The notes under the pieces are model-generated. The model did no database searches, was not told where the DNA came from, and saw only the letters and a program-made list of their open reading frames with translations. DNA of 64,000 nucleotides. Origin: an uncultured Planctomycetota bacterium (lineage in GTDB: Bacteria; Planctomycetota; Planctomycetia; Isosphaerales; Isosphaeraceae). A program made the position numbers and the translations under genes. Within the stretch, counting starts at the first letter, position 1. The number at the start of each line of letters is the position of its first letter. The stretch covers positions 1,792,001-1,856,000 of the forward strand of contig CAWGMQ010000008.1 in assembly GCA_963823665.1 (NCBI GenBank), in the 5' to 3' direction. This document shows, piece after piece, positions 1 to 64,000 of the stretch.

Positions 1-26
1 GCCCGGCGGCATGAACAGGGCCTGCC

Positions 27-2892
<2,866 letters not shown>

Positions 2893-2924
2893 GATCCCGG
2901 CCCTTTTTCGCGCCGAGCACCCCG

Positions 2925-2997
2925 GGTCGGCCCGTCAGTCAATGCGCCATCAGCCGGCGGAAGGCACCGGGCTCACGAATCTTTTTCCTGCGAGATC
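2925..2997 (-). promoter_or_regulatory. Conserved upstream element of kinase gene, copy 1 (possible ECF-dependent promoter)
   Basis: Ungapped 73-nt match to 6981..7053 (59/73 identical by hand count); both copies lie just upstream of a kinase start codon. Confidence 0.55.
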
Positions 2998-3539
2998 TCC
3001 GTGCGCAGCCAGGCCCGCGCATACGCCCACCAGCGGTCGGCGGTCGTTGGTGAGATGCCCAGGACTTCGGCGGATGCGGCGAGGCTGAAGCCTCCGAATG
3101 CATGGAGCTTGAGGAGCTCTGCCTTCGCCGGCTCGATCGCGGCGAAACGTTCGAGGGCCTCATCCATGGCGAGCAGTCGTTCGTCGCGCTGGGGCGTTTC
3201 CAGGGCGTCGCCCTCGAGCTCGACGCGGCGGAGGCGTCCCCCGCGCTTGGCACGGCCCTTGCGACGGGCATTTTCCACGAGGATCCGACGCATCGCTTCG
3301 GAGGCCGCCACGAAGAAGTGTTTACGGTTGGCGAAGGTGCGGTCGGTCGAGGAGCCGACGAGGCGCATGTAGGCCTCATGCACCAGGCCCGTGGCATCGA
3401 GCGTCTGTCCGGGAGCTTCGCTCGCCATTCGCACCGCGGCGAGCCGGCGCAGCTCGTCGTAGACCAGGGGCAGAAGCTGCTGGGGCGCCCCGGTGTCGCC
3501 TTGCTCGACGGAGTAGAGGATGCGCGTGACGTCGTCCAT
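2973..3539 (-). CDS. ECF-type RNA polymerase sigma factor (planctomycete kinase-associated type)
   Basis: MDDVTRIL...LLPLVYDELRRLA...TLDATGLVHEAYMRL...AMRRILVENARRK; C-terminal HTH AEVLGISPTTADRWWAYARAWL. ATG at 3539 is more plausible than the track start. Confidence 0.92.
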   Translation of the reverse strand: MDDVTRILYSVEQGDTGAPQQLLPLVYDELRRLAAVRMASEAPGQTLDATGLVHEAYMRLVGSSTDRTFANRKHFFVAASEAMRRILVENARRKGRAKRGGRLRRVELEGDALETPQRDERLLAMDEALERFAAIEPAKAELLKLHAFGGFSLAASAEVLGISPTTADRWWAYARAWLRTEISQEKDS

Positions 3540-3726
3540 CGATTCGGCTGCCGACGGCCGCCCCTGAGGCATTCCCGACCGGAGCCCAGGCGGTGCCGGC
3601 CACCGGCGCCCCACCCCGGCCGGCATGCATTCGGCGACGGCTCGGCTCAAGCTTAACCGGCTGCTCCGGAAAAGGACAGCCACCCGACGTCCACGCCGGA
3701 CGGGGCGGCCGTCGCCGCCGTCGCAG

Positions 3727-6700
3727 TCATCTTTGAAGCCCGGGGGTGCGGGCGAACGGGTCGTCCGGCATGGCCAGGTCCATAAGCAGCAGGGCGAAGT
3801 CGGCCCGGTCCCGCAACGCCGCCAGGTCTGCTGTATCCCGGATTCGGGCCGTTTCTTCACGATAACCGGCAGCCACCGTGGCCTTGAGCGTGCCCATCGC
3901 CCGGTCGCGAGCGGCCTCAGCCTCGCGCGCGGCTGCCCTGCCGCCTTGGCCGTGAGCCGGCTCGGAGACAACGGACGCCAACAGAGCCAGCCCACATGCC
4001 TGATCGAATCGGGCCTCGAGGCTCAGGTCCGCGATCGCTTCCCGCACCGCCGCGGCCCGCCGCAAGGGCGCCTCCGCCTCGGCGCCGCGGCCGGCGCGGT
4101 GGAGGGCGCGGCCCAGCGCGGTCAGGGCGAACGCCAGACCACTGCCGTAGTCAGTGACTGCGGGATAATCCGCGGCTAGCCGCTCGTGCAGCGTCACGCT
4201 TTCGCGAAGGCGGTCGGCCGCCGCGCCAAGACGGCCGGCCTCGATGTCCAGGTTCCCGAGGTTAGCCAGGCTCTTGCCGATGTCCCTCCGCCAGCGGGGG
4301 TTGGCCGGTTCGGCCTCGCTCAGCCTGCGGTAGATCTCGAGCCCCGTGTGGTACTCAGCCTCGGCCTCCCGTCTTCGGTCCGTGTTCGAGAGCAGTTCGC
4401 CGAGATTGAGATGGCTGGTCGCCAGGCGAACCCGGAAGCCGGAGACCGCGGGGTGGTCGTCGGCCAGTTTCTGAAAGATCGCCAGCGCTTGGCGGTAGTC
4501 GGCCTCCGCTTCACGCGACCGGCCGATCTGGCTCAATGTGTGGCCAAGGTTCGAGTGGGTGGTCGCCAAGCGGCTACGGAAGTCGGAATCGGCAGGCTGG
4601 CGGTCCGAGAGCGCCTGGAAAACCGCCAGCGCCGCGCGGTACTCGGAGGCAGCCTCGCGAGCCCGGCCCGTGTCGGCTAGCGCGGCGCCGAAGTTGAGGT
4701 GGGCCGTCGCCAGCGAGCTCTGGAAGTCATCGACGCCGGGTTGCTCGGCGGCGAGTTTCCGCAGGATCGCCAGCGAGGCGCGGAACTCGGCCTCAGCTTC
4801 GCGCGGCCGGCCGGTCTTGTTAAAGAGGCAGCCGATCCAGTCATGCATATCCCCCAGCTCGCGCCGCGCCTCGCCCGGCGCTCCGGGGGCCGACGCCAAG
4901 GCCTCCTGGTCGCCCTGTGCAAGCCGGAAGACGGCCAGCGCCTCGTCGTTCTTGCCGCTCGAGTAGAGGAACCAGCCCATCCGCGACCGGCAGTCCGCCA
5001 GCATCGAGCGGGCCTGTGACGACTCTGCCGCCGGGCCGGCCAGCACGGCGTCGGCGTCACGGAAGGCTGCCAGCGCCTCGTCGGCCTTTCCCGTCTGCTG
5101 GAGGAGCCACGCGATGGCGACCAGGCTGCGGCCCGCCTCAGCTCGCACCGCTGCGGTGGCGCCCGGCGCTTCCGCCAGCACCCGCCGCGCCGCCAGGACC
5201 GACCGATGCGCCTGAATCGCGTCCTCGATGCGGCCGACATTCGACGTCAGCCCCGCTAGCTCGAAGTTGACTTGCGCCAGCTCCCGGCGCGAGGTGAAGT
5301 CGCGCTCTTCGCCCAAAAGCGCGGAGAGCTTGCCGTAGAAATCGGCGGCCGATTTCAGCAGGCGATTGCGCAGGACCTTGAACTGCTCTTCCCTGAGCAG
5401 GAAGTCTGCGCTCACTCCGGTGTGAAACGTCTTGATGGCTTCCGTCGCCAGCTCGTAGCGTGCCCGGACTTTCGCGCTGGCCGACGCCAGCTCAGAGTTC
5501 TTCGCCGCCAGCGCGGCGCGGGCCTGGGTCTGGACCACCGCAACAGCCCCCAGCCCTACCAAGAGCGCGAGTCCCGCCGCAGCGACGCCGGTCACGCCGG
5601 TGCGGTGGCGAGCCAGCCACCGCGTCAAGGTTCTCGACCAGGGCTCGCGGTAAGCCACGACCGGCTCGTCGGCCATCCAGCGCTCGACGTCATCCGCCAG
5701 TGCCCTGCATGATGCGTATCGGTCGACAGGTTTCGTCGCCATCGCCCTGGAGCACAGCGCCGCGAGCGCCGGATCGATCGAAGGCTCGAGGTGCCGAGGT
5801 GGCGGAAAATCACCGCCCTGCACCCGGCGGAGTAACTCGCCGACTTCGTCCCCTTGAAACGGCGGCTTTCCGGTCAGCAGGCAGAAGAGCGTTGCCCCGA
5901 GGCTGTAGACGTCCGAGCGCGGCCCGAGCTGGTCGAGGTCGCCGCTTGCCTGCTCGGGGCTCATGTACGAGGGCGTGCCCAGCGCGACGCCGGGAAGCGT
6001 CTCGGCGCTGCCACTGGCAGAAGGGGCTATGAGGGTCCGTTCGGCGGATGCGCTCCCCGGCTCGAAGTGGCCCAGCGGCTTGGCCAGTCCCCAATCGACC
6101 ACCAGCGTCTCGCCGTGCTTGCCGACGATGATGTTGCCCGGCTTGATGTCGCGGTGCAGCACGCCGCGCGAGTGGGCGTATTCGATCGCATTGCAGACAT
6201 CCGTGAACCGGCGCAAGAGCTTGCGTAACTCGAGCGAGCGCTCGCCGGGGTTTTTCTTGAGAGATTCGTCCGTGTGGAAGCGCTCGATCGCTTCTTTCAG
6301 ATTGTCGCCCTTGATGAACCGCATCGCATAGTAGGGGCGGCCGTCGGTGTAGGCGCCCAGCCCATAGACCGGCACGATCCCCGGATGCTCCAGCCCGCCG
6401 GTGATCTCGGCCTCGAGCAGGAAGCGGGTGCGGCTGGTCGCGTCGTCGGCGTGCTTTTCGAGGATCTGCTTGAGCGCCACCTCGCGATGCAGCTCCTCGT
6501 CGAGGGCGACGAAGACGGCGCCGAAGCCACCCCGGGCGTGGGGGCGGAGGACGCGGAACCGCTGGCCACCCGAGCTGGCCGTGCCGACAGCGTAGCTGGC
6601 CGTACGGTCGGCGCTGCCCTCGGAGCCGGAGTTGAGCTGTGTCAGCGTACGGTCGAGCTCGGGGTCGGCCAGCGCCCTGAGCGATTCGCGGGTGGAGGGG

Positions 6701-6942
6701 CCGGCGGGCATGGCGGCGAGGCTGCGCTCGAGATCGCGGTGTTTCTTCAGGTGCAGGCCCATCATCGCCTCGACGCCCAGGCGCTGCTCGGCGTCCAAGT
6801 CACCGCGCGCGACCAGATGATCGGCCAGCGGCCGGGCGCGGTCCCGGGTCCAGGCCTGGAAGGCGGCGACGAGCTGCACCTGGTCAATCAAGCCGTTCTG
6901 CAGCGCGAGCAGCCCGAAGAGAAGATTTTGATCAGCGGACAT
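3727..6942 (-). CDS. Hanks-type Ser/Thr protein kinase with C-terminal TPR repeats
   Basis: ARGGFGAV, VALK, HRDIKPGN, DWG, GTPSYMSPEQ motifs; TM helix; repeated TPR-like helices. Confidence 0.93.
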   Translation of the reverse strand: MSADQNLLFGLLALQNGLIDQVQLVAAFQAWTRDRARPLADHLVARGDLDAEQRLGVEAMMGLHLKKHRDLERSLAAMPAGPSTRESLRALADPELDRTLTQLNSGSEGSADRTASYAVGTASSGGQRFRVLRPHARGGFGAVFVALDEELHREVALKQILEKHADDATSRTRFLLEAEITGGLEHPGIVPVYGLGAYTDGRPYYAMRFIKGDNLKEAIERFHTDESLKKNPGERSLELRKLLRRFTDVCNAIEYAHSRGVLHRDIKPGNIIVGKHGETLVVDWGLAKPLGHFEPGSASAERTLIAPSASGSAETLPGVALGTPSYMSPEQASGDLDQLGPRSDVYSLGATLFCLLTGKPPFQGDEVGELLRRVQGGDFPPPRHLEPSIDPALAALCSRAMATKPVDRYASCRALADDVERWMADEPVVAYREPWSRTLTRWLARHRTGVTGVAAAGLALLVGLGAVAVVQTQARAALAAKNSELASASAKVRARYELATEAIKTFHTGVSADFLLREEQFKVLRNRLLKSAADFYGKLSALLGEERDFTSRRELAQVNFELAGLTSNVGRIEDAIQAHRSVLAARRVLAEAPGATAAVRAEAGRSLVAIAWLLQQTGKADEALAAFRDADAVLAGPAAESSQARSMLADCRSRMGWFLYSSGKNDEALAVFRLAQGDQEALASAPGAPGEARRELGDMHDWIGCLFNKTGRPREAEAEFRASLAILRKLAAEQPGVDDFQSSLATAHLNFGAALADTGRAREAASEYRAALAVFQALSDRQPADSDFRSRLATTHSNLGHTLSQIGRSREAEADYRQALAIFQKLADDHPAVSGFRVRLATSHLNLGELLSNTDRRREAEAEYHTGLEIYRRLSEAEPANPRWRRDIGKSLANLGNLDIEAGRLGAAADRLRESVTLHERLAADYPAVTDYGSGLAFALTALGRALHRAGRGAEAEAPLRRAAAVREAIADLSLEARFDQACGLALLASVVSEPAHGQGGRAAAREAEAARDRAMGTLKATVAAGYREETARIRDTADLAALRDRADFALLLMDLAMPDDPFARTPGLQR

Positions 6943-6980
6943 GGCTGCGGCTCCCCGGCGCCTTGCGCACCAGCGTCATT

Positions 6981-7053
6981 GGTCGGCCCGTCATTCAATG
7001 CGCCATCAGGCGGTGGAAAGCACCGCGGCCGCGCATCATTTTGTGGCAAGATC
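6981..7053 (-). promoter_or_regulatory. Conserved upstream element of kinase gene, copy 2
   Basis: Matches 2925..2997; begins about 39 nt upstream of the ATG at 6942. Confidence 0.55.
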
Positions 7054-7239
7054 GGCGGAGGCGGCTCGCCCGTTGCGGGCTGGGCGAGAGGCCGAATCGC
7101 GAAAAACTGGGGCAGCGCTGGGGTAATTTCCGGCCAGATGGCGCTTTGTGGTTAGAAGCACTTCACGATTCCAAATGCGTGGCCCGTCGCGGTTGGGTGA
7201 CCCGGTTCGCCGTGCCGCTTGGAACAAGGGGGGTGAGCG

Positions 7240-8451
7240 ATGTCTGTCTTCGGCAGGCAACAACAACGCAATGACAGACGGAAGGCAAATCGGTGGATCG
7301 AGTTGGAGCTGCTCGAGTCGCGGGTCGCGCTCAGCACGTTTCGGGTCAACACTCTGCTCGACACCGTGGCCGTGAACTTGAAGACGGGTCAGGACGCTTC
7401 GGGCCACATTTCGCTGCGCTCGGCGATCATGGCGGCCAACGCCAAGCCCGACCCCGACACGATCATTCTGCCGGCGGGCACGTTCACGCTGACCATTCCT
7501 GAAGCGGGAGATGACGACGATTCGACGGGCGATCTCGACATCGACACCAACGTGACGATCAAAGGCAAAGGCGCCGGCGCGACCATCATCGATGGAAACT
7601 TTCTGGACCGAGATTTCCACATCTTCAGCGGCAAGGTCACGATTTCGGGCGTCACGATCGAGCATGGGAATGCATCTGACGGCGACGGAGGCGGAATTCT
7701 CAACTCGGGGGGCAAGGTCACGCTCTCTTCGGTGGATGTCGTGGACAACGTCGCGCGCGGCTTCGGCTACTCCAAGGGGACCGGGAGCAGCGGAGCAGCC
7801 CCCGCCGGTAAGGACGGACTTCCTGGAGGCAACGGCTCCGGCGGTGGGATTTTCAACGCGGCCGGCTCGCTCACGATCATGAATAGTTTGATCAAGTCTA
7901 ACTCGGCGATCGGAGGTAACGGCGAGATCGGCGGTGAGGGGCTGGACGTCACCGGTGCCAACGGTAAGACGGGCCAGAGCGGGCAAGCCGCTTCCGGCGC
8001 CGGGGGTGGCAGCGGGGGTGAAGGGGGGCAAGCGTTTGGTGGCGGCAACGTTTCCGGAGGCAACGGCGGCGCGAGCGGCCTTGGGGGCTCGGCCTATGGA
8101 GGTGGCTTCGCCGACGACGGAATCGTCACACTCAACCCGCGTCTCGGGGCCAAGAAACGGTCGAATCAAGCCAAGGCGACCGACACCGTCACGGCGAACT
8201 TCGCCAACGGAGGGCAGGCAGGTCCAGGAGGTGACGCAGGGGGCACAATCCCCGGGGGCGGAGGGGCACCCTCCGGGTCGGGAGGCCGAGTCGTCACCGC
8301 CGGCGAGCGTGGCTCGGTGAAGGACGGTGGTGTTGGAAGCGGCGGCGGCGCGGCGGTCGACAGCGACACAACTTATGCTAATACAAACATTACAGGTAAC
8401 CACGCATCGACGAGTGATCCAGAGGTGAACACCGATATCAACGGGCCGTGA
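7240..8451 (+). CDS. Gly-rich extracellular protein with CSLREA-like motif and beta-helix-like repeats
   Basis: N-terminal LELLESRVALS motif, ISLRSAIMAAN, GDLDI, repeated GGGI(L/F)N motifs. Confidence 0.75.
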   Translation: MSVFGRQQQRNDRRKANRWIELELLESRVALSTFRVNTLLDTVAVNLKTGQDASGHISLRSAIMAANAKPDPDTIILPAGTFTLTIPEAGDDDDSTGDLDIDTNVTIKGKGAGATIIDGNFLDRDFHIFSGKVTISGVTIEHGNASDGDGGGILNSGGKVTLSSVDVVDNVARGFGYSKGTGSSGAAPAGKDGLPGGNGSGGGIFNAAGSLTIMNSLIKSNSAIGGNGEIGGEGLDVTGANGKTGQSGQAASGAGGGSGGEGGQAFGGGNVSGGNGGASGLGGSAYGGGFADDGIVTLNPRLGAKKRSNQAKATDTVTANFANGGQAGPGGDAGGTIPGGGGAPSGSGGRVVTAGERGSVKDGGVGSGGGAAVDSDTTYANTNITGNHASTSDPEVNTDINGP

Positions 8452-8595
8452 CAGCCAGAACAGGGGGCGACCTCGCGGTTCAGACGAGCCGGCGGGGACG
8501 GTGCGCCCAGTGAGAATCACCTGACTCCAGAGGGGCTCGTGGGGCCCGCAACACTTTTGTTTTCCCGAGTCGCTTCTGTTTTGGAGGTCATCGCC

Positions 8596-11098
8596 ATGCT
8601 CGCACTGCCATTTCGATCACAATCGAACCGCAAGCCGAATCGGTCGAAGTCGTGCCGGCCACGAATCGAATGGATGGAGCCGAGGACGCTGCTCTCGGCC
8701 GTCACCTGGACGGGCGGCGGCGGTGACAACAACTGGGACACCGCCGGCGAACTGGAGCACAGACAGCGTCCCGGGATCGGGCGACGACGTCACGATCGAC
8801 ATCGCCGCGAACGTCGTTCACTCGAATAACGTCACCGACTCGATCAACAGCCTCACCTCGACGGAACCGCTGACGATCTCGGGCGGCACGCTCTCGATCG
8901 CCGCGGCGTCGACGATCGACAACACCCTCTCGCTCACCGGTGGCACGCTCACCGGCACGGGTGACGTGAGCGTCAGCGGCCTTGTGACTCTGACTACCGG
9001 CACACTTTCCGGGGGAAGCGCGCTCAATGCCAACGGTGGGATGCTGATCAACGCGCCGACCCAGGGCTTGAACTTCGACGGCCGCACGATCAATAACCCA
9101 GCCGGCCAGACCGTCATGTGGAACTCGCCCGGCAACAGCAACATCCTGGTTTCGGATGACACCGTCTTCAACAATCTGGGCACGTTCACGGCCAGCGGCA
9201 ACGGGTCTTACAACGAAGCGGGGGCCGGCGACAATTCCTCGTTTAACAACATGGGGACCTTGACCAGCTCGGGATTGCCGGGATATCACCGTGCCGTTCA
9301 ATATGGTCGGCGGGTCGCTCGACGTGACGGGTGACGGCAGTGTCAGCCTCCAGAGCGGGACGAGCACCGGCGGCGCGTTCAACATCGCGTCCGGAGCGAG
9401 TCTCGGATTGGGCAGCACATTCACCGGATACTCCGTCGACCCGACCACAACCATCAGCGGGACCGGCAGCCTGAGCGTCGGTGCGAACCCCACAATGGTC
9501 TTGCCCGCAAACTACAGCTTCGCTGGTTCCACGAAGTGTCTTCAGCGGCGTGCTCCAGGTTGACGGCTCACTGATCGGCAGCCGGAATCAATGTCTCGGG
9601 CGGCACCTTGAGCGGGACCGGGACGGTCGGCGCGATGTCCGTCGAAGAGGCGGAGGTGAGTCCGGGTGACGGCGGTGGCCCCGGAATCCTGAACGTTCAG
9701 GGACCGGTCGATTTCGCGGGGAATTTCGACGATGAAGAAGGGCAAGAGTTTTCCACGTTCACGGTGCAACTCAATGGCCCGACACCGGGAACCGGCTACA
9801 GCCAGCTCAATGTCAGCCGGGGCGGTCGATCTGGCAGAGTGTTCTCTCGAACCCGTCGCTCGGGTTCACGCCCACAAGCGGTGAACAATTCACGATCATC
9901 AAGAGCACCGCACCGATCGTCGGGACGTTTGATGGGCTTCCCGAGGGCGCCTCGTTAACGATCGGCAATACGCCGTTCACGATCAGCTATCACGGCGGGG
10001 ATGGCGACGATGTCGTGCTGACCCAGGCGACACGCGGCCGCGCCGACGGTCACCGGCATCAGCCCGAGCAGCGGGCCGGCGGCCGGCGGCACTCTGGTGA
10101 CGATCACCGGCACGGCTTCACCGGCGCCACGGCCGTCGACTTCGGCACGAGCCCGGCGACGGGCGTGACCGTGGTCAACGCCACCACGATCACCGCCGAC
10201 AGCCCGGCGGGCAGCGGCGCGGTCGACGTGACCGTGATCGACCCCCGGCGGCACGTCGGCCACCTCGACCGCCGACCAGTTCACGTACACCGCGGTCGCC
10301 GCGCCGACGGTCACGGGAATCAGCCCGAACAGCGGGCCCGCGGCCGGCGGCACTCTGGTGACGATCACCGGAACCGGGTTCACCGGCGCCACGGCCGTCG
10401 ACTTCGGCACGACGGCGGCGACGGGCGTCACCGTGGTGAACGGCACCACGATCACGGCCGACAGCCCGGCGGGCACCGGCGTCGCCAACGTGACCGTGAT
10501 CACTCCGGGCGGCACATCGGCCGACGTCGCCCGCCGATCAGTTCACGTACGTTGCCGCTTCACCGACGGTCGTCTCTGTGTCACGCTTTGGCTTTCATAT
10601 GCAGCCAACGTCCGTGGTCCTGACCTTCAGCTCGGCGCTTGATCCGACGCGGGCTGATGACGTGAACAATTATCAGTTTGTGACGATGGGTGGGCGGGGG
10701 AAGAACGGAAATCTGATCGGCCACGTCACCCGTGTCAGGGCCGCGGTTTACGACCCGGCGACGCTCACCGTGACGCTCTATCCGAGCAGCCGGCTCAATA
10801 TCCACAACGTGTATCGACTCACGGTGAACGGCAAGACATCGAAGGGGCTGATGGGCGCAACGGGCGTTCCGCTCGATAGCCAGGGCAAGGGCACGCCGGC
10901 GCGAACTATGTCCGGTTGATCACCGGGAAGCTGCTGGCGGGTCCGGCGCCGTCGCTGCCGGCAGCTCAACGAAAGAGGCTGGCCGCGTACCTTCGGCAGA
11001 TTGACGGCCGTTCCGCCTCGGGTGTCGATGCGGGATCGGCCTCCGGGAAGTTGGACGCCAGGGTGAACGCGGTGCGAATCCAGGGGGGACAGACGTGA
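8596..11098 (+). CDS. Large extracellular/surface protein with beta-strand repeats and two IPT/TIG domains (several apparent frameshifts)
   Basis: Starts MLALPF...IEWMEPRTLLSAVTWTGGGGDNNW after GGAGG. Fragments 8723-9334, 9291-9563, 9608-9958, 10358-10642, 10578-10919 and 10916-11098 read as one protein. Duplicated PTVTGISP.SGPAAGGTLVTITG unit near 10038 and 10298. Confidence 0.75.
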
Positions 11099-11183
11099 CG
11101 ATCCGCGCGAGGTGAGAGGGGCCGGTGTCTCGCAGTGAGGGTGGCGCGAAGGCATCTGGAAGATGCGATCGACGAACGAGAAT

Positions 11184-11293
11184 GCAAAGAGTGGCTCACG
11201 CGAAGGCGCAACGGCGCAAAGAAGAAAAGGCGCGAATCGACAGACAGACCGAGGGCGAGGGCACGCGTCGCGATTCGGGCTTGGAAGGTGATG
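11184..11293 (+). repeat. 110-bp intergenic direct repeat, copy 1
   Basis: gcaaagagtggctcacgc...ggcgcaacggcgcaaagaagaaaagg...agacagaccgagggcgagggcacg...ttcgggcttgga.ggtgatg recurs at 14290..14399. Confidence 0.9.
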
Positions 11294-11513
11294 CACTGCC
11301 GACTTGTGGCAAGAGTGCGATGCATGTCCTCGTTATTCCGAATCGGGTTCGACCGGATCTCTGAAGGCGATAATCGGTTCCTGAGAGGATCTTCTGGACG
11401 GTGGAAGTCACCTTCGCCCGGGAGTGGGCGAAATGCTATGATGACGTGTGCCGGGAAAGCCGTTTTCGGTTCCTGGCACCTTTTCCCGGTTCCCTCAGCT
11501 CACGAGCCCCGCG

Positions 11514-13333
11514 ATGATCAACGAAACACACCGTGCGCTGGCCGCCTTGGTGGGCCTGTGCGCCTTCATGCCGGGAAACGCCCTCGGCGGCCCCGTCTCG
11601 GCGGCGAACACGACCGTGTTCGGCCCGAACGTCTATGTCTTCGACACGAGCATGCCGCCCGCGGACATCCAGGGCACCGCCGCCGGGATCTTCTCGAAGA
11701 TGGAGTCCAACCAGTTTGGCCCGGCGCGGTTCGCGCTGCTCTTCAAGCCGGGGAAGTACAACGTGACCTTTGACGTCGGCTTCTACACGCAGGTGGCGGG
11801 GCTGGGGCGGAGCCCGGACGACGTCCGCATCGACGGGGGTGTGAACGTCAATGCCCGGTGGATGCCTAACGCCAACGCGACGTGCAACTTCTGGCGGGCG
11901 CTGGAAAACTTCGCCGTCACTCCTTCGGCGACCAAGGGCATCACGCGGATCGCCGTCTCCCAGGCTGCTCCCCTGAGGCGTCTTCACGTCAAGGGGGATC
12001 TGCATCTGTTCGACTTCAACGCGAGGGGGAACGCGGGCTGGGCCAGCGGCGGTTTCCTGGCCGACTCGGTCGTGGACGGGAAGGTCGTCCCCGCCTCGCA
12101 GCAGCAATGGCTTTCTCGCAACAGCAAGTGGTCCGAGTGGAGCAACGGGGTCTGGAACATGGTGTTCGTGGGCTGCTCCAACGTCCCGGCCGGAGTCTTT
12201 CCCGACCCGCCCTACACCGTGGTCAGACAGACGCCCATCATCCGCGAGAAGCCCTACCTCTACGTCGATCGCTCCGGCCAATACTTTGTCTTCGTCCCGT
12301 CGTTGCGGAGAAACACCCAAGGCGTCAGTTGGGCCGACGGCCCCACGCCGGGAACCTCCATTCCGATCGACCGGTTTTACATCGCGCAACCCCCGACGGC
12401 CAGCGCCGCCAAGATCAACGCCGCCCTGGCGGCTGGCAGGCACATCCTCATCACCCCGGGTGTTTACTCGCTCGACGACTCATTGAAGGTCACCAAGGCC
12501 AACACCATCATCCTCGGGCTCGGTGTCCCCTCGCTTGTTCCGACGAACGGCTTGCCGGCTATCTCGGTTGCCGACGTGGATGGCGTGACCATCGCCGGCC
12601 TGATCGTCGATGCCGGTGTGGTCAAGTCCGCCACGCTCCTGGAGGTGGGCCCCGCGGGGGGCAAGGCTGATCATTCAGCCAACCCCACCTTCCTCTACGA
12701 CCTGACAGTACGAACCGGCGGCCCGAGGCCGGGCAAGAATGACGTGGGAATCACCATCAACAGCGATGACGTCGTGGCGGATCAGATATGGTTGTGGCGC
12801 GCGGACCACGGCGCGGCGCCGCCTGGACCACGAACCCCACGAAGAACGGCCTGGTCGTCAATGGCAACGAAGTGACAGTCTACGGCCTGTTCAATGAGCA
12901 CCACGAGGAATACCAGACCCTGTGGAACGGCGACGGCGGGCGTGTCTACTTCTACCAGTCCGAGATGCCTTACGACGTGCCCAACCAGTCCTCCTGGATG
13001 AGCGGCAAGACAAACGGCTACGCGTCATACAAGGTTGCCGACACCGTGACGGGCCACGAGGCGTGGGGCGTCGGCGTCTACGCCTATTTCCGCGATGCGG
13101 CAGTAAGGGCCGACAGCGCCATCGAAGCCCCCGCGGTCGGGGGCGTCAAGTTCCATAACTTGACGACCGTCTGGCTCAATGGCCGGGCCGGCAGCGAGAT
13201 TACCCACATCATCAACCGCAGCGGTGGCCGGGTTCACGCCAACTCGCCCGCCGGAGCGATGCGGCAGACCTTTCGTGAATTCGCGGGCACGCCACCGGGT
13301 GGTGGCGCGACGAGTGGCACAAAGCAGCGCTAA
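11514..13333 (+). CDS. Secreted GH55-family exo-beta-1,3-glucanase-like protein (apparent frameshift near 12815)
   Basis: Signal peptide; FGPNVYVFD, LLFKPGKY, GFYTQVAGLG, NFWRALEN, WLWRADHG, YFYQSEMPYD motifs typical of bacterial GH55. Confidence 0.8.
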
Positions 13334-13362
13334 TTCGATAGGATGCGTTACTTCTCGCCGAT

Positions 13363-14070
13363 TCAGGGCATGCCCGCAAGCTTGTATAGCGCCCAGCCCT
13401 CGGGGGTCGATCGGAACTCGTAACGACCGCCGGGCGAGATCCGATACCGGCGCTGGCCGATCGATCCGCCGGCGTCGTAGGTGATGTGCGAGTCGGCGGT
13501 CACGGGCAAGTCCTGGCGCGAGCCGCCGGCGGCCTGATAGGTGATGCCATCGATGGAGAAGGCGACGCCGGCCCCCGCCGGCTCGGCATTGACGATCGTG
13601 ACCGGGATCGTCGGGGCGGCGACCATCATTGCCGGGGTCGGGAGAGACTGCCGGGGGTAGGGAGATGGTATCGGGTGGGTGGCCTGAGCGATGAAGGCGC
13701 ACGACACTTCATCGGTGCGGATCGGGTAAAAGCAAGGGTATTGGCGCGAGTTCCACCGGGCGAGCCATTCGTGGATCGCGATGCGATACTTGACGTTGTC
13801 GATCTGATGGATGTCGTGTTCCACGGCGGCCATGTCGCCGCTCTGGGCATCGAGCATGAGCTTGGCCTGGAGCTTTTCGAAACGCCACTGCGCGTGCGCC
13901 TCGTTCAGAATGTCATACTCAGCCCCGGTGATCACGGCTCTGCAGAAGCCTGGATGTTCTCGGGGCGGGCCCGGGTCGACGCCGATTTGCGCGGCGGCGG
14001 GCGTTGACGAGAGCAGTGCGACCACAAGGGCCGCCCCAGCGATCGAGCCTCGGCAGTGGAGCCTGGACAT
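13363..14070 (-). CDS. Hypothetical secreted protein
   Basis: Signal-peptide-like N-terminus, GGAG upstream, helical N-part, Pro-rich linker, beta-rich C-terminus. Confidence 0.7.
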   Translation of the reverse strand: MSRLHCRGSIAGAALVVALLSSTPAAAQIGVDPGPPREHPGFCRAVITGAEYDILNEAHAQWRFEKLQAKLMLDAQSGDMAAVEHDIHQIDNVKYRIAIHEWLARWNSRQYPCFYPIRTDEVSCAFIAQATHPIPSPYPRQSLPTPAMMVAAPTIPVTIVNAEPAGAGVAFSIDGITYQAAGGSRQDLPVTADSHITYDAGGSIGQRRYRISPGGRYEFRSTPEGWALYKLAGMP

Positions 14071-14289
14071 GCGTTTTCTCCGCCATCGAGTCCATTCGAT
14101 ATCTCCGACGGGAGTTTACCACACGAATTGGGGGGCGGCGCGGACGATGGCGATTTGGGCTGGACTGGCGACGGGCGCGGATTTGAGTCCGCGCCGATCA
14201 CATGTGCGGATCGTATTGAAAGAGGGCTCTGAGAAGAATGGCGAGGATCTCGCGGTCGCGGATTCCGGGCCGACGTTCCGGGCTATGCC

Positions 14290-14399
14290 GCAAAGAGTGG
14301 CTCACGCAACGGCGCAACGGCGCAAAGAAGAAAAGGCCAGAGGCGATAGACAGACCGAGGGCGAGGGCACGGGACGGGGTTCGGGCTTGGACGGTGATG
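14290..14399 (+). repeat. 110-bp intergenic direct repeat, copy 2
   Basis: Same length and orientation as 11184..11293, with long identical blocks. Confidence 0.9.
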
Positions 14400-14437
14400 T
14401 TTGGTGGGTAACGCCTGGGGTGCACGACATTCGCTGT

Positions 14438-14800
14438 TTAGCGGGGAGCACGTCCACCGAGATTGGCCAGGTGGTGGACGCCCCGGTCGGCGGCGACTGT
14501 GCGCAGGCGGCGCTGCTGGCGGGGAAGAATTGGCCCAATAGGTGACCCTTCGTCAGTTTCTCGTGCCTCGTCGTCCAGCTTTCGGCGGTCGAGCTGATTC
14601 GTTCGAGGATCGGATTTGCGGTGGCGGGTGATGGGTGGCGGGTCGGCTGAGGGATTCCGGCGGCTTGGTGGATTTGGCGTCGCGGACGAGGCGGCCGGTG
14701 TGTTCGACCACGAGCAGATGGTTACCGGGCGAAAACCTTCGAGCGTTCCTTCACGGGATGAATTTGGCTTGGTTTGGTCTTCGACTGGGCGGGGCTGGAT
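14438..14800 (-). pseudogene. Degenerate 3' remnant resembling a planctomycete Y1/REP-associated transposase
   Basis: Broken minus-strand frames give VEDQ...SSREGTLEGF / HLLVVEHTGRLVRDAK / ILERISSTAESW...EKLTKGHLLGQFF / GVHHLANLGG. Recognised from recall of that family's C-terminus; not searched. Confidence 0.5.
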
Positions 14801-15021
14801 TGATTCGCGATGCTTGCGTTGCCGGGTTCTGAATTGATTTGAAATCAGGAGGTGACCGGCGTGGATTGGGGTGAGAAACGAGGTGAACCGCCGTTGCTGT
14901 GCGCTTTGGGGGTGGATAATTACCTACGTCCCCTTTTCGGTTGATATGGACCTGCGCGGATGGTAATTTAGGAGTCCACTGTCAAGTAATTGATCAAGCG
15001 ATGAACGGCGGGAGGGCAACG

Positions 15022-18000
15022 ATGACAGTCGCCCTGAGGTCACCACTCGAGATCGGGCAGCTCGTCGAGGTGCGATCGCGGCGCTGGGTGGTGAACGAGG
15101 TGGTGGCGAGTACGCTGCCGGCGCGTTCCCTCGAGGCCGCGCCGGGCCCGCCACAGCATCTCGTTTCGTTGCTTTCGCTCGAAGATGACGCCCTCGGGGA
15201 AGAGCTGCGGGTGATCTGGGAGATCGAGCCGGGTGCCACCGTAGTCGAGAAGGCGGCTCTGCCGCGGGCGACGGGTTTTGACCCACCCGAAAAGCTCGAC
15301 GCGTTTCTGGACGCCGTGCGCTGGGGGGCTGCTTCGACGGCAGACGTGCGGAACATCCAGTCGCCATTCCGGGCCGGCATCGACATCGAGGACTACCAGC
15401 TCGACCCCGTCTTCCGAGCGATCCAGATGCCGCGGGTGAACTTGCTGATCGCCGATGACGTCGGGCTGGGGAAGACCATCGAATCAGGGCTGGTCGCCCT
15501 CGAGCTGATCATTCGGCACAGAGCGCGGCGGGTGCTTGTCGTCTGCCCGGCATCGCTCCAGGTCCAGTGGCGCGACCAGATGCGAGACAAGTTCGGGCTG
15601 GATTTCCGGATCGTGGACAGCGAGCTGCTGCGAGATCTGCGGCGGCGGCGAGGCATTCATGTTAACCCATGGTCGCACTTTCCCCGGCTGATCACCTCGC
15701 TCGACTTCCTGAAGCGAGAGCGGCCGCTGCGGCTGTTTCGAGAAACTCTGCCCGCCGAGGGCGAATCGATTTATCCGCGGCGCTACGACCTGCTCATCGT
15801 GGATGAGGCGCACAACTGCGCGCCGGCCGGTCGCGGCAAGTATGCCACCGACTCGCTGCGCACGACCACCATCCGTACGCTGGCGCCTCACTTCGAGCAC
15901 AAGCTCTTCCTGACGGCAACGCCCGATAACGGGTATTCGGAGAGCTTCACCGCGCTGCTCGAGCTGCTGGACAACCAGCGATTTGCGCGGGGCATGGCCA
16001 CCGATAGCAAGGAGTTTCACCGCCAGAAGGATGCGGTGATGGTGCGCCGGCTCAAGTCTGAGCTGCCTAAGGATGACTATGGTCAGGACCGGTTTGCCAA
16101 GCGGGCTCTCGAGGCCCTGGAAGTCGACTACCCGGCCGAGGAACGACGGGTGCACGCGGCGCTGAAGCGCTACTCCGAGCTGCGGCAGGCCAACTGCGCC
16201 GACCATGCCGAAGAGTTCGCCACGGATTTCGTGCTGATGACGCTCAAGAAGCGGCTGTTCTCGAGCCCGGCGGCTTTCCTGCGGACGCTCGAACAGCACG
16301 AATCGTCGCTGAAGACCGCCAGGAAGCGCAAGGGCATCTCGAAACCCACTCGCGGAATTCTCCAGCGGCAGATCGATCGGGCGGAGGAGGATTACTCGGT
16401 CGATGACGAAGCTGAAGAGGCGACCTACGAGGCGATTGACTCGGCGGCGCTGCTCTTTCGGGAGCCGTCTGCCGAGGAGCTGGCGCTGCTGAAGGAGATG
16501 AAGTCGTGGGCCGGGCGTGCTATGGCCGGGCTCGATGCGAAGACCAAAGTGCTGACCGGGTGGCTGAATGAGCGTGTCCGGCCGGGGGGAAAGTGGTCGA
16601 ACGAGCGGGTGATCGTCTTCACGGAGTACAGGGCCACGCAGAATTGGCTGCACGGGGTGCTGGCTGCCGAGGGGCTTGCTGGGGGCGACCGGCTTTTGAC
16701 GATGTATGGCGGAATGGAGTCGAAGGATCGCGAGCGGGTGAAGGCGGCGTTTCAGACGGACCCGAAGCAGAGCCCCGTTCGGATCCTGCTGGCGACGGAC
16801 GCGGCTTCGGAGGGCATCGATCTACAAAACCACTGTTCGCGGATGGTTCATTTCGAGATCCCGTGGAACCCGAACCGATTGGAGCAACGCAACGGGCGCA
16901 TTGACCGGCATGGGCAGAAGGCAAAGACCGTGCAGATCGCGCACTTCGTGGGCAAGGGCTACAACGATCGTGAGCGGCGGCTGGTTGAAACGGCGGTCGG
17001 TGATCTCGAGGCCGATCTCGAGTTCTTGATGCGGGCGGTGAGGAAGGTCGAGGCGATTCGGGAAGACCTCGGCAAAGTCGGCCCCGTGATTGCAGACCAG
17101 GTGCAGGACGCGATGCTGGGGCGGCGGTCGAAGCTGGACACGAAGCGGGCGGAGGCGGAGTCTGAGCCGGTACGGAAGCTGTTCAAGTTCGAGCGGGATC
17201 TGGCGAAGCAGATCAAGGCGCTCAAGGATAAGCTTCAGGAGACCAGGCAGGAGCTGCGGCTCGATCCCGAGAATGTGCAGAAGGTCGTCGAGATCGCCCT
17301 GGAGCTTGCTGGTCAGCCGCCGCTCGAGGAAGCGAAGGTCGCGGGCCTGTGGCCTGATTCGAGCCTGAAGGCTTGCCCAGTCTTTCGGCTACCGGCTCTT
17401 TCCGGGAGCTGGGGGCAGTGTGCGGAGGGGCTTGCGCATCCGTTCACGGGGGAGCCACGGCCGTTCGTGTTCGCGCAGGATCTGGCGAAGGGCGCGAGGA
17501 TGTCGTGCTGGTGCATTTGAATCACCGGCTGGTGCAGATGAGCTTGCGGCTGTTGCGGGCGGAGATCTGGTCGCTGGCGGGTCAGAAGAAGCGGCTGAAT
17601 CGAGTGACGGCGCGGGTGGTGCCTGACTCGGCGCTCCAGCACATCGCGGCGGTCGCGCATGCGCGGCTGGTGGTGATCGGCGGCGACAGCCAGCGGCTGC
17701 ATGAGGAGATCATCACGGCGGGGGGCGAGTTTCGCGAGGGGCGGTTTTATCGCTTCGGTGCGCTCAAGGAGACGCCAGCGGCACTGGCCGCAGCCGCGGA
17801 CCAGGAGCCATCCGATGGTGTGAAGCAGAAGCTTCTTGATCTCTTGGTCAGGAATACCGAGCCGCTGCATCAGGCGCTGGAAGCCCGCGCGAGGGACCGG
17901 AGTGAGGGGCTGACCAAGATGCTGACGGAGCGGGCGGAGAAAGAGACATCGGATATCACGGCGATTCTGACCGAGCTGGAGCGAGCGATTCGGGATCAAC

Positions 18001-18230
18001 TGGACGATCCGGACTACAGGCAAGGGTTCTTGCCGGGGCTGGCGCCGGTCGAGCAGGAGCAATTTGAGCGGAATGTTGACGCGTTGCGCCGGCGGGTGGG
18101 GGAAATTCCGGGTGAGATTGAAAAGGAAACGGAGGCGATTCGGAAGCGGTTTGCTAACCCGCAGCCTCGGATGTTTCCTGTTGCGGTGACGTTCCTGGTG
18201 CCGGCACGGCTGGCCAGGGGGGGGCGGTGA
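15022..18230 (+). CDS. drmD: DISARM SNF2-like helicase DrmD (apparent frameshift near 17490)
   Basis: GQLVEVRSRRWVV N-terminus, LLIADDVGLGKT, DEAH, ATDAASEGIDLQ, WNPNRLEQRNGRIDRHGQ; continues in ORF 17373..18230. GGAGG precedes ATG 15022. Gene context drmMI/A/B/C. Confidence 0.92.
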
Positions 18231-18589
18231 TGGGGCCGCGGAAACGGATCGGGGACGATTCCCTGGTCGTCCGCTGTGGTCAGCCTCCCTTCGATCTTCC
18301 GATTCCGCTTTGCAGGCGCTGTGTGCAGCATGAAGGCGTTTTTGGTTACTCCGTTCAGTGTGACGATGTGGTTCCGTGGGAAAAGCTCGCCGGTTGGTGC
18401 CCGAATCAGAAGGTCGGTGTCACGACTGTCGGAGAAATCCGGGCTTTAGGGTACGATGTCATAGTCACCAGTGGTCGGGGGTGCCATGCGACTGTTGTCG
18501 TCCCGGTTGGCTGGGACCACGACACGTCGCAGGACTTGATCTTGCTGTTTCGTGAAGAAAGCAATCCCACGCCGAGGCGGCGACGATGA
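18230..18589 (+). CDS. Small hypothetical protein, candidate toxin (R...S...H pattern reminiscent of Tse2/ART-like folds)
   Basis: TGATG overlap with the drmD stop; VVRCG...GYSVQ...VGVTTVGEIRALGYDVIVTSGRGCHATV. Confidence 0.6.
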   Translation: MGPRKRIGDDSLVVRCGQPPFDLPIPLCRRCVQHEGVFGYSVQCDDVVPWEKLAGWCPNQKVGVTTVGEIRALGYDVIVTSGRGCHATVVVPVGWDHDTSQDLILLFREESNPTPRRRR

Positions 18590-19509
18590 AGACGATATTT
18601 GCCGACTATAACGCGGCGACCGAGGACGGCCACCTGTGGTTAACTTTCGAGGCGTCCCAGCAAGCCATCCGGGATGCGAAGCTCCATCCTGGAGATTGGG
18701 CGTGGTTGAGCGACGGTGAAGTTTTGGTCGGCGCTCAGTTGAGGATGGACGAGAAGTATGGGCTGGTCGGCGTTCCTGACTGGGATACGTTGGTGCCTCT
18801 CGACGAAGACGACACCCGCGATTACTTGAAGCACCTATCCGAGATTCAAAGACTTCTCGGTAAGAGCGGCGAACCCCTTCCGGATCCGAAGCGTGCGTTT
18901 GAGTTGTCGACGATCTTGGAAATCGTTGCACCGGCGGATGTCAAAGCGGCTTTCCCACCTGGGTTTTTCTCAGCCCGGCGCGCCGAGGCGCTGGCGATTC
19001 TTGGGAAGCTCGAACTGGCGCTCGTGGAGATCGAAGAGGCTCGCCGCCTGAATCCGGATAACGCGGATGACACTTGGACTTTCCTCGAGATTCTGCGTCG
19101 CCATGATCTTCCGCGAGCCAGGCGCGAGGCGGAAGCGCTGGCCCCGAGGGTGGACGTCCCTGCCAGCATTTTGGCGCAGTGCGTGAACGTGCTGGCGACC
19201 TGCGCGGACAATTTGACCGACGACCAGTTCGAACCAGTTGCCGAGAAGATCCTCGATTGGGCCGGTCGGTTTGAACGAGCGCCGGGCCGAGGGCGGGTGC
19301 GTGCGGGGGTGTTCGCTTTGTTCCAGTTTAACCTAGGAGTCGTTCTGCTGCGGCTCGGTCGTGGTGAGGCGGCGCGTGAAGCACTCAAGCTCGCGCGTGA
19401 TGTGGATCCCATTATCCCTGAGATCGAAGAGGCGGCACGATTGACGGTTTACGACGAGCGCGGCCGCGAGCTCGCCGTCCGGGTCCGTGGCAGGCCGATG
19501 GCGGCGTGA
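18586..19509 (+). CDS. Hypothetical protein: small beta-rich N-terminal domain (candidate immunity) fused to TPR-like repeats
   Basis: ATGA overlap with the previous gene. N-terminus IFADYN...GHLWL...DWDTL; C-terminal RAEALAILGKLELALVEIEEARRLNP and NLGVVLLRLGRGEAAREALKLARDVDP are TPR-like. Confidence 0.7.
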   Translation: MKTIFADYNAATEDGHLWLTFEASQQAIRDAKLHPGDWAWLSDGEVLVGAQLRMDEKYGLVGVPDWDTLVPLDEDDTRDYLKHLSEIQRLLGKSGEPLPDPKRAFELSTILEIVAPADVKAAFPPGFFSARRAEALAILGKLELALVEIEEARRLNPDNADDTWTFLEILRRHDLPRARREAEALAPRVDVPASILAQCVNVLATCADNLTDDQFEPVAEKILDWAGRFERAPGRGRVRAGVFALFQFNLGVVLLRLGRGEAAREALKLARDVDPIIPEIEEAARLTVYDERGRELAVRVRGRPMAA

Positions 19510-19575
19510 GCAGTCCTCGTGCTATCGCGCCGCAGCGACGAGGGGCTGGGGAACTTCGGGCGGAGAATACACAAC

Positions 19576-20220
19576 GTGGGCATTGGCATCACCGGGATGA
19601 GCAAGGCGAAGCGTGTCGCGTGTTCGGGCGAGTACGTTGAGGGCGAGTACGACGTCTGCCTTGAGAAGCATTTCACAATCGATCCACTTTCGCGGCGGCG
19701 AGGTGAGGTGAAGCCGGGCTGTTACAAGGTCGATCGAGGCGGTCGAACCTTCGACCTTGAGTTCGGTTACGCTGCGTATGATGGGTGGATCAGGCGACTC
19801 AGCTTGTTGGCTCTGGGTGTCGAGCCCGAAGAGGTCTGGCAGCACCGCCGCAGGTTCCGTGGCGAACCGTTCGTAGAGCTGATCAGTTTTCCGGATGCCG
19901 GCGGCGGTGCGATCGGACCGGTTGCTTCGGCCAATTTGTACTGCGATTTCGTGGCTTTCGCGCATCGGGCCAAGAGATATTATGCGATGTGCACGCCCGA
20001 CGAGTTCAAACCGCCTCTAGCCAGCAAACCATCTGCGAAGGAAAAGCCGCACCGAAATCGGATGGGGTTGTCGGACGTGATCGGGGTGACCGAAGCGCTC
20101 GGTGGGGGCGAATTTGTCTGGAGTGAAGGGGAAGACCTCGACTGGATGTGGCAGAGCTATCGGGACTTCCGGCAGGCATTCCGGCTGGCGAAGAATGACG
20201 GCCTCGTGGTTTTCTATTGA
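19576..20220 (+). CDS. Hypothetical protein
   Basis: GGAG then GTG at 19576; co-oriented ORF filling the gap before drmMI; PFVELISFPD...GAIGP and FRLAKNDGLVVFY blocks. Confidence 0.7.
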   Translation: MGIGITGMSKAKRVACSGEYVEGEYDVCLEKHFTIDPLSRRRGEVKPGCYKVDRGGRTFDLEFGYAAYDGWIRRLSLLALGVEPEEVWQHRRRFRGEPFVELISFPDAGGGAIGPVASANLYCDFVAFAHRAKRYYAMCTPDEFKPPLASKPSAKEKPHRNRMGLSDVIGVTEALGGGEFVWSEGEDLDWMWQSYRDFRQAFRLAKNDGLVVFY

Positions 20221-20244
20221 GAGACTTTGTGAGAATCGCGACTG

Positions 20245-23200
20245 ATGCCCGCATCCCGCCACCACAATGAATGGCTTTCCCTGATCGATGTCTCGGGGCC
20301 GTTTCTTTCGGTTCCGGTGCTGACCCAGGTGTTTCCGCAGGGGTTGGATGCTCATGATGCGGAGCATGCTCGGCTGCTGAAGCTTGCGTTTGAAGAGTGG
20401 GAGGATAATCAGCAGGGCGAGCGGGCTAATGCGGCGATTCACCGGGAGTGGATCAGCTTCGTTCTGAGGCAAACTCTCGGCCTGCCGGATGAGGTGATTG
20501 CCGAGGGGCAGGCGATTCCGCAGACCCTGCGGGTCACGATTGCCGAGCACGGGGAGACTCTTAGGCCAGACCTTGTTGTTCGGAATCCGGAGGGTGGGGA
20601 AGGTGCGGGGACGGCTCGGCTGCTGGTGCAGGTTTATCCGGCCACGCAGGAACTTGAGAAACCTGTGCATGGCCGGCATTGGAAGGCTTCGCCGGCGACT
20701 CGGATGATGGAGTTGCTGCACGCGACGGACGTGCGTATCGGGGTCGTTACGAATGGTCAGGACTGGATGCTTGTTGATGCTCCGAAGGGGGAGACGACTG
20801 GGTTTGCTACGTGGGATGCCCAGTTCTGGGGCGAGGAGCCGGTGACGCTCAGGGCGTTTCGCAGCTTGCTGGGGGTCCAGCGGTTTTTTGGAGTGGCTGA
20901 GGGCGAGATGCTCGAGGCAATGCTCAACGATAGCGCCTCGAACCAGCAGGAAGTCACTGATCGGTTGGGGTATCAGGTTCGGGAGGCGGTTCAGGAAATC
21001 GTCCGCGCGCTGGATCGGGTTGATCAGGATGCCCATGGGGAGGTCCTGGCGGGCATTCCGGAGAGCGAGATCTACGAGGCGGCGCTGACGGTGATGATGC
21101 GGCTGGTGTTTCTGTTTTCGGCGGAGGAGCGGGGGCTGCTGCTCCTGGGCGATCCGCTTTATGACGAGCACTATGCCGTCTCGACCTTGGTGGCGAGATT
21201 GCAAGAAGATGCTGATCAGCACGGAGAGGAGGTGCTCGAGCGGCGGCATGATGCTTGGGTGCGGCTGCTCGCGACTTTTCGGGCTGTTTATGGCGGGGTT
21301 GTGCATGAACGGCTCAAGCTGCTGCCGTATGCGGGGAAGCTGTTTGATCCGGATCGGTTTGCATTTCTGGAGGGTCGCAGATCGGGCACGTCGTGGCAAG
21401 ATCCGCTTCAGCAACTGATTGCTCCGCTAGCAATTGATAGCCGGACTGTGCTTCACTTGCTTCGGTCGCTTCAGTATCTGACGCTGCACGGCGAGGCGCG
21501 TCGGCTGAGCTTTCGGGCGCTTGATATCGAGCAGATCGGGCATGTCTATGAGGGGCTGCTTGATCACACCGCCAAGCGGGCGACGGAGCCGATGCTGAGC
21601 TTGACGGCTTCGAAGGGGATGAGCCGGAGGTGGCGCTCGCGGAACTGGAGCGGCTGGCGATCAAGGGTGAGGCTGAGCTGATCAAGTTCCTGCGTGACGA
21701 GACGGGGCGATCGGAGAAGTCGCTCAAGAGGGCGCTGGATTCGCCCGTTGGCGGGGACGCGGCACGGAAGCTCAGGGCGGCCTGTGGCAATGACGAAGCA
21801 CTGTTCAGTAGCGTTTTGCCGTTTTCGGGATTGGTGCGTTATGACACGTGCGACCGGCTCGCGGTGATTCGCAAGGGCTCCGTGTTCGTGACGGCGGGAA
21901 CGGACAGGCGGTCGAGCGGGACGCACTATACGCCGCGGAGCTTGACCGAGCCGATTGTGCAGTACACGCTGGAGCCGCTCGTTTACTTTGGGCCTGCCGA
22001 GGGGAAGTCGAAGGAGGAATGGAAGCTCCGGACTGCGAAGGAACTGCTCGATCTCAAAGTGTGTGACATGGCGTGCGGGTCAGGGGCATTTCTTGTGCAG
22101 GCGTGCCGGTATCTGTCAGAGCGGTTGGTTGAGGCGTGGGAGGAGGCGGAGAGCGGACACTTGGGCGTGCCGAGCGTCGTGTCTGAGGGAGCGGCATCTG
22201 CTGGGGTTGTGAGCGAGCAACTGATCCCAAGGGACAGCGACGAGCGGCTGGCTTACGCGCGGCGCAGTGTGGCGCAGCGGTGCCTGTATGGTGTCGACAA
22301 GAATCCGCTCGCCGCCGAGATGGCCAAGCTATCGCTCTGGCTGTTGACCTTGGCCAAGAACAAGCCATTTACGTTTCTCGATCATGCGATCCGGTGCGGC
22401 GATTCTCTGGTTGGTATCCGGGACATCCGGCAGGTTCAATACTTCCAGTTGGATCTGGATCAGGCCGACCGGAGCCTCTTCGCGGGTCCCGTCATGAGCC
22501 TCGTGGAAGAGGCTGCCTCAGTCCGGAAGGAGCTCGAGTCTCTGCCTGCGAACACAGTCGAGGATGTGCGGGAGATGCAGAGGCTATTGGCGGACGCTGA
22601 AGATAAAACGGCCCGACTCTGCCACGCGGCGGATCTGCTCATCTCGGTCGAATTCCAGCCCGTCTCCTCGGCTGGTGAAAAGGACGACCTTCACAACAGC
22701 GTGGCGATTCAGGCGGGACATTATGTCCAGAGCGCGGCTCTGAAAGACTTTCGCGTAGCTGCGGAGCAGGCCTTGGGCGGGCAGGCGACCTTTCACTGGC
22801 CGCTGGCATTCCCTGAAGTAGTGGTCGAACGAGGTGGATTCGATGCGTTCGTTTGCAATCCGCCGTTTCTTGGTGGCAAGCGAATAAGCACGATGCACGG
22901 CGCGAAATACGAACGTTTTCTTAAGTCGGTAATTACTAGAAAAAAAGGCGCAGCAGACCTTTGCGCGTACTTCTTCATTCGGGTTTTTTCACTTCTTCGC
23001 AACGAGGGCAATTTTGGGCTTCTGGCAACGAACACAATTGCTCAGACGGACACCAGGGAGATCGGCCTTCTGACTGTCGAAGCTGAAGGAGCAATAACTA
23101 AAGCAGTTCCGTCAATGGCTTGGCCCGGAGCAGCGAATGTTATTGTCGCCCTCGTCCACGCCCATAAAGGCGCATGGCACGGCCCATTCATACTTAACGA

Positions 23201-24887
23201 CTCGGTTGTCTGTGCAATCAACTCCTACTTGTCGAGCGGAGATACGCTTAAGGAGCCCTACCGTCTTGCTCTAAACAAGCATTCATGTTTTGGAACTAAA
23301 GGGACGTACGTTCATGGAAAGGGATTTGTCATTTCGGCCGAAGAGGCAAGGGATTTCATTCAGCAAGACAACAACAATGCAGCGATACTGATGCCTTATT
23401 TGGTTGCTCAGGACTTTACCACTGATCCAGAACAAAGACCAAGCCGATTCGTGATTAACTTCGGTGACATGAATCGCCAAGAGGCAATGAACTATCGCTC
23501 TCTGTGGGATCACTTAGTTTGCACCGTTCAACCCATACGCGATGCTTTGAAAGGTCAAATTCACGAGAAGTGCTTTTGGAAGTTTTGGGATCGAAGAGAC
23601 GACTTGTACGACCGAGCAAGTCAGCTCGGTCACGTCTTGGTCTGCCCTGAGGTGAGCAAGTACAGCGCCTTTGCCCTCGTCATCAACAAGTATGTGTTTT
23701 CCAGCATGGTTAATGTAGTAGCTTCCGACAGCACAGGCCTGTTTGCCTGTGTCCAATCCTCTGTGCATGGCACATGGGCATGGCATCATGGCTCAACAAT
23801 GAAAACCGATCTACGTTATACGACAAGTGATTGTCTTGACACGTTTCCGTTTCCTGAAAATTGGTCACTTGTTGATGATATCGGCGAACGCTATCATTTC
23901 TCCCGTCATGGGATCATGGTTTCGCACTGTCAGGGCTTGACGAGAACATACAATCGTTTCCACGACGAAAGTGAGTCTAACGCCGATATTCGGAAACTGC
24001 GTCGACTCCACGTCGAGATGGATACCGCCGTCGCCGCTACCTACGGGTGGACCGACCTAAATTTTGACCACGGCTTCCACGAGACCAAGCAGGGCAACCG
24101 ATTCACGATCAGCGAATCGGCTCGACGGGAAGTGCTCGCGCGGCTGTTGACGCTCAACCACGAACGCTATGCGAAGGAAGTGAAACAAGGCCTCCACGAT
24201 AAGAAGACTAAGGCCAAACCTGCATCGAGCGGCCGGGGTCGAATATCCAAGGCGTCTCCCAGCGCACCGAGCCTCAACTTTGGCGACGATGAAGACGAGC
24301 CCGACCGGGCGGCGGCCACGGACGATGAGGGTGCCGACACTGCCTCGCACGCCGAAGACGCCGCGTCGAGAGCGGCGCGAGCCGACTGCCAGATTGCGCC
24401 GGCTCCCGCGGCGGATGACCCTCCCCGCCCGGTGCCGATTGATCAGATCGAGACGGACGCCGTCATGGCTGCGTTTCGGCAGGCTGCGCGGGGCCGGGGT
24501 CGGATGGAGCGCGATGAGCTTTTGAAGGAGGTTTCGCTGATTTTGGGATACCAGCGGCTTGGGCCCAGGATTGTTGAGTCGCTGCGCGGGCATCTGCGGG
24601 CGGCGATTCGGCGCGGGATCATTGAGGCTGAGGGGCCGTCGCTTGTTCGTGCTGGGACGGGGACGATGTCGGATTATGGGCTTGAAGCCTTGCGCGAGAC
24701 GTTTCGGTCGGTCATGAGACAGGGCACGAACTACGATCGCGAAGATTTGATCCATTCCCTTGCTCATCACCTGGGGTTTGTTCGGGTTACTGACACGATT
24801 CGGGAGCCGATCAAGTCGGCGATTAATAGTGCGATTCGGCAGGGGTTGCTGGGGTGTGAGGGTACTGCGATCTGGAGGATAAGCTGA
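20245..24887 (+). CDS. drmMI: DISARM class I adenine methyltransferase DrmMI (type IIG/Eco57I-like architecture; apparent frameshift near 21617)
   Basis: HHNEWLSLIDVSGPFLS N-terminus, IGHVYEGLL, GTHYTP, motif I DMACGSGAFL, GVDKN, motif IV NPPF; located between drmD and drmA. Confidence 0.9.
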
Positions 24888-24962
24888 GAATAGATTCAGG
24901 TTCAGGACGGCGAACAGTTTCAGGCGCGGTTTTGAGCGGAGCCCATCCCAGAGGATTTCAGA

Positions 24963-25550
24963 ATGCGGTACTTGAGCGAACTCTATCGGCTCATCACCAA
25001 GCGACATACAGACATTGTTGTCTTAATAGATGAGGCACACCGCGGATGGAAGCAAGGTGCCGATGAGAGGTTGCTGAATATCGTCGAGGGGTATCGCAAG
25101 GAGGACATCGAAATATCGCCGTCATACTTGGAGCAACTCAACATCGAATCGTCGCTCTTGCAAGAAACGGAGCGAGTAATGTTCGCTGGCCTTGCGGTCG
25201 CGATTGCCTCTGTAACAGAGAACATTGTTGGTGGAATGTGTAAGCACCTCAACCTGCCTCTGGTTAAGAGCGACGGCACTCGAATCGAACGACCAAACTT
25301 CGGTAACAAGCAGACTGCAATTGAGAAACACCTCGGCATCAAGTTCTGCCGTTTGACGGGATTTGACGGGAATCGCCTGGCTCGGCTTCTGGCCAATTGC
25401 TACAAGCATTCCGAGGGCAGGGTCAATCAAGAACTCGCAAAGGCGTTCAGAAGGACGAAGGGCGAGGTTATCGCATACGAGAAGGAGAATTGGGGGCACA
25501 TGATTAGCGAGACTAAATTGTTCCTCGACGGGCTGGGTGCGAGGCTCTAG
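24963..25550 (+). CDS. Hypothetical all-helical protein, candidate HEPN-like RNase
   Basis: RLLANCYKHSEG resembles an R-x-x-x-N-x-x-K-H HEPN variant, preceded by an acidic helix (VAIASVTE); lower GC than flanks. Confidence 0.5.
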   Translation: MRYLSELYRLITKRHTDIVVLIDEAHRGWKQGADERLLNIVEGYRKEDIEISPSYLEQLNIESSLLQETERVMFAGLAVAIASVTENIVGGMCKHLNLPLVKSDGTRIERPNFGNKQTAIEKHLGIKFCRLTGFDGNRLARLLANCYKHSEGRVNQELAKAFRRTKGEVIAYEKENWGHMISETKLFLDGLGARL

Positions 25551-25726
25551 TACGGCCTATGCCACGTGCCGACCGAGCCGGACGTTCCAGAAACGACGTG
25601 CCGTTGTTGCCGCAAACGGCCCCGTCGGTCTTGGACAGCGCTTACGGTCATCTGGCCGACTGCACTAGCTGCGCGGCCGCCGGCGCGAGTTGAGTCCGGC
25701 GGCTACGAGCTCTGCGAGGTGATGAA

Positions 25727-26479
25727 TTGAGGATCGTCGCCTGGAACATTAACCACCGCATTCGAGAAAAGGTCATCCCAGATCAGATGATCGAGGCGAT
25801 CGTCTCACTCGGCCCCGACGTCATCGTCTTGACCGAGTGCGTCCACGGGCCTTCCCGCAGTGCATTTCTCGAGAAGCTAGCGGATCACGGTTTGTGTCGA
25901 TGGCTCGTTTCCGAGTGCAGGAAGCGCGAGAATCACGTGCTGATTGCGTCACGGACGGCAATTGAACAGGGGCCAATCCGGGCGCCAGAGATCGCCCCTT
26001 CAGTGCCATCGAACGTGCTTCACGTTCGTCTGCCGGAAGAAGGGCTCGAAATCCTCGGAATTCGTGTGCCCGACCTCAGCAAGGATCCGAAAACCAAGCG
26101 GGCCTGCTGGAATTGGATCATCGAAACGGCGAAATCCGTGAGGGATCGTCCGTTTGTGATGATCGGCGACTTCAACACCGACCCGAAGTACCCGCCGAGC
26201 AAGTGCGGTGGTTGCATCAAGACGCTCGTTGCTGGCGGCTGGCAGCTCGCTTCTCCTGCGGACGGTGCGAGCTTCTGGACCTTGAACGGCCATGCGGTCT
26301 GCATCGACCACGCGTTCGTGAGTGGACTCTTGCGCGTCGATGGAGCGTGCTACGTTACGAAGCGCGACGGGCACATTTTCGCGGGGAAGGAGCCAGGCGC
26401 ACTGTCGGACCATGCTGCCCTATTGGTCGATGTCACGCTGGGCGCGTCGTTTCTACGTGACGCGCACGCGGGAGAGTAG
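25727..26479 (+). CDS. Endonuclease/exonuclease/phosphatase (EEP, DNase I-like) family protein
   Basis: MRIVAWN, PDVIVLTE, GDFN, IDH, SDH motifs; GAGG upstream of TTG start. Confidence 0.88.
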   Translation: MRIVAWNINHRIREKVIPDQMIEAIVSLGPDVIVLTECVHGPSRSAFLEKLADHGLCRWLVSECRKRENHVLIASRTAIEQGPIRAPEIAPSVPSNVLHVRLPEEGLEILGIRVPDLSKDPKTKRACWNWIIETAKSVRDRPFVMIGDFNTDPKYPPSKCGGCIKTLVAGGWQLASPADGASFWTLNGHAVCIDHAFVSGLLRVDGACYVTKRDGHIFAGKEPGALSDHAALLVDVTLGASFLRDAHAGE

Positions 26480-26765
26480 AGAAAGCCGCGGTGGCGCCTG
26501 TCGATGATCAAGCAGCGAAGACTTCTCTCATTCGGCCGACTCTTTTCACGAGGCGCCCTCCGACTCCTCTCACAAGCTGGAAAAGATTCCGCCAGGATGA
26601 GCTTACGAGGCTGAGGCCGATGGCGGTTCTCGCTTCTGGCGGGACGCATTTGGCCCTTGAATTTGTTGGATACGTGACAGGGCGGGAGCGATCGTGCGCC
26701 GTCGACGGGTCGTGCGGGTCGGACCGATCGTGCTGGCGCCTGGCACCGTGGTGCGGCTCGTGAAT

Positions 26766-26795
26766 TTGGACGGTCGCGGTCGGCGGTGGTAAGAT
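26766..26795 (+). promoter_or_regulatory. Possible sigma70-type promoter for the ATPase/TOPRIM pair
   Basis: TTGGAC-N18-TAAGAT with TG extended -10, 100 nt upstream of ATG 26896. Confidence 0.3.
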
Positions 26796-26895
26796 TGAGG
26801 TTCGGATACGTTGAAGCACCTGGGCCGGCTCGTGTGGTCTTGGTTCGAGATCTGCCGTTCGGTTGCTCTGTCTCTGGCCCCCGGGAGCGAACGAG

Positions 26896-27879
26896 ATGCC
26901 CCCCGTCAGCCCACCTCCGATCGCACTGACATCGCTGAGGATACGCGACTTCCGGGGAATTGAATCACTCGAACTCGATTTCCAAGGGCCGGATGGCCTG
27001 CCCAATCGCCTCGTCGTACTGTCCGGGCCGAACGGAAGCGGCAAGACGGCCGTGCTCGAAGCCGCATTGATCGCCGTCGGCGGTTACAAGCTCGCCGTCG
27101 GACATCGTGGAAAGCGGGCCGTTCGGCGAGGAGCCGAAGATTACGAGATTCGAGCGGAAATCCGCGCACGCACGAGCACGTACGACGACGATGAGGTGTT
27201 TGTGGATTCCTCTGGGGGTCTACCGCCGAGGAATGACCCCAGGTTGCCTTTCTGGTACTTCTCTTCCTGGCGTGCACCGACTCTCGTCGGAGCGGTCAAT
27301 GTGAGCGTCGGCAAGCGGGGGCGGAGTCCCGCCACGACGGAACCGAATCGCTTGCTGCACGTGAAACAGAAGCTCGCGAATGCTGCCGCCGCGGAAAGCT
27401 TCCCCGGGGCTAACCCGTCTCAGGGGCGCAGCTATTCGGAATGGATTGCCAGGATCAATGAGGGTTGGAAGAAGTTCTACCCCGATCGCAACGGCGAGTT
27501 CGTCGTCGGCCTCATTGAGTCGGAGGGGGCCGGTGATGGGGCCTTTGAGGTGTTCTACAGGCGGGAGGGCTCGGCATCGCTTTCGGTCGATGAGTTGAGC
27601 GCGGGGCAACTGGAATTGTTCATGTTCCTGACGACACTCGTCCTGAACGACGATCGAGAGGGAATCGTGTTCATCGACGAGCCCGAACTGCATCTTGATC
27701 CCCAGTGGCACACGCCGATTGTCCGTGCATTAATGCAGTTGCAGCCCCGAGCGCAATTCATTGTTGCGACGCACTCTCCCGGCATCTACGACGCGGCGAT
27801 GTCTTATGAGCGGCATTTCCTGGTCGCCGAAGACGACCCGCGCGCACGCGCATGGCCGAGAATCGGCGCAGGGGCGTAA
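26896..27879 (+). CDS. ABC-type (AAA_15/AAA_21-like) ATPase, PARIS AriA-like
   Basis: LRIRDFRGI, Walker A GPNGSGKT, signature LSAGQ, Walker B IDEPELHL, H-loop ATHSP; no TM partner. Confidence 0.88.
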   Translation: MPPVSPPPIALTSLRIRDFRGIESLELDFQGPDGLPNRLVVLSGPNGSGKTAVLEAALIAVGGYKLAVGHRGKRAVRRGAEDYEIRAEIRARTSTYDDDEVFVDSSGGLPPRNDPRLPFWYFSSWRAPTLVGAVNVSVGKRGRSPATTEPNRLLHVKQKLANAAAAESFPGANPSQGRSYSEWIARINEGWKKFYPDRNGEFVVGLIESEGAGDGAFEVFYRREGSASLSVDELSAGQLELFMFLTTLVLNDDREGIVFIDEPELHLDPQWHTPIVRALMQLQPRAQFIVATHSPGIYDAAMSYERHFLVAEDDPRARAWPRIGAGA

Positions 27880-27885
27880 CCGGCC

Positions 27886-28731
27886 ATGCCGCACGACGTT
27901 GCCCGCGATGCGCTCTACAACGGCCAGATCAACATCTGGGTCGAAGACGAGGTCACGCGTGCCTACCTTTCCGCCCTCTGGGATACGCCCGCCGTCGCGT
28001 TCTTCATCGGTGGCGGCAACGAAGGTGTCCGCGCCATCGTGAAGGACGCAGAAGAGTCGGGTTTCACAAATGTGTTCGCTCTGATCGACCGTGACTTCCG
28101 GCGAACGAATAGGCCGGACTGGTTCGCGACGACGAAAACGTTTCGCACGTTCGTCCCGCCGGTCCACGAGATCGAGAATTACCTGCTGGACGCTGATGCG
28201 TTGGCCGCGAGTCGTTTCAACAACCTGAAAAAGTCAAAGGTAGAGATCGAATCGGTGATGCGTGTGGCCGCCGGTCGGCTATTGTGGTGGGCCGCGTGCA
28301 GGGATGTTGTCGCGGAGTTGAGGCGGCGGTTCCGGGAAGGGTTCCTGCGCGATCCCACCTGCGACGTGAGCAGCGACATTCAGGCTCGAGACCACATTTG
28401 CTCATCACCCTGGTTTCGGAAACTCGCACACGAGTGCGAGCGGACAACCGAGGCGGAGGTCGACCAACTGTTATCCACCGCTCGCGCCGCAGCAGACCAG
28501 GCCCTAGCTGACGGGAACTGGAAGTCCGAGTTCGCGGGCAAGGAAATCCTCCGCGATGTCGGCAGCCGGATCTGCGACCGCACGAAGATTCGAGGGTATA
28601 AGCCGAGCGCGGCTGAGTTCGATGGTGATCTTGCGAAAGAGGTCGGTGCCTGGCAGAGGGACAACGATGCTGTTCCGTCTGATCTCACCGATCTGCTTGT
28701 CGCGCTTCAGATTCGGATTGCACGTTCTTGA
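27886..28731 (+). CDS. TOPRIM-like nuclease (DUF4435-like), PARIS AriB-like
   Basis: IWVEDE, GGGNEGV, IDRDF (DxD), HEIENYLLD and C-terminal GKEIL; 6 nt downstream of the ATPase. Confidence 0.75.
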   Translation: MPHDVARDALYNGQINIWVEDEVTRAYLSALWDTPAVAFFIGGGNEGVRAIVKDAEESGFTNVFALIDRDFRRTNRPDWFATTKTFRTFVPPVHEIENYLLDADALAASRFNNLKKSKVEIESVMRVAAGRLLWWAACRDVVAELRRRFREGFLRDPTCDVSSDIQARDHICSSPWFRKLAHECERTTEAEVDQLLSTARAAADQALADGNWKSEFAGKEILRDVGSRICDRTKIRGYKPSAAEFDGDLAKEVGAWQRDNDAVPSDLTDLLVALQIRIARS

Positions 28732-28783
28732 AGAGCGCTTTGAAATGGGGCAGAAATCATTTCCTGCAGTCGACGTCAAGCGC

Positions 28784-28831
28784 GCCGCAGAGCGGCAGAA
28801 AGGCCGTTCCCACGCAGAGCGTTGGAACGAG
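28784..28831. repeat. REP-like palindromic pair
   Basis: gccgc-aga-gcggc followed by cgttcccacgc-aga-gcgttggaacg hairpins in the intergenic region before drmA. Confidence 0.6.
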
Positions 28832-29113
28832 AACGTTCTCGTTCGCGAAGGGCATGATCCGAAATCGGGAAGGTCATTCAGGCCTGTTCTCGGCCTCACT
28901 TCTTGAAGGGATCTCATTCTCGGGATACCGAAGCCGACCTGGGACGATTTGAAGTACCAGGAGTTTCCTGGTTGGCGGACGAGAGCGCCGACGCTTTGTG
29001 CTCGCTCGGTTAGTATGATTGGTGCGATGACGTCTGTCCCGACATCGGCGTCGAATCGGTGAGCCTAGTGCGCCTGCGGTTTTGAGAAGCCCACTGAAGG
29101 AGCTACGGCCGTC

Positions 29114-32100
29114 ATGAGCGTCCTACAATCCATCCCATCGCCAACCAAGATTCGCGAAGAGCTCGAGCAGATGGTTCTCAAGGATCTGCTTGGGCCGGCG
29201 GGTGGGGCGGAGGAGGAGATTGACGAGCAGAGCGTTCGGGACCGGTACCTCGTCGGGATGCTCGCGCCCACGCGGCAGGAGCTAGCGCCTGAGGAATTTG
29301 ATGAGCTGAGCCAGGGGGGGAGTGCGCCGGTCGAGGACGGGTCGGCGGAACTCACCGCGCCGAGCACCAAAACGATGTTTCCCTCGTCGTTCGGGATGAC
29401 GTTTGCTGTCAATCGGGAGGCCAAAGAACTACGCGTAACGGCTCGGTGGGGGCATTACCGGCGCGACCGCAGCGAGAATCTCACAAACGCCAAAGGCGAC
29501 AAGAAACTCATCTGGAAACGCTGCCAGAGGGAAGCTGTCTCGGAGCCGATTGCCCTCAAGGCCGGCAAGATCAGGTGGACGCCGGATGTCGAGTTTCCGC
29601 AGGTGCAGGTGCACGGGCTCGTCCGCAAGCGCGAGGACTTCTGGAGCGTCACGCTGTTCCTCGTCAACGGGCAGCAGGAACCGCAGAAGCTGAGGGACAC
29701 GGCCTGGTTGTTTCAGCCTGTGCTCAGCGTCGAATCGCCCGACGGGGAGCCGATCTTCCACTGCCAGCCGACCGGGCGGGATTCGGGCAGGGCCGATCCG
29801 GTGGCGTTTGCCGAGGAGCAGGAGATGGCGATGCTGTATCGCCGCCGCGTCGAGTTTGCGGTCGGGCACGGGGTCAGCGTGAGCGCGATTTGTCCGGATG
29901 GAATCAGCGACCGGGCGTCGCGTTTGACGACCGAGGTCGTTCCCACCTATGAGGTCGCGCGGACTACGCCACCCGCTTTGGCCGAACGGCCTGGCATGCA
30001 TGGGCTCGTAACGGACATGAAGGAGCTGGGCGAGACGGAGACTCCGCAACTGGAGGCGAAGCTACGGCCATTGATCACGGCCTATGCAGCTTGGATCGCG
30101 GAACGAGGGGCTGACCTTCAACAGCCCGATATGGCAGGCCACCAGGAGCCGGGGCGTGCTGCGCTCGCGCGATGCCGGGAGACGCTGCGCCGCATCGAAG
30201 ACGGCATCGAGCTGTTGCTCGAGGACGCGCTGGCGGCGGAGGCGTTCCGGTTTGCCAACCTGGCCATGTGGCAGCAGCGCATTCACACGATCGTTTCGCT
30301 CAAGAGGCGGCGGGATGAGCAGGTCGACGAGCGGTCGATCGATGTTCCGGCGAATCGGTCGTGGTATCCGTTTCAGCTTGCGTTTGTGCTGCTCAACCTG
30401 CGCGGGATCACCAAGCTCGACCATTCGGAGAGGTGCGGGGCGCTGACGCTGGTGCGGACCTGCTGTGGTTTCCGACCGGTGGCGGGAAGACCGAGGCTTA
30501 TCTGGGGCTGTCGGCGTACACGATGGGATTACGGCGACTGCAGGGGATGGTGGCGGGGCGATCGGGCGAGCACGGGGTTGCGGTGCTCATGCGGTACACG
30601 CTTCGCCTTCTGACGATCCAACAGTTCCAGCGAGCGAGCGCGCTGGTCTGTGCGTGTGAGGTGATTCGCCGGACCGATGAGTCGAAGTGGGGGAACGAGC
30701 CGTTCCGCGCGGGGTTATGGGTCGGGCAGAAGACGACTCCGAACACGACGGAAGCGGCTGCGGAGGCGATTCAGCAGGAACATGGCGGGAAGTACAAAGG
30801 GCGAGGGAGCGGCTCGCCGGCGCAGTTGACGAATTGCCCATGGTGCGGCTCGAAGATTAACCCGGGGCGTGACATCAAGGTCGAGCGGTTTGCCAAGGGC
30901 CGGTGCCGGACGATTTCGTTCTGCGGTGATGTGCTGGGACGGTGTCCGTTCAGCGCGAAGAATTCACCGCTGGAGGGCATTCCGGTGCTGGTGGTCGACG
31001 AGGAGATTTACCGCCGCTTGCCAAGCTTGTTGATCGCCACTGTCGACAAGTTCGCCCAGATGCCGTGGAACGGCACGGTGCAGATGCTGTTCGGCCAGGT
31101 TGACGGATATTGCACGCGTCACGGTTTCCGCTCGCCCGAGATCGAGGACAGCGACACGCATCCGAAGAAGGACAGGTTTCCATCGGCGAAGACAATTCCA
31201 CACGCGCTGCTTCGGCCGCCGGACCTGATTATCCAGGACGAGCTCCACTTGATCAGCGGGCCGCTCGGGACCTTGGTCGGGCTCTACGAGACGGCCGTGG
31301 ACAAGCTGTGCTCGTGGACGGTTGACGGCAAGACGGTGCGACCGAAGCTGATCGCTTCAACGGCGACGATTCGCAAGGCGGGCGACCAGGTGCATGCGAC
31401 GTTTCTGCGGAAGGTGAGTGTGTTCCCGCCCAACGGGCTGGAGGTTGGGGACAACTTCTTCGCTTTGCAGCGCGCGCCTTCCGAGCAATATCCAGGGCGG
31501 CGGTATCTCGGCATCTGCGCGCCGGGTCGGCGGCTGAAGGTTGCCCTGATCAGGGTGTATGTCGCGTTGCTTTCGGCCGCGCAGGCTCTTTACGAGAAGA
31601 AAGCGTATGGGCTCGAGGTTGACGCATGGATGACACTGCTGGGCTATTTCAACTCGATGCGTGAGCTGGGCGGGATGCGACGGCTTGTCGACGACGATGT
31701 GCGCACGCGACTGGGGAAGATGGACCAGCGGGGGCTCGTTCGCAGGACGCTGTATTCGATCGACGAGCTGACCTCGCGGAAAGACTCGACGGATATTCCC
31801 GACGTGCTCGACCATCTCGAGGTTGCATTCGACCCGCAATCGGAGGCACGGCGGAAAGAGCTGCAACGGAAGGGTCACATCAAGGAATTGCCGAAGCGGC
31901 CGCTCGACGTGCTGCTGGCGACCAACATGGTTTCGGTGGGCGTCGACGTGCAGCGGCTGGGGTTGATGGTGGTCGGAGGGCAGCCGAAGACGACGGCCGA
32001 GTACATCCAGGCCACGAGCCGGGTTGGTCGAAAACACCCTGGCTTGGTTTTCACCGTGTACAACTGGACCAGGCCGCGGGACCTTTCGCACTACGAACGG

Positions 32101-32648
32101 TTCGAGCACTACCATGCGACGTTTTACAATCACGTGGAGGCGCTGTCCGTGACGCCGTTTGCGCCGGGGCGCTGAGCCGGGGGCTGACGGCGCTTCTGGT
32201 CTCGTGCATCCGGTTGCAGGGGACGGAGTTCAACGCCAACAAGAGGGCGAGCAAGATCGACCGGAACCATCCATACGTCAAGGAGGCGATCAAGACGATC
32301 GTGCGGCGGGCAGAGCTGGTGGGAAGCGGCGACGGGGACGAGTCGTTTGTAGCGAACCTCAAGACCGAATTGAACGAGCGGCTTGACCAGTGGCTGGCCG
32401 AATCGCAGAAGACGGCGGGCGGGCGCGTGCTTGGCTATGACGAGGAGCGCGACGGGATCACCGTGGGGCTGCTCCACCGGCCGGGGCTCGAGCCCTGGGA
32501 TGATTTCACGTGCCTGAACTCGCTGCGCGATGTTGAGCCGAACGTGGGATTGATCCTGCATGACGGCGGGCTCGACGCGGACCCGGGTTTCGTCGGCGAG
32601 GCTCGCGATGACGAAGACGGAGAGAACGACGAGGAGGAAGCGGAATGA
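29114..32648 (+). CDS. drmA: DISARM SF2 helicase DrmA (apparent frameshifts near 30438 and 32167)
   Basis: DLLGPAGG N-terminus, WYPFQLAF, PTGGGKTEAY, QDELH, STAT, ATNMVSVGVD, YIQATSRVGR, SLRDVE. Three fragments join by adding one G in each of two G runs. Confidence 0.92.
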
Positions 32649-34609
32649 CCGGGTCGTCTACGACAGAGCGGCGCAAGATCGGCGACATCCGGCCGAACCA
32701 GTTGCTGTTCACGGGCGGTGTGGGGGCGATTGTCGAGCTGCCGAATCTGTCGGTGATGGTGATGGGTCTTGATGATTGGCCCGTTGATCAGGGTGTGGCG
32801 GAGATCAGCGAGCCGCGACTGCTCAAGGCTGTGCAGTATGAGCTTGGTCCGCAGGTTGCGAAGCTGCTCACGCCGCCGGTTGCGAACGAGTCGGTGGGTG
32901 TCGCGGCGAGCCCGTTTGATGATACGGCGAACCTGGGCGTTCCGGTGGCGCCGTTTCCGCGCTGGCAGGTTTGCCCGCACTGCCGGCTGCTGGCGCCGAT
33001 CCAGTCGGGTCTGTTCGAGCTGCGGCTGGACCCTTATCGCAAGGACCGGAGCCGGTATGTGCATCGCAACTGCCACAAGAAGGGGAAGCCTCCGTCGGTC
33101 GTGCCTGCCCGGTTCCTCGTGGCGTGTGAGCGCGGGCACCTGGATGATTTTCCGTGGGTGGAGTTTGTCCATCGTGGGCATACTGATTGCCGCTATGAAC
33201 TGCGGCTCTACGAGCTAGGTGCCTCGGGAGAGGTGGCCGATGTCCAGGTGGAATGTGTTCGGTGCGAGCAACGGCGGCGAATGAGCGATGCGTTCAGCGA
33301 GGAGGGGCGACTTGAGCTGCAACGATGCCGAGGCCGATGGCCGCATCTGCGAAAATACGACGAGGCCCCTTGCGAGGGAACTCAACGAGCGATTCTCTCG
33401 GGCGCGTCGAATAGCTGGTTCCCGATCTTGCTGACGGTGCTGTACATTCCAAGCACGCCCGACAGGCTGAGCCAGCAGATCGAATTGAACTGGGCGGAGC
33501 TGGAGGAATGCGAATCGGCGCGGGATATCAAGCTCAAGCGGAAATTGCTCAAGGGGCTGGCGACGTTCTCCGAGGAGCAGATCTGGGAGGCGGTCGTCAA
33601 ACGGAAAGCGGGGACCGACGACGGGGCTGTAGAAGTGCCCGATTTGCGCGAGCCGGAATGGGCGGTGTTCTCGAACCCTGACCCGAATTTGAATAGCCGG
33701 GATTTCAAGTTGCGGGTCGTCGAGCCGCCGGCTGCGTACAAGAAGGTGATCAGCAAGGTGGTGCTGGCGGAGCGGTTGCGGGAAGTGCGGGCGCTCGTCG
33801 GGTTTACTCGAATCGAGTCGCCCGGCGACTATACGGACATCGGCGATTTTCCGAGGGACCAGCGGGTGTCGCTCAGCCGGTCCGCGCCCAAGTGGGTGCC
33901 GACGTGCGAAGTGCGTGGCGAAGGGATTTTCCTGCAGTTTTCCGAGCAGGCGATTGGGGAGTGGATCAAGGAGACAAGGGAGCGCGAGGCCGAGTTTTTC
34001 GAGGGGCACCGGAGGTGGCGGCAGAAACGGGGACTGGAGCCCGACGATGGGTTTCCGACGATGCGGTACGTTCTGCTGCATTCGCTGGCACATGCCTTGA
34101 TCCGGCAGTTTGCGATCGAGTGTGGGTATACGACGGCGAGCATTCGCGAGAGGATTTACTCGCAGGCCCCGGGGGGCGATGCGGAGCCGATGCCGGGAAT
34201 TTTGCTCTATACCGCCGCGCCGGACAGCGAGGGGACGCTTGGCGGCCTGGTGGCGCTGGGTGGGCCGAAGGTCTTGGGGCGGCATCTGGATCAGGCGCTG
34301 GACTCGATGCGGCTGTGCGCGTCGGATCCTCTCTGCGCCGAGCATCGCCCGATGAAGGATGGGCTGACCTTGCATGGCGCGGCGTGTCATGCGTGCCTGT
34401 TCCTGCCAGAGACGAGCTGCGAGCGCGGCAACAAGTATCTGGACCGGAGTGTGCTAGTCTCGACCGTCGAGTCGGACGGCTTGGCCTTTTTCACTGAATC
34501 TTCCGAGCCGCTTCCGAAGGCAACGATCATTGCGCACACGGATGAGCTGATCACGCCGCCGAAGCCGATCGAGGTGGGTGTCACCGAAGGCGATGAGCCG
34601 GGAGAGTGA
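32645..34609 (+). CDS. drmB: DISARM DUF1998 protein DrmB
   Basis: IRPNQLLFTGGVGA, CxxC motifs, LLHSLAHALI, EGTLGGL, CASDPLC...ACHAC...ETSCERGN Zn cluster; ATGA overlap with drmA. Confidence 0.93.
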   Translation: MTGSSTTERRKIGDIRPNQLLFTGGVGAIVELPNLSVMVMGLDDWPVDQGVAEISEPRLLKAVQYELGPQVAKLLTPPVANESVGVAASPFDDTANLGVPVAPFPRWQVCPHCRLLAPIQSGLFELRLDPYRKDRSRYVHRNCHKKGKPPSVVPARFLVACERGHLDDFPWVEFVHRGHTDCRYELRLYELGASGEVADVQVECVRCEQRRRMSDAFSEEGRLELQRCRGRWPHLRKYDEAPCEGTQRAILSGASNSWFPILLTVLYIPSTPDRLSQQIELNWAELEECESARDIKLKRKLLKGLATFSEEQIWEAVVKRKAGTDDGAVEVPDLREPEWAVFSNPDPNLNSRDFKLRVVEPPAAYKKVISKVVLAERLREVRALVGFTRIESPGDYTDIGDFPRDQRVSLSRSAPKWVPTCEVRGEGIFLQFSEQAIGEWIKETREREAEFFEGHRRWRQKRGLEPDDGFPTMRYVLLHSLAHALIRQFAIECGYTTASIRERIYSQAPGGDAEPMPGILLYTAAPDSEGTLGGLVALGGPKVLGRHLDQALDSMRLCASDPLCAEHRPMKDGLTLHGAACHACLFLPETSCERGNKYLDRSVLVSTVESDGLAFFTESSEPLPKATIIAHTDELITPPKPIEVGVTEGDEPGE

Positions 34610-35415
34610 CGATGTCGAACGGGCTTTCCCTGGTCGCCGGGCGTGCGGTCACGCTCGTCAAGAGTTTGCCGATGGGCCTGGTCGAGACGCTTGTGGCGCG
34701 GCTGGAAATTGGTGATGCTCAGGATCGGAAAACGCTGAGCGAGCGGGTTCTGCTGGCAATTCCCGGAGCTCATCAGCGGGAACTCGTCGGCGATTTCTTT
34801 CGGGAGTGGAGGACCCACGCAGCTGAAGTGAATCCGTCTTCGGTTGCCGCCGCGCTGCTCACCGCATCTTTGGCGAACGACAACAGGCGCGAGGAAGAGT
34901 CTCTTGAGTTGGTCTGGACGGGGCCGGATGCGGATGCGGGCCCGATCCGGAGGACCGAGCAGGTGATTCTGGAGGTCATCGATTCGGCCAGCCAGCGGGC
35001 GACGATTGTGAGTTACGCAGTGTATTCGATCCCTCATATTTGTGGATCGCTTGTGCGCGCGGCGGGCCGTGGCGTTCGGATCAATGTGATCGTCGAGACG
35101 CCGGACAAGCTCGAGGGCAGGAACGAGTACAGCACGCTTCGAGCGCTCGGTGCCGAAGTGGCGGATTGTTCGACCGTCTATTACTGGCCGAAGCAGAATC
35201 GTGGGGTCGATCGGAATGGCAAGCTCGGAAGCCTGCATGTCAAGTGCGTGGCCGCCGACGGTCGATGGCTGTTCCTCTCGTCGGCTAATCTGACCGACTA
35301 TGCGTTTTCGATCAACATGGAGCTGGGATTGCTGGCGCGGGGTGGGGACTTGCCCGGGAGGGTTGAGAAGCATTTCGACCGGCTGATCGAGCGCGGGGTG
35401 CTGGCGAAGCTGTGA
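34606..35415 (+). CDS. drmC: DISARM phospholipase D-family nuclease DrmC
   Basis: LVWTGP, HVKCVAAD (HxKxxxxD), SSANLT, NMELG; GTGA overlap with drmB. Confidence 0.92.
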   Translation: MTMSNGLSLVAGRAVTLVKSLPMGLVETLVARLEIGDAQDRKTLSERVLLAIPGAHQRELVGDFFREWRTHAAEVNPSSVAAALLTASLANDNRREEESLELVWTGPDADAGPIRRTEQVILEVIDSASQRATIVSYAVYSIPHICGSLVRAAGRGVRINVIVETPDKLEGRNEYSTLRALGAEVADCSTVYYWPKQNRGVDRNGKLGSLHVKCVAADGRWLFLSSANLTDYAFSINMELGLLARGGDLPGRVEKHFDRLIERGVLAKL

Positions 35416-35695
35416 AATGAATTCGTTCCCTTAATCGTTGCAGGGTAAGGGCGCGCGACGGATTTACAAAGCGAACGGTGATGTCTAAAGGGGGGGTCAC
35501 CTAGCCCCATGAAAGTGCGCGAATGCACGATCCAGCCGCGGGAGCTCAATTTTCAGAGTAACTTGCCCTAACATTAGGACGGAGGGCGGAGGGCCGAGGA
35601 ATCTCACTCGAAATGGACGAATTCCACACCTTCGGCGTAAACGGATCAGGGGTTTTGTAAAGCGTGTGTGCGAATTGCGGTCGTGTTCGGAGGGT

Positions 35696-35756
35696 CCCTC
35701 ACCCCGGCGGTCTCCCGGAGGGGCCCTCACCCTGGCCCTCTCCCAACGGGAGAGGG
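35696..35756. repeat. REP-like palindromic element (CCCTCACCC...CCCTCTCCC-N3-GGGAGAGGG)
   Basis: Two tandem ccctcaccc units; the second is followed by a perfect 9-bp stem. Confidence 0.7.
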
Positions 35757-35827
35757 TGCGGTTGGTCGTCGCCGGATTCCTCAACAGGTCTTGGATTTTG
35801 TGGCACGTTGGATTCGCAGACACGCTC

Positions 35828-36115
35828 TCAGGAATTTCGGCGGTCTCGCCTCATTTCGTTTGCCATCGCGTACTCCGCCGCAAGGTCGAATCCAATGTCG
35901 GCGGTTGGATCGGTGATTTTGAACGCCGCGTACATCAGGCAGACCATGTGCAAGCCGCTGAAATGCCCCGGCAGGGTGCGGAGCTGGTATTTCTGAGTGG
36001 AGTCGTTGACGTCGAAGCCCTTCATTCCCAGCGTTGCGACCTCCACGTGAACAGGACAGCCCGTCAGGGATTCGACTTCTTCCACAGTTCGCTTGACGGC
36101 GGTCTGTAGGTCCAT
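35828..36115 (-). pseudogene. 95-aa ORF, probably an internally deleted remnant of a larger protein
   Basis: EVATLGMKGFDVND...KYQLRTLPGHFSGLHMVCLMY..F...DIGFDL resembles, from recall, the extreme C-terminus of larger TPR proteins; here it follows only about 24 N-terminal residues. Confidence 0.45.
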
Positions 36116-36282
36116 CTTGCTATTATCGCCGGCGTACCGGCTTTTTCCCAGACTGGGCTATGAACGGGGCGGGCTTCGTCGGCTCTAACTTGGATTGTGC
36201 GATTTCGTTGCGGCGGGTCGTCGTCGAGGTTGTCGTCGCCCGCGATTAATCGGGGGACGGGGCTGGAGCGGTGGTGGTTCGA

Positions 36283-36365
36283 GCGGATCACTGGCGGGTG
36301 ACGCCCTTCACCCCCCCTGGGCCCCCCTTTGCAAGGGGGGGGAAAGGGACGGGCGGGGCTTTCTT
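36283..36365 (+). repeat. Palindromic element left of the 36584 gene
   Basis: gcggatcactggcggg..cgcccttcacccccc... then a cccccctt-N-aagggggg hairpin and aaagggacg...ggggctttctt; both halves recur at 38883-38920 and 39116-39166. Confidence 0.8.
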
Positions 36366-36583
36366 TTGCCGGCTTCTTAGCCGCGGCGCGCGCAAATTCG
36401 CAGGTTCGATCGAATTGGTCGTTGCATGCGTTGCGACGTGAAAAAAATTCCAGGTTTTCTGGTCGACGAAATGGCTAAATCCGGGAAACCCGTCGCATAT
36501 TATCTGTAGCTCAAAGTCGATTGCCGACACTGGTGTCGGCGCGATGGGCACCCACGTCTCTACATCCGAGAATTGACACTGAT

Positions 36584-38860
36584 ATGGCCTCTGATGCACA
36601 AATCAATGCGAACCGGCGCAATGCGTTACGCTCGACCGGGCCTAAAACTCCGGAATCCCGGGCGAAAAGCGCTCGCAATAGTCGGAAGCACGGTATTCGG
36701 TCGGAGCGGGAGAAGCTCGCGCGGGAGGAAAGCATCGCGTATGAAGCGCGATACTTTCGCTGGTCCGCGCATTATGGGGTGGAGAGTGACCCCGAGGAGT
36801 TTCTATTAAATGCCAACCTGTTCCTGGCGTCCGACATGGATCGGGTGAGGGGTGCCTACCTGGAACTCACTCAAAGCCAGATCGACAATGCCGAGGACGA
36901 CGAGATCAAAGAGGTGCGCGAGACGGGCGACTTGCTGTTCACCGATTCACGAGGCGTGCCGGTTTCGTTGTATGGCACCCGTCGGTTTAACAACAAGAAA
37001 CCAGGGGGACCGTCATGGGGTAGCGAAACTGCGCCGGCGATCAAGCCCGACGAACTCATGCGCAAACTGGAATCGAGCGCGATGGGGTGCTACTGGATCC
37101 TTGAGGTTCTTGAGGAACTGCTGGAACGGGCTCGCAAACGTTTTTGGTCCTCCGGCGATCGGCTGATGATGCTACGGTTGCTGGGGCGGCATCCTGTCGA
37201 TGGCCCCACAGACCGGCGGGTCGCTGAGGTTTTCGCGGCGAGCCACGCGCTTCGGCCGATGGGCAAGCCGTTTGACGATCTGCTCAGCGATATGAACGAG
37301 CTGATGCTCGAGGCCCACGTGAAGGCGGTCGTGGCGTTGTGGCCTGACCTATCGCAGCGCGGTGAAAAGGAGAAGGCCAGGCAGAGCCTGATCGAGCTGG
37401 TGGAGGGCGAGATCGAGCGGGTGTGGGCCATTGCGGCGGAACATGACACCCATATCAAGGATGAACCTGCGCGGACGAGGCGACGCAAGGGATTTGTTTA
37501 TACCAAGGAAGCTGAGGCGATGCGGCGATGGTTCGCGCGCGCCAAGGGGTCGGTGGAGCGAGGGGGCAAGGTAATTCGGCAGGAGGTACGGGCGCGGAAG
37601 GCGGATAACCATGCGGAGACTTTGCCGCCGGTGCCTGGGAAAGATGTTAGCCCGTATGATGGGCGGCCGGCGGCCTGGTGGGCGGAGAGTGTGGGTGGCG
37701 GGAAGAAGGGAGACCTGCGGTCGCGGGGAGGGCGGGGTCAGGAGAACCCGCGCCCAACACGGCGGGCCGGGGCGGGATGTGGAGACTCGCGACCAACATG
37801 GTGAGACCCGCGCCCAACATGTTGACGGAGGGACGGGGCGGGAGAGTGGCGATCAGCTCGCTGAGTTTGGGGGGACGGGAGACCTGCGGTCGGGTGGAGG
37901 GCGGCGACCCTTCGGGTGCCTGGAGACCCGCGCCCAACACGCGGATGGGGAGGCGGATTCGGGTGAGTGTGGGAGCGGCGGGCCACTCGCTGATGGTGGT
38001 TCGGGCGCGGCGGTTGAGATTGGCCGTGAGGCTTGGGCGGGCGGCACACGGAGTGTGCCTGCTACTCCAATTAGTGCGGACGGCACACGGAGTGTGCCTG
38101 CTACTTCGAATGAGAAGCGCCGCGGGTGGGATTCGGTCGTGGTGGAGGAATCGGACGTTCTGACGTGTGGGGGGTATCTTCCGGAGAAGTACGTTCGCGG
38201 TGAGGGCGATGGCGGCCGTGAGGAGGAGGCTCCGGCTGCGCTTGAGGACGGGGTTCCGACTGCGATTGAGGACGAGGCTCCGGCTGCGCTTGAGGACGAA
38301 GTGCCGAGTCTTGAAACCTTGGGTTCCGAATCTGAGGACGCCAAGCGAGTCGACATGGATCTGAATGCAGGAAGTGTGAGTGAAGTCACGCAGGAGGGGA
38401 TGGCGGAAACGGTTGATCGGCGCGGGAGGATGGGCGTGCCGCGGGCGGCGACGAGGGTCAAACCGGTGAAAAAGCGCCGAACGAAGCCAATTTGCGTGAT
38501 GACGTGTGCATAGCACAACCTCAAGAGATTATTGGTGTTCCGACGAATTCCGGTCGTGATTCGGGACTTGACGGTTGTCAAACGAAGCCAATTTTGCAAA
38601 CGAAGCCAATTCCGGCGGGCGGTGCGGAGATGGGCGCATCTGGAGGTTCGACTCAGCCGGTTCGACGGGCATTGACGGATAACGAGAAACGGGACGCGTG
38701 GAAGGAGAGAAGGCGGCGGGAGTGGATTCGTGCACGTGCGGAGAAGGCGGCGCGGGAGCGGGAGGGCTTGGCGAGGTTGAATGGGGGCGTAGCGAATCCT
38801 GGGACGACTTCGTCGCCAGCGGGGGAAGCCGTGCCGCCGCACGATGTGCGGGGGCCTTGA
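36584..38860 (+). CDS. Hypothetical protein of the 'ANRRNA..STGP.T...KHG' family with low-complexity repeat-rich C-terminus (apparent indels near 37745 and 38491)
   Basis: MASDAQINANRRNALRSTGPKTPESRAKSARNSRKHG N-terminus; three TKPI motifs near the C-terminus. Removing an extra A at about 37745 and adding a T at about 38491 joins the three ORFs. Confidence 0.7.
37708..38105 (+). repeat. Cluster of intragenic short repeated/palindromic elements
   Basis: gggagacctgcggtcg x2 (about 37708, 37877); gaga(c/t)cgcg.ccaaca x4 (about 37742, 37782, 37803, 37923); cggcacacggagtgtgcctgctact x2 (about 38043, 38081). Confidence 0.85.
38220..38305 (+). repeat. 24-bp coding tandem repeat (EDEAPAAL-like), about 3.5 copies
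   Basis: gagga.gaggctccggctgcgctt units in tandem. Confidence 0.8.
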
Positions 38861-38882
38861 TGTGGGATCTTGTGCGCGGCGG

Positions 38883-39166
38883 GCGGATCACTGGCGGGCG
38901 GCGCCCTTCACCCCCCCTGGCCCTGGGCGGATCAAAAGCGGGCCGTATTGGCGAATTTCGCCGTGGACGATTCGGCGTTTTCTGTTGCGCGGCGGTTTGG
39001 TGCTGGCGGCCGCCGGGACGGACCCCCCCTGGCCCCCCCTTCTTAAGGGGGGAAGCTTGGCGCAACATTCGCGGGGGGAAATCTCCGCTCCATACTCTGC
39101 AAGTTTTCAACAGGCCACCCTGGCCCCCCTTTGAGAGGGGGGGAAAGGGACGTGTGGGGCTTTCTT
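38883..39166 (+). repeat. Palindromic element cluster right of the 36584 gene
   Basis: Direct repeat of the first half of 36283..36365, plus two cccccctt..aggggg hairpins (about 39023, 39117). Confidence 0.8.
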
Positions 39167-39259
39167 GATTGAGACGCGGCGGGGTATTCTCCAATAACTT
39201 CGGGCGTCGTGGAAACTTGAGGTTGGTCCAACGAGTGGGAGTATAGTAGACTTTTCCAC

Positions 39260-40965
39260 ATGAGATACCGCATGAACGGCGTAATGGTTGGTCGACTGCG
39301 GGAGCGGTGCGGCCGAATTTGGCTCGTCCTGGTTGTCGCTGGGCTGTTTCTGCTCGAGCCGACGGCTCGTGCGCAGAAGGCGGCGCGGAGCTCCGGGAAC
39401 GAGGCGGTGTCGCAGCGGGTTGAGGCGGTGCTCAGCACACCCGGGTATCAGAAGGGGCATTGGGGGGTTCTGGTCGTCGACCGCAAGACGGGCGAGGTGA
39501 TTTACGAACGAAACGCCGATCAGCTTTTCGCGCCGGCGTCGGTCACGAAGCTGTTCACTACGGCCGCCGCGCTCGTCGAGCTTGGGCCCGGGTACCGGTT
39601 CCAGACGCCCGTGGTGCGACACGGCGAGGTGGATGCGGCGGGCAAGCTGAACGGAGACTTGATTCTGGTGGCGTCGGGCGACCTGTGCATGGGCGGGCGC
39701 ACGGGTCCTGAGGGAGTGCTCCTGTTCAAGGACGAAGACCACACGTACTCCGGCGGTAATTTGAAGAGTGAAATCGTCGGGACCAATCCGCTTGCGGGAT
39801 TGGACCATCTGGCGCGCGAGGTGGAAGCCTCGGGAATCCGCGAGATTGCCGGCGATGTGATCGTGGATGACCGACTCTTCGCTCCGGCGCTTTCGAGCGG
39901 GAGCGGCCCTAGCCGGGTCAGCCCAATTCTGATCAACGACAACGTCATCGATGTTCTGGCGCGGCCGGCGGGCAAGGCAGGTGAGCCGGCAGTGGTCACG
40001 TTTCAGCCGGCGACACAGTTTGTTGCGGTCGACGCATTGGTGGAGACGGTTCCAGAAGGCAAGCCGGCGTCGCTCACGGTCGGGCGGATTGGTTCAGCGA
40101 AGTACGCGGTGCGCGGGCAGTTGCCTGTCGGGCACGGGCAAGTCGTCAAGATCGGCGAGATCGAGCAGCCAGCCTCGTTTGCCCGCGCGCTGTTCATCGA
40201 GGCGCTGCGGCGGCATCGAGTGCGGGTTACGGCGTCGCCGCTGGAGTCGAACAACACTGGCGGCCTGGCGGCGCGCGGCGACGTTCTCAAGCTGCCGAAG
40301 GTAGCCGAGTACACGTCGCCCCCGCTCAGCGAGTATGCGCGAGTGATCCTGAAGGTGAGCCACAATCTCCATGCCAGCACGCTGCCGCTTCTGATCGCCG
40401 CACATCATGGCGAGCGCACTCTCGAGGAGGGGTTGAAGCGCGAGGGGAAAATTCTCAAGGGCCTGGGACTGGAGCCGGGTACAGTCTCGTTCGGTGGCGG
40501 GGCCGGCGGGTCGCGATCGGATCTGGTCACTCCGAGGGCGACCGTCACGTTGTTGCGTGCGATGGCGACGCGACCGGAATTTGCGGCATTCGACCCGGCG
40601 CTGCCGGTGCTTGGCCGCGACGGGACCCTTGCCAAGTCGGTTGCAGCCGATAGCCCGTGCGCGGGCATGCGCACGCCAAGACCGGCACGTACTTCGTTGA
40701 GAACGAACTGGAGGGAACCACCGTGCTGACAAGCAAGGCGCTGGCGGGCTACCTTGAAACGGCATCCGGGCGATCGCTTGTGTTTGCCGCGTTCGTGAAC
40801 AACGTGCCGCTCGACGCACCGAAGCCCACGAAGTCGGTTTCCGACGCGACAGCGGAGGCCGGCCGATTGCTGGGCAAGCTGTGCGAGGCCCTTTACACGG
40901 ATTCAGGCGACCGAGCTGGGGAGCCGAAGGACAAACGAGCCGCGATCAGTGGTGCAGGTCGCTAA
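39260..40965 (+). CDS. dacB: D-alanyl-D-alanine carboxypeptidase/endopeptidase (PBP4, peptidase S13); apparent frameshift near 40658; start uncertain
   Basis: PASVTK (SxxK), KVSHN (SxN), AKTGT (KTG) motifs; signal peptide. Confidence 0.9.
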
Positions 40966-42992
40966 TCGTGCAGGTCGAGATCGCCGGGGCCGCAAACTGG
41001 GAGCGGTTCTTGAGCGTCGGGCCAAGGGCTCGAATTGGCGGCCAGTGCAGGGCGGCCGTGTGTGCGGCGTGTGCGCTTGCCGAAACGGGCCTCCTGGGCG
41101 ATGACTGCGGCGGCGTCAATCTCTTTCATCTTGGAGCGGAAGAGATCGAGCATGTGCGATTGTTCATGCGAGGCGACGAGATTGCGTTTTTCGGAAGGGT
41201 CGAGCTTGTGGTCGTAGAGTTCTTCGCTGCCGTCTTTATTGCGGACGTATACCTTGCCGCGATGGAGCAGGGCTCGAGCCCTGGTTGCGCTGGCGGGCGT
41301 TCTGCTCAATTCGTCGGAGGTCTCGGTGAGCAGAAATTCGTCAAGGGCCGGCTGCGCGGACCCGGGCGCCCAGCGGCTTGCGAGAGAGCGGCCGGGGAAC
41401 GGCGAGCGGCCTTCGAAGCCCAGGAGGTCGACGACAGTCGTGGGGAGATCGCGCAGGCTGACTGGCTCGGCAACGGTCGTGCCGCGAGGAACGGGCGTGG
41501 GGCCGACGACCAAGAGGGGGACGCGGGCCACTTCGCGATAGAGGTGCGAGCCGTGGCCGTAGGCGGCATGTTCGCCGTGCAGCTCACCGTGGTCGGATGT
41601 GATGATGATCAGGGTGTTGGCGAGGAGCTCGCGAGATTCGAGCGCGGCGAAGAGCTGGCCCAGGTGGTCGTCGAGGTAAGCGATGCCGTCGTCGTATCCA
41701 TCAATCGCCATCTGCAAGAGCCTGCTCGGGACCTTGGTCTTATCGACATGGAGCCAGTCGCGGAGCGCGGCGACTTCCTGGGGGGTCTCGGGCCGCAAGC
41801 CGAAGTGCCGCTTGGCTCCTGCTGCGGAAATATAGGGGTCATGAGCATCGTAGTAGTTCAAGAAGGCGAAGAAAGGCTGTCCCTTGGGCTGGGCTGCGAG
41901 CCAGGCGAGCATGTCGTGATTGATCGTTGCGGCATCCTTGCGATTGAAGTAGGCATACGGTCGGTCGCGGGTGAAGATCGAGGGAGCGATCCTCGAGGTG
42001 AGAAGCCTGCCCATATCGGAGCTGCGGAGAACCTCAACGAGGCAGACGGCGACGTCTTCGTAATGGAGGAAGCCGCGGGCGAGGCCGAACCAACGGTTAC
42101 AGAAGTAGGTATTGCCGACGAAGCCCGCGGTGTTGTAGCCGCGGTCGCGGAGAAACTCGGCAAGGGTGGGGAACGCGGTATCGAGGGGGTGATCGGGTCG
42201 GGTGGAGAGCTCGTAGGGCCAGCGACCGGTGAACATGCTGGCGTGCGAGGGGAGGGTCCAGGCGGCGGCCGTGCGGGCACTGTCGAAGCGCACTCCGCGC
42301 TGCGCGAGTTTTGTGAGGTTGGGCGAGGTGTCGCGCTCGTAGCCGTAGAGGCTCAAGCTCTCGGCGCGAACGGTGTCGAGGACGATGAAGAGAACGTTCG
42401 GCGACCCCGCGGGTGCAGGAGCGGGCCGATGCTCGGCAAACTTTTCGCGTCCAAAGCCCAGGCAGGCGAAGGTGGCCGCCAGCGCCAGGGATGCGGGCAA
42501 GCCGAACCGCACGAGACGATCAGCGCGGCCCAAGCGAGCCAGGAGCCGGTTTTTGAGCTGAATAGCCAGGCCGGCAGCGAAAGTCGAACAAGCGAGGAAG
42601 GACAGGCCGCGGAGCGTGAGCAGCACGGCGAGCGCGGACAAGAAGAAGAGCCCGAAGACACCGACGGCGCAGAGCCTGCGGGAGCGGACGAGGGCCGCGG
42701 CGAGCAGGGGAAGGCCAGCTACTCCGAAGAGGATGAGGTTGGAAACAGGGACCATCCAGTAGGCTTGCGGATTCAACTGAAGCGGGCCCATCGAAGTCGG
42801 GTTGATGAACTGTCTGCGGACGAAATGCATGACCAGCTCGATCAAAGCGGTGGCGAGGGCGAGCATCACCGCCAAGCCCAGCGCTGTGAGGGGATGGGGC
42901 AAACCGCCGCCGGCGCTCTTCGGTTCTGCGCGACTCGTGCGGAGGATCCGGCGGGTCAGGCGAGAGCCTCGTTCCAGAGCGAGCTGGGGCAT
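40962..42992 (-). CDS. Membrane-anchored sulfatase-like (alkaline phosphatase superfamily) protein
   Basis: N-terminal TM helices; PNVLFIVLDTVRA, WTLPSHASMFTG, DAHDPY, TSDHGE, HG motifs. Confidence 0.88.
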   Translation of the reverse strand: MPQLALERGSRLTRRILRTSRAEPKSAGGGLPHPLTALGLAVMLALATALIELVMHFVRRQFINPTSMGPLQLNPQAYWMVPVSNLILFGVAGLPLLAAALVRSRRLCAVGVFGLFFLSALAVLLTLRGLSFLACSTFAAGLAIQLKNRLLARLGRADRLVRFGLPASLALAATFACLGFGREKFAEHRPAPAPAGSPNVLFIVLDTVRAESLSLYGYERDTSPNLTKLAQRGVRFDSARTAAAWTLPSHASMFTGRWPYELSTRPDHPLDTAFPTLAEFLRDRGYNTAGFVGNTYFCNRWFGLARGFLHYEDVAVCLVEVLRSSDMGRLLTSRIAPSIFTRDRPYAYFNRKDAATINHDMLAWLAAQPKGQPFFAFLNYYDAHDPYISAAGAKRHFGLRPETPQEVAALRDWLHVDKTKVPSRLLQMAIDGYDDGIAYLDDHLGQLFAALESRELLANTLIIITSDHGELHGEHAAYGHGSHLYREVARVPLLVVGPTPVPRGTTVAEPVSLRDLPTTVVDLLGFEGRSPFPGRSLASRWAPGSAQPALDEFLLTETSDELSRTPASATRARALLHRGKVYVRNKDGSEELYDHKLDPSEKRNLVASHEQSHMLDLFRSKMKEIDAAAVIAQEARFGKRTRRTHGRPALAANSSPWPDAQEPLPVCGPGDLDLHD

Positions 42993-43010
42993 TCGCGATC
43001 ACTCCTGCGT

Positions 43011-43313
43011 TCAAGAATCCGATTCGTCCGCTCGCATCGTGGCGTCACTGTGACTCGCCGTGGCGTAGCCGGCGCCACCTGAATCTTGCTCGCCTTGCTG
43101 CTGGAGCCGGAAGTGAGGCCGGCTCACTCCGGCGATCCAAGCGGACGGCCGAAAGACGCGCTTGAAGGAACGAATGAAGAAACGCAGAGAGCCGCGGCCC
43201 AGCATCATGACGACACCGAGGACGGTGGCCACGATCGAGCCCACCGGTAGAAGCGTTTCGGGAGAGAAATACGCGAATAAAATGTAGCTATTAAACATTT
43301 TTTCAGCACTCAT
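43011..43313 (-). CDS. Small hypothetical membrane protein
   Basis: Hydrophobic segment after FAYFSPETLLP; directly upstream of and co-oriented with the sulfatase-like gene. Confidence 0.6.
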   Translation of the reverse strand: MSAEKMFNSYILFAYFSPETLLPVGSIVATVLGVVMMLGRGSLRFFIRSFKRVFRPSAWIAGVSRPHFRLQQQGEQDSGGAGYATASHSDATMRADESDS

Positions 43314-43495
43314 TTATGGGAAAAGGGTTATGCGAGTGATCTTTCTTACGGGCGCGGTACACGAACGGCTGGGCAGGAACACCGGCCGCAGGCGAACGAG
43401 TGAGCGTGGACGGGATTGCGCCCTTGGCTCGGCTCTTCTGGCGAGGAACCCGTCGCGAAAACTGGGCGTTTGAGCCGCGAATCGCGCAGCGAGTC

Positions 43496-43891
43496 TCAGC
43501 AGATCATGCGGCCGAGTGAGCGGAGCGGACCTTCGACGACGGAAGGCACGCGTCGCCTGATGCGGCCAGAGAGCGAAGGCTGTTCAACCGGCTGGGCCGG
43601 CGGTAGCGTGAACGTGAGCCCGAAGACCAGCGGCGAGCCGAGATCGTTCCGGCAGGCAGCAGCAACGCGTGACGCCGATGGAGCCGGCTCGCACACGTCG
43701 TCGGGCCACTCGTCTTGTTGCAGGGGCGAATCGAGGTCGGTCAGCCCCGGTGCGATCCGTTGCAGAGCCTGAAGGGAAGCAAGATCCTGGCAATCGGGCG
43801 CGACCGACTGGATCGCGAGCGCGAACAGCAGGAGCAGAAGAGAGAGTGAACGTGATGGCCTTCCGTGGCTCATAATTGCGCCTGCTATCAA
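43496..43891 (-). CDS. Hypothetical exported protein
   Basis: Signal-like LLLLLFALAIQS; co-oriented with neighbours. Confidence 0.45.
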   Translation of the reverse strand: MIAGAIMSHGRPSRSLSLLLLLFALAIQSVAPDCQDLASLQALQRIAPGLTDLDSPLQQDEWPDDVCEPAPSASRVAAACRNDLGSPLVFGLTFTLPPAQPVEQPSLSGRIRRRVPSVVEGPLRSLGRMIC

Positions 43892-44150
43892 TCCGCCCCA
43901 CTCCAGACGGCATTGCGGGAAAGCGGGTCCTTCCTTTCAAAGGCTATCGGCCGCCGGAGCCGACGGGCTCTACAAAGTTTGTGCGATTTTGTCCTTAATT
44001 AGTGTTAAGCCGCGGAGATGCGGAGATTTCCGGGCGGTCTGCCAGCGGCGCGATCGGCACCATCGCCGTCGAGGGAGTTTTCGGCGTTTAACTGGGTATG
44101 ATGGCGATCCAAGAGAGGACAGGTCGAATGAGCTGATCGCGGAAGAGAGG

Positions 44151-47100
44151 TCAGGAATCGATGCGATCGTGAGCTGCTGGTTCTCGGTCGGGCACGACGG
44201 CGGAGTGGAGTGGCGGGGGAACGCGTCCTGGGGGGTCGAAGCGATGGGGTGGAGTTTCGCGTTGGTCGTCGTCGCGGCGGTAGACCAAGGCGCGGGTGAG
44301 GTCGGCTGGAACGCGGTTGACGTGAAGCTCGTGGGTCGGGAAGGGCATCACGATTCCTTCGGCTACAAAACGGCGTTGCACCTCGGAGCAGAGCCGGTGT
44401 CGGACGTCGCCGACCAAACCGGGGTCGGGGACGAATGCATAGAGACCGAAGAGAAGGGCCGAATCGCCGAAGCCTTCGAGGGCGGCGGATGGCGCGGGGT
44501 TCAGCAGCACGTTGGGATCTTGGCGGGCGATGGAGAGGAGGAGGGTGACGACACGGTCGGGGTCGGTTCCGTAGGCGGCGCTGAGTTTGATTGCGACGCG
44601 AAGGATCTTGTCCTTGAGCGTCCAGTTGACGAGGTTGCCGGTGATGAATTCGCGATTGGGAACGATCATGCTCTGGTTGTCGCCGTTGACGATGGTGGTG
44701 GCCCGAATGTTGATGCGCTCGACTTTACCGGTGGTGCCCGCGACGGTGACGACATCGCCGATGCGGATTGGTCGTTCCAGGAGAAGAATGATTCCGCAAA
44801 CGAAGTTGGAGACGATTTCCTGCAGACCGAAGCCGAGACCGACGCCCAAGGCCGCGAGGACCACGCCGATCTTGGCGAGGTCGAGATGCACGGCCGAGAG
44901 TGCCGCGAGGGAACTCAGACCGAGGACGGCATACCGGCATAGAGTGACGACGGCGAAGCGGACGCCTGGGTCGTCGGGCATTCTGGGGAAGATTGTCACG
45001 GCGAAGAGGGTGCTCATGTATCGCCAGGCGAGCGCACCGAGCAACAAGAAGGTGCCGGCCTCGAAGATGTTTCCCCAGGTGACGGGGGCGGGACCGTCCG
45101 CCGACCAGACGGGCCTGGCCAGGAGGAAGCGGACGAGAGCCAAGTCGAGATCCCAGATCCAGGCGATTGCCAGCAGGGTCAGGGCGATCATTGCGTATGA
45201 GCAGAGGCGGAGGAGACCTGCGGCGAGATCTTCGAGGGGCACTGAGTCATCGACGGCGCTCGAGGAGTCGTCGGAGACTGCGGGCGCAGCGGTGAGCCCG
45301 CCGACGACTGCGCGGGAGCGGGAAGAAGCACGGAAAGCCATTGCCGAGGTCAAGGCCAGCGCCCAGGAGTGACTGGGCCGAGCCCAGCGCCAAGCGTTGC
45401 GGCTGATGGTCCGGCCGATTGCGCGATAGGCGAGGGTGGCCAGTGCGACGGCGAGCAGAGTCTGGGAGCCGCCGGCGGTGAGACGGCGGGCGGTAAAGCT
45501 ATAGCCGCGAACGTCGAGGACGATGACGGAGCCGAGAGCAGCGAGCGAGAGAGTAGCGACCAATTTGCGGCGTCGGCCGAGCCAGGCCAGACCTCTGTGC
45601 AACCTCAACGGGACGTTCCAGGAAGCGGGCGACCTTGGGGGTGGGGATGAGGTGTCTGCGTGGTCGGCAGAGGAGACGCTGGTGGCCATCCAGTCGAGCA
45701 ACGGCGACTTCCGCGAGAGCAGACGAACGAATGTTCCCCAGACCAGAAGCTCGTACAAGATGACGGCGAGACGGCCGAGCGAGGGGGCAGTGAACGGGCG
45801 CCCTTCAGGGGCGATCAACTCATGTTCGAAGATATAAACCGGCAAAAGCGACAAGAATGCAGCGACGAGAAGGAACCGGCCCGAGTGATGGAGCTGCGCG
45901 CGACGGACTCGGGGACCTTGAACAAGCGCTCGGATTCGGTCGACGGCCAGACGAGCCATCGCAACATATCACGAGCAAAGAATCCGATCGCGGCGGCGGT
46001 GAGAAGTGCAGAAACGAGGATGGCCAGGCTGCGGGGCCAAGGTGCGATCCTCGAGGTGTAGGCCAGCAGCAGGAAATACGAGGGCCAGAGGAACGCTCTG
46101 GCCAGCTTGAGAGCGAGCGATTGGAGGGCTTTCATCCGGTTGCTTCTCCCATTCCGCGGCGGATGAGCACTCCGAGTGCCCGGCGTAGTTTCACGAGACC
46201 AACGGGCAGGACCAGCATGGCGAGGGCGGTGACCATGAATTCACCGGAGGGCCGGGTCCAGAGAGCGGGCTTCATTGTTTCCGCTGCCAGCTTGAGGAGC
46301 GCCTTGAGCAGAATATTGAACTCACGGGCCCCCTGGACGAAGGTGCCGGCGGCGACTGGGTCCTGGTCGCGGACCCAGAAGATCTGGGTGCGGATGAAGC
46401 CGTATTCCTGGTCGAGGATCGTGAGGCGGCGAGCGATCTGTTGATGGGTTTTCGAGGCTTGCTCGGCGAGCTTCTCGAGGGCCTTCCGGCGGCGTACGAG
46501 GACTTCGCGGTGTTTGCGCTCGAGGTCGAGGAGGAGGGTTTCGCCGACCAACCAGCGCTCGGCGGAGACACGTTCTTTCAAGAGATCGCGTTCCAAGCGA
46601 TCGTGGAGTGAGTCCTGGAAGAGCTGGATCTCGACCTTGGTCAAGTCGTCTTCAAAGAACTGCAAGCGAGCTTCGACGAGGGCCATTTCGTTGCGGACCA
46701 ATCGCTCGCGCTCGGGCGCGATGCGTCGGAATTCGTTATTCAGACGGATCGCGTCGAGGCGGCTGACCTCGCCGTCGTCAAGGAGCTCCTTGATCTGAGC
46801 GAAATCCTTGTCGGCGTGGTCAGCCAGGGATTGCTGCTCCTCGAACGACGGCGTAGGGTTGGTTGCGAGGGCCTGTTCGATCTTGAGGACCTGCGACTCG
46901 AGCTCGAGCAACTCAGCCGTCCGGCGGGCGCGAAAGCGTTCGAGCGGATCGTCGGACGACTGTTCCTTGTTTTTTTCGTCGGCGGCATCGCGAATCAAGT
47001 TATTTTCCTGTTTTTCGGATTCGGCGCGAAAGTGAAGTCGCATTTGCTCGAGCGAGCGTTCAGCGAGCGAGATGTGGGCGTGATACAGATGACCCTGGAG

Positions 47101-48090
47101 CTCGTGGATTCCGGTCAGTTTGGCCTCAAGGGCGATCTGGGCTTCGATCACCTTGAGCCTGAGGGATTCGACTCGAACCTCCCACTGATGATTGACGAGT
47201 TTTTCCTGGGCGAGGCGACCGTCGACCGCGCTGCCGGCCTCGGCCGCGGCTTTTTCGTATTCAACGCTCTTGGCGGTCAAGCTCGTGACCAGCTTGAAGA
47301 GATTATCTCGCTCGGCGGCGCGTGCCTTATTCTTGGTCTCGCGATCGGTGCGAGCGCTTCTGAGGGTCTCGATCTTCCTTTTCCATTCACCGAGCTCGTG
47401 CGTGGTCGCATCAATCGAGTCTTTCAACTCGGAGACAAGAGCCGAACGGTCTTTCCCGGCGGATTTGTGAAATGCGGCAGGCAGCATTGTGTCGGGATGT
47501 TCGTCGGCTTGCTCGAGCACCGCGTTGACCTGGCTCAGCTCGGCCTGAAGCTGCTCGGTCTGGCGCTCGGGGGAGAGTTCGGGGCTGATCGCTTTTTTAA
47601 GAGCCAGCGTGAGCTTTGCGTGCTCGTCGAGCAATTGCAGCCTAGTCTGGAGGAGCTTCTGGAGCGGCTGCTGGACGACGAGATCGCTCGCCATCGCGGA
47701 AAGACCGGGCGATCGCGCCGGCGCGTCGGCCTTGGTGGCGGCCGAATCGGACGGGGCGTGCGCGGGGTCGGGAGCCGGTGCGGCACCGAGGCCCCTCAAT
47801 CTTTCGATCGTCTCGGCGCGCACCGTGGCCGCCTCCGATTCCGACGTGGAATTGCTCGAGGCCGCCGGAGTTGAGGGGGCCTGAGCTGGGGGTAGCTGGG
47901 AATTCACGGGGGCGGCGAGCGACTGGCGCTCCTGTCCGCGGCCGGTCGAGCCGAGGATGATTCCGCCTGCGATCAGGGCGGCGACGACGCGCTTCAGGAA
48001 GTTCTCACCGACGCGTGGCCGGCGAGCGAGGGTTCCCGAGAAGGCCGTTGGGGCCTTCGTTCGGAGCGAATTGCACGTTTCCCTTGGCAT
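44151..48090 (-). CDS. Large MscS-family mechanosensitive channel (MscK-like) with periplasmic coiled coil; split near 46140 and 45960
   Basis: ALGVGLGFGLQEIVSNFVCGIILLLERPIRIGDVV...INIRAT...IVPN core; upstream fragments give signal peptide, coiled coil, IFWVRD and TM helices. Confidence 0.88.
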
Positions 48091-48562
48091 TGCGCGGGCT
48101 CCATCCCGACCAGACCGCCGGCCGCGCTGGAGATCGACTCCGGCGGGGGGCGTAAGGTAGCTTGAGTAGCGAGAAGCGGCAAGGTGAAATCGAGCGTGTG
48201 AAGAACGCTGTTTGGAGTGAGCGCGGTGGAATCCGAGGAAGGTGAATCACTCTTGACCTAGCCTTTCCCGGCGCTATTATTGGGACGAGCAGATTGCATC
48301 AATTGAGCCGATGGAGGAAGAGCTTCCACGCGGCCAATCCCCCGCTTATACGAATTCATTCGACGTTCGCCCGCGATTGCATGCTCCTCATCGTCCCGAT
48401 GCGGCGCTGGGGTGGTATTGCGCTCCCGATTGTCATCCATTCGAGACGTGAGTTCGGCACTAGGTTGCTCGCAATCCGATCTCACGGAAAAGTCGTTCAA
48501 AGGAGCAAGTGGGGGCGGACGGATCGCGCCAAAACATTTACGGGACGGGCTTCGGAACGGTC

Positions 48563-49931
48563 ATGAATGAGTTTCCGCGCTTGGCTCTTGCGACACCAGC
48601 CGAGGGTGCTGAACCCTCGGTGGCCTGCCTGGCAATGCTGGCTGGGTTGACCGAACGACGATGGCGTGTGCAGCATTTTCGCACTCGTGCGTGCCCGACC
48701 GCCACAGAAGCGGTGGGGCAAGTGACGGGATTGCCCGGGCGGCATCTGGACGCCTGGCTGATGCCGCCAGCCGTTTGCCGCGGGCTGTTCGCCCGAGCAG
48801 CGATGTCGGCAGAACTATCGATTGTGGAAGGGACGCTCGGCGAGCCAAAGGGTAGCATTTCGTACACTTCGTGCGATACGTCGGGAGACTTGCTTCCGGT
48901 TGCGCAGGCGCTGGATCTGCCGGTGGTCGCCGTCGTGTCGTGTCGAGCGAGCGCGTCCGAGTCGCTGCACCTACCGCGGCTGCCGGACGGAATCGACGCG
49001 GTGCTGATCGACGAGCTGACCGATCCCAACGCGCTTCCGCAACTCAGGCGCCTGATCGGGCTCGGCGCGAATCTGCCGGTGATTGGCGCGATCGGGCTCA
49101 TGCCCGGGGTGCGAAGCGTGCTCGAGAGAGCGCCCCGAGATCGCCAGTTGCCGGAAGAATTGATCGTGGCGCTGGCTGCGGAATTCTGGAAGCACGCCAA
49201 TCTCGAGGCGATCGAGGCACTGGCGCAGCCGGCCGTTTTCGGAGGGGCTGGAAGTGGATCAACCCTGTCGTGGTCGAACGCGGCGCGGGTTTCGCGTGGC
49301 GTATGCGCAGGACGAGGCGTTCGGACGCTATTTTCCTGACACGATGGAGGCACTCGAGGCTCTCGGGGCCGACCTGCTCGAATTCTCGCCGATCCGGGAC
49401 GAACGGCTCCCAGACGGTGTCGACCTGGTGATGATCGGCTGCGGGATGCCCGATCCCCACGCGGATGTGCTGGCATCCAACGACAGCATGATGGCCGCAC
49501 TTCGTCAGCACGTGTGCCACGGTCAGCGGATCTATTGCGAAGGGGGCGGGGCGGCTTACCTGGGTCGGAGCATGATCATCGGCGGGAGGCGGGTTCCGGG
49601 TGCGGGGATTTTTCCGTTCGATGCCGAGCTGCTGGCGGATCCTCTGCCTCCGGTCCCGGTTACGCGCACATTGCTGCACGACACGTGGCTGGGCGCTCGA
49701 GGGACGGAAGTGCGCGGATACCGAAGCGGACGATGGCGACTGACGCCCAGAATGGAGCGATTTGAATGCCCGGAATGCGTGGGACCGCTCTCGGCGGAGG
49801 GCGACTGGTACTTCCACCACCACGCGGTTGGCAGCCTGCTTCACCTGCACCTGGGAGCGCTGCCGGAAGTTGTTGATGCTTTCGCATGCCCACACCCACC
49901 GTCGCTGCGCCGTCCGTCGACACACGGATGA
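48563..49931 (+). CDS. Cobyrinate a,c-diamide synthase (CobB/CbiA)-like protein with degenerate catalytic motifs (apparent frameshift near 49228)
   Basis: RHLDAWLM, IVEG, VAQALDLPVV, VAYAQDEAFGRYF, FSPIRDERLP and HLH blocks match the CbiA layout, but there is no GKT or ECGG. Confidence 0.75.
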
Positions 49932-49947
49932 AGCGTGTGGTGTGGTC

Positions 49948-50622
49948 TTAACGCTGGCCGTCGGAATTGATCTCGGTCTCGAGCATTCGGATGAACTCGC
50001 GGAGGGGCGGGTGGTGCGGCTGGATCTTGAGGCCGCGCTTGAGCGATTTGAGGGCGTCTTGCGGACGCCTTAGCTGGACTTGCGACTGGGCCATGCCGGA
50101 GATTGCGCCGAAGTGATAGGGATTGCGAGCGAGGACACGCTCGCAATCCTGGATGCTCTCGGCGAACCGGCCCTGAAGGAAATAGATGATGGCCCTCTGG
50201 TTGTATGCTTCGGCGAAATTGGGAGCAGTCGCGATCAGGCGGGTGACCAAGATCTCGGCGTGGTCGAGCTGATCGCGGCTGATTGCCAGCGCCACCTGGC
50301 TGAGCGTCTGATTGTGCTCGAATGTATCGGCGCGGAACCAGATTGCCCAGAGCGCGTCTTCAGCCATGCCGCGCACGATGGGATCGTCGTCGCTCAAGGC
50401 TCGACCCAATACCGTGTTGCTGTGAGCAAAGCTCCCGACGATCCCGAGCGATAACACGGCGGCACGGCGTGCGGCGACGTCGTTCGAGTCTGAGAGAATC
50501 CGGCCGAGGGTTCCCTCGTTGTAACGTGCGCTCACGCGGCTACGAAATGAGTCGAGATCGCGGTCGGTCAAGAACGCTTTGAAATACTCGATCAAGAGCG
50601 ACCGATTATGCGCTTCGGACAT
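49948..50622 (-). CDS. HEAT-repeat + TPR protein
   Basis: RRAAVLSLG, ALSDDDPIVR, PNFAEAYNQRA, NPYHFGA. Start may lie further upstream. Confidence 0.82.
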   Translation of the reverse strand: MSEAHNRSLLIEYFKAFLTDRDLDSFRSRVSARYNEGTLGRILSDSNDVAARRAAVLSLGIVGSFAHSNTVLGRALSDDDPIVRGMAEDALWAIWFRADTFEHNQTLSQVALAISRDQLDHAEILVTRLIATAPNFAEAYNQRAIIYFLQGRFAESIQDCERVLARNPYHFGAISGMAQSQVQLRRPQDALKSLKRGLKIQPHHPPLREFIRMLETEINSDGQR

Positions 50623-50849
50623 GGCAGAGACCCCCATTCCCGGATGCGAGGCCCCGGCTCCATCAGAGGCGCTGGAACACGTGTCGAACGACAGCGACGA
50701 GAGCCACAAGCACGCGGCCCATTTTATCCAACGGCAAGGCTGCACTCCCGTCATGGTACTCTCCGCACACTCGGTCGGCCCGTGATCGTGGAGAACTGGT
50801 CTCAGTCTAACACCGCAGGCCGGGCGGTTCCAGTTCCTGTCTCATGCGG

Positions 50850-51914
50850 TTACGGATGGTGCTCTGCTGCGAAATGGTTTTCCTGAAAAGGCTCAATGGT
50901 GCGAATGTCGGCCAATGGGAGCGAGGTCACGCGGGGAAGCTCACCTTCTGATTCAGCAGAGCTCAGCTCGAGCGTCACTCCTGTGCAAAGGCTGAGATCG
51001 ACCAGGCGGCCGACGACACGATTTCGAGGCGTTGAGACCACGATCAGGCAGCCGCGATGCTCGCTGCGCTGGAACCAAACAGCGCTCACGGATTCGGGGC
51101 CGAGCGCCCGGATTCGGTCGTACCAATGATCGAGGCGGCGAATCAGGTCGCGAGCCAGCTCGGAGCGATCGACGCCGGCACCGTCACGCTCGATCTGGAG
51201 GGACGTGGCGAGCTCGGCGAGCTCGGGCGTGAAGTCGTCATGTCGCAGGTTTGCGTTCAAGCCGATGCCGATCACGGCGCCCCAGGCCGGCTCGGCGATA
51301 GCCGCGCGGTTGGGCGCCCGGGAGCGCTCCACCAAGATGCCGGCGATCTTTCGGCCGTCGACCCGGACGTCGTTGGGCCATTTGATGAGGGCGGTCCGGC
51401 CGGTCCAGTCGGAGACGACTTCGGCCGTAGCGATGGCGCCCAGTGCCGTCAACCAAGCCAGTCCGGATCCGCCGGAAGAGTCGCCGGGCATCAACTCGGG
51501 CGGCGGGAAGAGCAACACTGACATCAGGATGGACGTACGTGGCGGGGCCGTCCAGGACCGGCCCTGGCGGCCTCTGCCGGCGGTCTGTTCCTCGGCCAGG
51601 ATGACCAGGCCATCGTTGGACCGGGAGTCTCCAGCCCGACTCGCGAGGTCATTCGTGCTGGTGACCCGGTTCCAGACCACGATACGCCGCCCGACCCGAC
51701 GCGCCGCCAGGTCGTGTTCGATCTGATCGGGACAGAGCCGCTCGGCGGGAGCCACATAGGAGGCACCTCGGTACGGGTGCTGCTCGATCCCGAACCCAAA
51801 ATCGACCAAGGATCTCAGGTCGCCTCGGACTTGATCCAGGTTTGGACCCAACTCGCAGAGCGGCACGTAATCACCCGGGACCGCGCGGAGGCGGTCGAGC
51901 AGTCGAATATTCAA
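50850..51914 (-). CDS. birA: Biotin--[acetyl-CoA carboxylase] ligase
   Basis: STND, AEEQTAGRGRQGRSW, IKWPND, KIAGILVE, GIGLN. Confidence 0.95.
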   Translation of the reverse strand: MNIRLLDRLRAVPGDYVPLCELGPNLDQVRGDLRSLVDFGFGIEQHPYRGASYVAPAERLCPDQIEHDLAARRVGRRIVVWNRVTSTNDLASRAGDSRSNDGLVILAEEQTAGRGRQGRSWTAPPRTSILMSVLLFPPPELMPGDSSGGSGLAWLTALGAIATAEVVSDWTGRTALIKWPNDVRVDGRKIAGILVERSRAPNRAAIAEPAWGAVIGIGLNANLRHDDFTPELAELATSLQIERDGAGVDRSELARDLIRRLDHWYDRIRALGPESVSAVWFQRSEHRGCLIVVSTPRNRVVGRLVDLSLCTGVTLELSSAESEGELPRVTSLPLADIRTIEPFQENHFAAEHHP

Positions 51915-51973
51915 GCCCGATTCTCCGTGACAGAAAAGATTGATTCTCCGCTTGGTGTGAATGAAACGATGAC

Positions 51974-52891
51974 TCAGGGGACCGATCGATCGTGATCGTA
52001 ATCGAGTGCGATGTCGAGTGCGGGAGCGGAATGGGTGAGTGCTCCGACGCTGATGCGATCGACACCGGTCTCGGCCAGGGCGCGCACGGCATGGAGGTTG
52101 ACACCACCGGAGGCCTCGAGCTTGATCTGCGGGGCGGCGGCATCACGACGCCGGACGGCCTCGGCGAGCTGGTCGGGCCCAAGGTTGTCGATCAGGATGA
52201 GATCGGGAGAGCACTCGAGCGCGCGATCGAACTGTTCGAGGGAATCGACTTCGATTTCGATGGTGGTGCCGGGGGGGGTGAAAGTAAGGGCGGACGTGAT
52301 CGCGGTTGCGACCGGATCACGGCCGGAAGCTTGGGCGGCTTCCTTGATCCAAGCCAGATGATTGTCCTTGATAAGAACCGCGTCGTAGAGGCCGAATCGG
52401 TGATTGGATCCGCCGCCGCAGCGGACTGCGTATTTTTCGAGGAAACGCCAGCCCGGGGTTGTCTTGCGCGTGTCGAAGATGGCCGCGTGGGTGCCGTGGA
52501 CTTCCGCGACGTAGCGCGCGGTCAAAGAGGCGATTCCGCTCAATCGCTGGAGGAAATTGAGTGCGGTACGCTCCATGGCGAGCAGCGAGCGCATGGGACC
52601 GGCGAGGCGCCCGATCAGGCTACCAGTTTCGAGGCGGTCGCCATCGGCCATTCGCGGTGTCCAGATCGGATTCGGCTCGAACTTCCTGGAGAGCATCTCG
52701 ACGGCGGGCAGCCCGGCGAGCACGCCAGGGGATCGGGCGACGAGCCGGGCGGCTCCTCGGGCACTCGCGGGAATTGTCGCCAGGGACGTTATATCGCCTC
52801 GCTCGAGGAGATCTTCCTCGAGCGCAGCGCTGATCAAGAACTCAAGGTTTTGCCGCTCGCGCTCGCCGAACGAGTGACGCAAATCGCTCAC
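51974..52891 (-). CDS. nadC: Nicotinate-nucleotide diphosphorylase (quinolinate phosphoribosyltransferase)
   Basis: ERTALNFLQRLSGIA, DTRKTTPG, HRFGLYDAVLIKDNH, EASGG, ISVGALTHS. Confidence 0.97.
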   Translation of the reverse strand: MSDLRHSFGERERQNLEFLISAALEEDLLERGDITSLATIPASARGAARLVARSPGVLAGLPAVEMLSRKFEPNPIWTPRMADGDRLETGSLIGRLAGPMRSLLAMERTALNFLQRLSGIASLTARYVAEVHGTHAAIFDTRKTTPGWRFLEKYAVRCGGGSNHRFGLYDAVLIKDNHLAWIKEAAQASGRDPVATAITSALTFTPPGTTIEIEVDSLEQFDRALECSPDLILIDNLGPDQLAEAVRRRDAAAPQIKLEASGGVNLHAVRALAETGVDRISVGALTHSAPALDIALDYDHDRSVP

Positions 52892-52951
52892 GAGGCGCCC
52901 TCCTCCCTCAAACGCACAGCACCGGAAAAGGCCAGCGTGTGCGAGTCGTGG

Positions 52952-54222
52952 TCAGGGGGCTGTTTTCGCATTCGGACCCGATCTGGTTTTTTTGTAGTAG
53001 ACCGGCGACTGCGGCGTGGTCGATTTTTCGTCCGAGTCGTAAAATTCGACGGGAACGTCGACGCGGGCGGGCACGCTATGGCCCTGGGAGAGGCTGACCG
53101 CGGTGGAGATCGCTTTACGCACGACCCGATTCGGGGAGTACGCGGCGACGGCGGCGAAATCGGCGATCCTGATCATATCCGTGTAGTTTCCGTCTGATGG
53201 AAACGCAGCCTGGACGTAGAGACGATCCGGAATCAACTGAGCCATCACCTGCCGGGCAGCGGTCGTGCTCAGCCCGTCGGTCGCGAAGACCAGGACGGGC
53301 TTGGGATTCGTGGTGAGTTTCTGTTTCAGCAGTTTTGCGCCGGCCTCGGCTGATTTCGAGAAGCTGATTTCTTCGACGCTGGTGATTCCAGCGTCCTTGA
53401 GGCGCTCCGGATGGCCGTGATTCGCTCGAGGGCGAAGAGATCGCCGAATTGATTGACCAGAAGCACTGCGCCGCCTTTGGGATCGAGCCGCGCGTTCGTG
53501 GCGTTGCGGATCGCCGAAGCCACGAGCTGACGGGCGGACGGCGCGAACGACGGCGGAGCGACCAGAACGAGACTGCCAAAACCGGCAGACTCAGGGGTGC
53601 CGGATGGGCCTGGTCGCGCCGCGGCTGCAGGCGCGGTGGATTCCTTCAGGGCGGCACCGGTTGCTTTCGCGGCATCGGCATTTGAAGCTGTCGTGGCGAG
53701 CGGCCGGTTGAGCAGGACCACGGGGATTCCATCCGCTCGAGCTTTCCGGATGACTTCGGCCATGCGGGTGTCGGAGGGGTCAGCGGGCTCGACGATCAGC
53801 GCCAGCGGATGGCGCGCGAGCGCCTCGCGGACGAATTCGACCTGTTGTGAAGGCGGGTCGGCATCGCCCAAGACTTTGGGTCTGAGCCGGATCTTATCGA
53901 GCCCCGCCTGCGTGCGAGCAGCGGTCAGGACGATATCGATCTCACTGGGATCGCGGTGGTCCAGGATCATTTCGACCGAACGAGCGCCGGAGGCGGAGCC
54001 GTCGAGTGCCTCCGGGGCGGGCACGTCGATCGAATCTTCGGACGCGGAACCGCGGAGACCGTCGGGCGGCGGCGGGAGGAATGTGCTATTTGAATCGCAG
54101 CCGATCGAGACGAAGGCGGCGGAAACGGCCAACACGGCTCGTGCGAGAACGACGAACAGCCTGGGCAACGGGGATTGGCGTGGCTTGTACGCACTCGAGG
54201 GGAGCCGGAAATACCCGAACAT
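52952..54222 (-). CDS. Lipoprotein, periplasmic sugar-binding-like fold (apparent frameshift(s) near 53400-53300)
   Basis: Lipobox-like SIGC, ALIVEP, ADGIPVVLLNRP; continues into fragment 52952..53248. Confidence 0.6.
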
Positions 54223-54401
54223 GGGATTCTCTCTTTCTGCAGATTCAGCGAGACGCTCGTGGACGGTCGGCAAAAAAGATACCGATGATGGCGTTACCAG
54301 GAGATGCTCGCGGATTGACACTTCGAGTTGATTCTACTGCGAAACCGGGTGGGATGGCCACCGAATTGAGGGACGGGGACGAAGCGAACCGGGGGATGCC
54401 G

Positions 54402-56456
54402 CTACTGTTTTCGGCGGGCGGTGCGGGCCTTGGCGCGGCCGCGTTTGCTCTGGGCCTGGGGGCTTGCCGCGGGAAGTGGCGGGCCGCCCGAGCCGGCGGA
54501 GCGGAGCTCGAGGATCTTGTCGCGCAGGGCGGCGGCCCGCTCGAATTCGAGCTTTTCCGCGGCCTCGAGCATTTCGGCTTCCAAGGCGCTCAGATATTCC
54601 TCGGTGTTGTCGGTGGTTTCGTCGCGGCCGACGGCGCGTCGAGCGATGCTTCGTGCCTGTATTTCTTCCTCGATTCCGCGGCGAATGGCTTTCTTGATCG
54701 TTTCGGGGGTGATTCCGTGCTCAGCATTGTACTTGAGCTGGAGCAATCGCCGCCGCTGGGTCTCGTCGATCGCACGCTGCATGGAATTCGTGACCTTATC
54801 GGCGTATAGAACGACTTCTGCATTGACGTGGCGGGCGGAGCGGCCGATGGTCTGGATCAGCGACGTGTCGCTGCGCAGGAAGCCCTCCTTGTCGGCGTCC
54901 AAGATGCAGACCATCGAGACCTCGGGGAGGTCGAGGCCCTCGCGGAGGAGGTTTACGCCCACCAGGGTATCGAAGGCACCTTCGCGCAGCTCGCGAAGGA
55001 TTGTCACTCGCTCGAAGGCGTCGAGCTCGGAGTGCAGCCATTTGCAGCGAATCCCCTGTTCCTTCAAGTAACGTGAGAGATCTTCGGCCAGCCGTTTGGT
55101 GAGCGTGGTGATCAGCACACGCTCGCCGCGGGCGGCCCGCGCCTTGACCTCCTGGACCAAGGCGGGAACCTGGCCGCGGGCCGGCTCCACGCGTACAACC
55201 GGGTCGACCAGACCGGTGGGGCGGATGACCTGTTCGACGACCTCGCCGCCGGAGACGGCGACTTCGTACTCGCTGGGGGTCGCCGAAACGAAGAGCCGCC
55301 TGTGGAATTTGCGCTCCCACTCGTCGAAGCGCAAGGGGCGGTTGTCGATTGCGCTGGGGAGACGGAAGCCGTGCTCGACCAGCGTGCTCTTGCGGCTGAA
55401 ATCGCCGGCGAACATTCCGCGAATCTGAGGCACCGAGACGTGCGACTCATCGAGGATGAGCAGGCTGTCCTGGGGAAAAAAGTCGAGCAGCGTGGTGGGA
55501 GTCTCACCTGGCGCGCGGCCCGCCAGATGGCGCGAATAATTCTCGATACCCGAGCAGTAGCCGACTTCCATGAGCATTTCCATGTCGTAGCGCGTGCGTG
55601 CGGCGAGCCGCTGAGCTTCGAGGAGCTTCCCCTGTTCCTTGAGCACCTGGAGCCTTTCTTCGAGCTCGGCGGCGATGCTCTCGACGGCGCCTTTGATCCG
55701 TTCCTCGGGCAAGACGAAGTGCTTCGCCGGATAGACGTACATTTCCTGGTGAGTTTCGAGCACGCTGCCGGAAAGCGGGTCGATGATCCCGAGACGCTCG
55801 ACCTCGTCACCGAAGAGCTCGATCCGGTAGGCGATTTCGTCGTAAGCAGGCCAGAGCTCAATCACATCGCCGCGGACGCGGAATTTACCGCGCTCGAACG
55901 AGACGTCGTTGCGGTCATACTGGATGTCGACGAATTTGAGAAGGACCTCGTCGCGGTCGATCATGTCGCCGACCTGGAGGCGCACCATCATCTTGCGGTA
56001 ATCATCGGGTGAACCCAAGCCGTAGATGCACGAAACGCTGGCCACCACCACGACGTCTTCGCGGCTGACGAGCGCGCTTGTGCATGCCAGCCTGAGGCGC
56101 TCGATCTCGTCGTTGACCGCGGCGTCCTTCTCGATGTAAATGTCGCGCTGGGGGATGTATGCCTCGGGCTGATAGTAGTCGTAATAGCTGACGAAGTAGC
56201 GAACGGCATTGCGAGGGAAGAAATCCTTGAATTCCGCGTAAAGCTGGGCGGCCAGCGTCTTGTTGTGCGACATCACGAGCGCGGGCTGCCCGTATTGTGC
56301 GATCACATTGGCCATCGTGTACGTCTTGCCGGAGCCGGTGACGCCCATGAGTGTTTGATTCGACTGGCCCAGACGCAATCCCTCGACCAGGCGCTCGATC
56401 GCCTGCGGTTGATCGCCGGCGGGCTGAAACGGACTGACAAGCTCGAATGCAGGCAT
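54402..56456 (-). CDS. uvrB: Excinuclease ABC subunit B
   Basis: [43 protein letters not shown]-terminal UVR domain FERAAALRD. Confidence 0.99.
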
Positions 56457-56569
56457 GAATCGTCCTATCGAATCGCGAGAAGCGGGGATCCGGTCGAATC
56501 TTATTATTCTCGACGACCGTGAAAGAGGCTAGGGGGGCCGGGCTGAGGGGTCTTGGGAGCGGGGACCCC

Positions 56570-56598
56570 TTGAGAGCCGCGTCTGGGGGAGCTAAGTT
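56570..56598 (+). promoter_or_regulatory. Possible sigma70 promoter of sodC
   Basis: TTGAGA-N17-TAAGTT about 60 nt upstream of ATG 56657. Confidence 0.3.
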
Positions 56599-56656
56599 GC
56601 ATTCAGGCCTTTGCCGAAACACCAAGTCAACTGGTCAAGAACCAAGGAGATCTGAC

Positions 56657-57217
56657 ATGCCGATCAAGAAATGCGTTGCCGCAGTGGCGACTGGCGCGGC
56701 TCTTTGCTTTATTGTGCTGGGGCTTCGCAGCCTGGACGCGGCACAGCATGACGACACCAAGGCGGAAGGGGACATCACCAAAGCGGTCGCCCAATTGCAT
56801 TCTGCATCGGGCAGCGAGGTTACAGGCACGGTGACCTTCACCAAATCGGCTTCGGGAATTCATGTGCACGCCGAAATCAGCGGGTTGAAACCTGGCGAGC
56901 ACGGCTTCCACGTCCATGAATTTGGCGTGTGGTCGAAGGACGGCATGTCGTCAGGGTCGCATTTCAACCCCGGCAAGGCGCCGCATGGCAGCATTGACAG
57001 CAAGAAACGCCATGTCGGTGATCTTGGCAATATCACGGCGAACTCCAACGGGAACGCGACGCTGGACGTGGATGACTCGCACTTGAGCTTCCACGGTGCT
57101 CACTCGATCATTGGCCGGGGCGTGGTTGTCCATGAAAAGGTCGACGACTTCTCGCAGCCGGTAGGCAATGCCGGTGCGCGGCTGGCCGTTGGCGTGGTGG
57201 GGATCGCCAAGCCTTGA
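56657..57217 (+). CDS. sodC: Cu/Zn superoxide dismutase, exported
   Basis: AGGAG RBS; signal peptide; HGFHVHE, HFNP, HVGDLGN, VVHE, GNAGAR. Confidence 0.95.
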   Translation: MPIKKCVAAVATGAALCFIVLGLRSLDAAQHDDTKAEGDITKAVAQLHSASGSEVTGTVTFTKSASGIHVHAEISGLKPGEHGFHVHEFGVWSKDGMSSGSHFNPGKAPHGSIDSKKRHVGDLGNITANSNGNATLDVDDSHLSFHGAHSIIGRGVVVHEKVDDFSQPVGNAGARLAVGVVGIAKP

Positions 57218-57291
57218 AAAGATGACGCGATTGCGGCGAGTGAATCAGGCGACTTCGTAGGTTGCAGTTGGTCGCTTTGATCACTCGCCGT

Positions 57292-58887
57292 TCACGATGC
57301 GCCCGAGGCGCGCTCGATATCCGACAGGACGTCGGCGACGGTTTCAAAGCCCGGCAAGAGGACGATCCGTTTCTCGGAATTGAGCCATTTATTTACTTTT
57401 CTTTCGGCGGCGATGACCGTCGTGTGATTGCGCCCACCGAAGTAACGACCGATCTCGCTGTAGGCTGCGCGTGTGTGCTTACGGCAGAGGTACATGGCGA
57501 TCATCCGCGGGTAGGCCAATGCCTGGGCTCGGCCCTCCGCTTTGAGCGCTTCGGCTTTCACCTGGAAGAGATTGCACACCACTCGCTCGACGTCGCGCAC
57601 GCCGATGGACACGGTCGTGTGGCGAATCGAATCCCGCAGGGCGGACTGGGCGAGGGTCAGGTCAAGGCGCCGGCCGGTGAGAGCGGCCTGAGTGATCACG
57701 GTGTGGAGGGCCCCTTCGAGCTCGCGAACGCTGGCCCGGAGGTGCTCGGCGATGTAAGCGACCACCGCCTCGGGCACTTCAACGCCGTGTGCGGATGCTT
57801 TCGCCTGGAGTATGGCCTGGCGCGTCATCAAATCTGGAGACTCGATCCGGACTACCATGCCGGCCAGGAAACGCGTCACCAGCTCATCGGTCAGGCGCGA
57901 AATCTGGCGCGGGTGTTGATCGGCCGAGAGGATAATCGGTGCTCCCTTGTCGTACAGAGCATTGAAGGTGTAGAGGAATTCGACCATTGTGGCTCGTTTG
58001 GCCGCGAGGAATTGAATGTCGTCGACGATCAATCCGCCGGCGCCGCGGAACCGGGTGCGGAAACCACTCAGGGTTCCGGAGCGCATCGACTCAAGAAAGC
58101 CATTGGTGAATGCCTCGGCGCTCATCTGAACGATCTGCAATCTCGGGTGCAGTTGCCTCAGGCTGAGGTTGATTCCTTCGAGCAGATGGCTTTTCCCCAG
58201 GCCGATTGCGCTGTGGATCATGAGCGGATTAAACGTTTGTCCAGCGATTCGCGACATTTCAGCGGCGGCGGCATGTGCCATGCGGTTGCCCGGCCCCGTG
58301 ACGAAATCTTCGAGCCGACGAAGCGGCCGGCGAGACAAGCCCGGTAGGATCAAGCCGGCGGGGGCAGCACTGGATTCACCTCGCCTGGGTTGGTGGATTT
58401 CGGAGCGGTTGAGCGGTTGATTTCGCACGGCGGCTAGACCGTTCGATGCGGCGGGCAGCGGCACCGGGTAAGTGGGTTCAACGGGCAGCGGAAGTGGAGT
58501 TTTCGCGAGCAGGCTTGGACACTTGCCGGTTTCCGGAGGACTCGATGGCGGCGCTGGCACATCGGCCGGGTGCTGGTCGCACACCCCAGCGACCTCGATC
58601 GAGACGCGGAGCCGCTGGCCGATGACGGCCTCGACGGCATCGAGCAGGCTGGGGGTATAGTGGCGCTCGATCCAATCGCGGAAGAACGAATCGGGAACCC
58701 GAACGATCAAGGAGTCGCCTTCGCGGTTGAGCCCGAGCCGGACGTTGCCGCCGAACCAGAGTGCGAATCGTGTGGCACCCACGCGGTCGGAAACAGCCAA
58801 CCGTAGCGCTTCCTCAAGTCTTGCCGGAGTGTGAGCGCCGGCGTCCGGACCGATTTGATCCCGGCCCTCTGTCGAGTGCACCGCCAT
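57292..58887 (-). CDS. dnaA: Chromosomal replication initiator DnaA
   Basis: FVTGPGN, FNPL, GLGKSHLL, VDDIQF, VRELEGA, IGRYFGGRNHTTV. Confidence 0.95.
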   Translation of the reverse strand: MAVHSTEGRDQIGPDAGAHTPARLEEALRLAVSDRVGATRFALWFGGNVRLGLNREGDSLIVRVPDSFFRDWIERHYTPSLLDAVEAVIGQRLRVSIEVAGVCDQHPADVPAPPSSPPETGKCPSLLAKTPLPLPVEPTYPVPLPAASNGLAAVRNQPLNRSEIHQPRRGESSAAPAGLILPGLSRRPLRRLEDFVTGPGNRMAHAAAAEMSRIAGQTFNPLMIHSAIGLGKSHLLEGINLSLRQLHPRLQIVQMSAEAFTNGFLESMRSGTLSGFRTRFRGAGGLIVDDIQFLAAKRATMVEFLYTFNALYDKGAPIILSADQHPRQISRLTDELVTRFLAGMVVRIESPDLMTRQAILQAKASAHGVEVPEAVVAYIAEHLRASVRELEGALHTVITQAALTGRRLDLTLAQSALRDSIRHTTVSIGVRDVERVVCNLFQVKAEALKAEGRAQALAYPRMIAMYLCRKHTRAAYSEIGRYFGGRNHTTVIAAERKVNKWLNSEKRIVLLPGFETVADVLSDIERASGAS

Positions 58888-58939
58888 GCTGCGTTACCTT
58901 GGGGAGCCACAAAGCTCGGCGCGATTAACCAGCCTCAGG

Positions 58940-58968
58940 CTTATGCGCTCTGGCAGCAGGGTTGTCAA
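58940..58968 (-). promoter_or_regulatory. Probable sigma70 promoter of dnaA
   Basis: Minus strand TTGACA-N17-CATAAG about 50 nt upstream of the start. Confidence 0.45.
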
Positions 58969-59173
58969 AGAAAGCAGGGCGCTATCTCGGAAAATAGTCT
59001 GAGCAATAAGCAAGCCTTAGCGGATCTATCGGCGAGGGCAAGCGAGCATCGTTGCTTCGGAATGCTTCGAAAATGTTGAGGGGAGTGATTGAGCGCCGCG
59101 GAGAGCCACCCGTGAGATGAGAAGCGCGAGGCGGTCGATCAGCAAATTTTGGGAATCTGCGCGATCGATCGAT

Positions 59174-59773
59174 TCAATCGGCGAGCCAGATTCTCCGGAT
59201 CACAGCTAGCTTGCGCTCGACCGAGCGCAAGCCGCGACCTAGGCGGCGGGCGATCTCGTCGTTGCTCTCCCCCTCGAGCTTCCAGATTGCGATGCGGCGA
59301 AGGTCGTGGTCGCGAAGGCGGTCGAGCCTGCGCCGGCAGTCCTCGTCCTGAAGCAATGCGGTGTCCGGAGCGGGCTCACGGTCGACGGCCTGGGCGAGGG
59401 CGTCGTGTCCGTGCTGGTCGACAGCCGGGCAATCGCGACCGCCGCCGCGTTTGCGGCGCCGATTGTGGCGCAGTTGATCGACGGCTTTCTGACCGGCGAT
59501 GGCCGCAAGCAAGCGCCAGAGGTCATTCCTGCTGGCGAATTGCGGGAACCGGCCGGCGGTAGCGCCTCGCCACAGGCAGTGGAAGGCGCTCAGGGCGACG
59601 TCTTCCTCGTCGCTGACTGTGCGCGGGGCACTGCCCAGGCGCTTGCGAGAGAAACGAACCAGGCTGGCGGAGAATCGGCTCCAGATGGTGTCAGCCGCGT
59701 TTTGATCGCCAGCCTTCAACAATCGAAATGCTAGCGTGACTGAACCCGTTCGGGTGTCATTGTTTGTGTTCAT
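59174..59773 (-). CDS. ECF-type sigma factor
   Basis: GSVT...LKAGD..AA..IW.RF, DEEDVALSAF, LWRLL, EIARRLGRGLRSVERKL HTH. Confidence 0.9.
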   Translation of the reverse strand: MNTNNDTRTGSVTLAFRLLKAGDQNAADTIWSRFSASLVRFSRKRLGSAPRTVSDEEDVALSAFHCLWRGATAGRFPQFASRNDLWRLLAAIAGQKAVDQLRHNRRRKRGGGRDCPAVDQHGHDALAQAVDREPAPDTALLQDEDCRRRLDRLRDHDLRRIAIWKLEGESNDEIARRLGRGLRSVERKLAVIRRIWLAD

Positions 59774-60069
59774 TGGAGGCTCCGACGCCGCGGTGGGTGC
59801 GCGGCTCAGCACGGTGCGGGTTTCCGATCCGCGTTAAAGTTCTCATCGCTCGCGACAGCGCGAACCTTAATCGATCTTTCGCTCGCTCGGCCCCGGTCGG
59901 GGCCGAAAGCCAGCAGGCGAGGCGGCGACGCTTGGCCGCTCGCTGCTGCTGGCTGGGACGGGCTGTGTCGTCCGGCGGAAGGGTGCGCGGCAGGCGTCTT
60001 TGCCGGTCGCATCGGGCTGGCGACGTGGATCGGCCGGGTGGCCGATTCCGCACGGCGTTGCCCCGCGTG

Positions 60070-60824
60070 TCATTTCGCCAAACCGGTGGGATGTGACACG
60101 CCGTAAACGAATTTGGCGGTGGGGAGGGGATCGCCGCCGATGATGATCTTGGCGGTAGGACGGGGATTGGTAGGAAGCGGGTCGCCGTCGTTGGTGGCCG
60201 TTGCTTTGGCCGAGGAGTCCGGGTCGCCTTGTTGAATCGCATCCGCGACGAACACGCCCGTAGGCCGCGGTTCACTGCTCAGGACGGCCTTGGCTGTGGG
60301 CAGCGGATTGGTCGGCAGCGGGTCGCCAGCCAGGACGGCCTTGGCTGTGGGCAGCGGATTGGTCGGCAGCGGGTCGCCTTCGTGGGTTGCATTCACGAAC
60401 AATATGCCAGTAGGCCGGGGGTCGCCGCTCAGGATGGCCTTGGCTGTGGGCAGCGGATTGGTCGGCAGCGGGTCACCAGCCAGGACGGCCTTGGCTGTGG
60501 GCAGCGGATTGGTCGGCAGCGGGTCGCCTTCGTGGGTTGCATTCACGAACAATATGCCAGTAGGCCGGGGGTCGCCGCTCAGGATGGCCTTGGCTGTGGG
60601 CAGCGGATTGGTCGGCAGCGGGTCACCAGCCAGGACGGCCTTGGCGGTTGGGAGCGGGTCGCCGGCAAAGATGCCGGTGAATTCGACCTGGGCAACAGGA
60701 CGGGTGCCGGCGGGTCGACCGCGACCGCGATAGGGGCCATTGCGACAGAGGGAATCGTGCTCATCACGACCTTGGTTTCGCACTGTTCGAGCACGACGGT
60801 GCGACGGCGGCGGTTGGCGTTCAT
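60070..60824 (-). CDS. Small Pro/Thr-rich tandem-repeat protein with planctomycete-type N-terminal motif (apparent frameshift near 60697)
   Basis: AGGAG RBS, MNANRRRRTVVLEQCETKVVMS, then about 12 GDP(L/R)PT-type units in ORF 60070..60924. Confidence 0.7.
60281..60663. repeat. Hierarchical coding tandem repeat: 150-bp period (about 2.5 copies) built from ~51-bp subunits
   Basis: 60281-60430 and 60431-60580 differ at two positions by hand comparison; partial third copy to 60663. Confidence 0.92.
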
Positions 60825-60927
60825 GACGACTTTTCTCCTTGGATTGGTTGAGGGTTCTCGATGCGCCCCGAACGGTCGGGGCGTCGTGTTTTTCCGCGAG
60901 TGACGTCCGCGGAATACCCTTCAACCG

Positions 60928-63900
60928 TCAACGAGCTGGGCGAGCCGCCATGCCGGATGAGCGATCTTCCTGCCGGGAGCCGGATGGTGCTTCTGGGGGT
61001 GCTGGGTGTGGTGCTTGCTGGCGCTCTCCGGGTGAGCGTGAATCCCAGATGCGGACGGTCCAGTCTCCAGAGCCGGAGACGAGCATGGTTCCATCAGGGC
61101 TGAACGCGACGGCGTGCACGTAAGCGGAATGGCCACGGAGCTCGATGACCTCGTCGGATGTTTCCGTGTCCCAGAGGCGGACAATGTTGTCGATGCAGCC
61201 GGTGGCCAGCCGGGAGCCTTGGGGGTCGAACGCGGCGCAGAAGACAACGCCCGGGTGTTTGAGTACGGCGATGCTCGAGAAGGACCTGGCATCCCAGAGC
61301 CTGGCCGTCGAGTCGAACGACGCGGACGCGAGCTTGCTGCCGTCGGCGCTCCAGGCAACGCGGACGACGGATTTTGCGTGGCCGTGTAATTCCGCGGCTA
61401 CGGTGCGCAGGGGGACGTCCCAGATCCGGATAGATCCGTCGGAGTAGCCACAAACCAAGCGGGAACCGTCGGGACTGAACGCCACGTCATTGGCGCCGGC
61501 GCCCGGCCCGACGAGGTCGAAAGGGGGTGATCCTCCCGAGGTCGTGAAGAGCTGCACCGATCCGTCCTGACCGCCGGTCGATGCCGCCAGATTGCCGTAG
61601 GGGGCGAAGGCGACCCGGTGTTCGACGAGTGGTCCGCCGGCCATTGGAGCGCTTGTGCTGCTCTGCCCGGTGGCGAGGTCCCAGATGCGGATGCGCCGGT
61701 CGCGGGCGACCGAAGCGAGTCGCCGGCCGTCGGGATGGAACGCGATCGCGTGCACAATCTCGACGGGGTGGTGGTTCAGGACCTGAAGGGCGTGGTTGGT
61801 CTGCGGGTCCCAGAGCCGCACGGCGCCGTCCCATCCGGCGGAAGCGACCTGGCGGCCCGACGGACTGAACGCGACGTCGTAGACGAAGCTGGCATGTCGA
61901 CCCAGCACGCCCGCGCTTTTCACGCGATCAAGATTCCAGATGTGAACCGATCCGCTCGAGCCGATGGTGCCCAGGAGCGAGCCATCGGGCCTGGAGAGTG
62001 CGAAATTCTGCAAGTCGGTTTCGCCGAGGAAAACTCCGACGAATTCGCGGGCGTGCGTGTCCCAGAGCCGAAGTGTGCCATCGAGAGAAGCAGAGACGAG
62101 ATGACGGCCGTCGGGATGAAAGGAAGCACCCGTGACGGTGGCTGCATGGCCTTGCAGTCTGGATATCGATTGGCCGGTCGCGCCGTCCCAGAGCCGCACG
62201 GTCTGGTCGAAGGATGTCGAGACGATCCTGCGGCCATCGGGGCTGAATTCGACGCCGCAGACGATATTCGTATGCCCGTCCATCGTGGCGAGGAGCCGGC
62301 CGGTGGCGGTTTCCCAGAGCCAGACGCGATTCTGAGGGTAATCAGTTCCGGCAGCGAGCCGAGCGCCATCGCGACTGAATGCCAGGGCGAACACTGCGGC
62401 GTTGCCGAAGCTCAGCGGAGGGCGCTCAACACCGGAGTCGACATCCCAGAGCCGAACCCGATGGCGGCCGCCGAACGCGAGTCGCTTCCCGTCCGGACTG
62501 AACGTCACGACATCCGATTCGTTCGCGCCCCGCAGTGTGCTTTGCAACGTGCGGTGGGCCAGGTTCCAGACTTGCACATCGGGGCTCGTGGATCGGATCG
62601 CCAGGCGCGACGCGTCAGCGCTTGAGTACATCTTGACGACAGGCCGGGCGTGGTCGCGGAGAACGGCGATCGGCTGGCCGGTCGTTCCGTCCCAGAGCCG
62701 TAAGGTTGCGTCGGCCGATGACGATGCGACACGGCTGCCGTCCTTGCTCCACGCGATGGACTGGACTTCGGCCTCGTGGCCGACCAAAGTGGCAACCTCG
62801 CGGCCGGGGATGACGTCACGGAGGTGAAGAACCGAATCGCCCCCGGCGGCGTAGAGCACGCGGGTACAGTCGGGACTGATGAGGACCACGGCGGGGGGAG
62901 CATGGGGCGGTTTGAAGGCAGCCAGGGAGTTGTCGAGCTGACCGGTCAGATACCGCCACTCCCAGTTGCGTAATTCGCCTGGGCTGGCCTCGAGCAGGCG
63001 GCGGGCGGTTTCGGTCTGGTTCAACTGCAATGCGGCGGCGGCGGCGGTGATATCGGCCCGATAGCGAGCCCGGCGCTCGGCATTGCCGCTGCGGCGGGCG
63101 AGGACATTCGCGCGTTCAGCCGCCAGCCAGAGCGTGGTGAGGCCCGCAAGCGCGAACGCCGTGACGAGAGCCAGAGACGCGGCCAACGCGGCAAGACCAG
63201 GCTGGCGGCGAGCCCACTTGAGCAAGCGCTCCCAAACGCGGGGCGGCCGCGCGTGGATGGGTTCGCGCGCGAGGAAGCGACGGAGGTCTTCGCCCAGCGC
63301 CGAAGCAGTGCGATAGCGGTGTGCGGGGTCTTTCTCGATCGATTTGAGCACGATGGTGTCAAGGTCGCGAGGGATGCGGCGGTTGATGCGGCGCGGTGCG
63401 ACCGGCGGGTCGGACGCCGAGACACGGAGGACGGCTGCCGGGCTCTCGGCCCGGAACGGGGTCCGACCCGTCAAGAGCTGATAGAGGATCACGCCGAGCG
63501 CGTAAATATCGACCGCGGGGCCGACCTTTCGCGAGTCTCCGGCGGCTTGCTCGGGAGCCATGTACTCGGGCGTACCGACGACGAATCCGGTCCTGGTGGA
63601 GACCGGATTGATCGCGGAGGCTGCGTGCGAGGCCGAAGTCGGTGATCTTGGGGGTAATTCCGGCGAGGGGGCTGGCCGTCCCGGGCGGCTTTTCGCGAGA
63701 GGGTTCGGCTTGATCGCCGGTCTGCATGAGGATATTCGCGGGCTTGAGATCGCGGTGGATGACTCCCTGGCGGTGTGCGGCGTCGATGGCCAGGGCGAGC
63801 GTTCCAACCAGGTGCGCCACCTGATCCGGGGGCCAGGGGGTGCCGTCGAGCCGGTCGGCGAGCGTGCCGCCGTCGACCCACTCCATCGAGAGATAGGGAC

Positions 63901-64000
63901 GGCCCTCCAGATGGCCGATCTCGTGCACCTGGACGATATTGACGTGCTTGATGCGGGCGGGCAGCTCGGCTTCGCGGAGGAAGCGGACTCTCTCCGATTC
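60928..64000 (-). CDS. Ser/Thr protein kinase with C-terminal WD40 propellers (5' end outside window; apparent frameshift near 63605)
   Basis: HRDLKPANIL, KITDFGLA, GTPEYMAPEQ; TM helix; many GH...FSPDG...RLWD repeats. Confidence 0.93.
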   Translation of the reverse strand, partial: NRRESASSAKPSCPPASSTSISSRCTRSAIWRAVPISRWSGSTAARSPTGSTAPPGPRIRWRTWLERSPWPSTPHTARESSTAISSPRISSCRPAIKPNPLAKSRPGRPAPSPELPPRSPTSASHAASAINPVSTRTGFVVGTPEYMAPEQAAGDSRKVGPAVDIYALGVILYQLLTGRTPFRAESPAAVLRVSASDPPVAPRRINRRIPRDLDTIVLKSIEKDPAHRYRTASALGEDLRRFLAREPIHARPPRVWERLLKWARRQPGLAALAASLALVTAFALAGLTTLWLAAERANVLARRSGNAERRARYRADITAAAAALQLNQTETARRLLEASPGELRNWEWRYLTGQLDNSLAAFKPPHAPPAVVLISPDCTRVLYAAGGDSVLHLRDVIPGREVATLVGHEAEVQSIAWSKDGSRVASSSADATLRLWDGTTGQPIAVLRDHARPVVKMYSSADASRLAIRSTSPDVQVWNLAHRTLQSTLRGANESDVVTFSPDGKRLAFGGRHRVRLWDVDSGVERPPLSFGNAAVFALAFSRDGARLAAGTDYPQNRVWLWETATGRLLATMDGHTNIVCGVEFSPDGRRIVSTSFDQTVRLWDGATGQSISRLQGHAATVTGASFHPDGRHLVSASLDGTLRLWDTHAREFVGVFLGETDLQNFALSRPDGSLLGTIGSSGSVHIWNLDRVKSAGVLGRHASFVYDVAFSPSGRQVASAGWDGAVRLWDPQTNHALQVLNHHPVEIVHAIAFHPDGRRLASVARDRRIRIWDLATGQSSTSAPMAGGPLVEHRVAFAPYGNLAASTGGQDGSVQLFTTSGGSPPFDLVGPGAGANDVAFSPDGSRLVCGYSDGSIRIWDVPLRTVAAELHGHAKSVVRVAWSADGSKLASASFDSTARLWDARSFSSIAVLKHPGVVFCAAFDPQGSRLATGCIDNIVRLWDTETSDEVIELRGHSAYVHAVAFSPDGTMLVSGSGDWTVRIWDSRSPGERQQAPHPAPPEAPSGSRQEDRSSGMAARPAR

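Follow-up and report, generated by a model that had tools for sequence, protein, structure and literature searches.

The window, i.e., the whole 64,000-nucleotide stretch of DNA that was analysed, derives from a 16.5-Mb metagenome-assembled genome (MAG; G000) whose relatives are labelled Isosphaeraceae, and it carries a class I DISARM locus in which PADLOC recognised drmD, drmMI, drmA, drmB, and drmC. Between drmD and drmMI lie two genes, herein called the toxin and its partner, around which the features used throughout this study are arranged as follows (coordinates in the window):

14941..18230, + strand: drmD, the SNF2 helicase of class I DISARM (PADLOC DrmD), in two frames, 14941-17520 and 17373-18230
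18080..18232, + strand: 3' tail of drmD, in which a purine-rich stretch precedes the start of the toxin; includes the TGATG overlap
18230..18589, + strand: gene for the 119-aa predicted ART-fold toxin, with R15 at 18272-18274, S41 at 18350-18352, and H86 at 18485-18487
18586-19509, + strand: partner ORF (307 aa)
18586..18801, + strand: partner residues 1-72, an acidic, beta-rich domain and putative immunity/antitoxin domain, by homology to the small genes found behind the toxin domain at other loci
18802..19488, + strand: partner residues 73-301, a TPR-like superhelix predicted to pack on the N-domain (pTM 0.90)
19492..19509, + strand: C-terminal tail of the partner, RPMAA-stop, with a conserved terminal Ala-Ala and likely a ClpXP degron
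19519..20220, + strand: accessory gene for a 233-aa protein of no family, near the pair only in G035 and L126 among the loci checked
20245..24887, + strand: drmMI (PADLOC), in two frames in the assembly
24963-25550: gene for a 195-aa protein of no family, cargo in the DISARM locus
25727-26479: exonuclease/endonuclease/phosphatase gene, cargo in the DISARM locus
26863..28731, + strand: second cargo pair, an AAA_21 ATPase and a DUF4435 protein, with weak AriA/AriB-like matches
29114..35415, + strand: drmA (split in the assembly), drmB, and drmC, the remainder of the class I DISARM locus

The stop codon of drmD (TGA, 18228-18230) shares a base with the start codon of the toxin (ATG, 18230-18232), giving TGATG, and the toxin stop in turn overlaps the partner start in an ATGA at 18586-18589. 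An earlier sequence-only reading had described this layout (drmD, TGATG, a 119-aa gene, ATGA, and a 307-aa gene), and both junctions, as well as all the sequence motifs it quoted, are found in the window. The toxin gene is a stand-alone ORF in another frame than drmD and encodes no N-terminal delivery domain, and the segment that spans the ATGA junction (18261-18687) has 0 differences from short-read contigs. Elsewhere in the locus, the assembly splits the frames of drmD (17373-17520), drmMI (about 21614-21681), and drmA (30361-30613). The contig of a relative, with 25 differences in 200 letters, has one extra base at 21614, and, judged from the contig of this relative, the splits are likely assembly indels.

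The AAA_21 and DUF4435 genes (26863-28731), which give weak AriA/AriB (PARIS-like) matches and lie inside the DISARM locus, were also seen near the toxin-partner pair, as one or both genes, in G029, G051, G031, G013, and G087. The GC content goes down to 0.54 between 22000 and 25000, i.e., in the 3' part of drmMI that includes the target-recognition domain, which is consistent with a swapped specificity module.

The small protein and its origin

Single-sequence searches retrieved 33 homologues of the toxin and 142 of the partner. Purifying selection was observed for the toxin (dN/dS 0.11–0.27, four pairwise comparisons) and for the TPR region of the partner (0.24, one pair tested), while the N-domain of the partner gave a dN/dS of 0.07–0.14 (four pairwise comparisons); on these homologue counts and ratios, both are real genes. 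A toxin profile of 37 rows matches 1,770 proteins of 52–216 aa, in searches that under-sample fused and very distant forms of the family. Neither the toxin nor the N-domain was assigned to a family in Pfam, NCBIfam, PADLOC, or PHROGs, or had a sequence match in the PDB, and viral contigs, phage records, and plasmids held no match. The Atlas groups the toxin with mostly cyanobacterial clusters that are auto-named “flavoredoxin” and have no Pfam family, an identity that we rejected as an automatic label without Pfam support; the same resource also gives DUF6098 for the toxin, with a score of 0.94.

The structural model of the toxin (pLDDT 90.7) has six strands. In a VIA structural search with this model, the top 18 of the 50 rows were all proteins of the ART fold with its split beta-sheet, some of which we take to have this fold, and the best match was AvrPphF ORF2 (Z 6.1, rmsd 3.9, 95 aligned), with KptA at Z 5.2, Tpt1 at Z 4.3, and Tse2 at Z 4.0 (rmsd 3.8, 93 aligned, 15% identity). 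Since even the best of these scores falls under the VIA caution line of Z 8, the fold assignment rests on the coherence of the match list; Foldseek gave no match for the model at E <= 0.001 against the PDB and viral models. The ART-like fold that had been proposed from the sequence is hence a prediction from weak scores and a coherent list. The spaced arginine, serine, and histidine singled out at the same time are conserved across the family, with R15 present in 118, S41 in 121, and H86 in 121 of the 121 aligned toxins. In the model these residues fall in strands E12-15, E37-45, and E86-90, respectively, which by our own reading of the model are strands 1, 2, and 5 and match the positions at which ART catalytic residues lie according to the available part of PMC13617354. 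A catalytic glutamate is absent at strand 5 of the model. The chemistry of the toxin would probably be ADP-ribosyl transfer, with NAD+ hydrolysis as a more tentative candidate.

A distant subfamily of the toxin was found at L159, L160, and L162 (G465, G588, and G597, respectively), where no immunity-type homologue was detected; the L159 and L160 sequences keep R, S, and H.

The sequence-only reading had likened the pair to the tip of a polymorphic toxin and its small immunity protein, a resemblance that extends to the genomic context of the family. At L007 and L059 the toxin domain tips Rhs proteins at their C-terminus, and it sits after a Hint domain at L036 (PT-HINT, with a frameshifted tip) and L157; cognate polymorphic toxins are present in both Planctomycetota and Verrucomicrobiota. 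With the first 73 residues of the partner as query against 19 candidate ORFs, a homologue of the N-domain (E 5e-10 to 2e-3) lies directly downstream of the toxin at 15 of the 17 distinct distant loci (19 ids minus two duplicates), which identifies the N-domain as the family's immunity-position gene. Thirteen of the 15 homologues are short (78–126 aa) and two have other extensions, while the two exceptional loci are L157, where an unrelated gene follows the toxin, and L036, where the N-domain is found one gene further on. The derivation of the module from a polymorphic toxin tip and its small immunity gene is thus supported.

Immunity-type domains also occur in other architectures. At L036 (1198-1821 and 2080-3260, G039), the PT-HINT gene with its frameshifted toxin tip is followed by one ORF and then by a 207-aa ORF, in which a toxin-like domain, degenerate and with other residues in place of S and H, is fused to an immunity-type domain, possibly as a decoy-immunity fusion or as an indel artefact. 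Fusions to other C-terminal extensions, in proteins of 261 and 294 aa, were seen at L033/L156 (G045) and L158 (G443), which suggests a repeated gain of extra domains on the antitoxin.

The partner protein and its Ala-Ala tail

The model of the partner (pLDDT 93, pTM 0.90) consists of a beta domain (residues 1-72), TPR-like helices (residues 73-301), and an unstructured tail, and it agrees with the architecture previously read from the sequence, a beta-rich N-domain of ~70 aa followed by TPR-like helices. A VIA search with the whole partner returned a list filled with TPR matches (Z 12.6). The N-domain, which has a net charge of −10 and is the best conserved portion of the protein, is predicted to pack with the TPR region as one unit. 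No DNA-binding domain for autoregulation was found in the partner.

The TPR region and the terminal Ala-Ala occur together only in the Isosphaeraceae form of the partner. The exact Ala-Ala end was found in 106 of 113 partners and, after clustering at 60% identity, in 34 of 36 representatives. The same end is seen in 1 of 229 background ORFs (crudely called from the loci under study), in 1 of 121 toxins, and in none of the 13 short partners. Across 29 loci chosen as Ala-Ala-ending, each of the four Ala codons and each of the three stop codons occurs, and the DNA beyond the gene varies, which implies that selection acts on the protein end. According to the accessible text of 10.1101/2024.02.24.581848, the ssrA degron of ClpXP depends above all on its terminal Ala-Ala, and the Ala-Ala of CmdA is required for ClpXP-dependent toxin release in the CmdTAC system; Ala-Ala alone is insufficient for ClpXP, as 39% of Ala-Ala 5-mers were weak in the E. 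coli screen described in the available part of PMC10862746. The host genome has clpX, and its tmRNA tag ends in LAA. From these comparisons, the conserved tail likely marks the partner for destruction by ClpXP, and the terminal Ala-Ala points to a proteolytic release of the toxin for which a sensor would not be needed.

The MAG of the window holds three tmRNA and three clpX matches over the cut-off (C10:360462-363932, C10:422392, C8:2039527, C4:228403, and C5:1496917), with a distance of 2 kb between one tmRNA and a clpX.

Pairing, decay, and the slot behind drmD

A toxin match was found in 33 of the 121 Isosphaerales genomes, and at all 26 close toxin loci in this genome set (E < 1e-20) the toxin is adjoined by a TPR-type partner. 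In the metagenome loci, the partner stands beside the toxin in 18 of 19 cases and the 19th stops at a contig edge, so that the two genes co-occur well beyond the window, as their proposed pairing entails. Searching from the partner side gave 32 loci at E < 1e-25, or 31 when G069:C12, at a contig edge, was left out. An intact toxin and the N-domain were found together in 20 of the 31 (the N-domain of G018 being cut by the contig end), whilst in 10 the toxin is stopped, shifted, deleted, or gone and the N-domain is intact; a deletion through both was seen once (G044), and an intact toxin without the N-domain was never seen (0 loci). This one-sided decay is the asymmetry expected of a toxin and its antitoxin, in counts where kin are not independent, where some loci come from long-read MAGs with indels, and where some “broken” toxin calls (G025, possibly G078) may be sequencing errors. 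The frameshifts in the partner are located after residue 120, mostly in long-read MAGs. Partners without a working toxin are mostly full length and keep the tail, with the Ala-Ala end present in 8 of 11 copies, which suggests that the partner may be useful alone or that the losses are recent.

At L002 (5026-7277) in G029, which belongs to the same genus, a toxin with an internal stop has a partner copy on either side, 72% and 90% identical to the partner of the window, and the first of these copies is separated from the toxin by a short drmD stub.

The drmD end is present in 24 of the 121 genomes. Among 25 distinct drmD ends (30 loci minus one duplicate and minus four without downstream DNA), the pair or its remnant lies behind 8, in three drmD clades, and other genes occupy the remaining 17. 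The pair is therefore cargo in a variable slot after drmD and not a core gene of class I DISARM; of the link to drmD that had been put forward for the window, the coupling through TGATG holds, whereas a fixed partnership does not, given its occurrence at 8 of 25 drmD ends only. The slot itself (L065-L091) holds a different gene in most Isosphaerales loci and is likely a hotspot for undescribed defence cargo.

Seen from the side of the pair, 8 of the 31 loci lie behind a drmD gene, 8 more carry a decayed drmD tail (including G006, counted as a stub on a contig too short to exclude drmD further upstream), and the remainder are found among unrelated genes. The decayed tails, which precede many free-standing copies of the pair and correspond to 18080..18232 of the window, score 8.5–67 bits, whereas 600 shuffles reached 3.3 at best. 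On the tree of the pair, copies with a stub and those linked to drmD are intermixed, which indicates that loss or transfer has taken place more than once. A TAnnnT hexamer was found 77–81 nt before the toxin start in 6 of 9 stub regions versus 0 of 5 drmD-linked ones, at the position taken in the window by drmD codons 18147-18155. The retention of this −10-like box in decayed stubs suggests a promoter; no sigma-70 consensus promoter was found in the window between 17900 and 20400. Among 27 distinct drmD ends, the hexamer is encoded only in that of G026 (as R-Y-D), which carries the partner, and the box can thus be inherited from a drmD, an observation that weakens the idea that it arose anew in every stub. 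We also considered that the drmD tail might derive from the cassette, and discarded this idea for the MFPVAV part because drmD genes in general have it. Two routes would lead to these loci: the pair is retained while DISARM around it decays, which addiction would predict, or the cassette recombines into other drmD ends by means of the stub.

Proposed mechanism and relation to known systems

The reading that we favour, with a probability of roughly 55%, is that the pair constitutes a type II toxin-antitoxin module derived from a polymorphic toxin-immunity pair, in which the N-domain blocks the toxin and ClpXP turnover through the tail frees it when resupply stops. The toxin would be a NAD+-using enzyme of the predicted ART fold and presumably toxic to its host cell, and the N-domain of the partner likely binds it directly and blocks it. 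ClpXP would turn over the antitoxin through the Ala-Ala tail, and when partner synthesis stops, either by loss of the island or by phage shut-off, the toxin would be freed and the cell poisoned. For the TPR region, the most likely role is to stabilise the antitoxin or to give it a scaffold, and to bear the degron. Such a module could act both as an addiction element that stabilises the DISARM island and in abortive infection upon phage shut-off of host expression, and it would move as a cassette that includes the drmD end and can outlive DISARM.

The main rival would share most of this anatomy and differs in what triggers the release. Here the TPR region would bind a phage protein, or would keep the Ala-Ala tail covered until displaced by a phage protein; destruction of the antitoxin by ClpXP would then free the toxin, as in a one-chain analogue of the toxin-antitoxin-chaperone (TAC) systems. 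The exclusive combination of TPR and Ala-Ala in the Isosphaeraceae form would suit such a device, as would the predicted packing of the N-domain and the TPR region as a unit, although the tail is exposed in the partner model and the selection on the TPR region (dN/dS 0.24, one pair) is purifying and not diversifying. Similarly, the location of 16 of the 31 loci behind drmD or a drmD stub is in line with this reading, but many copies of the pair sit between housekeeping genes. There is precedent in CmdTAC, where a chaperone accompanies the ART toxin and the Ala-Ala degron, and in HigBAC, a related system whose chaperone senses a phage protein (both from the accessible text of 10.1101/2024.02.24.581848); the TPR region of the partner, however, has no known ligand, and overall we consider sensor-gated release possible but unlikely. 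An extended version, which we would put forward as speculation, is a phage-triggered suicide switch made from a polymorphic toxin-immunity pair, whose toxin is of an unclassified R-S-H ART family and whose immunity protein was fused to a ClpXP degron and a TPR sensor, as a one-chain equivalent of chaperone-gated TAC, in a cassette with its own promoter that uses the conserved drmD end to recombine into unrelated DISARM loci.

Two further readings fit less well. The partner could mainly guard against competitors' Rhs/Hint toxins of the same family, the small gene being a dispensable toxin remnant, and the loss of the toxin with retention of the partner in 10 of 31 loci, the two partner copies around an interrupted toxin in G029, and the cognate polymorphic toxins in Planctomycetota and Verrucomicrobiota are all in its favour; it is nevertheless improbable, as purifying selection acts on the small gene and its R, S, and H are conserved, the toxin starts from its own codon as a stand-alone gene coupled to that of the partner, and an immunity protein meant to protect would hardly benefit from a degron. 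Least probable by our estimate is an accessory DISARM regulator, in which the TPR protein serves as adaptor for a non-lethal ART whose substrate is a DISARM subunit or DNA ends, since the coupling to drmD, the 8 of 25 drmD ends in three clades, and the presence of KptA/Tpt1, which act on nucleic-acid ends, among the nearest folds are set against other genes at 17 of 25 drmD ends, 23 of 31 pair loci that are not behind a drmD gene, and the use of the domain as a secreted-toxin tip, which argues for toxicity.

Returning to the toxin-antitoxin reading, a type II module is already of a known kind, and what is new lies in its parts: an unclassified toxin family, and an antitoxin composed of an immunity domain, a TPR region, and a degron. 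The pair had been flagged from the sequence as a candidate undescribed system, and we found no description of the module or the toxin family in the open literature, although subscription papers, supplements, and large prediction tables could list the family. The toxin belongs to a large and unnamed family of predicted ART fold in which the R-S-H site is unusual, and a gene of 119 aa suffices to test what it targets. Three stages of one transition appear to be caught within it, namely the secreted tip with its immunity gene, the stand-alone pair with a small antitoxin, and the lineage form with TPR and degron. Since immunity proteins need no instability, the gain of the Ala-Ala tail suggests the conversion of a weapon pair into an addiction or abortive-infection module. 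In this case, the exchangeable slot of DISARM would harbour a back-up toxin, and would do so in planctomycetes, a group in which defence systems have received little study.

With regard to known systems, the window locus has the class I DISARM genes drmD, drmMI, drmA, drmB, and drmC, and the pair lies outside this core set. The best structural matches of the toxin, AvrPphF ORF2 (Z 6.1) and KptA/Tpt1 (KptA 5.2), are respectively a plant-targeted effector and a housekeeping RNA enzyme, which differ from it in sequence (6–12% identity) and have no common gene context with it.

The sequence-only reading had compared the small protein to Tse2 of Pseudomonas aeruginosa, with which its model shares a small ART-like fold (PDB 5ako, Z 4.0). 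By sequence it is not a member of the Tse2 family: ADPRTs_Tse2 (PF18648) gave no match to the toxin or to 28 relatives at E <= 1, nor in G000, where control genomes gave none either, and hhalign of the toxin alignment against one PF18648 match returned a probability of 0.2%. At most, the toxin would work like Tse2. Tse2 is secreted, whereas the window toxin is stand-alone with a TPR partner, and the immunity protein Tsi2 is helical, in contrast to the beta-rich N-domain. The predicted pocket of Tse2 comprises R14, T79, S80, and a histidine in the available part of 10.64898/2026.06.15.732508, i.e., the same residue types at a different spacing, with R and S 66 residues apart in Tse2 and 26 apart here.

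Like the toxin domain, whose ART fold is predicted, the Rhs-borne ART/NADase tips TreX, TreTu, TreThr, and Tne5 are found as ART-fold domains at the ends of Rhs proteins, followed by a small immunity gene, but their catalytic sets, as given in the accessible portions of PMC13617354 and PMC13285283, are R-S/T-E or R-Y-E, R-H-h, and K/E, with no R-S-H among them, and the window toxin gene, unlike these tips, encodes no delivery domain. CmdTAC resembles the pair in its ART toxin (an ART fold being predicted for the toxin here), in an antitoxin ending in Ala-Ala (with ClpXP dependence in CmdTAC), and in its defence context, according to the available text of 10.1101/2024.02.24.581848. The SecB-like chaperone encoded by the third gene of CmdTAC and HigBAC is absent here, where the downstream genes vary and the third gene of the window matches no family; in its place, the antitoxin carries the TPR region. 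The pair further differs from CmdTAC in its R-S-H toxin residues, in its gene order of toxin then antitoxin, and in its origin from a polymorphic toxin-immunity pair.
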